Shown here: piece by piece, positions 1 to 64,000 of the stretch
Position numbering within the stretch: the stretch's first letter is position 1
How the letters are laid out: the number at the start of each line of letters is the position of its first letter
Assembly: GCA_030390025.1 (NCBI GenBank)
Contig: JASTWF010000323.1
Location: 248,001 to 312,000 of the forward strand
Source: Squalus acanthias
Taxonomy: Eukaryota
Reading direction: 5' to 3'
DNA: 64,000 nucleotides
Made by a program: the position numbers and the translations under genes
Notes under the pieces: generated by a model
The model's input: the letters and a program-made list of their open reading frames with translations, nothing else
The model's database searches: none
Told to the model about the DNA's origin: nothing

Positions 1-59
1 TTGGACATACGGAATTTCATAGTGCAGTTGTAAGAGAGTTGGGAGTTGGGAAAGCCTGA

Positions 60-2460
60 ATAAATAATATCAATCAAAATTACAAACACTAAAGGTCTAT
101 TACAAATCCATAATAACATCGATCAATAATGTAAATATTCAAGATATTTTACAAATCCTTAATAAATAACATCAATAGTAATGCAAATATTAAAGATTTA
201 TTGCAGATCCTTAATAAATAACATTAATCAATAATGCAAATATTGAAGAACTATTACAAAAGTTAATAAATAATATTGATAAATCATGTAAATGTTTAAG
301 ATCTATTACAAATCCGTAATAAGTAATATCAATCAATAACGCAAATATTAAAGATTTATTGCAAATCGTTAATACATAACATCACTCAATAATGCAAATA
401 TTAAGGATCTATTACAAATCCTTAATAAATAATAAGGTTCAATAATGCAAATTTTAAAGATCTATTACAAATCCTTAATAAATAACATCAACAAATAATT
501 AAAATATCAAAGATCTATTACAAATGCTTAATCAATATCTTGGATCATTAATGCAAATATGAAATGATCTATTACAAATCCTTACAAAAAAAATCGATCG
601 ATAATGCAAATATTAAAGATCTATTGCAAATCCTTAACAAATAATATCCCTCAAAATACAAATATTAAAGATCTATTACAAATCCTTAATAAATAATATC
701 AATTAATAATGCAAATAATAATCATCTTTTACCAATTCTGAATATATAACTTGGATCATTAATGCAAATATTAAAGATCTATTACAAATCCTTACAAAAT
801 AATATCGATCAATAATGCAAATATTAAAGATCTATTACAAATCCTTAATAAATAATATCAATCAAACATGCAAATATTAAAGATCTATTATAAATCCTGA
901 ATAAGTAACATCAATCAATAATTCAAATAAAGAACTATTGCAAATCCTTAAAAATAACATAAATCAATAATGCAAATATTAAATATCTATTACAAATCCA
1001 TGATAAATAATATCACTAACATAAAAATTAAAGATCTATTTCAAATCCATAATACATATCAATCAAGAAGGAAATATTTAAGAACAATTACAAATGTTTA
1101 ATGAATAATATAAATCAATCATGCAAATATTAAAGATCTATTACAAAACGTTAATCAATAATATAAATCAATAATCAAATATTAAAGAGCAATTACAAAT
1201 CCTACATAAATAATATCAATCATTATTGCAAATATTAATTATCTATTACAAATCCATACTAAATAATATCAATAATGCAAATAGTAAACATCTAATACAT
1301 ATCGTTAATAAATAATATCAATTAATAATGCAAATATTAAAGATCTATTTCAAAAGCTTAATAAATAACGTCAGTCAATCAAGGAAATATTAAAGATCTA
1401 TTATATATCCATAATTATTAATATCAATCAATAATGCTAATATTAATGTTCTATAACAATCCATAATAAATAACATCACTCAATAATGCAAATATTAAAG
1501 ATCTATTACAAATTCATAATCAATAAAATCAATCAATCATGAAACTATTGAAGATCTTTCACAAACCCTTAATAATATTATTAATCAGTAATGCAAATAT
1601 TAAAGATATATTACAAATCAATAATATAATAATATTGATCAATATTGCAAATATTAAAGATCCATTAACAATCCTTAATAAATAGCATCAATCAATAATG
1701 CAAATATTAAAGTTCTATTAAAATCCTGTAATTATTATCATCAATCAATAATGTAAATATTAAAGATCTATTGCAAATGCATAATATATAATATCAATCA
1801 ATAATGAAAATATTAAAAAACTATTACAAATCCTAAACAAATAATATCTATCAATAATTCAAATAGCAAAGACTTATTACAATTCCTGAATAGTTTTCAT
1901 CAACCAATAATGCAAATATTAAGGATCTATTACAAATCCTTAATATATAACATCAATTAATAATTCAAATATTAAAGATCTATTACAAATCTTTAATAAA
2001 TAATATCAATCAATAATGAAAATATTAAAGATCAATTACACATCCTTAATAAATATTATCAATCAATAATTCAAATATTAAAGATCTATTGGAAATCCTT
2101 AATAAATTATATCATTCCATAATTCAAATATTAAAGATCTAATCAGAATCCTTAAAAATAGTTTCATAAAATAATGTAAATGTTAAAGATCAATTAGAAA
2201 TCCATAATAAATAACATCAACCAATAATTCAAATATTAAAGATCTATTACAAATCCATAATAAATAATATCAATAATGTAAATATTAAAGATCAATTAAA
2301 AATCCTTAATAAATAATATCAATCAACAATTCAAATATTAAAGATCAATTTCAAATCCTTAATAAATAATATCAATCAATCATGCAAATATTCTAGATCT
2401 ATTGCCAATCCATCATAAATATCAACCAATAATGCATGTATTAAAGATCTATTACAAATG
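60..2460. repeat. AT-rich tandem satellite, ~53-bp unit (AATAATGCAAATATTAAAGATCTATTACAAATCCTTAATAAATAATATCAATC), ~45 diverged copies
   Basis: Unit read directly at 811-863 with the next copy starting at 864; AAGATCTATTACAAAT recurs with this period throughout. Confidence 0.95.
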
Positions 2461-2514
2461 CACATGTTTAACATCTGATCAGTAATTAAATGTATAATAT
2501 GTATAATATTAGCA

Positions 2515-3070
2515 TCGAATTACGAATCTTTTACAGCACAGAAACAGGCCATTTAGCCCAACTGTTGCTAACGTTGTTTATTCGCCACTAAGAGACTCCT
2601 CCCACCATTCTTCATCGAACACTATCAACATGTCCTTAATTCCTTTCTCCCTCATGTGCTTATCTATAATCTATGCCATACACCTCAACTTTATCCTCTT
2701 ATAGCGAGTTCTGCATTCTCAGCACTATCTGGGTAAAGACGTTTATCCTGAATTCCCTCTTGGATTTTTAGTGACTATCTTCTATGGATGGCCCCCTAGA
2801 TCTCGCCTCGCCCGTAAGTGAAAACATCCTCCAAACCCTTACTTTCATAATTTTAAAGACCTCTATCAGGTCCTCCCCCAGCCTTCTCTTTTCTAGAGAA
2901 AAGAGTTTCAACCAGTTCAGTCTTTACTGAAACTGAGAACATCTCAGTTCTGATATCATCTTGTAAATCCTTTTCACACCCTCTGCAGTACATCTACATC
3001 CTTTTTTGTAATATGGAGAATATAACTGCGCACACCTGCGAATACCTATCACAAATGTATAAGTTTTAAA
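2515..3070 (-). mobile_element. Degenerate CR1 LINE 3' fragment
   Basis: Begins with the reverse-strand CR1 tail (tacagcacagaaacaggccatt), followed by sequence resembling other CR1 3' ends in the window. Confidence 0.7.
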
Positions 3071-3079
3071 TCTGATCAT

Positions 3080-3270
3080 CCGTTCCCTCATCGTCGCTGG
3101 GTCAAAATCCTTGTGCTCCCTCCCTAACAACACTGTGGGAGTACCTTCACCACACGGACTGGACCGGTTCAAGAAGGTAAGCCACCACCACATTCTCAAA
3201 GGCAATTAGGGATGGGCAATAAATGCTGCCCTTGCCAGCGACGCCCACATACCATGAACGAATAAAAACA
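3080..3270 (+). mobile_element. LINE 3' tail shared with Deu-type SINE
   Basis: caccaccacattctcaaaggcaattagggatgggcaataaatgctg...ccagcgacgcccacat; homologous to 49590-49770 and to the SINE tail at 49330-49395. Confidence 0.75.
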
Positions 3271-3469
3271 ATTAAACGTATAAATAATAGGAATGTAAGA
3301 ATTTCAATTTAAACTCCATGTTTGAACCTCTCCAATCTGGTTTCCGCCCCTGCCACAGCCCTGAAACTGTCCTAATCAAAATCACGAAAGAGAAGTGCCT
3401 TGGGAGATTTTGCTACGTAAAGACATTAAATAAACACGGTGCAATTTGTTTATAATGAAAATTACTTAC

Positions 3470-3503
3470 TCAGGTAACCGAGAATCAGCAGCAGAGTCCT
3501 CAT
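3470..3503 (-). CDS. Signal-peptide (leader) exon MRTLLLILGYL + phase-1 intron; exon 3470-3519; rest of gene lies left of the window
   Basis: Minus strand reads cttgtttttacttccag|AATATCAGCCGGTGAG ATG AGG ACT CTG CTG CTG ATT CTC GGT TAC CTG A|gtaagt: strong acceptor, GAGATGA start context, hydrophobic leader and consensus donor. Confidence 0.7.
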
Positions 3504-3819
3504 CTCACCGGCTGATATTCTGGAAGTAAAAACAAGGAATTTGTGTTAGGGAGAGTTAAGGGGATGGGGGATCAGAGGAAACTTTAAATAGGGAGCTGGA
3601 CAGGGAATCAGTGGCTATATCTATTTATAATGGGTGAGCTGTACCTTGTCCCTCCCTGGGACCCCTACAGAGAGAGGTGAGCTCCACCTCCTTACATGTC
3701 CTTGATAAACACCAATTGCTTGACTCTCTTTCCAGTCTCCCGGTACAGATCCCCTTCTAATATTCTGACACAGGTCTTTACTGAGCCCTGTATTGGGACA
3801 GGACAAGCGGTAAACTCAC

Positions 3820-4030
3820 CCCTGAGTCCCTACGAAGCAAGTGACAAATTTCTGAGCTTGTTCTAAAATCCATTCATACAAGACTGCTTACCTGAGTCTC
3901 CAAAAGAGGTGTCGCTGTGTAAGATGCAGTGAGTTCAGATCACCAGCACCCTTCCAGTCTCAGAGACAATCTGCTGTGAGCGGTGTCGGACTCAGTGACA
4001 GCAACACCTCCCACATCAGAGACACGTGTG
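3820..4030 (-). other. Putative non-coding first exon of the leader-exon gene, with two candidate donors
   Basis: Minus-strand donors CAG|gtaagc (exon end 3892) and GGG|gtgagt (exon end 3820) in unique sequence just upstream of the leader exon; 5' boundary unknown. Confidence 0.4.
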
Positions 4031-4312
4031 ACTGAGGGCAGCGCTGATTGGCTGACATAATCTGGTTTAGTAATGTTCTATAATATGGCACAATCCATGC
4101 AAAGTAAATACTTTTAGCTAAAGGATCTGAGCAAAACAAATAGGTAAACATCTCTCCTGCGCACATGGTAACCAGCTGGGCTTTGCTCCTTTAACATAAC
4201 TTGTCTTGAGCTGCCCAGCATGAAGGGCATAGGGAGGTTGGAACTGGAGAGGGTCTGGGCATGTTATGGTCAGTATTGGGGAATGGCCTGTGTTTATTGG
4301 AACTTTAATTGC

Positions 4313-5390
4313 ATAAGAACATAATAAATAGGAGCAGGAGTAGGCTATTCGGCCCTTCGAGCCTGCTCCGACTTTCAATAAGAACATGACTGATCTTCTA
4401 CCACAACTCCACCTTCCCGCCCTGTCCCCATATACCTTGGTTCAACCTACTGCCAAAATAACAATCGATCTCAGCCTTGAAAATACTCCTCGACTGAGCA
4501 CCACAGCTCTCTGGGGTAGAGAATTCCAAATATTCACAACCCTCTGAGTGAAGACAATTCTCCTCGTCACAGTCCTGGACGGGCGACCTCTTATCCTGAG
4601 CCTATGACCCCTAGTTCTAGACAGGCCAGTCAGGGAAAAACTGCCTCTCAGCATTTACCCTTTCAAGCCCTTTAACAATTGCATACGTTTCATTGAGATC
4701 ACCTCTCATTCTTCTAAACTCCAGAGAATATAGGCCCATTCGTCTTAAATTCTGCTCAAAGGACAGTCCTCTCTTCACAGGAATAAATCTAGAGAACATT
4801 CGGTGTAGCCCCTCTAAGGCAAGTATATCCTTCCTTAGATAAAGAGATCAAAACTGCACACCATTCTCCAGGTGTGGTCTCACCATTGCCCTCTATAATT
4901 GCAGCCAGGCTTCCTTACTCTTATACTCCATCCCTCTTGCAATAAAGCCTAACATACCATTTGCCTTACTAATTGCTTGCTGTACCTGCATGTTAACTTC
5001 TGCATGTTAACTTTCTGTGATTCGTGTACAAAACCACTAAATCCCTCTGAATACCAGCATTTACTAGACTCTCGCCTTTGAAAAAATATTCTGTCTTCCC
5101 ATTCTTCAAATCAAACTTGGTAATTTCACATTTCCCCACATTATGCTCCATCTGCCACCTTCTTTCTCAATCACTTAACAGTCTATATCCCTTTGCAGCC
5201 TCCTTGTGTCCTTCTCACAGCTTCCTTTCCCAATTTTGTATCGTCAGCAAACATGGACACATTACACAATGCCCCCTCATCTATGTCATTGATATAGATT
5301 GTAAATAGCTGAGGCCAAAGCACTGATCCTTGCGGCACTCCACTAGTTACATCCAGTCATCCCGAAATTGTCCTGTTTATCCCTACTTCA
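4313..5390 (-). mobile_element. CR1 LINE 3' portion (end of RT + tail)
   Basis: ORF pieces LRRMGLYSLEFRRMRGDL and RTRGHRLRIRGR...FTQRVVNIWNSLPQ; (ATAAGAAC)n tail at 4313-4330. Confidence 0.9.
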
Positions 5391-5739
5391 ACAGATAGAG
5401 TCCTGGGATGAGAGGTTTGTGCGATGATGAGAGTGTAAGTCGAATGGGCCTATAATCTCTGGAGTTGAGAATAATGAGAGGAAATCACATTCAAGCTTAT
5501 AAAATTATAAAATCCAAGCATTCTACAGCCACTGGGTTCCCCCTTATCTACCCTGCTACTTACACCCTGAAAAACCTATATATTTATTTATATATTTATA
5601 AATATATTTGTCAAACATTATGTCCCTTTCATGAAACTGTGTTGACTCTGCCGAATCTTATTGTGAGTTTCCAAGTGTCCTGTTACCAGGTCCTTAATAA
5701 TAGATTTTAGAAATTCCCCTCCTACTGATATGAGGCTAA

Positions 5740-8700
5740 CTGGGCACTGAGTGTTAAAGAGAGAATATCACAGGGTAAATCCCTCCCATATCAGTAATGT
5801 GTCAGTAATGAGCAATGGTCTATCAGTAACACACTCCAGTGTAGAGTTATCACTAATACTTCGAGATACGCACTCTTGGTGATTCTTGACATTCAATTTA
5901 AATACAGAGACCATCGCAGTCCCTTTACTGTCCCAGTGTTCGGGGGTGAGCAGCAGTCAAGTTCTGGGATATTGATATCTGATAAGCGGCCTCACAGTTT
6001 CGCGTGTCCTGTTTACACAAACACTCTCCCAGCTCGCTCGCTCTCCTCACGCTAGTTTGCATATGTTGCTAAATGTACTCCTGTGCCCTTTAAAAGATCG
6101 TTTCCGTGTTCCTGATATGAACAATGTAATGTTCTCAGTCTGTCAGCATCATCTGACAAACATTACATCTTAGAATCATAGAATGGTACAGCACAGAATG
6201 AGGCCATTCGACCCATCGTGTCTGTGTCGACACTTTGAAAGAGCTGTCCAATTAATACCACTCCCCTGCTGTTTCCCCATAGACTTGTAAATCATGCCCC
6301 TTCAAAAATTCCCTTTTGAAAGTTACTATTGAACCTGCTTCCACCGCCCCTTCAGCCAACGCATTGCAGATCACAACAACTCGCTGTGTAAGAAAATGTT
6401 TGCTTATGTCGCCTCTGGTTCTAAATCCCTCCCATATCAGTAATGTTTCATTAATGGGCGATTGTCTATCAATATCTCTGTCGAGTGTACAGCTTACATT
6501 AATCCTTTGACATACACACTCTTGGTGATTCTTGATATTTAATTTAAATACAGAGACCATCGCAGTCCCTTTACTGTCCCAGTGTTAGTAGGTGAGCAGC
6601 AGTCAGGGTCTGAGTCATTGTTTTCTGGTCAGGGGCCTCACAGTGTCGTATGTCCTGGTTACACAAACACTCTCCCCGCTCGCTCTCTCTCCTCACTCTA
6701 GTTTGCATATGTTCCTAAATGTACTCCTGTGACCTTTAAAAAAAATAGTGTCCTTGCTTCTGATGTGAAGAACCTATTGTTCTCTGTCTGTCAGCATCAT
6801 CTGGCAAACATTACATCATAAAAACCTAGAATGATACAGCACAGAAGGAAATATTCGGCCCATCGTGCCTGTGCCGGTTCTTTGAAAGAGCTGTCCAATT
6901 AACCCCACTCACCTGCTCTTTCCCCACAGTCCTGTAAATCGCATCCCGTCAAAGATTTATCCAATTGCCTTTTGGAAGTTAGTATTGAACCGACTTCCAG
7001 TGCTCTTTCAGCAAGTGCATTCCAGATCACAACAACTCACTGTGTAAATAAAAATGTTTCCTCGTATCGCCTCTGGTTCTTTTGCCAATCCACTTAAATC
7101 TATGTCCTCTGGTCACTAAGCCTTCTGCCACTGGAAGCAGCCTATCTTTATTTACTCTATCAAAACGATTCATGGTTTTGATCACCTCAATCAAATCTGC
7201 TCTTAATCTTCCTTGCTCTAAGTAGAACAAACCTAGCTTCTCCAGTCTCTCTACAGAACTGAAGTCCCTCATTCCTGTTACCATTCTATTAAATCTCCTC
7301 TGCACCCTCTCCATGGCATTGACAAGCTGCCTAAAATGTGATGCACAGAATTGAACACAATACTCCAGCTGAGTCCTAACATGTGTTTTAATAAGGTTTA
7401 GCGATAACTTCCTCGCTTTTGTACTCTGTGCTGCGACAATAAAGTTCAGGATCCCGAATGGTTTTTTAACAGCCTTCTCAACTTGTCCTTCCAAGATCTG
7501 TGTACATACAGCCCCAGGTCTCTCTGTTCCTGCACCCCCTTTAAAATTGTACCATTTCGTTCACCTTGCATCTCCTCATGTATCCTACCAAAATGTATCA
7601 CCTCACAACAAACTGCCACTTTTTACAGGCTGACATTGTCTTTCCCTCTGATGTGTAAAGAAAACAAAGATGGATCCCCTTCCATTAGCCTCTCTGGATC
7701 ATTCTGATTCTGCCTGTTTATATTACCAAAATCTGCCCTCTCAGCATCACCTCAGCACTGACGCATTACTGACACGGGAGAGATTCAACCTGTAAATATT
7801 CTCCCGCGAACATTCAGTGCCCATTAAAGTTCCAGCCCTGGAGATGCTTGAATTTCAATTTCAATACAGAGACCATCACAGTCCATTTACAGGCCCAATG
7901 TTAACGGGGGGCAGCAGTCAGTGTCTGGGACATTGACATCCGGGGCCTCTCAGTTTCCCATGTCCTGGTTAAACAAACACTCTCCCAGTACGCCATAATC
8001 TGGAGTGACTGTGTCCAATTCTGGGCACCGCACCTCAGGAAGGAGCTATTGGCCTTGGATGGGTTTCAGCGCAAATTCACCAGAATGATACCGGGGATGA
8101 AAGGGTTCAGTTCTGAGGACAGTTGCATAGACTAGGCTTGTATTCCCTTGATTATAGAAGATTAAGGAGTAACTAATTGTAGTGTTTAAGATGATCAAAG
8201 GAATTGTTAGGGTAGATAGAGAGAAACGATTTCCTCTGGTGGGGCGAGTCCAGAACAAAGAGCATAATCTTAAAATTTGAGCTAGGCTGTTCAGTGGTGA
8301 TGTCAGGAAGCACTTCTTCACACAAAGAGTAGTGGAAATCTGGAAAACACTCCCCCAAAACGCTGTTGAGGCTGGGGGTCAATTTAAAGTTTGAAAACTA
8401 AGGTTGATATATTTTTGCTGGATAAGGGTATTAAGTTTACGGAACTAAGGCGGGTAGATGGAATTAAAGAACAGATCATTCAAGATCTGATTTAATGCTG
8501 GAGCAGGCTTTAAGGGCTGAATTCCCTCTTCCTGTTCCTATGCTCCATGTTTCTAAGACCCTAAAAATTCTCTCTCTGTCTCTTCTCACTCTAATATGCA
8601 TTTGTTGTGAAATGAGCAGCTGTGAGCTTCAGCAGATCTTATTCGTGCTTTTGATCTGGACAGTTCATTCTTCTCAGACTCTGAGCAGCCTCTGACAAAC

Positions 8701-11700
8701 AACAAGCTCCCACCTTTTGAAGGCTGACATTATTTTGCCAGCTGCACACAGCGTACAACATTCAAATCTGTTAGTCACAGAGGATGGAAAGATCAGGCGG
8801 ACTCAGAAGTGACAATGGGTTCAGATTGGCAGCGAGTAACTTCCTTGTATGCTGGAATTAACCCATGGGGATTCACAGATTCGGCAATATGGGGAAAATG
8901 GAGATTGGTGAATCTACCGGGGACCAGGTCTTATCATGAGCTGCTTGGTAGTGAGATTGAAAGTCAGTCAGCCCTTTTAACGCACACTCTATCACTGAGC
9001 AATCAGCTGCTACAAAATGATTGAGATCACTCAGGGTACGGTAGCATAGTGGCTATTTCACTGGACTATTGATCCAGAGAACAGAGTACAAATTCCAACC
9101 CGGATGTTTGAGAATTTGAATTCAAGTTTAAATAACTGGGTATGAAAAGCCTGGTATCAGTGAAAGTGGCTGACACATGGAATGGATTTATCCTGTGAAT
9201 ATTCTCTCGCTAACACTCAGTGTTCATTAATGTTCAAATATACATGGGTGGGATTTGTCTCTTATATAGGTTGGATTTGACACTGATTTGGGAGGGATTT
9301 GTCTCTGATATGTCTGAGATTTGTCTCTGATATGGGAAGGATTTATGTACATGGATCCCTGAATCACTTGGCTCCTCCACAGTTCCTAGATTCGCACCAT
9401 TTAGAAAATACTCTGATCTATCTTTCTCAGGTGTGAAGTGGATGGACTCAAACGTTCATGGGCACTGAGTGTTCGAAACAAAATATTCACAAGGTAAATC
9501 CCTCCAATATCAGTAATGTATCATTAATGGGTAATGGTCTATCAATATCTCTGCTAAGTTTACAACTTACATTAATACTTCGACATACACACTCTTGGTG
9601 ATTCTTGACATTTAATTTATACAGAGAACATCGCAGTCCCTTTACTGGCCCAGTGTTAGTGAGTGAGCAGCAGTCAGGGTCTGGGATATTGACATCTGTT
9701 CAGGGACCTACAAGTGTCGCGTGTCCTGGCTACACAAACACTCTCCCAGCTCGCTCTCTCTGCTCACTCTAGTTTTCCTATGTTGCTGAATGATCCCCTG
9801 TGCTCTTTAAAATATATTTTCCGTGCTTCTGATGTGAACAATCTATTGCACAGTCTGTCAGCATCATCTGACAAACATTACATCATAGAATCATAGAATG
9901 GTACAGCACAGAAGGAGGCCATTCGGCCCATCATGCCTGTGCCCACTCTTTGAAAGAGCTGTCCAATTAATTCCACTCCCGTGCTCTTTCCCCATAGACC
10001 TGTAAATCATACCCCATCAGAAATGTATCCAATTCCCTTTTGAAAGTTACTATTGAACGTATTTCCTGTGCCATTTCAGGCAATGCATTCCAGATCACAA
10101 CAACTCGCTGTGTATAAAACATATTTCCTCATGTCGCCTCTGGTTCTTTTTCCAATCACCTTAAATCTGTTTCCTCTGGTTACCGACCCTTCAGCAGTGG
10201 AATAAGTTTCTCCTTATTCACTCTATCAAAACCATTCGTGATTTTGAACTCCTCTATCAAATCTCCAGTAATCCTCTCTGCTCTAAGCAGACAAATCCCA
10301 GCTTCTCCAGTCTCTCCACATAACTGAAGTCCCTCATCCATGGCACCATTCTGCTTCTGCCAGATTCCATTACGAAAAAAATCCCTCTCAGCATCACTTC
10401 AATACAGACACATTACTGACACGGGAGGGATTCTACCTGTAAATATTCTCTCGCTAACACTCAGTGCCCATTAAAGTTCCAGCCTTGGTGATGCTTGACA
10501 TTTAATTACAATACAGAGACCATCGCAGTCCTTTTACTTTCTCCATGTTAGTGGGTGAGCATCAGTCAGTGGCCTCACAGTGTCCCATGTCCTGGTTACA
10601 CAAACACTCTCCCAGTAAGACCCCATCTGAAGTAACTGTGTTCAATTCTGGGCACCGCACCTCAGGAAGGATATATTGGCATTGGAGGGGGAGCAGCGCC
10701 GATTCACCAGAATGATACGGGGTGCAAAAGGGTTAAATTATGAGGACAGGTTGCATAGCCTAGGCTTGTATTCACTTGAGTATAGAAGATTAAGGAGTGA
10801 ACTAATTGTAGTGTTTCAGATGATTAAAGGAATTGATAGGTTAGATAGAGATAAACTATTTCCTCTGGTGGGGGGAGTCCAGAACAAGGGGCATAATCTT
10901 AAAATTAGAGCCAAGCAGTTCAGTGCTGATGGCAGGAAGCACTTCTTCAAACAATGGGTATTGGAAATCTGGAACACTCTCTCCCCCAAAACGTTGTTGA
11001 GGCTGGGGATCAATTAAAAGTTTGAAATCTGATATTAATATATTTTTGCTGGGTAAGGCTATTATGGTTACGGAACCAAGGCGGGTAGATGGACTTAAGG
11101 TACAGATCAGCCATCATCTGATTGAATGCTGGACCAGGCTTGAGGGGCTGAATTGCCTCTTCCTGATCATATGATTCCATGTTCCTCAGACCCTAAAAAA
11201 TCTCTCTCTGTCTCTCCTCACTCTAGTTTGCATTTGTTGTGAAATGAGCAGCTGTGAGTTTCAGCAGATCGTATCCGTGCTTTTGATCTGGACAGTTCAT
11301 TGTTCTCAGTCTTTGAGCAGCCTCTGACAAACAACACGCTCTCACCTTTTGAAGGCTGACATTGTCTTGCCTGACGCACACAGCGTACAACATTCAAATC
11401 TGTTAGTCACTTGGGATGGAAAGATCAGGCAGACGCAGAAGTGACAATGGATTCAGATTGGCAGCGAATAACTTCCTTGTATGCTGGAATTAACCCTTGG
11501 GGATTCACAGATTCGGCAACCTGGGGAGAATAGAGATTGATGAAACTAGCGGCGACCAGGCCTTAACATGATCTGGTTGGGAGTGAGATGGAAAGTCCTT
11601 GTCAGCCCTTTTAATGCACAATGTAACACTGAGCAATCAGGTGCTACAAAAAGATTGAGATCACTGAGGGTACGGTGGCATAGTGGTTATGTCACAGGAA

Positions 11701-14700
11701 TAATGATCCAGAGAACGAGAGTTCAAATCCCACACCGAAGTTTGAGAATTTGAATTGAAGTTTAAAAAACTAGGTACGAAAAGCCTGCTATCACTGAAAG
11801 TGACTGACACATGGAGTGGATTTATCCTGTGAATATTCTCTCGCTAACACTCAGTGTTCATTAATGTTCAAATATACATGGGAGGAATTTGTCTCTGATA
11901 TAGGTCGGCTTGGACACTGATTTGGGAGGGATTTGTCTCTGATATGTGTGAGATTTGTCTCTGGTATGGGAAGGAATTGTGTCTATGGATTCTGAATCTC
12001 TTGTCTCCTCCGCAGTTCCTATATTCTCAGCATTTAGAACATACTCTGATCAATCTTTGTCAGGTCTGAAGTGGATGAACTCACAAGTTCATGATCACTG
12101 AGTGTTCGAAAGAGAATATTCACAGGGTGAAACCCTCCAATATCACTAATGTATTATTAATGAGCGATGGTCTATCAATATCTCTGTCTAGTGTACAGCA
12201 TACATTAATCCTTCCACATACAGGCTCTTGGTGATTCTTGACATTTAATTTAAATAAACAGACCATCGCAGTCCCTTGACTGTCTCAGTGTTAGTGGGTG
12301 AACAGCAGTCAGGGTCTGAAACATTCATATCTGGTCAGGGGCCCCACAGTGTCGCGTGTCCTGGTTACACAAACATTCTCGCTGCTCGCTCTCTCTGCTC
12401 ACTCTAGTTTGCATATGTTGCAAAATGTTCTCCTGTGCCCTTTAAAATATCTTGTCCGTGCTCCTGATGTGAACAATCAATTGTTCTCAGTCTGTCAGCA
12501 TCATCTGAGCTGTACAATTAATCCCACTCCCCTGCAATTTACCCATAGACCTGTAAATCATATCCCGTAAAAAATATATCCAATTCCCGTTTCAAAGTTA
12601 CTATTGAACCTGCTACCAGCGCCCTTTCAGGCAGTGCATTCCAGATCACAACAACACGCTGTGTAAAAAAAAAATGTTTCCTTATGTCGCCTCTGGTTCT
12701 TTTGCCAATCACCTTAAATCTGCGTCCTCTGGTCACTGACCCTTCTGCCACTAGAAAGAGCTTATCCTGATGCACTCTATCAAAACTATTCATGGTTTTG
12801 AACTCCTCAATCAAATATTCTCTTAATCTTCACTGTTGTAAGGAGAACAAACCCAGCTTCTCCAGTCTCTCCAAAGAACTGAAGTCCCTCATTCCTGGTA
12901 ACATTCTAATAAATCTCCTCTTCACCCTCTCCATGGCCTTGACAACCTGCCTAAAATGTGCTGCCCAGAATTGGACACAATACTCCAGCTGGGGCCTAAC
13001 CAGTGCTTTATAAAGGTTTAGCAATAACTTCCTTGTTTTTGTATGCTGTGCCGTGACTAATAAAGGTCAGAAACCCGGATTTTTTTTAACAGCCTTCTCA
13101 ACGTGTTCTTCCAAAATTTGTGTACATACAGCCGCAGGTCTCTCTGTTCCTGCACCCCCTTTAAAATTTAGTTCACATTGACTCTCCTCATTTATCCTAC
13201 CAAAATGTATCACCTCACAACAAACTCCCACTTTTTACAGGCTGACATTGTCTTACCCTCTGATGTGTAGAGAAAACAAAGATGGATGCCCTTCCATTTG
13301 CCTCTCTGGATCATTCTGCTTCTGCCCGATACCATTACCCAAAAATATCCCCTCAGCATCAGCTCAATACTGACACATTACTGACACGGGAGGGATTCAA
13401 ACTGAAAATATTATCCCGCTAACACTCAGTGCCCATCAAAGACCCAGCCCTGGAGATGCTTGCCATTCAATTTAAGTACAGAGACCATCGCAGTCCTTTT
13501 ACTCACCGAGTGCTGGTGAGTGAGCAAAAGTCAATGTCTGGGACATTGACATTGGGTCAGGGCCTCTCAGTGTCCCACGTCCTGGTTACACAGACACTCT
13601 CCCAGTACGACATAATCTGGAGTAACTGTGTTCAATTCTGGGCACCGCACCTCAGGAAGGATATATTGGCCTTGGAGGGATTGCCGCGCAGATTCACCAG
13701 AATGATACCGTGTCTAAAACTGTTAAATTATGAGGACAGGTTGCATCGACTAGGCTTGTATTCCCTTGACTATAAAATATGAGGGAGTGAATTATTGTAG
13801 TGTTTTAGAAGATTAAAGGAGTTGATAGGGTAACTAGAGATGAACTCTTTCCACTGGTGTGTTGGGGGTGGTGGGGAGTGGGTGCGGGGGGGGGGGGCGG
13901 GGTGGTGGTGGCGGTGTTCAGAACAAGGGGCATAATATTAAAATTAGAGCTGGGCCGTTCAGTGGTGATACAAGGAAGTACTTCTTCACACAAATTGAAG
14001 TGGAAATATGGAACTCTCGCCCCCATAAATCTGTTGAGACTGGGGGGGGGGAAATAAAAATTTTGGAAACTGATATTGATAGATTTTTTGGCGGTAAGTT
14101 TATTAAAGTTACGTAACCAATGGGGGTCGATGGAATTAAGGTACAGATCAACCTGTACCTGATTGAATGCTGGAGCAGGCTTGAGGGGCAGAATTGCCTC
14201 CTCCAGTTCCTAAGTATCCATGAATGTATGAACCTAAAAATTATCTCTCTGTCTCTCTACCCTTTAGTTTGCATTACCTGTGAAATGAGCAGCTGTGAGC
14301 TTCAGCAGATCTTATCCGTGCTTCTGATTTCGTTAATTTATTTTTCTGTCTCTGAGCATCCTCTGACAAACAACACGCTCCCTCCCACCTTTTGAAGGCT
14401 GAAATTTTCTTGCCTGCAACACACAGCGTACAACATTCAAATCTGTTAACCACAGTGGAAGCAAAGTTCACGCAGACTCAGTGTGGCATCGACCATGTTC
14501 TTTGTATGCTGGAATTAACTCACAGGGATTCACAGATTCGTCAACATGGCTCAAAATGGCGATTGAATGAAACTATCAGGGATCAGGCCTTGAACATGAT
14601 CTGTTTGAGAGTGAGATGGAAAGTCAGTCAGCCCTTTTAAATCTGTAACACAAAGCAATCAGGTGCTACAAAAAGATTCAGATTACTCAGGGGACGTTAG

Positions 14701-17700
14701 TCTAGTGTTTATATCACTGGACTATTGATTCAGAGAACTAGAGCTCACATACCACCCTGATAGTTTGAGAATTTAAATTCAAGTTTAAAAATCTGGTTAT
14801 GAAAAGCTTCGTATCAGTGAAATTAGCGGACACATGGAGTGGATTTATCCTGTGAATATTCTCTCGCTTGCACACAGTGTCCATTAATGCTCAAATATAC
14901 ATGGGTGGGATGTGTATCTGATATAGGTGGAATTTGACACTGATTTGGGAGGTATTTGTCTCTGATATGGGAGGGATGTATCTCTGATATGGGAAGGATT
15001 TATGTAAATGGATGCCTGAATCTCTTGTCTACGCCACAGTTCCTAGCTTCTTACCATTTAGAAAATACCCTGATCTATCTTTCTCAGGTCCGAATTCAGT
15101 GAAATCACACGTTAATGTGCACAGAGTGTTAGAATATTCACAGGGTAAATCCCTCCCATATCAGAAGTGTGTCATTAATGTGCGATGCTCTATGACTATC
15201 TCTTTCCAGTGTACAGCTTACACTGATCCTTCGACATACATACTCTTGGTGATTCTTCAAGTTTAATATAATACAGAGACAATCATAGTCCCTTTACTAT
15301 CCCAGTGTTAGAGGGTGAGCAGCAGTCAAGGGTCTGAGACACTAATATCTGGTTAGCGGCCCCACAGTGTCGCGTGTCCTGGTTACACAAACATTCTCGT
15401 TGCTTGCTCTCTCTCCTCACTCTAGTTTGCATATGTTGCTAAATGTTCTCCTGTGCCCTTTAAACTATCTTGTCCGTGCTCCTGATGTGAACAATCAATT
15501 GTTCTCAGTATGTCAGCATCATCTGAGCTGTCCAATTAATTCCAATCCCCTGCAATTTCCCCATAGACCTGTAAATCATATCCCGTCAGAAATGTCTCCA
15601 ATTCCCTTTTTAAAGTTACTGTTGAATCTGCTTCCAGTGCCCTTTCAGGCAGTGCATTCCAGATCACAACAACTCGCTGTGTAAAAAAAAAATCCTTAAA
15701 TCGCCTCTGGTTCTTTTGCCAATCACCTTAAATCTGTGTCCTCTGGTTACCGACCCTTCTGCCACTTGAAAGAGCTTATACTGATTCACTCTTTCAAAAC
15801 TATTCATGGTTTTGAACACCTCAATCAAATCTTCTCTTACTCTTCTCTGCTCTAAGGAGAACAACCCCAGCTTCTCCAGTCTCTCCACAGAACTGAAGTC
15901 CCCCATTCCTGATACCATTCTAATAAATCTCCTCTTCACCCTCTCCATGGCCTTGACAAACTGCCTAAAATGTGCTCCCCAGAATTGGACACAATACTCC
16001 AGCTGAGGCCTTGCCAGTGCTTTATAAAAGTTTATCAATAACTTCCTTGCTTTTGTATTCTGTGCCGCGAGTAATAAAGCTCAGAATCCCGAATGTTTTT
16101 TTAACAGCCTTCTCAACTTGTCCTTCCAAGATTTGTGTGCATACAGCCGCAGGTCTCTCTGTTCCTGCACCCACTTTAAAATTAGTTCACATTGCCTCTC
16201 CTCATTTATCCTACCAAAATGTATCACCTCACAACAAACTCCCACTTTTTACAGGCTGACATTGTGTTACCCTCTGATGTGTGGAGAAAACAAAGATGGA
16301 TGCCCTTCCATTTGCCTCTCTGGATCATTCTGCTTCTGCCCGATTCCATTCCCCAAAAATGTCCCCTCAGCATCAGCTAAATACTGACACATTACTGACA
16401 CGGGAGGGATTCAACCTGAAAATATTCTCTCGCTAACACTCAGTGCCCATTAAAGTCCCAGCCCTGGTGATGCTTGGCTTTCAATTTAAGTACAGAGACC
16501 ATCGCAGTCCTTTTATTCTCCGAGTGCTGGTGAGTGAGCAACAGTCAGTGTCTGGGACATTGACATCCGGTCAGGGCCTCGCAGTGTCCCACGTCCTGGT
16601 TACACAGACACTCTCCCAGTACGACATAATCTGGAGTACTGTGTTCAATTCTGGGCACCGCACCTCAGGAAGGATATATTGGCCTTGGAGGGGGTGCAGC
16701 GCAGATTCACCAGAATGATACCGTGTCTAAAAGGACTAAATTATGAGGACAGGTTGCATAGACTAGGCTTTTATTCCATTGACTATAGAATATGAAGGAG
16801 TGAATTATTGTAGTGTTTAAGATGATTAAATGAGTTGATAGGACAACTAGAGATCAACTCTTTCCACTGGTGTTGGTGGGTGGGTGGTGGCGGAGTTCAG
16901 AACAAGGGGCATAATCTTAAAATTAGAGCTGGGCTTCAGTGGTGATATCATGAAGCATTTCTTCACACACATTGTACTGGAAATCTGGAACTCTCGCAGC
17001 CATAAAGCTGTAGAGGCTGGGGAGGTAAATTAAACGTTTGAAAACTGATATTGATTGATTTTGTTGCGGTAAGCTTATTAAAGTTACGTAACCAAGGGGG
17101 TAGAAGGAGTTATGGTACAGATCAACCATGACCTGATTGAATGCTGGAGCAGGCTTGAGGGGTTGAATTGCCTCCTCCAGTTGCTAAGTATCCATGTTTC
17201 TATGACCCTAAAAATTCTCTCTCTGTCTCTCTTCCCTTTAGTTTGCATTAGCTGTGAAATGAGCAGCTGTGAGCTTCAGCAGATCTAATCCGTGCTTCTG
17301 ATCAGGTTAGTTGACTGTTCTGTCTCTGAGCAACCTGTGACAAACAACACGCTCCCTCCCACCTTTTGAAGGCTGACATTGTCTTGCCTGCAACACACAG
17401 CGTACAACATTCAAATCTGTTGACCACAGTGGAAGCAAAGATCACGCAGACTCAGAAGTGACAATGGGTCCAATGTGGCAGCGAGTTACTTCCTTGTATG
17501 CTGGAATTAACCCATGGGGATTCACAGATTCGGCAATATGGGAGAATGGAGATTGATGAAACTATCGGGGACCAGGCCTTGAACATGAGCTGGTTGGGAG
17601 TGAGATTGAAAGTCAGTCAGCCCTTTTCACACAGTAACACTGAGCAATCAGGTGCTACAAAAAGATTGAGATCACTGAGGGTACGGTTGCACAGTGGTTA

Positions 17701-19100
17701 TGCCACTGGACTATTGATCCAGAGAACGAGAGTTCAAATCCCACCCTTGGAAGTTTGAGAATTTGAATTCAAGTTTAAAAATCTGGTATGAAAAGCCTGG
17801 TATCAGTGAAAGTGGCTGACACATGGAGTGGATTTATCCAGTGAATATTCTCTCGCTAACACACAGTGTCCATTAATGTTCAAATATACATGGGTGGGAT
17901 GTGTATCTGATATAGGTGGGATTTGACACTTATTTGGGAGGGATTTGTCTATGATATGATGGATGTGTCTCTGATATGGGAAGGATTTATGTAAATGGAT
18001 ACCTGAATCTCTTGGCTACTCCACAGTTCCACGCTTCTTACCATTTAGAAAATACTCTGATCTATCTTTCTCAGGTCGGAATTCAGTGAAATCACATGTT
18101 CATGGGCACAGAGTGTTAGAAAGTGAATATTCACAGTGGAAATCCCTCCCATATCAGTAGTGTGTCATTAATGGTCGATGGTCTATCAATATCTCTTTCC
18201 AGTGTACAGCTTACACTAATCCTTCGACATACACACTCTTGGTGATTCTTGACATTTAATTTAAATACAGAGACCATCGCAGTCCCTTTACTGTCCCAGT
18301 GTTAGTGGGTGAGCAGCAGTCAGGGTCTGGGACATTGATATCTCTTCAGGGACCTCACAGTGTCGCGTGTCCTGGTTACACAAACACTCTCCCAGCTCGC
18401 TCTCTCCTCAGTCCAATTTGCATATGTTGCTAAATGTACTCCTATGCTTTTTAAAATATATTTTCCGTGCTTCTGATGTGAACAATCTATTGTTGTCACT
18501 CTGTCAGCAACATCTGACAAACATAACATCATAGAATCATCAAATGGTACAGCACAGAAGGAGGCCATTCGCCCCATCGTGCCTGTGCCTGCTCTTTGAA
18601 AGGGCTGTCCAATTAATCCACTCCCCTGCTCTTTCCGCATAGACCTGTAAATCATATCCCTTCAAAAATAATCCGATTCCCTTTTGAAAGTTACTATTGA
18701 ATCTGCTTCCAGTGCCCTTTCAGGCAGTGCATTTCAGATCACAACAACTCGCTGTGTAAAGAAAACGTTTCCTCTGGTTCTTTTGCCAATCACTTTAAAT
18801 CTGTGTCCTCTGCTCACTGACCATTCTGCCACTGGAAACAGATTATCCTTATTCACTCTATCAAAACGATTCATGATTTTGAACACCTCAATCAAATTTC
18901 CTCTCAATCTTTCTGCTCTAAGGAGAAAAACTCCAGATTCTCCAGTCTCTCCATAGAACTGAAGTCCCTCATCACTGGTACCATTCCAGTAAACCTCCTC
19001 TGCACCCTCTCCGTGACATCCTTCCTAAAATGTGTTGCCAGAATTGAACACAATATTCCAGCTGAAGCTTAAGCAGTGTTTTATTAAAGTTTATCACAAC
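5740..19100. repeat. Segmental tandem array: four full ~2.6-3.1 kb units (6422, 9494, 12127, 15146) plus partial units at 5740-6421 and 18139-19100
   Basis: Markers recur: aaatccctcccatatcagt (~5776, 6422, 9494, 12127, 15146, 18139) and tgtgaaatgagcagctgtgag (~8607, 11239, 14281, 17253). Each unit holds a minus-strand CR1 3' piece, a plus-strand CR1 3' piece and a SINE head. Confidence 0.93.
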
Positions 19101-19914
19101 TAAACACCGAATGCTGATATTTCTGTGATGGATTTAAAGGGCGAGGTTAATCCACTCAGTTGGATGTGTGAATGAGACCGTGAGCTGAAAGAAGCGCACT
19201 TGAATCAGAGAGCCTGGAACACTCAGTGTAATCGATCACAAACACTCCTGCACAACCCAGACTTCACTTGTTTCCCACTTGGCACAAAAGGCAGATATTA
19301 ATTATAACAATTCATTTGATTTGATTTGAAATAGTTTAGTTGATATAATGAATCATGTTTCTCTAATTGTATTTCCCAACTCAGATTGGAGGACTCATTT
19401 TTTTCTTCCAATGAGCCCCTGAACCTCATCCGGCAACGTAATGTTTGCGAGTGGTGAAGGATGTCCTTTGGAAACAACATGAAGAGAGCTCAGAGGCCGG
19501 TTGGGGCATGGGAGCAGCGCGTTCTGCAACCAATCGCGGTGCTTGAGTCGGCCAGTCAGTTGAGTCCGTGTGAACCCCTGTTAAATTATTTATCTTTTTA
19601 AAGTTAATTCAAGATTTATTTTGTCAAGAAAACAGTTTAACATTTGTCACTATTGTGTTTTAATTGAGTTCCTATTATTTGTTTCAGACACTTCAGTGCC
19701 ACATGGACTCAGTGTTCAAATGTCAATCATTTTCCTCTTTCCATGTCGCTGTTAGTTAATGTACACAGATTGATTTCCCCTCATTATGTATCAGTTTGTT
19801 ATATTTAGAGGGACAATGTCTCACCTTTCTGCACCTTTAGGAGTTAAAGTAACTTCTTCCTGTTAGTAGTGAGTCACATTCTGTACTGGGAGAGACGGCT
19901 GGTGGCTTTCAGCC

Positions 19915-20450
19915 TTTAAAATTCTCATCCTCTTGTTCAAATCCCTCCATGGCCTCGCCCTCCCTATCTCTGTGACCTCCTCCAGCCCTACAATTCTGTT
20001 AATAAGGATAAACTATTTGCCGTGTCAGGAGGTTCGGTAACCAGAGGTCACTGATTTAAGGTAATTTGAGAAAGTACCGGAAGCAACACGAGGGGGAAGA
20101 ATTCAAAAAGCAAGTTGTTATGACCTGGAATTAACAGCCTGGAAGGGCGGTGGAAACAGATTCAAAGTAACTTTCCAAAGGGAATTGGGTAAATAATTGA
20201 ATTGGAAAAAAATTGCAGGGCTAAGTCTATGAACTGTGCACTCCTTCAACTCTTTCCTCTTGTGCAACCCCCACTGCCTTCGCTCCAACATTGGCGGCCG
20301 TGCCTTCAGTTGCCGAGGCCCTAAAATCTCTGACCTGTTCCAATGTCTCCTTCTTTGGCTCAGTGTCAACGTTTGACTGATTCCGCTCTTGTGACGTGCC
20401 TGGGACGTTTTCCTACGCTAAAGGCGTTATGTAAATGTCAATTGCCGTTG
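19915..20450. mobile_element. Mixed L2-like (+) and CR1 fragments
   Basis: ttcaaatccctccatggcctcgccctccctatctct and ccaacattggcggccgtgccttcag match the L2-like piece at 39820-40430; CR1-like segment in between. Confidence 0.65.
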
Positions 20451-20544
20451 CTGTGCTACCATTGGCTCAGCTTTGCCGGACAAAATCAGCCAGGGACGGC
20501 AGTGGTGATGCTCCCCATGATAGAAATGCTGGCAGCTCGCTGTA

Positions 20545-21100
20545 TGGGCTCACAGCTCAGAATTACCACTTGGCAAGGTACTGGAGGGCAAACAGTGACT
20601 GGGGCCGAAGCCCACCATCACACAGCACCTTCAGTTTTGGCTCACAGCTCAGAATTAGCACTTGGCAAGGTACTGGAGGGCAAAAAGTGACTGGGGCCGA
20701 AACCTACCAGAATGCAGCAACTTCAGTACAGGTTCACAGCTTAAAATTACCACTTAGCAAGGTACTGGAGGGCAAACAGTGACTGGGGCCGGTCCACACC
20801 ATCACGCAGCACGTTCACTATAGGCTCACAGCTCCGAATTAACAGTTGGCAAGGTACTGGAGGCAAAGAGTGACTGGGGCTGAAGCCCACCATCACACAG
20901 CACCTTCAGTATAGGCTCACAGCTCAGAATTACCACTTGGCAAGGTCTGGAGGGCAAACAGTGACTGGGGCCGAATCCCCCCAGAATGCAGCACCTTCAG
21001 TATAGGCTCACAGCTCTAATTGCCACTTGGGAAGTTACAGGAGGGCGATCATCGACTGGGGTTAAACCCGTCACATCACGCAGCACCTTCAGTATAGGCT
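20545..21100. repeat. Minisatellite, ~92-bp unit, ~6 copies
   Basis: ggctcacagctcagaatt...cacttggcaaggtactggagggcaaacagtgactggggcc at 20547, 20639 and onward. Confidence 0.92.
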
Positions 21101-21359
21101 GGTACAATTATACAACAGCCATTCCCTCTACAGAAGAAGAAGATCCTGTAGCCGCTCTTTTGAATCGTGTTCCATAGACTCGTTCTTCAGGCCCGCAGGA
21201 ATGGGCTTCGGCGCCTGCGCACTGCAACTCGCTACATTTAGAATGCGAACGGCTGCCGAAACTGATCCTGCGCGGGGCGTCGTGGCAGATGGCAATGCCC
21301 TTATAAAGAGCGGCTGCGCACTGAACCCGCTACGGGCCTGAGCCTGAGGGAGGAAGAGG

Positions 21360-22675
21360 GCGAAAGAGAGAGAGGGAGAGAGAGAATGGGGGAGAGAGAG
21401 AGTGGCTGATAGAGAGAGAGAGTGGGTGAGAGATAGAGTCTGGGGGTAAGAGCGAGAGAGGGTGGGTGAGAGAGAGAGAGTGGGTGACAGAGAGAGACTG
21501 GGGAGAGAGCGAGTGGGCGAGAGAGAGAGAGACTGGGGAGAGAGACAGTGGGTGAGAGAGAAAGACTGGGGGAGTGAGAAGAGAGTGGATGAGAGAGAGC
21601 GTGAGATAGATTAAGAGAGTGGGTGAGATAGATTCTGGGGAGAGAGAGAGAGAGGGGGAGAGAGAGGGGAGAGAGAGACTGGGGCGAGAGAGAGAGATTG
21701 GCAGAGAGAGACTGGAGAGAGAGAGAGGGGGAGAGAGAGTGGGAGAGAGAGAGTGGGTGAGAGAGAGACTGGGGAGAGATAGAAAGACTGTGGGGGAGAG
21801 AGAGAGAGAGACTGAGAGAGAGAAGGGGAGAGTGAGAGAGTGGGGATAGAGTGAGAGAGTGGGGTAAGAAAGAGAGACTGGGGGAGAGAGAGATAGACTG
21901 GGACAGAGAGCGAAGGCAAGAGAGACTGGGTTGAGAGTGAGACTTGGGGAGAGAGTGACTGTGGTAGAGAGAGAATGGGGGAGAGAGAGGGACTGGGGTG
22001 TGTGAGAGAATGGTGGAGAGAGGGTTTACAGTGGAGAGAGATACAGAGACTGGAGAAAGAGAGAGTCAAGGGAGATGAGACGAGGGGGAGCGAGAGAATG
22101 GTCAGAGAGAGCGAGCGACTGGTCAGAGAGTGAGCGAGAGAGATTGGGGAGAGAGACACTGGGGGAGAGACTTGGGAGAGAGAGACAGTGGGAGATACTT
22201 GGAGAGAGAGAGACAGTGAGACATACTTGGGAGAGAGACGGAGAGAGAGAGAGAGAGACTGGGGAGAGAGAGAGAGAGAGACTGGGGAGAGTAAGAGACT
22301 GGGAGAGAGAGGGAGAGATTGGGGGAGAGAGAGAAAGACTGGGGAGAGAGAGTGTGGGAAGAGACAGAGACTGGGAGAGAGAGAGACGGGAGAGAGAGAG
22401 ACTGGGCAGACAGAGAGACGTGGATAGAGAATGGTGAGAGAGGGAGAGAGTCTGGGAGAGAGAGAGGTAGACCCGAGCAGAGACTGGGGGAGAGAGATAA
22501 TTGTGAGAGAGGGAGAGAGTCTGGGAGAGAGAGAATCTGGGGAGAGAGAGAGGGGCGAGAGGGAGAGAGACTCGAGAGAGATAGATAGACTGGAGCAGAG
22601 AGAGACTGGGGGAGAGAGAGACTGGGTAGAGAGGGAGAGAGACTGGGGAAGAGAGAGAGAGAGAGAGAATGGGTA
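21360..22675. repeat. GA-rich low-complexity tract with recurring GACTGGGG
   Basis: (GA)n interspersed with gactgggg/gagtggg; explains the ER- and SL-rich spurious ORFs. Confidence 0.95.
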
Positions 22676-23059
22676 GAGATATTCCCTTCGCTTCTTACAA
22701 TAGCGTTAAAACAATCTTTAACATCCACCGACAGGGCGTCAGTTAATCATCTCTTCTAAAATCTGCAGAAAGTTCTCGCTCAGGATTACACTGAGCTGGG
22801 ACACTAAGGGCTTCAGTTAATTGTGAACAGTTTATTGGAGCTGAAGTCTGATGTGTGCGCCTTCATTATCACAAGAGTAGAAATAGGAAATCATTGTCAT
22901 GATATGTTTCCTCGAAGAGGGAAAAAATTCTGCTCATTTCACAGCATATACAGGATTTCAAATGTTTAAATAAAGAGAGGAAATCTCTCTTTGGAACCGA
23001 CACTGATTCTCTGCTTCTCCTTTTGCTTCGATGTTCTTTGCAGAGCGAGCCTACAAAAC

Positions 23060-23082
23060 AAAGAGACAGAGAGTTATAAACG

Positions 23083-23122
<40 letters not shown>

Positions 23123-23950
23123 ATGACAGAGAGAGGAAGATAGAGACCGACAGGGACAGAGACAGAGACAGAGAGTGAGAGAGCGAGAGGCAAGCACAGA
23201 GGGAGATCGAGAGAGCTACAGCGACGGAGGAAGATAGACCGAAAGACAGGTTCCGAGGGAGATAGAGTGAGAGACAGAGACAGTGACAGAGTCAGAGGGA
23301 GAGCGAGCGAGAGACAGGGTCATAGGGAGATAGATAGAGAAAGACGGACATAGGGATATAGAGAGAGAGACAGGGACAGAAGGAAATATATATATATATA
23401 TATAATATATACGTGTATATATAAAGAGAGAGAGAGAGAGTCCGAGGGAAATAGAGAGAGAGAGAGAGACAATGACAGAGGGAGATAGAGAAAGAGACAG
23501 GGAAAGGGGGAGATAGAGAGAATTAGGGTCCGAGGGAGATAGAGAGAGAGAGAAAATGACAGAGGGAGATAGAGAGAGGCAGAGACAGGTACAGGGGGAG
23601 AAAGAGCGAGAGACAGGTTAGAGAGAGATAGAGACGGTGAGAGAGAGAAAGAGAGAGACAGGGACAGAGAGAGTTATAGAGAGCGAGAGAGGGACATAGG
23701 TACATAGAGAGAGAGACAATGGGAGAGGGAGATAGAGATAGATAGAGAGGGCGATAGAGAGTGAAACAGAGTGAGTGAGGAACAGAGAGAGTTAGAGAGA
23801 GAGAGAGAGAGGGACAGAGGAAGGTAGAGAGAGAGAGAGAACGGGAGAGGGAGATAGAGATAGACTGAGTGGGAGAGAGGGCGATAGAGAGAGAAACAGA
23901 GGGAGAGAGAGACAGAGAGAGAGAGAGAGACAGCGAGAGAGAGAGAGGGG
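23060..23950. repeat. GA-rich low-complexity tract with short (AT)n
   Basis: (GA)n/GACA/GATA repeats read directly. Confidence 0.95.
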
Positions 23951-24932
23951 TGAGGGTCCAGGCGCGTGTAGTCTGTTCCCGGGGATTGAGCGGTGGCCGC
24001 ACTTTGGAACAACACAGGTGGAGACGCAGCACATGTACTTTGGAAGGGGGCGAATGCAAACAATTTTTAGGCCTCCGGTGAATTTTTTTATTTATTCGGA
24101 AAACCGTTTAAAGCTGGAAAAAATAGTGCAAAGGGATATTGAATGTCCCGCGGTAAGTTCCAGTTAAATGTTGCCAGATGTTGTCCCCTTTTTGAAAGAG
24201 TTTATTAGGGTTATTTAAATCGTGTTATGAGACAGGAGGAAACGTTTATGTCCCTGTTTGAACCTCAGAGCCTGTGAGAGACGGAGAGAACGGCAGCGGA
24301 AAAAGAGGAAACAACTTCTCTAAAACTGATCCCAAATCATCGCCAAGGCTGGGGCGAGATAACCTCACCGCATTCTTAGGAAGTTTAACCACTTTATTCA
24401 CTTTCTTATTTGAGCTCTGTTTGGAATCAGAGGTTATTTTATTTTCCTGTTGCATGTTTAACGACAGGATTGAAGAGGGAAAGAGAAACTTGGAGCAAAT
24501 TCTACTGTCAATTCTGCAATAAGACTAGAAAGAATTTATAGATTTTTAATGAACTTTGCGCAAAGCATGAAAGTTAGAAACAATTTTATCCTAAGTTTCT
24601 GGTATGATTTTGGAAGAAACAGAATCAAAAATCAATTTCTACCTCATCTAAACAAATTCCAACCTGGTCTTGAAGTCCAAACGCTTTTAAGGAGGGTCTG
24701 AATTCCTTAAAACGTTTTAAAATTGAAATTTCTCAATATTTGATTTTGAACGATCGACTGAAGTGAGTCGCTTCACACAAACATGCAACTATGCTGTTGA
24801 GGTGGTGGAGGGCAGGGGAGGATTTGTAGGAGTCACATATTACATTTTATTGAATTTATAAAAATATCATTAAGACGCTTATAAGAGAACCAGGAAAGGG
24901 GATAAACACAAACCATTTTATTTTAGATTATA

Positions 24933-25332
24933 CAAAAAGAGCAAATGCTGGAAATGCTCGGCAGGTCAGGCAGCATCTGGGGAGAGAGAAACAGAGTTAA
25001 TGTTTCAGGTCTGTGACCTGTCGTCAGAACTGGAAAATGTTAGAGATGTAACAGGTATTAACCAGGTGCAGAGGCAGGGAAAGGCGGGAGGCGAGGAAAG
25101 AACAAAAGGGCCGGTCTGTGATATGGTGGAAGGCAGGAGAGTTGAAATTCTGCCTCTGCACCTGGTTAACATCTGTTACATCTTTAACTGTCTCCAGCTC
25201 TAGCGAAAGGTCCCAGATCTGAAAGGTTAGCTCTGTTTCTCTCTCTCTCCACAAATGCAGTCTGAACTACTGAGCCTTTTCCAACATTTTCTGTTTTTAT
25301 TTCAGATTCCAGCATCCGCTGTATTTTGTTAT
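24933..25332. mobile_element. Inverted pair of Penelope-like 3' termini (fold-back)
   Basis: 24933-25078 is the reverse complement of ~25150-25300 (tgcctctgcacctggttaa vs ttaaccaggtgcagaggca); both arms match the PLE terminus at 31260-31400. Confidence 0.85.
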
Positions 25333-25454
25333 TGTGAACCAATTTATTTTGTCTGTCGTTCTATAGTCTGACCAAATCCCAGGAATAATGTAAATATAGA
25401 TTTCCTCTTAAACGTTTAGTGGAATGTTAATAGAAACATGAGCTCTGTAATGAT

Positions 25455-26480
25455 GGCCCCAAAAATTCTTGAGGAAGCCTTTGTGCGAGGGTAAGGCCTC
25501 CCCGCGATCTCTCACTGCGCGTTGGCTTTTTCAGTTCCAGCTCGAACGAACTTGATGTTCTGGACAGCTGCTGTGCTGGGCTTGCGTATCCCACAGGCGT
25601 AGTTAATTCGTGCGAGCTGTGGGATCACGTGACTCAGTTAGAGCCAAAGGCAGCACGCCATCTTCCATTCATAACGTTCACAGAAGTGCTGTGAAAGCTA
25701 TGAATACTTTAGCCCCCCAAAAGAACCGCTAAACCTCGATTAAATTTTTAAAAAAAATCTCATTAATAAAATAAGTATAGTTAAATAAATCAACTATGTT
25801 AAATAAAAAATTAAATATTTGAAAAAATTTAAAATCTTTTAAAAAGTTATAAAAATAAACTTACCTGTCTTTAAAGTCTCTAAAAAAGATATACCTGTTA
25901 AAAAAAATTCAAAATAACACTTAATTCACTACTTACCTTGTTAAAAGTGGGTCTTACTCCTCCTTTTGTTATGTATAGAATCTTCCGTACTTACCTGCGC
26001 GTTGAAACCACTAAGTGCAAAAATGTGCGGGTTAGGTTGATTTGGCTAAGATAAATTGACCCTTAGTGTTAGGGGGGGATTAAATATGTGGGGTTATGGG
26101 GATAGGATGGGATATGTTAGGGGGAATTAAATACGTGGGGTTACGGGGGTAGGGTGGGATATGTGTACTGTGGGGATTAAAGCAGGGACAGGGTACTGGA
26201 TTTGGACGATCAGCCATGATCGTATTGAATGGTGGAGCAGACTCGATGGGCCGAATGGTCCACTCCTGCTCCTAGATTCCATGTTTCTATGTTTCTATGT
26301 GCACTGCGTGCGCGCAGCCTGTAGCGCGCACGCGATTCAACTAGGACCCGCCCCCTTTTCCATTCACCAAGTGCCGGTTTTCAGCGCATGCGCAGTGCAT
26401 GCAGAAAACCGGCAATTGGAGACAGAATACGCGAGAGTACGCAGTGCGTACTCTCGCGCAGCGGCACTAATTTTTGGGCC
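25455..26480 (-). mobile_element. Non-autonomous DNA transposon (Harbinger-like MITE), opposite orientation to copies at 36988-38489
   Basis: TIRs GGCCCCAAAAATT / AATTTTTGGGCC, 3-bp TSD GAT; internal sequence is the reverse complement of 37176-37917. Confidence 0.8.
26020..26299 (+). mobile_element. 5'-truncated HE1-like SINE inserted in the MITE
   Basis: Same body and CR1-type tail as 34994-35390; (TTTCTATG)n end; GTGCA duplicated on both sides. Confidence 0.85.
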
Positions 26481-27464
26481 GATGTATCAACATTGCAGGA
26501 AGCTACTTTAGAAGAAACCATTATTTGTTAATGAGAAAGACACAAAAAATATTTTGATTCATCTGATAATGTTCAATTTCTATTTGGAATAAATGTTTGA
26601 ATTAGGAGATTAAAAATTGAGGGAACAATGAAGTTTGTTTTTAGCTATTTAATTCAAAAATACCCAAAACAATGCAACACTTTTCATGATAAGAGCAGGG
26701 ATTAATATTGTGGCTAATTGTTGAGAGAAAAACATTAGAAGCGAAATTCGTAAATTAACATCTTTACGTAAACATATTAATAATCATTTCCAAGTCAGTC
26801 TGACTGCTTCTCTTGTCCAGGAAAAATGAGGAATGTTACTTCTGTTAAATCATAGCTTTTCCTGCTTTTTGTTTTTAATTTAGTGACGCAAATTATGTAT
26901 GTGTTTTTCTGCACTTGTGAATAAGTGCTGCATTTCTGACATTTTATATGGGGGTGGGGGCGCTGGTTCAAGAAGAGCACGTTTATTAATGGAAGTGATT
27001 GAAGTTCGAAATACGGATACCCGTTTTTGTTCAATTCTTCTTAATGCTTTGAACTAAAGAACTGCAGCACTTGGTTGTCTGGTTGCATTGTGATTAATAT
27101 TCTAATTACATATCTGGATATACAGCACGTCAGCGCAATAGGAAAGTCGCTGCTCCTGCTGCTTTTGCAGCCATTGCTATAATGACATGAGTGATGGGCG
27201 AATAGGTTGAAAACTTTTAAATTAATACAATTTGAATAGATGTTTATTATTTCAGGTTTCCAGCATCCGATATATTTTGCTTTTGCACGAATAGATTTGC
27301 CTCTTCCAGCTCACTTGGGCTTTTGAATTGTTTGCCGATGCATAACCGTGCAATTGTTTGCCGTTTCTGAAGTGTCAATGCATTATTATGCAGTTCTTTT
27401 ATATATCATTCATTTCATATAGAGTTTGTACATGACGAACTAAAAGCTTTTAATTCATTCCACC

Positions 27465-27750
27465 GTAAACAAACTTGCAGAATGGGCATTTAAATGGCAA
27501 TTGAATTACAATTTGAGTAAGTGTAATTTGGTGCATTTTGTTAGGAAGAATAAGGAGCCAACCTATTCATTGCAAAATAAGAGCCTAAAAGGGGCGGAGG
27601 TGCAAAGTAATCTGGGTGTATAGATTCACAAATCAATAAAAGTAGCAATGCAGGTTAAAAAAGCCATAAAAGTGCAAATAACGCACTTGGGCTCATTTCT
27701 AGAGAAATAGATTTCAAAAGCAGGGACGTTATGTTAAATTTGCAGAACCT
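27465..27750 (+). mobile_element. Degenerate CR1 RT fragment
   Basis: Similar to 45050-45330 (aaacttgcagaatggg...aaatggcaa...ggaagaataagg). Confidence 0.65.
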
Positions 27751-27960
27751 TTAATTGTCTCATGATTTGAGACGGTTGGATGGCAATATATCATAACTGT
27801 ATATTTATGCTGTTAAGTTGCTGTTGTTGCTGTCGTTGTTGTACCTAAACTTGTTGTAAAATGTGTTGTTGCAAAAATGCTCCCGGGGACGAAACTTTCG
27901 CGCTAAAAGGAGTTCGTGGCCACTCAGTACAAACAAATCAGAGGGAGCATTGGTGGGGAG

Positions 27961-28757
27961 GAGTTGAGGATCTCAAGTGGGGTGGAGTGGAGCTGAGGAT
28001 ATTAGATGAAGTACGGAGGAGCTGAGGATATTAGGTGAGGTAGGGAAGAGCGGAGGATATTAGGTGGGGTAGGGAGGAGCTGAGGATATTAGGTGGGGTG
28101 GGGTGGAGCTGATGATATTTGGAGGGGTGTGGAAGAGCTGAGGATATTAGGTGTGGTAGGGAGGAGCTGAGGATATTTGGTGGGGTGTGGATGAGCTGAA
28201 GATATTAGGTGGGGTGGAGAGGAGCTAACGATATTAGGTGGGATGGGGAGGAGCTGAGGATATTAGGTGGGGTGGGGAGAAGCTGAGGATATTTGGTGGG
28301 GTGGTGAGGAGCTGAAGATATTAGGAGGGGTGGGGAAGAGATGAGGATATTAGGTGGGGTGGGGAGGAGCTGAGGATATTAGGTGGGGTGGGGAGGAGCT
28401 GAGATATTACGTGGGGTGTGGAGGAGCTAAGGATGTTAGGTGGGGTGGGTAGGAACTGAGGATATTAGGTTGCGTGTGGAGGAGCTGAGGATATTAGGTG
28501 GGGTGGGGAGGAGCTGAGGATATTCGGTGGGGTGGGGAGGAGCTGAGGATATTAAGTGGGGTGTGGAGGAGCTGAGGATATTAGGTGGGGTGTGGAGGAG
28601 CTGAGGATATTAGCTGGGGTGGGGAGGAGCTGAGGATATTTGGTGGGGTGTGGAGGAGCTGAAGATATTAGGTGGGGTAGGGAGGAGCTGAGGATATTCG
28701 GTGGGTTGGGGAGGAGCTGAGGATATTAGGTGGGGTGGCGAGGAGCTGAGTATATTT
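27961..28757. repeat. G-rich minisatellite, 30-bp unit GGAGGAGCTGAGGATATTAGGTGGGGTGGG, ~26 copies
   Basis: Direct reading; units stay in register every 30 bp. Confidence 0.95.
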
Positions 28758-29455
28758 GAAACATGCAGACACTGCGACAACGTATGAACGGACACCGTAC
28801 AACAATCGCCAGGCAGGAGTGTTACCTCCCAGTCGGGGAACACTTCAGCAGTCATGGACATGCAGCCTCCAATCTTCGGGTAAGCGTTCCCAAGGCGGCC
28901 TTCGAGACACACGACAACGCAAAAGCGTCGAGCAGAAACTGATAGCCAAGTTCCGCACCCATGAGGACGGCCTCAACCGGGAACTTGGGTTCATGTCACG
29001 CTACATGTAACCCCATCTGACGTACAGTCATCCAGACTCGAGTCGGCGTTGGCTTGTTCTCTCTACACAGATGCGACCGGACCTGCTGTGATTTCCAGCA
29101 AAAAAAGGATTTTGTTTTCCCTACAGACCCCAGCACCCGCCACATTTGACCTCATTGTCTTTGATGTAATGTTTTCCTGACTGACCTATTTGGACACCAA
29201 CCACACCTTTGATTTCCGTGATTATCTATCTGCCGAGGTGTGATAAAGGGCAGTTAGAAAGATTAACTGTAATCATCTGGTAGTGTTCTCTGACTATATA
29301 TGCTGTGCCTAAATGCATCTCTTCAATCCACCTGACGAAGGAGCAGCGCTCGGAAAGCTTATGATTTCAAATAAAGCTGTTGGACTATAACCTGGTGTTG
29401 TGCGACTTCTCACATTTGTCCACCCCAGTGCAACACCGGCAACTGCACATCATGT
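28758..29455 (+). mobile_element. Penelope-like element 3' fragment (end of GIY-YIG domain + terminus with hammerhead motif)
   Basis: EQKLIAKFRTHEDGLNRELGFMSRY C-terminus; CTGACGA-AGGAGCAGCGCTCG-GAAAGCTT at 29332-29360. Confidence 0.8.
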
Positions 29456-29799
29456 TTATTAATTATTATTTTATTTATTCAATAAACTGATGCATTGCTT
29501 CAAATAAAGAAGAGAAATTTCTCTACTTGACATCTCACATAGACATTAGAAAACATGCAGACTGTGCAGTGAATTGGCACGTGAACTTTAACATAGATGA
29601 ATGCGAGGTGATGCACTTTGGTAGGAAAATAGAAACTTTATGATGTGAGTTTGTTTGATGTTGTGTATATGGACTTTCAAAAGGCGTTTGACAACGTACC
29701 TCATGACAGACCTGCTCGTAAAATTGTAGCCATGGGATTAGTGGGACAGGGCAGTATGGATACAAAATTGTCTTCGGGTCAGAAAGCAGAGATTTCAGT

Positions 29800-31405
29800 T
29801 GGTACCCGTCATGGATCCTAGCTATGCCTGCCTTTTCGTGGGATCTGTGAAAGACTCTTTGTTCCAGTCCCCTCCCTCACCTCTTTTTCCGGTACATTGA
29901 TGACTGTATCGGTGTCGTTTCCTGCCCTCGCCCTGAACTAGATAACTTCATCCACTCTGTTCCAATGTCCAACCTTGTCTCACCTTCACATGGTCCAACT
30001 CCGACTCTACCCTTCCCTTTCCTTCCTCGACTTCTTCGGACCATTTCTGGGGACAGGTTATTGACAAACATTCATTACAAGCCCACTGACTCCAACAGCT
30101 ACCTGGACTAAACTTTCTCCCACCACGACTCATGTAAGGACTCTATTCCATTCCCCCAGTTTCTCCGTCTCCGCCGCATCCACTCTAACGATGCCACCTT
30201 CCATACCAGTGCTTCCTACACGTCTTGCTTTTTCCTCAACCGAGGATTCCCCTCTACAATGGTTGACACGGCCCTCGACCGTGTCCGTTCTGTCTCCTGC
30301 ACTTCTGCCCTCACCCCTGCCCCTCCCTTCCGGAACCACGATAGAGTTCCCCTTGTCCTCATCTTTTACCCCACCAGCCTCCACATTCAACGGTGTATCC
30401 TCCGATAGTTCCACCACCTCCAGCGTGAACCCACCACCAAACGCATCTTCCCCTCACCTCCCCTTTCAGCATTCCGTAGGGACCGCTTCATTCGCGACAC
30501 CCTAGTCCACTCCTCTATCACCCACAGCACCCCTTCCCCTTCTCCCGGCACCTTCCCGTGCAAGCGCTGGAGATGCAACGCATGCCCTTATACCTCACCC
30601 CTTCCCACTTTCCAGGGCCCCAAACACCCCATCCAGGTGAAACGGGGATTTACTTGTACTTCTTGCAATTTAGTTCAATGTATTCGCTGCTCATGATGTG
30701 GTGTTCTCTAGATTAGGGAGACCAAACGCAGATTGGGTGACCGCTTTGCGGAACATCTCTGTTCGGTCCGTAATGGGGACCCCGAGCTTCCGGTCACCTG
30801 TCACTTTAATTCACCGCTCCACTCCCACTCAGAGCTCATAGTCCTCGGCCTCTTGCATTGTTCCACGGAAGCTCAGCGTAAGCTCGAGGAATAGCACCTC
30901 ATCTTTCGATTAGGCACTTTACAGCCTTCTGGACATAACATAGAGTTCAACAATTTCAGATCATAACCTCGGCCCCTATCATATATATATGTTTTATCCA
31001 CACATTTTGTTTTTGCCTTTTATTCTTCTCTCCCACATGGCAGCTGTCTTTCATTCTGCCAGCGCAATACTCACTTCATCCAGTGCTGTCGTTTGTTGCC
31101 TAACCTGTCCCATTACCATCTCATTTTACCTTGAATACCTCTTAATGTCTCTTTTCTTCTCCTGCCTTCTATCCTATCACACAGCTTCCCCTTTGTTCTT
31201 TCATTCCCTCCTCCATTTCCCAGCCCCTAAACTTGCTGAAAAATCTGTTCCATTTACTGCTTTTTTCCAGTTCTGACGAAAGGTCAACGACCTCAAACGT
31301 TAACCCTGTTTCTCTCTTCACTGATGCTGCCTGAACTGCTGAGTACCTCCAGCACTTTCTGTTTTTATTTCAGATTTTCAGCATCTGCAGTACTTTCTTT
31401 TTGTA
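29800..31405 (+). mobile_element. Penelope-like retroelement, 5'-truncated and degraded (RT end + GIY-YIG)
   Basis: SYACLFVG...FFRYIDD...YKPTDSNSYLD, then a C-x-x-C...IRETKRRLGDRFAEHL GIY-YIG-like region; 3' terminus with degenerate hammerhead at 31269-31305. Confidence 0.9.
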
Positions 31406-31503
31406 TTGGAGTTCAGTTGACCATTTGTTTTTCAGACTGGAGGGAAGTATAGATTGTTGTTCCCCACGGGTTATTATTTGGACCAGTGCTCTTTTTGATA
31501 TAT

Positions 31504-31942
31504 GGTGTCGGGAGCGACGAGACCAGAGGTCCAGTAAGTATTTTAACTCACTTTCGCGGGCTTTTCTTTCACAGGCTGGTGTCGGGAGCGACGAGACCGG
31601 AGGTCCAGTGACTATTTGAACTCACTTTCGCGGGCTTTTCTTTCACAGGCTGGTGTCGGGAGCGACGAGACCGGAGGTCCAGTGACTATTTGAACTCACT
31701 TTCGCGGGCTTTTCTTTCACAGGCTGGTGTCGGGAGCGACGAGACCGGAGGTCCAGTTAGTATTTGAACTCACTTTCGCGGGCTTTTCTTTCACAGGCTG
31801 GTGTCGGGAGGGCGAGCCGGAGGCCCAGTGAGTATTTAAACTCACTTTCGCGGGCTTTTCTTTCACAGGCTGGTGTCGGGAGGGCGAGCCGGAGGCCCAG
31901 TGAGTATTTAAACTCACTTTCGCGGGCTTTTCTTTCACAGGC
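31504..31942 (+). repeat. Six tandem 74/72-bp monomers forming the CR1 5' end
   Basis: ggtgtcggg starts at 31504, 31578, 31652, 31726, 31800, 31872. Confidence 0.95.
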
Positions 31943-34900
31943 ATACCAATCTCAGACCAGCGGCGGCGTTCCAGAGCCAGGTCACGATTCAAAACGTGAA
32001 GCGGGCAGGAGGGAGCAGCTGATTGGGTGAGTACGGCTAGATAAGTATTTATACTTCTCTATAGTTTGACAGTTAAGGTTCATAGATTATAAAATTTAGA
32101 AGGTCTTAATTTTGTGTATATAGTTTCTAGTGCTAGTAACCAAGGGCACTTGAGTATATCATTTAATTGAGTGTAATTGGTGGTATTGATTTGATTTAAA
32201 TTAAGTTCAATTAATTAAAGGGTAAGTCAGGACAGGACACCCCAGCCCCGTGTTTTGCTCCCCCTGCTCGATGTGGGAAATCAGGGACCCTTCCGGTGTC
32301 CCTGACAACCATGTGTGCGGGAAGTGTATCCAGCTGCAGCTACTGACAGACCACATTGCGGCGCTGGAGCTGCGGATGGAGGAGTATTGGAGCATTCGCG
32401 ATGCTGAGAACCTCGTGGATAGCACGTTTAGAGTGTTAGTCACACCGCAGGCAAAGGGTGCACAGGCAGGAAGTAAATGCGTGACCACCAGGCAGAGTAA
32501 GAGGTGCAGGCAGGTAGTGCAGGGGTCCCCTGTGGACATCCCTCTCTCAAACAGATATACCACTTTGAATACTGTTGGTGGGGATGACTTATCAGGGGAA
32601 GGCAGCAGCAGCCAACTTCCTGGCACCATGGGTGTCTCTGCTACACGGGCTGGGATGAAAAAGAGTGGAAGATCTATATTGATAGGGGACTCAATTGTAA
32701 GGGGAATAGATAGGCGTTTCTGCGGCCGCAACCGAGAATCCAGAATGGTGTGTTGCCTCCCTGGTGCAAGGGTCAAGGACGTATCGGAGCGGCTACAGAA
32801 CATTTTTGAGGGGGAGGGCGAACAGCCAGCTGGCGTGGTATCATAGGCATCAACGATATAGGTAAAAAAGGGGGTGAGGTGCTAAAAGCATAATATAGAG
32901 AGTTAGGAGGTAAATTACAAAATAGGACCTCAAAGGTAGTTATCTCAGGATTGCTACCAGTGCCACGTGCTAATCAGAGTAGAAATATGAGGATATTTCA
33001 AATGAATACGTGGCTAGAGGAATGGTGTAAGGGGGAGGGATTCAAATTCCTGGGACATTGGAAACGGTTCTGGGGGAGGTGGGACCAGTACAAACCGGAC
33101 GGTCTGCACCTGGGCAGGGCCGGGACCGCTGTTCTAGGGGGATTGTTTGCTAGTGCTGTTGGGGAGGGTTTAAACTAAAGTGGCAGGGGGTGGGGCATCT
33201 GAGCAGGAATACTGAGGAAAGCGTGTCGGGAAGGGACAGAAGGTATGGAATAAAAGGTAAAGTGTTAAAAAAGGAAGAAGCAGGAACTAAGTGTCACAAA
33301 ACATATTTGAAAGTTCTTTATCTAAATGCACGTAGCATTCGTAAAAAAATGGACGAGTTAACGGCACAAATAACTACATATGGGTATGATCTTGTGGCCA
33401 TTACAGAAACATGGCTGCAGGGTGACAACGACTGGGAATTAAATATGCCAGGGTATTTAACAATCAGGAAGGACAGGCAGGAAGGAAGGGGAGGTGGGGT
33501 GGCTATGTTAATAAAGGAAGGAATCACTGTAATACAGAGACATGATATTCTGTCAGAGGATCAGGATAATGAAACAGTTTGGGTTGAGATAAGGAATAAT
33601 AAGGGGAAAAAACACACTAGTGTCCTCCTAATAGTTGCAATTCTGCTGGAAGAAGTATTAAGCAGGAAATAGTTGGGGCATGTAAAAGGAAACAGCTATA
33701 ATTATGGGGGATTTTAACGATCATATTAACTGGACAAATCAAATTGGGCAGGGCAGCCTTGAGGAGGAGTTTATTGAGTGTATTAGGGATGTATTTCTTT
33801 AGCAGTATGTAACGGATCCTACAAGAGGGCAAACAACCTTGAACCTGGTCCTGTGTAATGAGTCAGGATTAATTAATAATGTCCTCATTCAGGATCCTCT
33901 TGGAATGAGTGACCATAACATGGTTGAATTCCATATCCAATTAGAGGGTGAGCAGGTTGGTTCTCAAACAAGCGTACTGAGCTTGAATAAAGGAGACTTT
34001 GATGGTATGAGAGCGGAATTGATTAAAGTGGACTGTGAAAAATAGATTAAACGGTATGACGGTACATGAGCAGTGGTGTTCATTTAAGGAGTTATTTTAC
34101 AACTTTCAAAAAATATATATTCTACTGAGGAAAAAAGGGTGTAAAAGAAATGACAGCCACCCATTGCTAAGTAAAGAAATTAAGGATAGTATCCGACTAA
34201 AAACAAGGACATATAAGGTAGCCAAAATTAGTGGGAGGATAAGAGATTGGGAAGTCTTCAAAAAACAGCAAAAAGTAACGAATGGATTGATTAAGAAAGT
34301 GAAGATAGATTATGAAAATAAATTAGCAAAACATATAAAAACAGATAGCAATTGTTTCTATAGTTATATAAAAAGAAAAAGGGTAGCTAAGGCAAACATA
34401 GGTCCCTTAGAGGATGAGACCGGGAAATTAATGGTGGGAAACATGGAGATGGAAACAAAGCTGAACAAATATTTTGGTCAGTCTTTACGGTAGAGGACAC
34501 TAAGAATATCCCAGCACTGGACAAACAGGGGGCTCTAGGTGGGGAGGAGCTAAATACGATTAAAATCACTAAGAAATTGGTACTTAATAAAATAATGTGA
34601 CTCAAGGCGGATAAATCCCCTGGACCTGATGGCTTACATCCTAGGGTCTTGAGGGAAGTGGCAGTAGGGATTGTGGATGCATTGACAATAATGTTCCAAA
34701 ATTCCCTGGACTCAGCAAAGGTCCCGGCAGATTGGAAAACTGATAATGTAACACCCTTATTTAAAAAGGGTATTAGGCAGAAGGCTGGAAATTATAGACC
34801 AGTTAGCCTAACATCTGTGCTGGGTAAAATTTTGGAGTCTATTATTAAGGAGACATTACGGAATATTTAGATAAACATAATTTAACAGGACAAAGTCATC

Positions 34901-34993
34901 ATGCCTTTATGAAGGGGAAGTCATGTCTGACAAATTTGCTTGAGTTCTTTGAGGACATAACGTACAGAGTGGATAAAGGGGAACCAGTGGACT

Positions 34994-35390
34994 TAGAAAC
35001 ATAGAATCTAGGAGCAGGCCATTCGGCCCGTCGAGCCTGCTCCACCATTCAATACGATCATGGCTGATCATCCAAATCCAGTACCCTGTCCCTGCTTTAA
35101 TCCCCACAGTACACATATCCCACCCTACCCCCGTAACCCCACGTATTTAATTCCCCCTAACATATCCCATCTTATCCCCATAACCCCTAACACTAAGGAT
35201 CAATTTATCATAGCCAAATCAACCTAACCCGCACATTTTTGGACTGTGGGAGGAAACCAGAGCACCCGGAGGAAACCCACGCAGACACGGGGAGAATGTG
35301 CAAACTCCACACAGACAGTCACCCGAGGTCAGATTCGAACCCGGTTCCCTGGCGCTGTGAGGCCCCAGTGCTAACCACTATGCCACCGTT
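34994..35390 (-). mobile_element. HE1-like V-SINE inserted in CR1 ORF2
   Basis: tRNA-like head (TGGCATAGTGG A box, GGTTCGAATC B box), V-domain GTGTGGAGTTTGCACATTCTCCCCGTGTCTGCGTGGGTTTCCTCCGGG, CR1-type tail; splits GEPVD / VYLDFQKAFD. Confidence 0.92.
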
Positions 35391-36987
35391 TTACACCTTA
35401 GTGTATTTAGACTTCCAGAAGGCATTCGACAAGTTGCCACATAAAAGATTATTGCTCAAGATAACGCATCACTGGATTGGGGGAAATATTCTGACATGGG
35501 TGGAAGATTGGTTATCTAACAGAAAGCAGAGAGTTGGGATAAATGGTTCATTCTCGGACTGGCAACCAGTAGCCAGTGGTGTTCCGCAGAGGTCGGTGCT
35601 GGGTCCCCAACTCTTTACAATCTATATTAACAATTTGGTGGAGGGGACCGAGTGTAATATATCAAAGTTTGCAGATGATACAAATATGGGAGGGAAAGTA
35701 GAAAGTGAGGAGGACATAAAAAACCTACAAGCGGATATAGACAGGCTGGGTGAGTGGGCGGAGATTTGGCAGATGCAACACAATATTGGAAAATGTGAGG
35801 TTATGCACTTTGGCAGGACAAAACAGAGAGCAAGTCATTATCTTAATGGCGAGAAACTGGAAAGTACTGCAGTACAAAGGGATCTGGGGGTCCTAGTGCA
35901 ATAAAATCAAAAAGTTAGTATGCAGGTGCAGCAGGTGATCAACTAGGCCAACGGAATGTTGGCTTTTATTGCTAGGGGGATAGATTATATAAACAGGGAG
36001 GTATTGCTGCAGTTATATAAGGTATTGGTGAAAACGCACCTGGAATACTGCATACAGTTTTGTGTCCATACTTAAGAAAATACATACTTGCTCTCGAGGC
36101 AGTACAACGAAGGTTCACTCGCTTAATCCCGCAGATGAGGGGGTGGACATATGAGGAGAGGTTGAGTAGATTGGGACTCTACTCATTGGAGTTCAGAAAA
36201 ATGAGAGGTGATCTTATTGAAACTTATAAGATTGTGAAGGGGCTTGATCCGGTGGATGCGGTAAGGATGTTCCCAAGGATGGGTGAAACTAGAATTAGGG
36301 GGCATAATCTTAGAATAAGGGGCTGCTCTTTATAAACTGAGATGAGGAGAAACTTCTTCACTGAGAGGGTAGTAGGTCTGTGGAATTTGCTGCCCCAGGA
36401 AGCTGTGGAAGCCACATCATTAAATATATTTAAAACAGAAATAGACAGTTTCCTAGCAGTAAAGGGAATTAGGGGTTATGGGGAGCGGGCACGAAATTGG
36501 ACATGAGGCTGAGTTCGGATCGGTCAAGACCCTGTGCGTGGCGGAGCGTGCCCAGGGGCTGAGTGGCCGTGTCCTGCTCCTACTTCTTGTGTTCTTTAGA
36601 TTTGAGGTTAGCATCAGATCAGTCATGATCTTATTGAATGGCGGAGCAGGCTCGAGGGGCCGATTGGCCTACTCCTGCTCCTATTTCTTATGTTCTTATG
36701 TTCTTATGAATGACGTAGAGTTGCTTATAAATGGCATCAAAACTCGGAAATGTAGTACACAATGATGTGGATAGTAACAGACTTCAGGAGGACGTAGACT
36801 GACAGATCAACACGAGAGCATAAGAAATATGAGCAGGATTAGGCCATTCGGCCCTCCGATCCCGCTCCACCATTCTATAAGATCATGGCTGATATTCGGT
36901 TAAAAAAAACATTAATATAACACGTTCTAATTGACCCTCATTCCTGCAGATACAGTTTTCTCAATTCTCAGCTTTTTGGCATATATT

Positions 36988-38489
36988 GGCCCGAAAATTA
37001 GACCTAATCCGCGAGAGTACGCACTGTGTACTCTCGCGTTTTAGGTTTCCAATTACCGGTTTCCTGCATGCACTGCGCATGCGCGGGAAACCGGCACTTC
37101 ATGATTTCAAAAGGGGGCGGTTCCTAAGTCAACCGCGTGCGCGCTACAGGCTGCGCGCACGCAGTACACTAAATTGGGCCGAAAATTGATCCCGGGACCC
37201 GAGAGTACGCACTGCGTACTCTCGCGTATTTCCACTCCAATTGCCGGTTTTCTGCATGCCCTGCGCTTGCGCTGAAAACCGGCAATTGCTCTTCCGAAAA
37301 GGGGGCGGGGCCTGGGTGCATCGCGTGCGCGCTACAGGCTGCGCGCACGCTGTGCACTTCATGCTTTGGACGCGCAGGTAAGTTGGGAAGATTTTGGAAA
37401 TGTAAAAAGGAGGAGTAAGACCCGCTTTTAAGAAGGTAAGTAGTGAATTAAGTATTTTTTTGATTTTTTTTTTACAGGTATATCTTTTTTATAGACTTTA
37501 AAGACAGGTAAGTTTATTTTTATAACTTTTTAAAAGATTTTAAATTTTTTCAAAAATTTAATTTTTTATTTAAAATGGTTAATTTAATTAACTATACTTA
37601 TTTTATTAATGTGATGGGTTTTTTTTAATTTAATTGAGGTTTAGCTGTTATTTTGGGGGGTTGTAAGATTCATAAGTCTCACAGCCATGCTGTGAGACTT
37701 ATGAATGGAAGATGGTGTGCTGCCATTGGCTCTAACTGAGTCACGTGATCCCACAGCTCGCACGAATTCACTACGCCGCTGGGATACGCAAGCTCAGCAC
37801 AGCTGATGTCTGGAACATCAAGTTCGTGCGAGCTGGATCAGAAAAAGCATAAGCGAGGTGAGACTACGCGGGGAAGGCTTACCCCCGCGGGAACAGAGCG
37901 AGATCAATTTCTGGGCCGTTATTTTTTCAGCTTTGAACGCGCAGGTAAGTGTTGAAGATTTTACCCATAAAGAAAGCAGGCGTAGGACCCCTTTTAACAA
38001 GGTAAATAGTTAATTAAGTGTTTTTTTTTAATTTTTTGAACAGGTTTATCTTTTTTAGAGACTTTAAAAAGGTAAGTTTATTTTTATAACATTTAAAAAG
38101 ATATAAATTTTTTTCAAAAATTAAAATTTTTGTTTAAAGTGGTTAATTTATTTAACTATACTTATTTTATTAATGTGATGTCTTTTTTAATTAAATTAGG
38201 TTTAGCTGTTCTTTTGGGGGTTTGTAATATTCATAGCTTTGACAGCACTAGCAGTAAAAATAAGAATGAAAGATGGTGTGCTGCCATTGGCTCTAACTGA
38301 ATCACGTGATCCCAGAGCTCGCACGAACTAATTGCGTCTCTGGGTCAGGCAAGCACTGCACAGTTGCATGTGGTAGAGGGCTTGAATCTAAAGTTCGTGT
38401 GGGCCCGGAGGAAAAAGGTAGGTGCGGAGTGAGATATACGCGGGGAAGCCTTACCCCCGCGGGAACGCTCACTTTTTAATTTCTGAGCC
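36988..38489 (+). mobile_element. Harbinger-like MITE containing a nested copy of itself (37176-37917)
   Basis: Outer TIRs GGCCCGAAAATT / AATTTCTGAGCC with TSD ATT; inner TIRs GGGCCGAAAATT / AATTTCTGGGCC flanked by ATT/GTT. Confidence 0.8.
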
Positions 38490-39054
38490 ATTGTATTAAT
38501 AAAATATCATTGGAGCCGAAAACAAGACCCTAAATGCCAAGCAAAGTTTTCTGGGTCTTGACCCTTATGAAATGTTCCTCAGGCTGGAGAATCTTCCCTG
38601 CTGGCGTTTCTTTCCGAATCCAATTCCTTTGTTTACAGCATAACCCGAACTTTGATTCAATTCGGGAGACACTTGGCAGATTCTGTTTAACACAGAGAAT
38701 TGTGAAGTGAAAAATGAGGAGAGGCAATATGAAGTAAATGGTTCAATTTTAAAGGGTGTGAAGGAAAAGAGAGATCTAGGCCTATATGTACCCAAATCCT
38801 GGTAGGTGGCCGGACAAATTGTAAAGTATGTTAATAAAGCATACAAGATCCTTCGCTATACAGGACACAGATGCACCGGAGAAAGTATAAAACATATTTA
38901 CATCAGCAACATCTTGCATTAATATAGCGCATTTTTCATAGTAAAATAACCCAAGGCGCTTCATAGGAGCGTTATTGAACAAAGCTTTTCACCGAGCCAC
39001 GTAAGGAGATATTATAAAAGATGACCAAAAGCTTAGTCACAGAGGTAAGTTTTA

Positions 39055-39815
39055 AGAATATAAGAAATAAGAGCAGGAGTAGGCCATACGGCCCCTCGAG
39101 CCTGCTCAGACATTCAATAAGATCATTGCTGATCATCGACCTCAACTCCACTTTCCCGCCCGATCTCCATATCCTTTGATTTCCACAGAGTCCAAAAATC
39201 AATCTATCTCAAGCCTGAATATAATCAAAGATTCACCACGCACAGCCCACTGGGGCAGAGAATTCCAAATTTTCCCAACCCTCTGAGTGAAGAAATTCCT
39301 CGTCATCTCAGTCTTTAATGGCCTACTTCTTATCATAGAAACATAGAATCTAGGAGCAGGAGTTGGCCGTTCGAGCCTGCTCTACCATTCAATACGATCA
39401 TGGCTGATCATCCAAGTCCAGTACCCTGTCCCTGCTTTAATCCCCACAGTACACATATCCCACCCTACCCCCGTAACCCCACGTATTTAATTCCCCCTAA
39501 CATATCCCATCCCCCCACATATTTAATCCCCCCCTAACACTAAGGGTCAATTTATCATAGCCAAATCAACCTAACCCGCACATTTTTGGACTGTGGGAGG
39601 AAATATGAGCACCCGGAGGAAACCCACGCAGACACGGGGAGAATGTGCAAACTCCACACCGACAGTCACCCGAGGTCAGATTCGAACCCGGGTCCCTGGC
39701 GCTGTGAGGCACCAGTGCTAACCATTATGCCACCAACCATTATGCCACCGTGTTGTCCTGAGACTATGCCCCCCAGTTCTAGACACTCCAGCCAGGGGAA
39801 ACAACCTCTCAGCAT
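39055..39815 (-). mobile_element. CR1 3' end interrupted by an HE1-like V-SINE (39334-39755)
   Basis: CR1 tail ataagaaataagagcaggagtaggccat; SINE nearly identical to 34994-35390; CR1 resumes at ~39756. Confidence 0.88.
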
Positions 39816-39819
39816 ATTA

Positions 39820-40430
39820 AATGAGGAGGGAGATTTAATGGAGCAGAGAGGTTCAGGGAGGGGCTTCCTGAGCTTAGGGCACAGGCAGCTGAAAGCACAG
39901 CCGCCAATGGTGGTGCGGTTAAAATTGGAGATGTGCAAGATGCCACAAATAGAGGAGCACATCGATCTCGAGATTGTTGTGGGGCTGGTGGAGTTTGCAC
40001 AGATAGGGAGGGAGAGGCCGTGTAGGGTTTTGAAAGCAAGGATGAACATTTTTAAATTGAGGCATTGCCGGAACGGGAGTCAACGTAAGTCAGCGAGCAC
40101 AGGGGTGGTGGTTTTCCGGGATTTGGTGTGAGTTCGGTTACGGGCAGCACAGTTTTGGATGAGCTCAAGTTTTGGAGGGTGGGAGATGGGAAGCCGGCCA
40201 GAAGAGAGTTAGTGTTATCAAGTCTAGAGCTACGAAAGGCATGGATCATGGTTTGAGCAGCAGATGAGCTGAGACAGGGGCGAAGTTCGGTGATGTTACA
40301 GAGGTGGAATTAAGATGGAGTGGATATGTGGTCGGAAGATCATCCTTTGGTCAAGTACGACACCAAGGCTGCAGGCAGATTTATTCAGCCTTAGACAGGT
40401 GTGAAGGAGAGGGATGGAGTCGGTGTCGAG
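39820..40430 (-). mobile_element. L2-like LINE 3' fragment
   Basis: IHAFRSSRLDNTNSLLAG and FILAFKTLHGL peptides typical of the L2 RT C-terminal region. Confidence 0.75.
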
Positions 40431-40691
40431 AAAACGGAGTTGGTAGAGGGGGAGCAAGAGCTTCGGCATTACAAAAAGTTACTTGGATGGCCCCAGAACT
40501 GAAAGATGAATGTTATCGGGAAAGAATGAATAGATTGGGAATAGTGCCGGGTCCCAAGCACAGTGCTCGACACGCCGCTGGGTATATTTTCAGATCACCA
40601 GCGATTCCTGGTGTAATTCAGTGGATGGCAGTCTGTGGCTGACTATTACATTCATGGACTGGAAACACTGGGACCCGCCTCTGGGCTGCGC

Positions 40692-41602
40692 TCAGTTGTT
40701 CTGATTATTAATGAATTGAATAATTGAGGTAACTGGATATTTCACCGCGTTCTTCACCTGCTCTCTGAACTTGGACTGGGTCACCCCGTAAATAAATGTG
40801 TTTGTGCAGCAACTTAAATTACGCAGCATAAATCCGACTTGATCAAAGATAATTAAAGAATCTTTGTAATCATTGGGATTTGTTCCTGTAATGGTATAAT
40901 ATAAGAAATCTATAACAGTTACCAACCACAGAAGTATGAAGCTGGCGGATACAGTGAAGAGTAAAATCACAGCCTTCCTTCTGCTCTCCATTTCTGGGTC
41001 ACTGCCATTCTCTCCCCTGCTCTCACCCCTCAGTCCCTTACGGACTCGACTGGCCACCAAAATGTGTCTGACTGTCAGAGCGTTGAGCAGCAGAATTAAA
41101 GCGAATGGGAGCAATGGGGTTAAAACCTTATCAAACCACTCAAATCCCACCCAGCCGGGCTCAGTGAAATAGCTTGGGATTTCGGAACAGAACCACGGTA
41201 CATTGTCGATAATCACCCAGGGTTGAATTGTAAAGTACAATGGAACGTTTTTTAAACAGAGCAGAATACAGGTTGTTCCCAGAACCAAAGCTGCAGTTTT
41301 CTCGGTGCAATATTTGGTTTTCAGCTTTTGGCAACAAATGGACACAAATCGATCAAAGGTGAAAGTGACAGTGAACCAGACAGAACTGTCTGTGGTTGCA
41401 CGGACCAGGACAGCGATAACAGTACACACAGGAGTGATGTCCAGGAAACACCATGGGAAATAATGCCCATTGATCCGGTTCAGTATGACCTCAGTGACAA
41501 TGACCAGTAGATCCGCCGCTGCCATGCCCACCAGGTAGCGAGTGGTGCAGGTGGAGAGCCCGCACTTTCCCCGGGACAGGATCACAATCGCCAGAAAATT
41601 CA
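40692..41602 (-). CDS. GPR139/GPR142-like class A GPCR, exon 2 (TM1 end to stop)
   Basis: Open frame with 7TM motifs: (GVPV)N, MAAADLL, FTFDRF, PWFC, LTPLLPF, FILLW, SCCTNTFIY; acceptor ttttttacag|TG at 41603-41605. Confidence 0.93.
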
Positions 41603-41676
41603 CTGTAAAAAAGAGAAGGGAAATGAGACACAAAAAAAATGTTCAAACATTCTCCGTGTCTGAGCCCAGACAGTAA

Positions 41677-42345
41677 GGGCTGGATTTCAACACCTCAGAA
41701 ACGCGCGGTAGGGGTCGGGAAAGAATTTAAAATTTAAAATTTCGTCCCGACCCAACCCGCCTCTAATCCGCCCGCTGCCGAGTTTAACTGAAACGGGAAA
41801 GGGGCGGGGCAGCGAACCGCTCCCAGGAGGCGGATTGGCAATTTAAATATTTTAATGAAGCGGGAAGCCTCTGATTTAACCTCTTTTACAGGTTTTACTC
41901 TGGTTGGCCGTGTTTCCATAGCCGCGGAAATGCTTTCACCCCGCCCCCCAAGCTCCACCCATCGCCGATAGATAGAATCCCGCGGTCGGACATCCCCAAC
42001 ACTGGAAATTGGACATCCTCCCAGGACCGGTCAAACGCCCGGGTCCATGATCGGATACAGCCGGGATCGGACGTCCCATCGAACCCCACACATTGTTGTG
42101 CACGTGACCGGCCTGATCCTCTACCGGAGCCCCCGCATCCCCTGTCCGAATGGAAGCCCGACTGTTAATCAGGCTGACTTCCCGGGTGGGGAACCAGTCA
42201 AGGACACAGGACGGGCGCTTTGGAGTTGAGGCACCCCAAAATCCGGGAATACCCGGACTTCAGGGCATCCTGTCTGATACTCTGCATCCAGCCCCCACAC
42301 CCCCTGCCATCGCCTACGTAACCCACCCCTGTTAATATCCAGGCC
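41677..42345. mobile_element. GC-rich PIF/Harbinger-type MITE in the GPCR intron
   Basis: TIRs GGGCTGGATTTCAACA / TGTTAATATCCAGGCC flanked by TAA on both sides (41674-41676, 42346-42348). Confidence 0.85.
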
Positions 42346-42359
42346 TAAGTATTTGAGGA

Positions 42360-43815
42360 AAAGCAAAATACTGAGACTGCTGTAAGTCTGAATGAAAAAA
42401 AGACATTGCTGAAAACACTCAACAGGTCAGGCAGCATCTGTGGAGAGAGAAACAGAGTTAACGTTTCATGTCGATGACCTTTCATCAGAACTGGAAGATA
42501 TCAGCTATTAACAGTAATAAAAAAATGATAGAGTCAGAGAAAAGTGCGGAAGCATAAGGAAGGAACAAAGAGGAATGTCTGTGATCGGCTGGAGGGCAGG
42601 AGTAATTCAATGACTAAAGTGATGATGGTGCAAGGCGAATGGGACAATTAAATAAAGAGAAGATGGGTCCAGAGGCGGTGTAACTGGTTACAGCAGAATA
42701 ACAGAGGGGGAGGTGAAGCATGGCAAATTAGGCAGAGAAAGTTGTGTAGATCCCAAGTGCTTGGACAAGCCCGCCGGCGGTGTACCGGGATCGCCACTCC
42801 AAGCCCCAGCGGACACCTCCTCCATTCCCAGAAGCTCTGGTGGATCCATCCTCTCTTACCAGCATGTCGACCGAGAAAACGGGAGTAGAGGTTATGATCT
42901 GAAATTTTTAAACTAAGTTTTGAGTCCGGTAGGCAATAAAATGCCTATTTGAAAAATACGGTGCAGTTCCTCATTGAAGTTTAAAGGGGGAAAGGGCTGA
43001 AGGCCGAGAATAGAGAGGCCGGAGTGTGAGTTGGATGTAGAATTAAAGTGGCTAGTGAGCTGAAGCTCAGGGTCACACTTGCGGACTGAACGGATGCATT
43101 CAGCAAAGTAATCATTCAATCTATGTTTAGTTCATCCAATGTACAGGAGACTGGATCGTGGGCAGCGAATACAGTAAACTAAATTGTAAGAAGTACAAGT
43201 TAATTACTGTTTCACGTGGATGGAATGTTTGTGGGCCTGGCTGGTGGGATAGAAAGAGGGGAAAGGGCAGCTGTTGCATCTCCTGCGCTTGTATAGGAAG
43301 GTGCCGTATAAGGGGAGCAGATGTTAGATGTGACAGAAGAGTGGACCAGGGTGTTGCGAGGGCCAGGGGCTGGAAGGGCAGAGAAGATATGTTTGACGGT
43401 GGCCTTAGCTGGACGTGGCGGAAATGGCAGAGGATGGCCCGTTGAATGTGAAGGCTGGTGCAGTGGAAGCTGAGGACAAGGTGAACCCTATCTGGGTTCT
43501 GGCACGGAGGGCACGGGGTGACGGCATCAACGCAGGATTGACACGGTCGAGGGCCCTGTCAATCATAATGGAGACGAATACTCGGTGAGGAAATATGTAG
43601 ATATTTCAGTAGCACTGGTGTGGAAGTTGGCATCGTCAGGACATTTGCAACGTTTACGGAGAAACTTTGAGAATAGAATAGAGCCCTTCCCGGAAGTCGG
43701 CTGGGAGGAAGTATAATCAAGAATCCTACGGGAGTTGGTGGGCTTATAGTAGATATTGGTGGACGGCCTAGCCCCTGAAATGGAGATAGAGAAGTCGAGG
43801 AAGGGAAGGTAAGAC
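42360..43815 (-). mobile_element. Degraded Penelope-like element
   Basis: LPFLDFSISIS...YYKPTNS...LDYTSS and FAECIRSVRKCDPEL peptides; hammerhead terminus at 42456-42492. Confidence 0.85.
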
Positions 43816-44237
43816 AACTGTGGTTCACTAATTACATGTTATTCCTGTATTTAAAATGGATGGCCGAACAAGTGCAAGGAACTACTGACCAGTTCCCATA
43901 GTGTTGGTGGCATGAAAGATAATGGAATCCTTACTCAAAGACGTAATAGAAAAACATCTAGAAACACAAAATATAATAAAGAGTAGTCAGCTCGTATTCC
44001 AAAATGACTGGTCATGCTAGACCAAACTTATTGAATTCTTTGAATACGTATCAGAAAGAGCAGATAAGGGTAATGCAGTAGATGTAATATAATTTGATTT
44101 TCTATAGCCCTTCAATAAGTTACCGCAAAGAAGACTGAATCACAGAGCAAGTTGAGTTAATGGAGACGCTGCAGAATGGATAGTGAGCTGGCTAAAAAAA
44201 CAGAAAACAGGGAGCAAGGGATAAAGGTATTTACTCA

Positions 44238-44856
44238 TACGATAGCAAAATACTGCGGATGCTGGAAATCCGAAATAACAACAGAAAACGCTGGAAAAAC
44301 TCAGCAGGCCAGGCAGCATCCGTGGAGAGAGAAAGAGGGTTAACGTTTCAGGTCGATGACCTTTCATCAGAACTGGGAAGAGCCGGAAATCAAATAGTTT
44401 TAAGGGAAGGGTAAAACTGGGAAAAGGGGGAGGGGATAAAGCAACAAAGGGGGAGATGAAGAGACATTAAGAGACATTAAGAGATATGCAAGGCTAGAGG
44501 TGGTGTTAATGTGACAGATTAAGGCTGAATGAAGTGTGAAATCCACTGGCAGAATGAAGGACAGCTGCCAGCTTCTAGGAGGAAAAAAAAGGTGGGGGGG
44601 GGGACAAATAAAAGGGTGGATAAAATACAATATAAATGTGATTGGAGTTGAGGTTATGATCTAAAATTGTTGAACTCGATATTGAGTCCAGAGGGCTGTA
44701 GCGTGCCTAAACGAAAGATGAGGTGCTGTTCCTCGAGCTTACGCTGAGCTTCCGTGGAACAGTGTAATAGGCCGAGGACGGTGAGGTCAGAGTGGGAGTG
44801 AAGCGGTGAATTAAAGTGACAGGCCACCGGGAGCTCGGGGTCCCCCTTACGGACTG
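44238..44856 (-). mobile_element. Young 5'-truncated Penelope-like insertion with 14-bp TSD
   Basis: AAGGTATTTACTCA at 44224-44237 and 44857-44870; near-identical to 63149-63770. Confidence 0.9.
44338..44374 (-). ncRNA. Minimal hammerhead ribozyme (Penelope-associated)
   Basis: Same core as 63247-63283 with one stem I mismatch. Confidence 0.72.
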
Positions 44857-46629
44857 AAGGTATTTACTCAGATTGGCAGATGGTGAGAAGTGGTGTTCCA
44901 CAAGTATCGGCGCTGGGAACACTGTTCAACATTTACATAAACGATATTGACTCGGGACGCAGAAGCACAAATTCCAAATTTTCAGACAGATCCAAATTGG
45001 GAATAGAGTTAATACAGAGGAAGAATGCAACACAATACATGAAGACATTAATAAACTTGCAGAATGGGTGTATAAATGGCAAATTAATTTAAATATAGCT
45101 GAATTTGAGCTGTTGCATTTTGGTTGGAAGAATAAGGTTCCCAAATACCCCTTTTAAATAAGAGTCAGAATGAGGTAGAGGGTCATAGGGTTTCAGTGGT
45201 ACAGATTCACAAATCATTTAAAGTACCAACGCAGGTTAACAATGCCATGCAATGGAAACAAAGCACTGGGGTTCATTTCAAGCTGAATAGAATCGAAAAG
45301 TAAAGGGGTTATCATAAAACTATATAGAACCTTGGTTATACCACACTTAGTGTACTATGCACAGTTCTGGTCTCCATATTACACAAAGGATATCAAGGCA
45401 CAGGAGAAGGTGCAATTTGTTTACAAGGCTGATACCAGAACTGAGAAATTATAACCATCAGGAAAGATTATACAGGCTGGGGCTCTTTTCTTTGCAAAAA
45501 GAAGTTTGAGTGGCGGCCTAATAGAGAGGCCTTTAAATTATGAAGGATTAACATAGAGTAGATGTTTGCACTTGTGAGGTGAGTCAAAAACTGGAGATTA
45601 TCGATATAAGATAGTCACTAATAAATCCATTAAGGAATTCAGGAGAACTTACTTACTCAGAGAGTGGTTAGAAAGTGGGACTCGCTACAACTTGGAGTAC
45701 TTGAGGCGTATAGCAGAGATGCCTTTAAGGGGAAGCTAGATAAGTACACGAGGTAGAAAGCTGTAGAAGTTTATGCTGATAGGGTTAGATGAAGAGGGGT
45801 GAGAGGAGGCTCCTGTGGAGCATACAAACTGTCATAAACTAGTAGGGCCGATTGGCCTGTTTTGTGATGTAGATTCTATGGAGTTCTCCATAACTTGAGT
45901 ACAAATTAATCACAGTCATCAGTTTTTTCATAACATTGTGGATATTGAAGTGCCTTTTTTATTGAAGCATTGCAGTATTTATTCATTAATCAGAGATTAA
46001 TAATGTTATTATTTTCAGCCTCCGGACTGATCACCGTATTATGAAAACCTGATATACATGTTCTTCAGTTATACGTGTCTCTCCTCGCAGGGACACAACT
46101 CACTGAGCTAAGGACAGAGATCGATGCAGGTTACCTGTGTAGAGAACCTGAATCATAGTTAAGAAATTGTTCATCAAACCATAATCAGTAACAGAAGTTT
46201 ACTAATCAATAACCACAGTCCAATATTCATCGTGTCTAATAACAAGATAATAAAATTCAGCATTCATGACTCACAGATTTTCATGCCCGTGTTAGGGGAA
46301 GTGGATTCATCGACATCAAAACAGCTAAAGTGTTTACAGTACCTATACTTAGAATAAGAATAAGTCATTATACAGAGGATTTAAATAATGTAACACTGCT
46401 GTCCTGCTGTTTACATGTCACTAAATCATTAACATCTGTTTCAGTTGGTGTAGTTCTGTAGGAAACAGAGCAGTATCCATGCATTTCACTTTATACATGT
46501 ATAACCAAACATGTTCAACCAACAGCATAAATATTCCCGTACGCCATCGATTACATTCGTAAAACATGAATGCCGCTCCATGGAGGGTAGAGATCAGTCA
46601 TCTAAAACAATGATTTCAACGTAGAACCA

Positions 46630-47270
46630 ACTTGTTCCACTCCGGTTAGTGACTCACACTCAGTACATATCTACAGTGACAGATAGTCCCAGTAACACAT
46701 GGACACTGGGGTCAGGTGGTCCGCTCCGGTTAGTGACTCACACTCAGTAATATTCTGCATTGAAAGATACTCCCAGGAATACATGGACACTGGGGTCAGG
46801 CGTTCCACTCTGGTTAGTGACTCACACTCAGTACATTTCTACCGTGACAGATACTCCCAGTAATACATGGACACTGGGGTCAGCTGGTCCGCGCTGGTTA
46901 GTGACCCACACTCCGTACAGTTCTACCGTGACAGATATACCCTGTAATGCATGGCCACTGGGGTGAGGCGTTCCATTCCTGTTAGTGACCCACACTCATT
47001 AATATTCTATATTGATAGATACTCCCAGTAATTCATGACCATTGGGGTCAGGCGTTCCAATCCAGTTAGTGACCCACACTGAGTACAATACTACATTGAA
47101 AGCTACTCCTAGTAATACATGGCCATTGGGGTCAATTGTTCCACTCTGGTTAGTGACCCACACTCAGAACAATTCTACATTAACAGATACTCCCAGTAAT
47201 TCATGGCCATTGGTGTCAGACCTTCCACTCCGGTTAGTGACCCACACTCAATCCAGTTCCACAGTGACAG
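46630..47270. repeat. Intronic minisatellite, ~84-bp unit, ~7.5 copies
   Basis: gttagtgac(t/c)cacact recurs at ~46643, 46728, 46812, 46896, 46981, 47064, 47148, 47232. Confidence 0.92.
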
Positions 47271-47589
47271 TCCCTTACACTAATACATTCTCTGAGAGAG
47301 TTGCTCACACTGAGGTCTGATTCAACAGTACACGATATTCCACTAACGGCAATAACTTGATTGTTCTGCTAGCCCTTGAGTTACAAACAGATGTTTACTT
47401 TCAGTTGAGGCAATGGAATAAAACCGCAGAGGTAATTCAGGACATTTGACTGAACAAAATGATATCACTGATTGGGGGTCTGTATAACGATGACCACTAG
47501 ACGAGGATGTAACATGATCAGTCACAGAGCAAAACCAGAGACCAGCTCACACACAGATTTACACAACTTCAATGTTTATAGTCACTTAC

Positions 47590-47656
47590 CAGGAACTCCA
47601 ATGACGGCAATGATCATGTAGTATATTTTCTCCACTCTTAAATATATTTCCATCAT
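47590..47656 (-). CDS. GPR139-like GPCR exon 1 (MMEIYLRVEKIYYMIIAVIGVP)
   Basis: ATG ATG GAA...GGA GTT CCT G|gtaagt; the phase-1 donor joins exon 2 (G+TG = Val) to give GVPVNFLAIVIL, restoring TM1. Confidence 0.9.
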
Positions 47657-47740
47657 TTTCTTTGTGAAGCGATGTGTCTCTTCGAACTGCAGACAATCTC
47701 TGAATTAAACACTGAGGCGTAACTTTCCCAGAGCCTTTAA

Positions 47741-47746
47741 TTTATA
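47741..47746 (-). promoter_or_regulatory. Candidate TATA box of the GPCR gene
   Basis: TATAAA on the minus strand ~85 bp upstream of the first ATG. Confidence 0.55.
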
Positions 47747-48148
47747 CACTACGGGATCTCCACGGGGACATTGAGGTTGCAACATCGCTCAAAATAGTAT
47801 TTTTAAAAGTTGAACAAACAGATTACGACAGCCCAGTTAACTCCCTGTTGTGATGGAATATATTTAGTGCTGTGATTCAAATTGAAACCCCCAAAGACCG
47901 CACAATTCTGATCCCATTAATGAACTGATGAAAATTGTCAGCTGTATATTCCTAGCAATGGGCTTGTTTCTTAAATCTCCGTCAGGGCCTTCGCTAGATC
48001 TCATATTGTTTCTGTGATGTCCTTCACTCTGCTGTGGCCATTGAGTAATTACATTCCGAATGTTAGAGTTATCGCTCATGGCTGCTCTGCTGCTCTCTGG
48101 GATGGGGTTGCCCTCTTTAACTGTGGACATTCAGTAATTAAATTCCAA

Positions 48149-49032
48149 ATGTTAGAGTGTCCTCTCAGGGCCGCGCTGCTGCTCTCTGGGATGGGGCTGT
48201 CCTCTTTAACTGTGGCCATTCAGCTAAAGAAGTAAAGTGGGGAATTTGTGTCGATGGATCCTCAAACCAATATACCCCCTCAATGTAATGAAACTATTAC
48301 ATCGAATAAAAATAACCAATCTAATAAAATCCCACAAACTAATAATGGTCCTCAAAATGATACTTTACCTGACAATGATACAGCAGCTCAAACTAATACA
48401 TCATCTCCAACGCATAGAGTCCCTCAAACTAATAAAACCTCAAGCTAATACTGCAACTCAAACTCGTACAGCCCTTCAAATTCATACAACACGTGAAGCA
48501 CCTCAAATACCGCAACTAAAACTAATACAGCACTACCAATTCATACAGCAATTCAAACTAATACAGCATTTCATATAATAGAGAACCTCAAACTAATAGA
48601 GAACCTCAAACTAATAGAGAACCTCAAACTAATAGAGAACCTCAAACTAATAGAGAGCCTCAAACTAATAGAGAGCCTCAAACTAATAGAGAGCCTCAAA
48701 CTAATAGAGAACCTCAAACTAATAGAGAACCTCAAACTAATAGAGAACCTCAAACTAATAGAGAGCCTCAAACTAATAGAGAACCTCAAACTAATAGAGA
48801 TCCTCAAACTAATAGAGAACCTCAAACTAATAGAGAACCTCAAACTAATAGAGAACCTCAAATCAATAGACAACCTCAAACTAATACCGCTATCAAACCA
48901 ATTCAGAACATCAAACCAACGCAGCCGATCAAACCAATACAGCTGGTCATCATCCAATACAGAGCAGCCCGCTGGATTTGCACCAAATGCACCACCTCAA
49001 ACATTCAGTCCCTCAACCACTGCCGCACCGTG
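48149..49032 (+). pseudogene. Disrupted signal-peptide + Pro/Gln/Thr/Asn hexapeptide-repeat (mucin-like) reading frame
   Basis: MLECPLRAALLLSGMGLSSLTVAIQLKK*SGEFVSMDPQTNIPPQCNET... then PQTN-type repeats across several frameshifts, ending ...PPQTFSPSTTAAP*. Confidence 0.45.
48578..48885. repeat. Homogeneous 18-bp tandem repeat AATAGAGAACCTCAAACT (~17 copies; NREPQT on +)
   Basis: Direct reading; variants differ mostly at the Glu codon third position (GAA/GAG, one GAT). Confidence 0.95.
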
Positions 49033-49049
49033 ACTGCAATATGGCTGCT

Positions 49050-49400
49050 GGTTACGGTAGCATAGTGGTTAAATTACTGGATTAACAATCCAGAGATCAG
49101 GGTTAATGATCCAGAGACATGAATTCCGGTCCCAACACGGTTGTTGGGGCGTATAAATTCAGTTATTTAAATAAATCAGGAATTTGAAGAAAAGGAACTG
49201 TCGTAAAAAGCCATCTGGTTCACTAATGCCCTTTAGCGAAGGAAAACTGCCCTGTTTACCCGGTGTGGCCAGTATGTGACTCCAGCCCATGCTGCAATGT
49301 GATTGGCTCTTAACTGTCCTCTGAAAGTGCGAGAAATTAGGGATGTCGAATAATTGCTGGCCTTGCCAGCGACGCACACATCCCGTGAATGAATTTTTAA
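49050..49400 (+). mobile_element. Deu-domain tRNA-derived SINE (SacSINE1-like)
   Basis: GGTAGCATAGTGG head; tctggttcactaatgccctttag...gaaggaaa...tatgtgactccag Deu-like core; LINE-derived tail. Confidence 0.75.
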
Positions 49401-49403
49401 AAA

Positions 49404-49775
49404 TGTGTACCAGCTACAAGATGCACAGCAGCAAGTCGCCAAGTCTTCTTCGACAGCACCTTCCAAGCCCGCGAACTGTACCACCTTGATGGACAAGGGC
49501 AGCAGGCGCATTGGAACACCACCACCTCCAGATTCCCATCCAAGTTACACAACATTCTTCCTTGGAAATATATCACATTTGTTTCATCATCGCTGGGTTA
49601 AAGTCCTGCTCCTCCATGACGAACAGCACAGTGGGAGTTCCTTCACCACACGGACTGCAGCGGTTCAAGTACGCGGCACACCACCACCTTCTCAAGGGCA
49701 GCAAGGGATGTGCAATAAAGGCTGGTTTTGCCAGCGACGCCCTCATCCCGTGATTAAATAAATTAAATAAAACTG
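49404..49775 (+). mobile_element. LINE 3' fragment (partner of the Deu-type SINE)
   Basis: ggaacaccaccacctcca...cacacggactgcagcggttcaag...caccaccaccttctcaagggca; same as 3080-3270. Confidence 0.75.
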
Positions 49776-49779
49776 ATCA

Positions 49780-52700
49780 GTTCATATCACCGAAATTGAT
49801 GACACAGAAATTGGCGAACTGACTGGAATCTAACCAAATACCAGGTCAGTGGCCAATTGACAAGACCAGGCTGATCACTATCAAACTAACCAACTGACCA
49901 CAACCTGTCCGTGCAAAAAGAAACTGGCCGACTGACCAGAATCTAACTGAGCACCAAATAACTGTCAAAATGACCACTACCTGACCGAGCACTTAGAAAC
50001 TAGCCAAATAATAACAACCTGACCAAGTACACAGAAATTATCTAAATGACCACAATCTGACAGAAAACCCAGAAACTGACCAACTGACCACAAACTTAAC
50101 GAAAGCCCAGGAGCTAACCATCTGACCACTAACTGACTGAACGTCCAGAACCTGACTGAATACCCAGAAACCGAAAAACTGACCACAACTTGAACAAGCA
50201 CCCAGAAACCGACCAACTGACTACATACTGACCGAGCACACAGACCCTGACAAACTGACCACAGCCTGACCGAGCACACAGAACCTGACCAACTGACTAT
50301 ATACTGACCGATCACACAGAACCTGACCAACTGACCACAACCTGACCGGGCACACAGTAAATGACCAACTGACCACAATCTGACCGAGCACACAGAACCT
50401 TACAAACTGATTATATACTGAACGACCACACGGAACCTGACCAACTGACTCTATACTGACCGAGCGCACAGAACCTTACCAACTGACCACAAGCTGACCG
50501 AACACAGAGAACCTGACCAACTGACCGCACCCTGACCGAGCACACAGAACCTGACCAACTGACCACACCCTGACTGAGCACACAGAACCTGAACAACTGA
50601 CCGCACCCTGACCGAGCAGACAGAAACTGAGCAACTGACTATATACTGGCCGAGCGCACAGAACCTGACCAACTGACCACACTCTGACCGAGCACACAGA
50701 AACTGACCAACTGACTCTATACTGACCGAGCACACAGGAACTGACCAACTGACTTTATACTGACCGAGCACACAGAACCTGACCAACTGACCACAACCTG
50801 ACCGAGCACACAGAACCTGACCAACTGACCACACTCTGACCGAGCACACAGAAACTGACCAACTGACTCTATACTGACCGAGCACACAGGAACTGACCAA
50901 CTGACTCTATACTGACCGAGCACACAGAACCTGACCAACTGACTCTATACTGACCGAGCACACAGAACCTGACCAACTGACCATACCCTGACTGAGCACA
51001 CAGAACCTGACCAACTGACCGCAGCATGACCGAGCACACAGAACCTGACCAAATGATAACACCCTGACCGAGCACACATAATCTGAACAACTGACCACAC
51101 CCTGACCGAGCGCACAGAACCTGACCAACTGACACTATACTAACCGCGCACACAGAACCTGACCAACTGACCACACCCTGACCGAGCACACAGAACCTGA
51201 CCAACTGACCACACTCTGACCGAGCACACAGAAACTGACCAACTGACTACACTCTGACCGAGCACACAGAAACTGACCAACTGACTCTATACTGACCGAG
51301 CACACAGAAACTGACCAACTGACCACACTCTGACCGAGCACACAGAAACTGACCAACTGACTCTATACTGACCGAGCACACAGAAACTGACCAACTGACC
51401 ACACTCTGACCGAACACACAGAACCTGACCAACTGACCACACCCTGACCGAGCACACAGAAACTGACCAACTGATTCTATACTGACCGAGCACACAGGAA
51501 CTGACCAACTGACTCTATACTGACCGAGCACACAGAACCTGACCAACTGACCACACCCTGACCGAGCACACAGAAACAGACCAACTGACCACACCCTGAC
51601 CGAGCACACAGAACCTATCCAACTGATCACAACCTGACCGAGCACACAGAAACTGACCAACTGACTCTATACTGACCGAGCACACAGAAACTGACCAACT
51701 GACCACACCCTGACCGAGCACACAGAACCTATCCAAGTGACCACACCCTGACCGAGCACACAGAACTTGACCAACTGACCACACACTGACCGAGCACACA
51801 GAACCTGACCAACTGACCACAACCTGACCGTACCCACAGAATCTGACCACATTCTGATCGAATAACCAGAAACTGCCCATCTGGCAATTTGAACAGACAC
51901 ACAGAAACTGACCAACTGACCACAACCTGACCAACACACATAAACTGAACAACTGACAAAAATCTGTTTGAGCAACCAGAAAGTGACCATCTGCCGACAA
52001 CTTGACTGAACATCCAGAAACTGACCAGCTGACAACAAACTGACTGTACATACAGACACTGTTAGAAACTAGGGGTTCCTAAAAATGTATATGGCTACAT
52101 GAATAATACTGTGTTTAAATGATTGCATGTTTCGGCTCGAGACAATTATGGGGATTGGTTAAGTTTCGTTTTCCTGGAAAACTTGCATTAGAATTTGAGA
52201 CAGTCTTTTTATTCGGGTAGAGTAGCTGAAGCATATACATTCCACACAGGGGCCCATAGGATGGCCCTGCCAGGCTAGCTGGCTGTTATTTGTACTTTAG
52301 GGTTTTGACTTTGTAAATGTATTTTTAATTTGGCCAGTTAAGGTCCAACCTATGTTTCTTCCATTATTACTAATTACCATATTATAATCTCTAAACATAT
52401 AATTTGGAGTTTGTTTAGTAGAACTGCTTGCGAAGATAATTAAAAGTTAATTAGGAAAAGACATAGAAGGAAAGGAATTTGAGGAGGTTCAGGTTTCCAT
52501 CTTAGAATGGGCCATTTGCTAGATGAAGGTGAGATAGCGGCTGACTAAAGTGCGACAGCTCTGGCTATGGGCCATGATTAAGAAGGACAGGATCGGGCCT
52601 TGTACTTGCTGGGTCAAGGAGAATAGAGACAATAGAGATAAGACACAAATTCCAATGGAAGAACCAACAGAAAGATTAAACAATAACACAAATTGGATGA

Positions 52701-55700
52701 AGTAATGAGACCCCCTTTTGGGGCAGGCTTTCATCCAACAACCAAGACAAAGAACTTGAGGTGTCATTGGGTGATGAGGTTTTAGGGAAACCTCTATAGG
52801 TTAAATGGGCTTGTCAATAACTTGGCCTCAGGCGCAACCCTGAAAAGAGAATAAAAGTAATAACCCGAGTAATTGCCCACACAGACGGGGGGGGGGGGAG
52901 TGGTGGGAGGGGAGAGCCGTGCAGAAGTTGGGCTGGTCGAACGCCATTTTGAGAGTGATCCCATGCTCACCAAATCAAATGCTCTAGAGAGAGAGAGAGA
53001 GAGAGGCCGGTAGCCAGAGACTGTTCACGCACACCAGCCGTCTGTCCAATCGGGACCTGAACCAACTGCTTGTCACGGTGATATGTTTTTGCTGTATATC
53101 CAGCATGTTATATTCCGTCTTACACGCCTCTTAAACACAATATACCCACCATATTGGTTTGCAGTCGATCCTGATTCTTTGAAAGACTAGAGATAAGCTA
53201 CCAATTGGCCAAATCTCTACAAATCTGACAGCATTCTGATCGAGTAATCAGAAACTGATCATCTGGCTACTTGAACCAATACTCAGAAACTGAATAACTG
53301 ACCACAAACTGAACAAACATCCAGAAAATGAGCAACTGCACAGAACTTGAACAAATCCAGAAAGTGACCAAATAACCAAAAACTGACCGAGCCACAGAAA
53401 CTGACCAGTTGACCACAACCTGACAGAGCACACAGAAACTGACCAACTGAACACATTCAACTGAGCACACAGAAACTGGCCTATTGAGCAACATCTGAAC
53501 GAGCAGCCAGAAACTGACCAACCGAACACAACCATGCGAAAAACCCAGAAACTGACCTTCTGACCACAACCTGACTGAGCACCACGAAACTGACCAACTG
53601 ACCACAACCTGAGCCATCACCAAGAAACTGACCAACTGATCGCAACCAAATCAAGCACCCTTAAACTGATCACTTACTGAAAAAGCTCACTGAAACTGAC
53701 CACTGACTAGATTCTGCCCAAGCACCAAATCACTGACCAAATGACCACAACAATACTGAAACTCTATAAATGACCAACTGACCATAACCTGACCGAGCGC
53801 CCGGAAAATGACCCGCTGACCATCAACTGAAAAAGCGCACTAAGGCTGACCAATTGATGAGCATAGAACCAAGCATAAAGCAACTGACCAACTGGCCACA
53901 ACCTGAACGAACACCAAGAACGTCAACAACTGACCACAAACTGACAGAACACCAAGAACCTTAACAAATCACCACTACCTGAACGAGTACACAGACACTG
54001 ACCAATTAACGGGAACTTTACTAGCAAGAAGAAAGTGATCAACTGAAATCTAGCTGAGCAAGCACTCAAAAACTCACCAACTGACGACTACCTGGTGCAC
54101 CCCAGAAACTGACTGGTGGACAGCAACCTGACTGAACACCCTGAAACTGACCAACTGAGCACTAACTGAAAAATGCCCAAAGAAACTGTCCAACTGGCCA
54201 GAATCTAACTCAGCAGCAAGTAACTGACCAATTCATCATAAACTAGCCGAGCACCTAGAAGCTGGCCAACTGTCCACAGACTGACCGAGTCCCCATAAAC
54301 TTACCAACTGACCACAGCCTGACTGAGCACACAGAAACTGACGAACTGATCACTATTTGACCTTTCCCCCAGAAATAGACCTGTAGACCACCAACTGAAT
54401 GAACACCCAGAAACGGACCAACTGACCACAACCAAAGTGATCTCCCGGAAACTGACCAACTGACCAGAATCTAATTAAGCACCAATTAACTGACAAATGG
54501 CCCATAATCTGACGGAGCACCCAGAAACTGGCCAACTGACCACAACCTGACCGTTCACCCAGAAACTGAGCAAAGTGCCCACTAACTGAAAAGAACAAAT
54601 AATCTGACCAACTGACCGAAATCTAACCAAGCACCAAGTAACTGACCAATTGAGCAGAAACTGTCCGAGCACCTATCATCTGACAAACATTCCACATCTG
54701 ACCGAGCACCCAGAAACTGAGCAACTGTCCACAACTTGACCAGGAAACTAGAAACTGACCAGTTGGATACTACCAGACCGGGCACCCAGAAACAAATCTG
54801 TTTACCACAACCTCGCTGAGTACCCTGAAATTGACCAACTGATCATTAACTCTCTGAGCCCCCAGAAACTGACCAACTGACCACAAGCCAAGTGCCAAGA
54901 AACTGTCCTATTCACCACAACCTGACTGAGCACCCGGAAACTGACCAACTGACCACCACCAAACTGAATACCCGGAAACTGAGCAATTTACCATATAATG
55001 ACCGAGCATCCAGTAACTGACCAATTGACCATAACATGACCGAGCACTCAGAATCTGACCAGCTGTCGAAAGCAAACCGAGCCCCCGGAAACTGACCACG
55101 AAATAAATAAGTACACATTAACTGAACCAAAAGATCAGAATCTAAACAAGCACCAATTAACTGATCAATTGACCAAAACATGTTCAAGCACACAGAAACT
55201 GACCAACTGACCGCATCCGCAACAAGCACACAGACACTGACCCAAAGACCGTAAACTAACTAAGCACTAAGTAACTGGCTAACTGACCGCATCTTGACCG
55301 AACACCGAGAAACTGACCAGAATGATCAGAATCTGGCATATCACCCAGAAACTGACCAATTCAGTGCAAAATGACTGAGCCCCCAGAAACTGACCTATAC
55401 TTGTACCCAGAAACTGACGAACTAAAGACAACATGACCGAGCACAAAGAAACTGACCAGTTGGCCACAACCTGACCAAGCACACAGAAACTGGCCAGCTG
55501 ACAAGAGACTGATTGAGCACCAGAAACTGACCAACTGACCACAACCTGATGGAACATACAGAAACTGCCCAACTGACAACTACATGACGGAGCACCAAGA
55601 AAACTGAGCAACTAACCACAACCCAATGAGCACCCAGAGATTGTCCAATTGACCACAAACATACTGAATAACCGGAAACTGATCAATTGACCAAAACCTG

Positions 55701-56810
55701 ACCGAGCACCAAGAAACTGACAAGTTGGCCACAACATGACCGAGCATCCAGAACCTGACCAACTGACCAGATACTTACTGAGCAATCAGAAAATGACCAA
55801 CTGACAACTACCTGACCCAGAAGCCAGAAAATGACAAACTGACCATTACCTGACAGAACATACAGGAACTGACCTACTGACCACTACATCACAGAATATC
55901 TAGAACCTGACTAACTGACAGCATCTTGACTGAGGACTCAGAAACTGACCATTTGACCACATCGAGAGCGAGCACCCAAAGCTCACCAGCTGACAAAAAC
56001 CTGACCCACCACGCAGAAATTGGCCAACTGAACACAATCCAACAGAGCAACAAGAAACGTTATAACTGACCACAATGTGACCAAGTCCTGAAACTGGCCA
56101 CTTGAACACTACCAGACCGAGCACCCAGAAACAGAATTATTGACCACAACATGACCGAGTTCACAGAAACTGACCTTTTGATCATAACCTGACCGAGTCT
56201 CCCGAAACTGACCAATTGACCACAACCTGAACGAGTCTCCAGAAAATGACCAATTGACCACAAACTGACCGAGTCTCCAGAAACTGACCAATTGACCACA
56301 AACTGACCGAGTCTCCAGAAAATGACCAATTGATCATAAACCTGACCGAGTCTACAGAAACTGAACACTTTATCATAAATTGACCGAGTCTCCAGAAACT
56401 GACTAATTGACCACAACCTGATCACATCCCCAGAAACTGACCAATTGACCACTACCAGACAAAGCACCCAGAAACTGACCTATTGACCACAACCTCGCTG
56501 AGTACCCTGAAATTGACAAACTGATCATTAACTCTCCGAGCCCCCAGAAACTGACCAGCCTACCACAAGCCAAGTGCCAGGATACTGACCTATTCACCAC
56601 AACCTGACTCGGCACGCGGAAACTGACCAACTGACCACCACCAAACTGAATACCCGGAAACTGACCAATTTACCATATCATGACCGAGCATCCAGTGACT
56701 GACCAAATGACCATAACATGATCGAGCACCCAGAATCTAAACAGCTGTCGAAAGCAAACCGAGCCCCCGGAAACTGACCACGAACTGAAAAAGTGCACAT
56801 AAACTGACCC
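49780..56810. repeat. Satellite, ~38-bp unit ACTGACCAACTGACCACAACCTGACCGAGCACACAGAA, interrupted at 52060-53221
   Basis: Direct reading; homogeneous at ~50220-51830 and diverged elsewhere; source of all the SVGQ/CGQLV ORFs. Confidence 0.95.
52060..53221. mobile_element. Probable solo LTR inside the satellite
   Basis: Non-satellite 1.16-kb insert bounded by TGTTAGAAA...TCTCTACA (TG...CA, imperfect inverted termini), no coding capacity; no matching TSD seen. Confidence 0.55.
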
Positions 56811-56901
56811 AAACATATATCACTGGCCCCGCGGGTGAGACTGGGTCGGAAAGAATATGAGGTGGGATTAATTTCCGATGCAGGAACTTCTTCAGTGTTT
56901 T

Positions 56902-57777
56902 TCATCCTTTAATTAATTTTACAATTGAAGTAAAGGGATATTTCACAATATTTATCACCTGCTGTCTAAACCTAGTCTGTTTCACGGCATAAATGCAAGT
57001 GTTTGTGCAGCAACTCAGGAGCTGGAGCATTTGTCCCAAATCTGGTAAATATATAGGTAGAGATACAAAATAATCAACCAATCGCCACACCCGGTTATAT
57101 ATAGAATATGCAATAAGCACTGACCATAACAGTATGAAATTGCACGAAATAGCAAAAAGTAAAATTATGGATTGTCTTCGGCTTTCCAGCTCTGGGTCTC
57201 TGGGACCCTCCCCACTGCTGGGAGCCCGGAGCCTCCTGCGGGATCTGCTGGCCACTAAAATGTGTCTGACGGTGACAGCATTTAGTAGCAAAATCAGTCA
57301 ATATGTTGAAGGAACTCGATTGTTCCCCAGACCAGTGGAAGCTGAACTTCGATTGTTCCATAACCAAACCAGGGGAGCTTCACTGCCCAATATTTATCAG
57401 TCAACATAAAGTAATAGAAAAGGTTCTTTAAACAACTCAGCACAGTCACTGATCCTAGAACCGCAGCTGCCGTTTTCTTGGTGCAATATTTTGTTTTCAG
57501 CTTCTGGCAAAAAATTGCCACAAAACGATCAAAGGTGAAAGTGACAGTGAACCAGACAGAACAGTCTGTGACGGCATAAAGCAGGACGGCGTGGATATTA
57601 CACACGGGGATAGCATACACAGGAACAAACGGTTTCTTATAAGTCATCGGAATGTGCCTCAATATCAGATCGATGATAACGACCAGTAGATCCGTCGCTG
57701 CCATGGCCACTAGCGATTGACACATGTGGAGAGACCGCACTTTCCCCGAGACAGGATCACAATGGTCACTATGTTAA
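56902..57777 (-). pseudogene. GPR139-like GPCR paralogue, exon 2, frameshifted
   Basis: Acceptor ctctgcacag|TT AAC ATA GTG (NIVTIVILSRGKCGLSTCV), shift near 57715, then VAMAATDLL...FTFDRFVAI..., deletion/shift near 57295, then LLNAVTVRHIL...SCCTNTCIY. Confidence 0.88.
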
Positions 57778-58079
57778 CTGTGCAGAGGGAAACAAACAGG
57801 GAATTTTAAAATCAGACTGGCAGCAAAAGCTTGAGTTTGATGGAATTCGGGGTGGAATTTGCAATTAATTACCGACATTCATTAATATGATCTAATTATA
57901 TTACCTTTAAGCTGTGAATCTTTCTTGTAAGAATAATGAATCAATAAATGAAAAGAGAATAAATGCATGAAAGTAACAGATATTTGATCACTGAGAGATG
58001 AAATGATTGATCCATCTTTAGCCCAGCATATAAGAAGCACCAGCCGAGGCACCAGGGCTACAAAGGACCAGAGCATCTC

Positions 58080-59950
58080 AGGAATAGATTGGGAAAAGCA
58101 GATTAGCACATTTCAGAAAGGCAGTGAATTTATTGAGTGTGTCCGGGATAGTCTTCTGTAACAATAGGTTCTATAACCAACAAGGGGCTTGCCATGCTAC
58201 TTTTAACAATGAGCAATGAGCCACATTTATTTAACAGCCTAACGGTGTGGAACATTTTTCTGATAGATATCATTACATGATCGAGATTAATGAAGAGAAA
58301 CGCGAAACCGCTACTAAGATTCTAGGTTTAGGTAAGGCCGACTTCAACGGGATGAGGCAGAAACTGTCCACTGTAAACTGGGCAAACCTGATAATGGGTA
58401 AAACAACAGACGGTCAGTGGGGATGTTCAAAAAAGAATTTCACTTGATACAGAACCAGTTTATACCCTGAGGGGCAAGAGCTCTATTTGTCAAAAACAGC
58501 CCGGGACGACTGAAGCGGTAAGGGACAGCATGGAAATAAAAGATAGAGCCTATAAAAATGCAAAATGTAGCACAGATCCTGTCGAATGTGAAAGGTACAA
58601 AGAACAGCAAAGGGTCACCAAACAGATATTGAGATCTACAAAAGGGAGTATGAAAAATAAACTTGTAAGGGATATCAAAATCACATAAATAATTTTTACA
58701 ATTATATTATGAAAATAGGGTAGTCAGGAGTATTATTGAACATTTAAAAACTGAAAGCTTTAATATTGTCAATAATAATAAGAAAATGGCGGAGAGGTTG
58801 AAAACAGACTTTGTTTCACTATTTACAGTAGAGGAAGAAGCATGCCGGAAATCCCAAGGAAACTAATATTGTATCAGAGACTGGGCCTCAATAAAATTAA
58901 TGTCAATAAGTAAACAGTAATACATAGAATAATGACTCTAAAGTGTGACACATTCCCAGGACCAGATGGGGCCTCAACTATTCACAGTTTTTATTAACGA
59001 CGTAGATGATGGCATAGAAAGTCATATATCCAAATTTGGGGATGACAAAAAGTTAGGCAGCAATGTAGGCAGTGTAGATGAAAGCATGAAATTACAAAGG
59101 GATATCGATACATTAAGTGAATGGGCAAAAATGTGGCAAATGGATTTTATCGTATGCAAATGTGAGGTTTTCCAATTTGTACATAAAAAGGATAGAACAG
59201 GATACTTTCTAAAAGGTGAAAAGCTAAAAAGAGTGGCGGACCAAAGAGACGGGGATGAATCTATATAGATCTTTAAAATGTCATCGACATGTACAGAAAA
59301 TAATCTAAAATGCTAATGTAATTCTGGACTTTATATCTAATGCACGAGAACACAAGAGGGTAGACTTTATGCTGCAGCTACAGAAAGCCCTGGTTAGATC
59401 ACACCTGGCGTAATATGAGCATTTCTGGGCACCACACCTTAGGAAGAATATATTGGCCTTGGAGGAAGTGCAGCGTAGGTTTACCAGAATGACACACGGA
59501 CTCTAAGGGTTAAGTTATGGCGAGAAATTGCACAAATTAGAATTGAATTCCTTAGAATTTAGAAGGTTAAGGGGTGATCTGATCAAAGTTTTCTAGATAT
59601 TAAGATGAACAGTTTGGTATTTAGGCAGAGACTTTTTCCCCTGTTTCGGGATTCTAGGACTAGGGAGCACTATGAAAAATAAGAGCCAGATCTATCAGGA
59701 GTGAAATTAGGAAACACTTCTAGGCACAAAGGGTTATAGAAGTTTGTAACTCTATTCCGCAAACCTAACTTAATGCTAGATCAATTTTCAATTTTAAAAC
59801 TCAGATTGATAGATTTTTGTTAACCAAGGTTATTAGGGGATATGGGGCAAAGTCGTGTATATGGAGTTAGGTCGCAGATCAGCCATGATCTCATTAAATG
59901 GCGAAACAGTCTTGAGGGGCTAAATGGGTTACTCCTCTTCCTATGTTCCT
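58080..59950 (+). mobile_element. Degenerate, internally deleted CR1 ORF2 + tail
   Basis: KADFNGMRQKL, GPQLFTVFINDVDDGIESHISKFGDD; tail ctcttcctatgttcct. Confidence 0.88.
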
Positions 59951-60894
59951 ATATTATTATACTCTTACAAAACTTCGTGTGCCGGTTTCAGTCAGCATTT
60001 TGAGCGGTGCAATTCGCTTCTGGGCCCTGTGTTGAGGAGTTGGAAATCCCGCTTGGATTCCTGATCTTCGTTTGAATATCCTTTATATATAGAACAGTAA
60101 ATGAATGCCACAGCAACATACAGAAACTGCAACCTTGGCGTGCAATAATTACAGGCAATTGTATTTTAAATGTACGGATGTGATACGACAATGATAAGAA
60201 AAATAAAAATGAACTGCAGTTATAAAGACAACCGCATTTTGTTGAAATATACAAATTGTAGCTCATTGAAAGAAATATTTTCCAAATAACATTGCAAAGA
60301 ATGGAATCTGATATATAATAAATAGTTATCATTGACAGTAAATGCCTCAGTAAATGTATTTATCAACATCGAATTCAGCTGAATTATCCAACGGGCAAAG
60401 TGCTGCCGAACGCTTTTGTAAAGTATCTGAACACAAACTGAAGAGAGTTATCCTTGTATTTTTCACATGTTGGTTTTCTACTTTGTGCAGAGAATATTAG
60501 ACGAGGAAATATCAAAGGATTGTCTTAACCTTAGCCGGTATTGTTTATCCTGAAGTACAGCAGGAGGCAATAGAGACCCACTCTGGGTCTCACTGAGAGA
60601 TCCACTGAACTGTGCGAGACGGGTATGTGACTCAAATGTAAAGTCAAAACAAAGATTGCAAATAACAGAATTGAAATCTGTCTAAATGAACGTTTTAAGA
60701 GAATGTAAATTATCCTTGTAATCCTATTCCAAACTTCAGAAGCAGTGCTACTAATGCAGAACTGGAGATTGTGGAAAAGGAGACAGTGACTGCAAATTAA
60801 TGATTAGCAGATATTTCACACATTTAAGGGTATGTATATGACCTGCCAGGATTTGTTCCTTTGACTCTGTGTAAATAATCATACCGAGCATGAG

Positions 60895-61030
60895 ATGAAA
60901 ACAAAAGCAAAACACTGCAGATACTGGAAATCTGAAATTAAAGCAGAAAATGTTGTAAATACTCAGCAGGTGAGGCAGCATCTGTGGAGAGAGAGAAACA
61001 GAGTTACCGTTTCAAGTCGATGACCTTTGC
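60895..61030 (-). mobile_element. Isolated Penelope-like 3' terminus
   Basis: aaaacactgcagatactggaaatctgaaat...gcagcatctgtggagagaga...gtttcaagtcgatgaccttt. Confidence 0.75.
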
Positions 61031-63148
61031 CGATTGGTGAAAAGTCTCCTACACCAAGAAAACATTCTTCTGATTAGTTACAAATGTTCAGTGTGGTTAG
61101 CAGACGGAAATTCGTTAAATAAAGTGTTTGGGTGCAATATCTTTGTTTGAAATGAACATAGAATATTGCAACACCAAAAGAAAATACTGCAGTTGCTTGA
61201 AATCTGAAACAAAAACAAAAAATGCTGGAGAAACTCAGCACGTCAGGCAGCATCTGTAAAGAGAGAAACAGAATTAACGTTTCAGGTCGATGACCTTTCG
61301 TTAGTACTGGAAAAAAGCAGGAAATGGAACAGATTTTTAAGCAAGTGCAGAGGCTGGGAAAGGGGGGAGGGGATGAAAGAACAAAAGGTAAGGTCTGTGA
61401 TAGGATAGAAGTGTTTAAGAGACATTAAGAGATATTCAAGGCAAAAGGAGATGGTAATGGGACAGATTAAAAACAAAGGATGGCTCGAGATGAAGTGTAA
61501 ATTGCGCTGGCAGAATGAAAGACAGCTGCCATGTGGGGGAGAAGAAAAAAAGACAGACAAAGAGTGTGATCAATAAAATATATATCTGTGGTCGGGGCCG
61601 AGGTTATGATCTGAAATTGTTAAACTCTATGTTGAGTCCAGAACGCTGTAGAGTGCCTAACCGAAAGATGAGGTGCTGTTCCTCGAGCTTACGCTGAGCT
61701 TCCGTGGAACAATACAAGAGGCCGAGGACGGTGATGTCTGAGTGGGAGTAGAGCGGTGAATTAAAGAGACAGGCGACCGGAAGCTCGGGGCTCCCTAACG
61801 GACTGAACGGAGGTGTTCCGCAAAACGGTCAGACAATCTGCGTTTGGTCTCCCCAATGTAGAGGAGACCACATCGTGAGCAGCGAATACAGTATACTAAA
61901 TTGCAAGAAGTACAAGTAAATCTCTGTTTCACCTGAAAGGGGTGTTTGGCGCCCTGGACAGTGGGAAGCGGGGAGGTATAAGGGCTTGTGTTGCATCTCC
62001 TGCGCTTGCACGGGAAGGTGCCGGGCTTAGGGGAAGGGGTGTTGGAGGTGATAGAGGAGTGCACTACTGTGGCGCAGAGGGAGCGATCCCTACGGAATGC
62101 TGAAAGGGGAGGCGAGGGGAAGATGAGTTTCATGGTGGGATCACGCTGGAGGTGGCGGACATGGCGATGGATGATTCGTTGAATGTGGAGTCTGGTCGGG
62201 TGAAAGGTGAGGACAAGGGGAACTCTGTCGTGCTTCCGGGAAGCAGGGGCAGTGGTGAGGGCAGAAGTGCGGGAGATAGATCGGACATGGTCAATGGCCG
62301 TATCAGCCACTGTAGAGAGAATTCCGCGGTTGAGGAAAAAGGAAGACATGTCAGAAGCACTGATATGGAAGGTAGTTGCGTCAGAGTAGATGCGGCGGAG
62401 ACGGAGAAACTGTTAGAATGGAATAGAGTCCTTACAGGAGGCGGGGTGGGAGGGAGTGTAGTTCAGGTAGCTGTGGGAGTCAGTGGGCTTGCAGTGAATG
62501 TCTGTCAATAACCTATCCCCAGAGATGGAGATGGAGAGGTCGAGGAACGGAAGGGAAGAGTCGGAGATGGACCATGTGAAGGTGAGGGAATGGTGGAAAT
62601 TGGAAGCAAAATGAATGAAATTATCTAGTTCAGGGCGAGAGCAGGAAACGGCACGGATAAAGTCATCAATGTACCGGAAAAAGACGTGAGGGAGGGGACA
62701 GGAGTAGGACTGGAACAAAGAGTGTTCCCCATGTCTCACGAAAAGGCAGTCATAGCTAGGACGCATGCGGGTTCCCATAGCAACACTTTTGATTTGGAGG
62801 AAGTGAGTGGATTCAAAGGAGAAGTTGTTCAATGTGAGAACATGTTCAGCCAGGTGGAGGAGGGTGCTGCTGCATGGGGACTGGTTGGGCCTCTGTTCAA
62901 GGAAGAACCGGAACGCCCTCAGGCCATCCTGGTGTGGGATGGAGAATTAGAGGAATTGTACGTCAAGAGTGAAAAGCAGGAGGATTGGGCTAGGAAATTG
63001 GAAAATGTTAAAGTGGCGGAGGGAGTCGGAAGAATCACGGATGTAAGTGGGAAGAGACTGGACAAGGGGAGAAAAAATAGAGTCGCGATAAACAAGAGTT
63101 AAGTTCCGTGTGGCAAGAACAGTCTGAAACGATGGGTCTTATAGGTCA

Positions 63149-63816
63149 CGATAGCAAAATACTGCGGATGCTGGAAATCCGAAATAACAACAGAAAACGC
63201 TGGAAAAACTCAGCAGGCCAGGCAGCATCCGTGGAGAGAGAAAGAGAGTTAACGTTTCAGGTCGATGACCTTTCATCAGAACTGGGAAGAGCCGGAAATC
63301 AAATAGATTTAAGGCCAGGGTAAAGCTGGGAAAGGGGGGAGGGGATAAAGGAACAAAGTGGAAGATGAAGAGACATTAAGAGACATTAAGAGATATGCAA
63401 GGCTAGAGGTGGTGTTAATGTGACAGATTAAGGCTGAATGAAGTGTGAAATCCACTGGCAGAATGAAGGACAGCTGCCAGCTTCTAGGAGGAAAAAAAAA
63501 GGTGGGGGGGACAAATAAAAGGGTGGATAAAATAAAATATGAATGTGATTGGAGCTGAGGTTATGATCTAAAATTGTTGAACTCGATATTGAGTCCAGAG
63601 GGCTGTAGCGTGCCTAAACGAAAGATGAGGTGCTGTTCCTCGAGCTTACGCTGAGCTTCCGTGGAACAGTGTAATAGGCCGAGGACGGTGAGGTCAGAGT
63701 GGGAGTGAAGCGGTGAATTAAAGTGACAGGCCACCGGGAGCTCGGGGTCCCCCTTACGGACTGAACGGAGGTGTTCCGCAAAGCGGTCACCCAATCTGCG
63801 TTTGGTCTCCCTTATT
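63149..63816 (-). mobile_element. Young 5'-truncated Penelope-like insertion nested in the older PLE
   Basis: Near-identical to 44238-44856; flanked by GGTCTTATAGGTCA (63135-63148) / GGTCTAATAAGTCA (63817-63830). Confidence 0.85.
63247..63283 (-). ncRNA. Minimal type I hammerhead ribozyme (Penelope-associated)
   Basis: AGUU-CUGAUGA-A-AGGUC-AUC-GACCU-GAAA-C-GUU-AACU: intact core, 5-bp stem II, 4-bp stem I, palindromic loopless stem III. Confidence 0.8.
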
Positions 63817-64000
63817 GGTCTAATAAGTCAGTCCTGTTTGTGGATCTTGGGAAGGAGGTAGAAGAGGGCTGTGCTGGTTTGTGGAAATATGCGGTTAGCG
63901 GCCGTGGGGGGAAGATCTCCAGAGGAGATTAAGTCAGTGACATTCTTGGAAACGATGGCTTGATGTTCGGTAGTGGGGTCATGGTCCAGGCGGGGGACGT

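Follow-up and report, generated by a model that had tools for sequence, protein, structure and literature searches.

The 5' end of a full-length but decayed chondrichthyan CR1 retroelement is built from six tandem units of 72–74 bp, and these units are probably an unspliced promoter array, with or without a role for U1. The element lies in the window, by which we mean the whole 64,000-nucleotide stretch of Squalus acanthias DNA analyzed here. By analogy with mouse L1, the array is best read as a monomer promoter that would be renewed by tandem duplication. That its splice-donor-like motifs would also recruit U1, to the benefit of the element, is the explanation we favor, at slightly below an even chance. 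A first-pass annotation, made from the letters alone, had described each unit as a miniature exon-intron cassette.

The element interrupts an older CR1 reverse transcriptase (RT) fragment, both parts of which match protein P0051 (the right-hand match scores 44, against a maximum of 34 among 60 shuffles). As the flanks rejoin into one fragment, the element inserted there, with its 5' end at 31504, where the CpG-rich half of unit 1 lacks its first 3 nt. Chordate CR1 LINEs end in a tail of short tandem repeats, with no poly(A) and no long target duplication; here, the tail is (TTCTTATG)x3 and the flanks rejoin in frame. ORF1 is 63–69% identical to full-length homologs bearing PF13472, the best named ones being from sharks, rays and chimaera, and the fragment in the window itself matches PF13472 with an E-value of 1e-4, which falls short of the curated cut-off. 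ORF2 comprises PF03372 (APE) and PF00078 (RT), is 75% identical to P0051 over the RT query and has its best named matches among shark, ray, chimaera, turtle and bird RTs. This copy is dead: ORF1 has lost its start codon, a SINE-like insert is present, and of the 7 frameshifts and 6 stops, one each falls in ORF1. The parts of the element outside the array, and its flanks, are as follows.

31429–31503 (+): left flank, older CR1 RT fragment (insertion target), ending ...FLIY; P0051 residues 641–665, 48% identity, E 1e-5
31941–32040 (+): single-copy GC/CpG-rich leader with CCAAT boxes at 31946 (+) and 32022–32026 (-)
32027 (+): donor TGG/GTGAGTAC in the GC/CpG-rich leader
32038–32055 (+): seventh copy of the core motif GTRAGTATTTDWACT, overlapping TATTTATA (32046)
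32056–32228 (+): AT-rich leader, no sense ATG; donor AGG/GTAAGTCA at 32222, 7 nt upstream of the ORF1 start
32229–33178 (+): ORF1, CxxC zinc-finger region and SGNH/GDSL esterase; broken, ending TTTAAAC-TAA
33170–36503 (+): ORF2, APE endonuclease and RT; broken by 5 stops and 6 frameshifts
about 34994–35387: SINE-like insert splitting the ORF2 RT
36504–36708 (+): 3' UTR, a unit of about 100 bp duplicated, then the octamer tail
36706–36800 (+): right flank, older CR1 RT fragment continued (MND..., then P0051 residues 684–704)

Several observations concern the element's surroundings. A paralog of the SINE-like insert, 93% identical, lies 4 kb off at 39336–39734. The 3' UTR unit is doubled at 36515–36708, with a spacing of about 100 bp, ahead of the octamer tail, and TTTAAAC-TAA marks the ORF1/ORF2 boundary at 33169–33178. 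Proteins P0034 and P0035, isoform models of ray TMEM204, start with CR1 ORF1 esterase sequence, which suggests CR1-host chimeric transcripts or chimeric gene models. The window further holds a single-exon rhodopsin-family GPCR ORF (PF00001; 40692–41642, -) with a broken paralog-like stretch at 56902–57773 (-), several copies of Penelope-like fragments with a GIY-YIG match (30009–31408, 61169–62946 and 42888–44858) and other tandem arrays with periods of 53, 92, 29, 84, 18 and 38 bp.

The array occupies 31504–31940 and consists of six head-to-tail units of 74, 74, 74, 74, 72 and 72 bp (TRF: period 74, 6.0 copies, 96% matches). Each unit is composed of a CpG-rich half of 33 or 31 nt and a 41-nt half that starts with GT and ends with TTTCACAG.

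31504–31574 (+): monomer 1 (type A), 5'-clipped by 3 nt; element 5' end
31534–31574 (+): intron-like half of monomer 1, donor CCA/GTAAGTAT, 9/11 U1 match
31575–31648 (+): monomer 2 (type A, 74 bp), weakened donor GTGACT; identical to monomer 3
31649–31722 (+): monomer 3 (type A, 74 bp)
31723–31796 (+): monomer 4 (type A, 74 bp), weakened donor GTTAGT
31797–31868 (+): monomer 5 (type B, 72 bp), CpG-rich half of 31 nt
31828–31845 (+): donor/hairpin GTGAGT-ATTTAA-ACTCAC of monomer 5
31833 and 31846 (+): TATA-like TATTTAAA and E2F-like TTTCGCGG of monomer 5
31865 (+): A of the Inr-like TTCACA of monomer 5, overlapping the acceptor-like CAG
31869–31940 (+): monomer 6 (type B, 72 bp), identical to monomer 5

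Units 2 and 3 agree letter for letter, as do units 5 and 6, and no two units differ by more than 5 substitutions and a 2-nt indel. The 30-nt stretch from AACTCAC to CAG is invariant in all six units. The type A/B difference aside, the array has six private changes, five of which are found at +3, +5 and +11 of the 41-nt half, within the donor/TATA stretch, where they break the hairpin without compensation. The six units were counted as one independent observation. TRF, unit alignment and element reconstruction together bear out the earlier description of six 74/72-bp monomers as a CR1 5' end, with a pseudo-intron of about 41 nt and a CpG-rich segment of 31–33 nt (41 nt and 33/31 nt by our measurement). 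The donors listed there for units 1 to 6 (GTAAGT, GTGACT, GTGACT, GTTAGT, GTGAGT and GTGAGT) are in place, AACTCAC is followed in every unit by a pyrimidine tract and a TTTCACAG/G acceptor, and the additional donor GG/GTGAGT announced at about 32026 lies at 32027. Two donors absent from that description were identified at 32041 and 32222.

Other copies of the element were sought by comparing positions 31828–33000 (one full unit plus one intron-like half) with the contigs of four of 24 sequencing runs. Run X1 is DNA from organism A, whereas X16 and X17 (organism A) and X15 (organism F) are only presumed to be RNA; in all cases contigs were used. Monomer bins are covered in all four runs. An X1 contig, 85% alike, bridges 31898–32035, showing the intron-like half continuous with the leader in another copy, and both organisms have runs with insertions that convert type B to type A. 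The monomer is thus shared by other copies of the family. Of the 40 differences listed (out of 336), those fixed at 90% or more in X1 number 26 downstream of the array, or at least 2.5% of 1,057 bases, and none within 31828–31941. The depth of X16 and X17 is lower over 32041–32136, although contig depth cannot rank parts of the element. One contig each of X16 and X17 joins about 120 foreign letters exactly at 32136 (TGCTAG/TAACC), possibly an acceptor, a truncated copy or an alternative leader. Searches with the monomer pattern returned 0 matches in metagenome contigs and 0 in viral contigs; two bacterial matches in genome contigs were taken as chance. An ORF1 scan yielded 0 loci in viral contigs, 0 in genome contigs and 28 in metagenomes, the latter distant, bird-like where readable and with a readable leader in 2.

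The array has the composition of a CpG island, with a CpG observed/expected ratio of 1.02 and a GC content of 0.55, against CpG ratios of 0.36–0.51 in the ORFs. In units 5 and 6, TATTTAAA starts 32 nt upstream of the A in TTCACA, the 'acceptor'. A TATA-like box and an initiator (Inr) at that spacing arise in 1 of 20,000 shuffles, for a pattern that was relaxed to admit the non-canonical T and set after viewing the unit. The non-canonical TATTTAAA is confined to units 5 and 6, its place being taken by TATTTTAA in unit 1 and TATTTGAA in units 2–4. The E2F-like TTTCGCGG sits between the TATA-like box and the Inr in all six units, and in 979 of 20,000 shuffles too. Two CCAAT boxes follow downstream of the array, and an E-box scan of the element found none. 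A CDE/CHR reading was rejected, as the spacing departs from the consensus spacing and a CHR-like word occurs in 843 of 20,000 shuffles.

The copy's 5' end lies 7 nt past the predicted initiator, a single case with a chance of about 1 in 10. Mouse L1 monomers have start sites that are marked by truncation sites shared among copies, and their promoter is maintained by duplication (PMC6454616, accessible part). In a body that is 2–3.5% diverged, the identity of units 2 and 3 and of units 5 and 6 has a probability of at most 0.003 for both pairs, and the identical pairs therefore point to recent unit duplication, be it local or in the source element. The earlier idea of a self-renewing tandem promoter gains support from the position of the array at the 5' terminus, its CpG-island composition, the monomer joined to the UTR elsewhere and the in-register duplications, and has precedents, by analogy, in mouse L1 and CR1-group LINEs. 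In our picture, a CR1 family of chondrichthyans would use the array as an internal Pol II promoter of tandem monomers, which would be kept unspliced in the retrotransposing RNA. A compact core promoter would reside in the 'intron' half, comprising the TATA-like box at -32, the E2F-like site and a pyrimidine-rich initiator that resembles a 3' splice site. With a start near the unit boundary, upstream units would be lost in each copy and in-register duplication would regrow the array, as in mouse L1.

The donors extend beyond the units. The core motif GTRAGTATTTDWACT has 7 matches in 64 kb (0.10 expected), one per unit and one at 32041. This copy differs from the family majority (99–100% of X1 depth) at 32038 and 32041; in family-majority letters, 32038–32048 is a perfect 11/11 complement of the U1 5' end (2 of 10,000 shuffles), and the two private changes break this donor here. 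Family-majority letters also contain three GTRAGT in 291 nt (43 of 10,000 shuffles), while donor enrichment is weak in the decayed copy alone (319 of 10,000). The perfect match at 32041 makes the donors look selected, and a loose contig end suggests a GTGAG variant in organism F. The sense strand carries 12 AATAAA/ATTAAA hexamers. According to the accessible part of PMC12211998, a strong 5' splice site close to the start blocks Restrictor even when it is not used for splicing. From the donor statistics, the poly(A)-like hexamers and this precedent, we infer U1 recruitment without splicing. A 5'-splice-site motif about 35 nt past each start, with three further ones upstream of ORF1, would most likely bind U1 snRNP and thereby shield the early elongation of an intron-less transcript that bears poly(A) signals; the 16-nt spacing from donor to branch point and the donor hairpin would prevent cutting of the unit. 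Three of the six units have a weakened donor, the hairpin would hinder U1 as well as splicing, and the reading draws on one fully read locus; all three count against it. A HUSH-decoy idea was dropped, since splice-signal-flanked stuffers gave no protection from HUSH in the accessible part of PMC8770142.

A less likely alternative is that the array is an unspliced promoter whose splice likeness is incidental: the 'donor' would be the flank of a TATA-like word or of a factor-binding palindrome, the 'acceptor' an initiator, and U1 would play no part. By chance, the promoter reading would come up no more often than the splice reading (1 versus 47–217 of 20,000 shuffles), the 15-nt motif shared by the units reaches 7 nt past the U1-pairing region, and the weakened donors fit as well. 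The same holds for human L1, where a donor lies inside a RUNX3 site; its mutation brings RNA down to about 18%, which is ascribed to the overlapping RUNX3 site and not to U1, and the donor may be hidden by RNA structure (PMC5860796, accessible part). However, three exon-side letters of the 11-nt U1 match fall outside the TATA-like word, which the donors at 32027 and 32222 lack altogether.

It is unlikely that the family carries one or a few units and that the six-copy array is a minisatellite-like local expansion without function. That the two unit pairs are identical letter for letter, although the copy differs privately at 2.5% of positions or more and carries 6 stops and 7 frameshifts, speaks for such an expansion. 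Against it, both unit types occur elsewhere, and the summed X1 contig depth is 11,700 at 31882 against 507 at 31888. Although depth is no copy number, we read this pattern as abundant records across unit-to-unit junctions, which could include free satellites.

The splice look of the unit exceeds chance modestly. A strict cassette test (GTRAG, 30–60 nt, at least 11/13 pyrimidines, YAG) did not pick up the monomer. When relaxed to 10/13 pyrimidines, 3 of 6 units pass, next to 14 other rows on the two strands of the window and 23 rows in 186 kb of other loci; 217 of 20,000 shuffled units pass, or 47 with a branch-like motif. GT and AG are present in all units and a GTRAG donor is kept in only three. 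Moreover, donor and 'branch point' are not independent signals, since GTGAGT reads ACTCAC on the opposite strand. They form a hairpin with a predicted pairing probability of 0.99 in units 5 and 6; a donor with a perfect hairpin occurs in 2 of 20,000 shuffles, for a pattern defined after viewing the unit. Folding of the whole unit is unremarkable (z +0.4 to -2.6), the hairpin has no covariation support, and Rfam covariance models gave 0 matches in 31300–32300 at E up to 1.

The 41-nt segment is unlikely to work as an intron. Its branch-like A sits at +17, and both the 16-nt donor-to-branch spacing and the length are shorter than the vertebrate spliceosome takes. Human introns of 65 nt or less are rare, and examples of 43–56 nt are spliced (PMC4463651, accessible part). 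The leader of 725 nt (31504–32228) holds no sense ATG, with a chance in shuffles of P=0.004 for 31869–32228 and of 0.015 for the AT-rich stretch after the donors. An ATG-free leader is expected if ribosomes scan it whole and unspliced, which argues against an intron, as do the spacing, the hairpin and the unspliced junctions in other copies. Contigs of the three presumed-RNA runs cross 31942–31943, and with it the last acceptor, unspliced, with about 30 letters left to the contig ends. Of five joints listed, 0 are GT-AG and 0 have the 41-nt segment removed, in contigs that show presence, not absence; the 48 indel rows beyond those listed may include a 41-nt gap. Low-level or rare splicing of the units may still occur.

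Quite unlikely, too, is skip splicing, in which donor n would be joined to acceptor n+1 or to the last acceptor and the alternative leaders would regulate expression. The unit does have a real donor, a pyrimidine tract and CAG/G, about 89 nt separate donor n from branch n+1, 31941–32040 resembles a 100-nt exon, and the short human introns above can be spliced. The invariant 30-nt block could be read as a conserved splice signal, but equally as a promoter core. Exons of 31–33 nt are smaller than exon definition usually requires. Since a LINE propagates through its own RNA, new copies would have lost the segments, and with them the invariant block, if splicing were efficient; DNA and presumed-RNA contigs nevertheless show the unspliced form. 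In human L1, intra-5'UTR splicing leads to promoter-poor, dead-end copies (PMC5860796). The suggestion that the monomers splice in skip combinations thus finds no support, as the intron-like half is found in abundance and continues unspliced into downstream sequence.

A battery of acceptors that captures host transcription to express ORF1 and ORF2, also suggested earlier, is very improbable: six tandem CAG/G acceptors at the 5' end and the foreign joint at an AG at 32136 (outside the array, and equally a truncated copy or other leader) would fit it, but three donors (32027, 32041 and 32222) between the last acceptor and the ORF1 start mean that a captured transcript would be spliced out again and ORF1 not expressed, and a terminal CpG-island array has the look of an autonomous promoter.

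Within the unspliced promoter array with U1-recruiting donors, a tentative and rather doubtful extension is that the units act as unspliceable pseudo-introns. A U1 donor after each start would let the transcript pass as a spliced mRNA at early-termination checks, while spacing and donor hairpin would preserve the RNA for retrotransposition. Two further sequences may hint that this design recurs in vertebrate mobile elements, namely a MITE-like repeat and the leader L005.

The MITE-like repeat, unrelated to the CR1 unit, has short terminal inverted repeats and is located at 36988–37915 (+), about 37918–38480 (+, partial) and 25485–26487 (-). It comprises a 188-bp CpG/GC-rich duplicated unit followed by three strong donors and a 42-nt cassette GTAAGT...T-run...ACAG/G at 37436–37477. 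Of the 19 sites in the window that match U1 at 9/11 or better, 8 belong to this repeat. In the bird-like CR1 leader L005, positions 80–115 form a 36-nt cassette of GTGAGT, pyrimidine tract and CAG/G shortly upstream of ORF1. Such a cassette arises in about 2% by chance and is missing from the bird-like leader L011, the other of the two leaders compared. The CpG-rich leader L011 (1–270) starts at a contig edge and contains a 55-nt stretch, with TCTCGCGAGA and CACGTG words, that is repeated without change at a spacing of 215 nt; the repeat may be an assembly effect.

CR1-group LINEs make up 22–34% of elasmobranch genomes (bioRxiv 10.64898/2026.01.13.699120, accessible part), and the start of their transcription is barely described. 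A 72-bp unit in which core-promoter and U1 motifs overlap is small enough for dissection. It would test splice donors as anti-termination signals in intron-less retroelements, which bears on the human L1 donor, and strong donors predict CR1-host chimeric transcripts. If the motifs are incidental, the array would be one more monomer-array LINE promoter.

Repeats at the 5' end are known from CR1-group LINEs; for the donor-rich anatomy of the unit we found no description. Our literature search, thin in its coverage of subscription papers and Repbase-type entries, found none of donor/acceptor-bearing CR1 monomers; splice sites have reportedly been described in zebrafish L2. Turtle and pufferfish CR1-type elements have 32-bp direct repeats near the 5' UTR (cited in PMC2734521, accessible part), and some CR1-group elements lacking ORF1 have arrays of 1–5 subunits of 100–500 bp (bioRxiv 10.64898/2026.01.13.699120). 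The accessible part of the latter contains 'splic' 0 times and mentions no splice-like motifs for these repeats. Those repeats and the present array are alike in being tandem or direct repeats near the 5' UTR within the same LINE group, whereas the present element has ORF1 and six shorter units. Motifs of 70–100 bp are also repeated in tandem in other mammalian L1 leaders (PMC5381506), and PMC3747384 and PMC10901741 served, in their accessible parts, as context.

The human L1 5'UTR, with its SpIREs, shares with the array a conserved, rarely used donor near the start that overlaps promoter sequence, but its sites are single and joined over hundreds of bases, where the array repeats a 41-nt pair (PMC5860796). 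Promoter-proximal U1 donors that counter Restrictor and premature polyadenylation resemble the proposed mechanism in that a strong early donor acts without splicing; they are known from mammalian genes and reporters, not from LINEs or sharks (PMC12211998, accessible part). Mouse L1Md differs in clade and in its units of about 200 bp (PMC6454616, PMC5381506), while the CR1 units measure 72–74 bp, each with donor- and acceptor-like motifs, and their promoter activity is what we infer. L1Md types A, Tf and Gf nevertheless share with the array terminal tandem CpG-rich units of variable number with small-indel subtypes, and there, too, duplication offsets truncation and 5' ends mark a start site within the unit (PMC6454616, PMC5381506).
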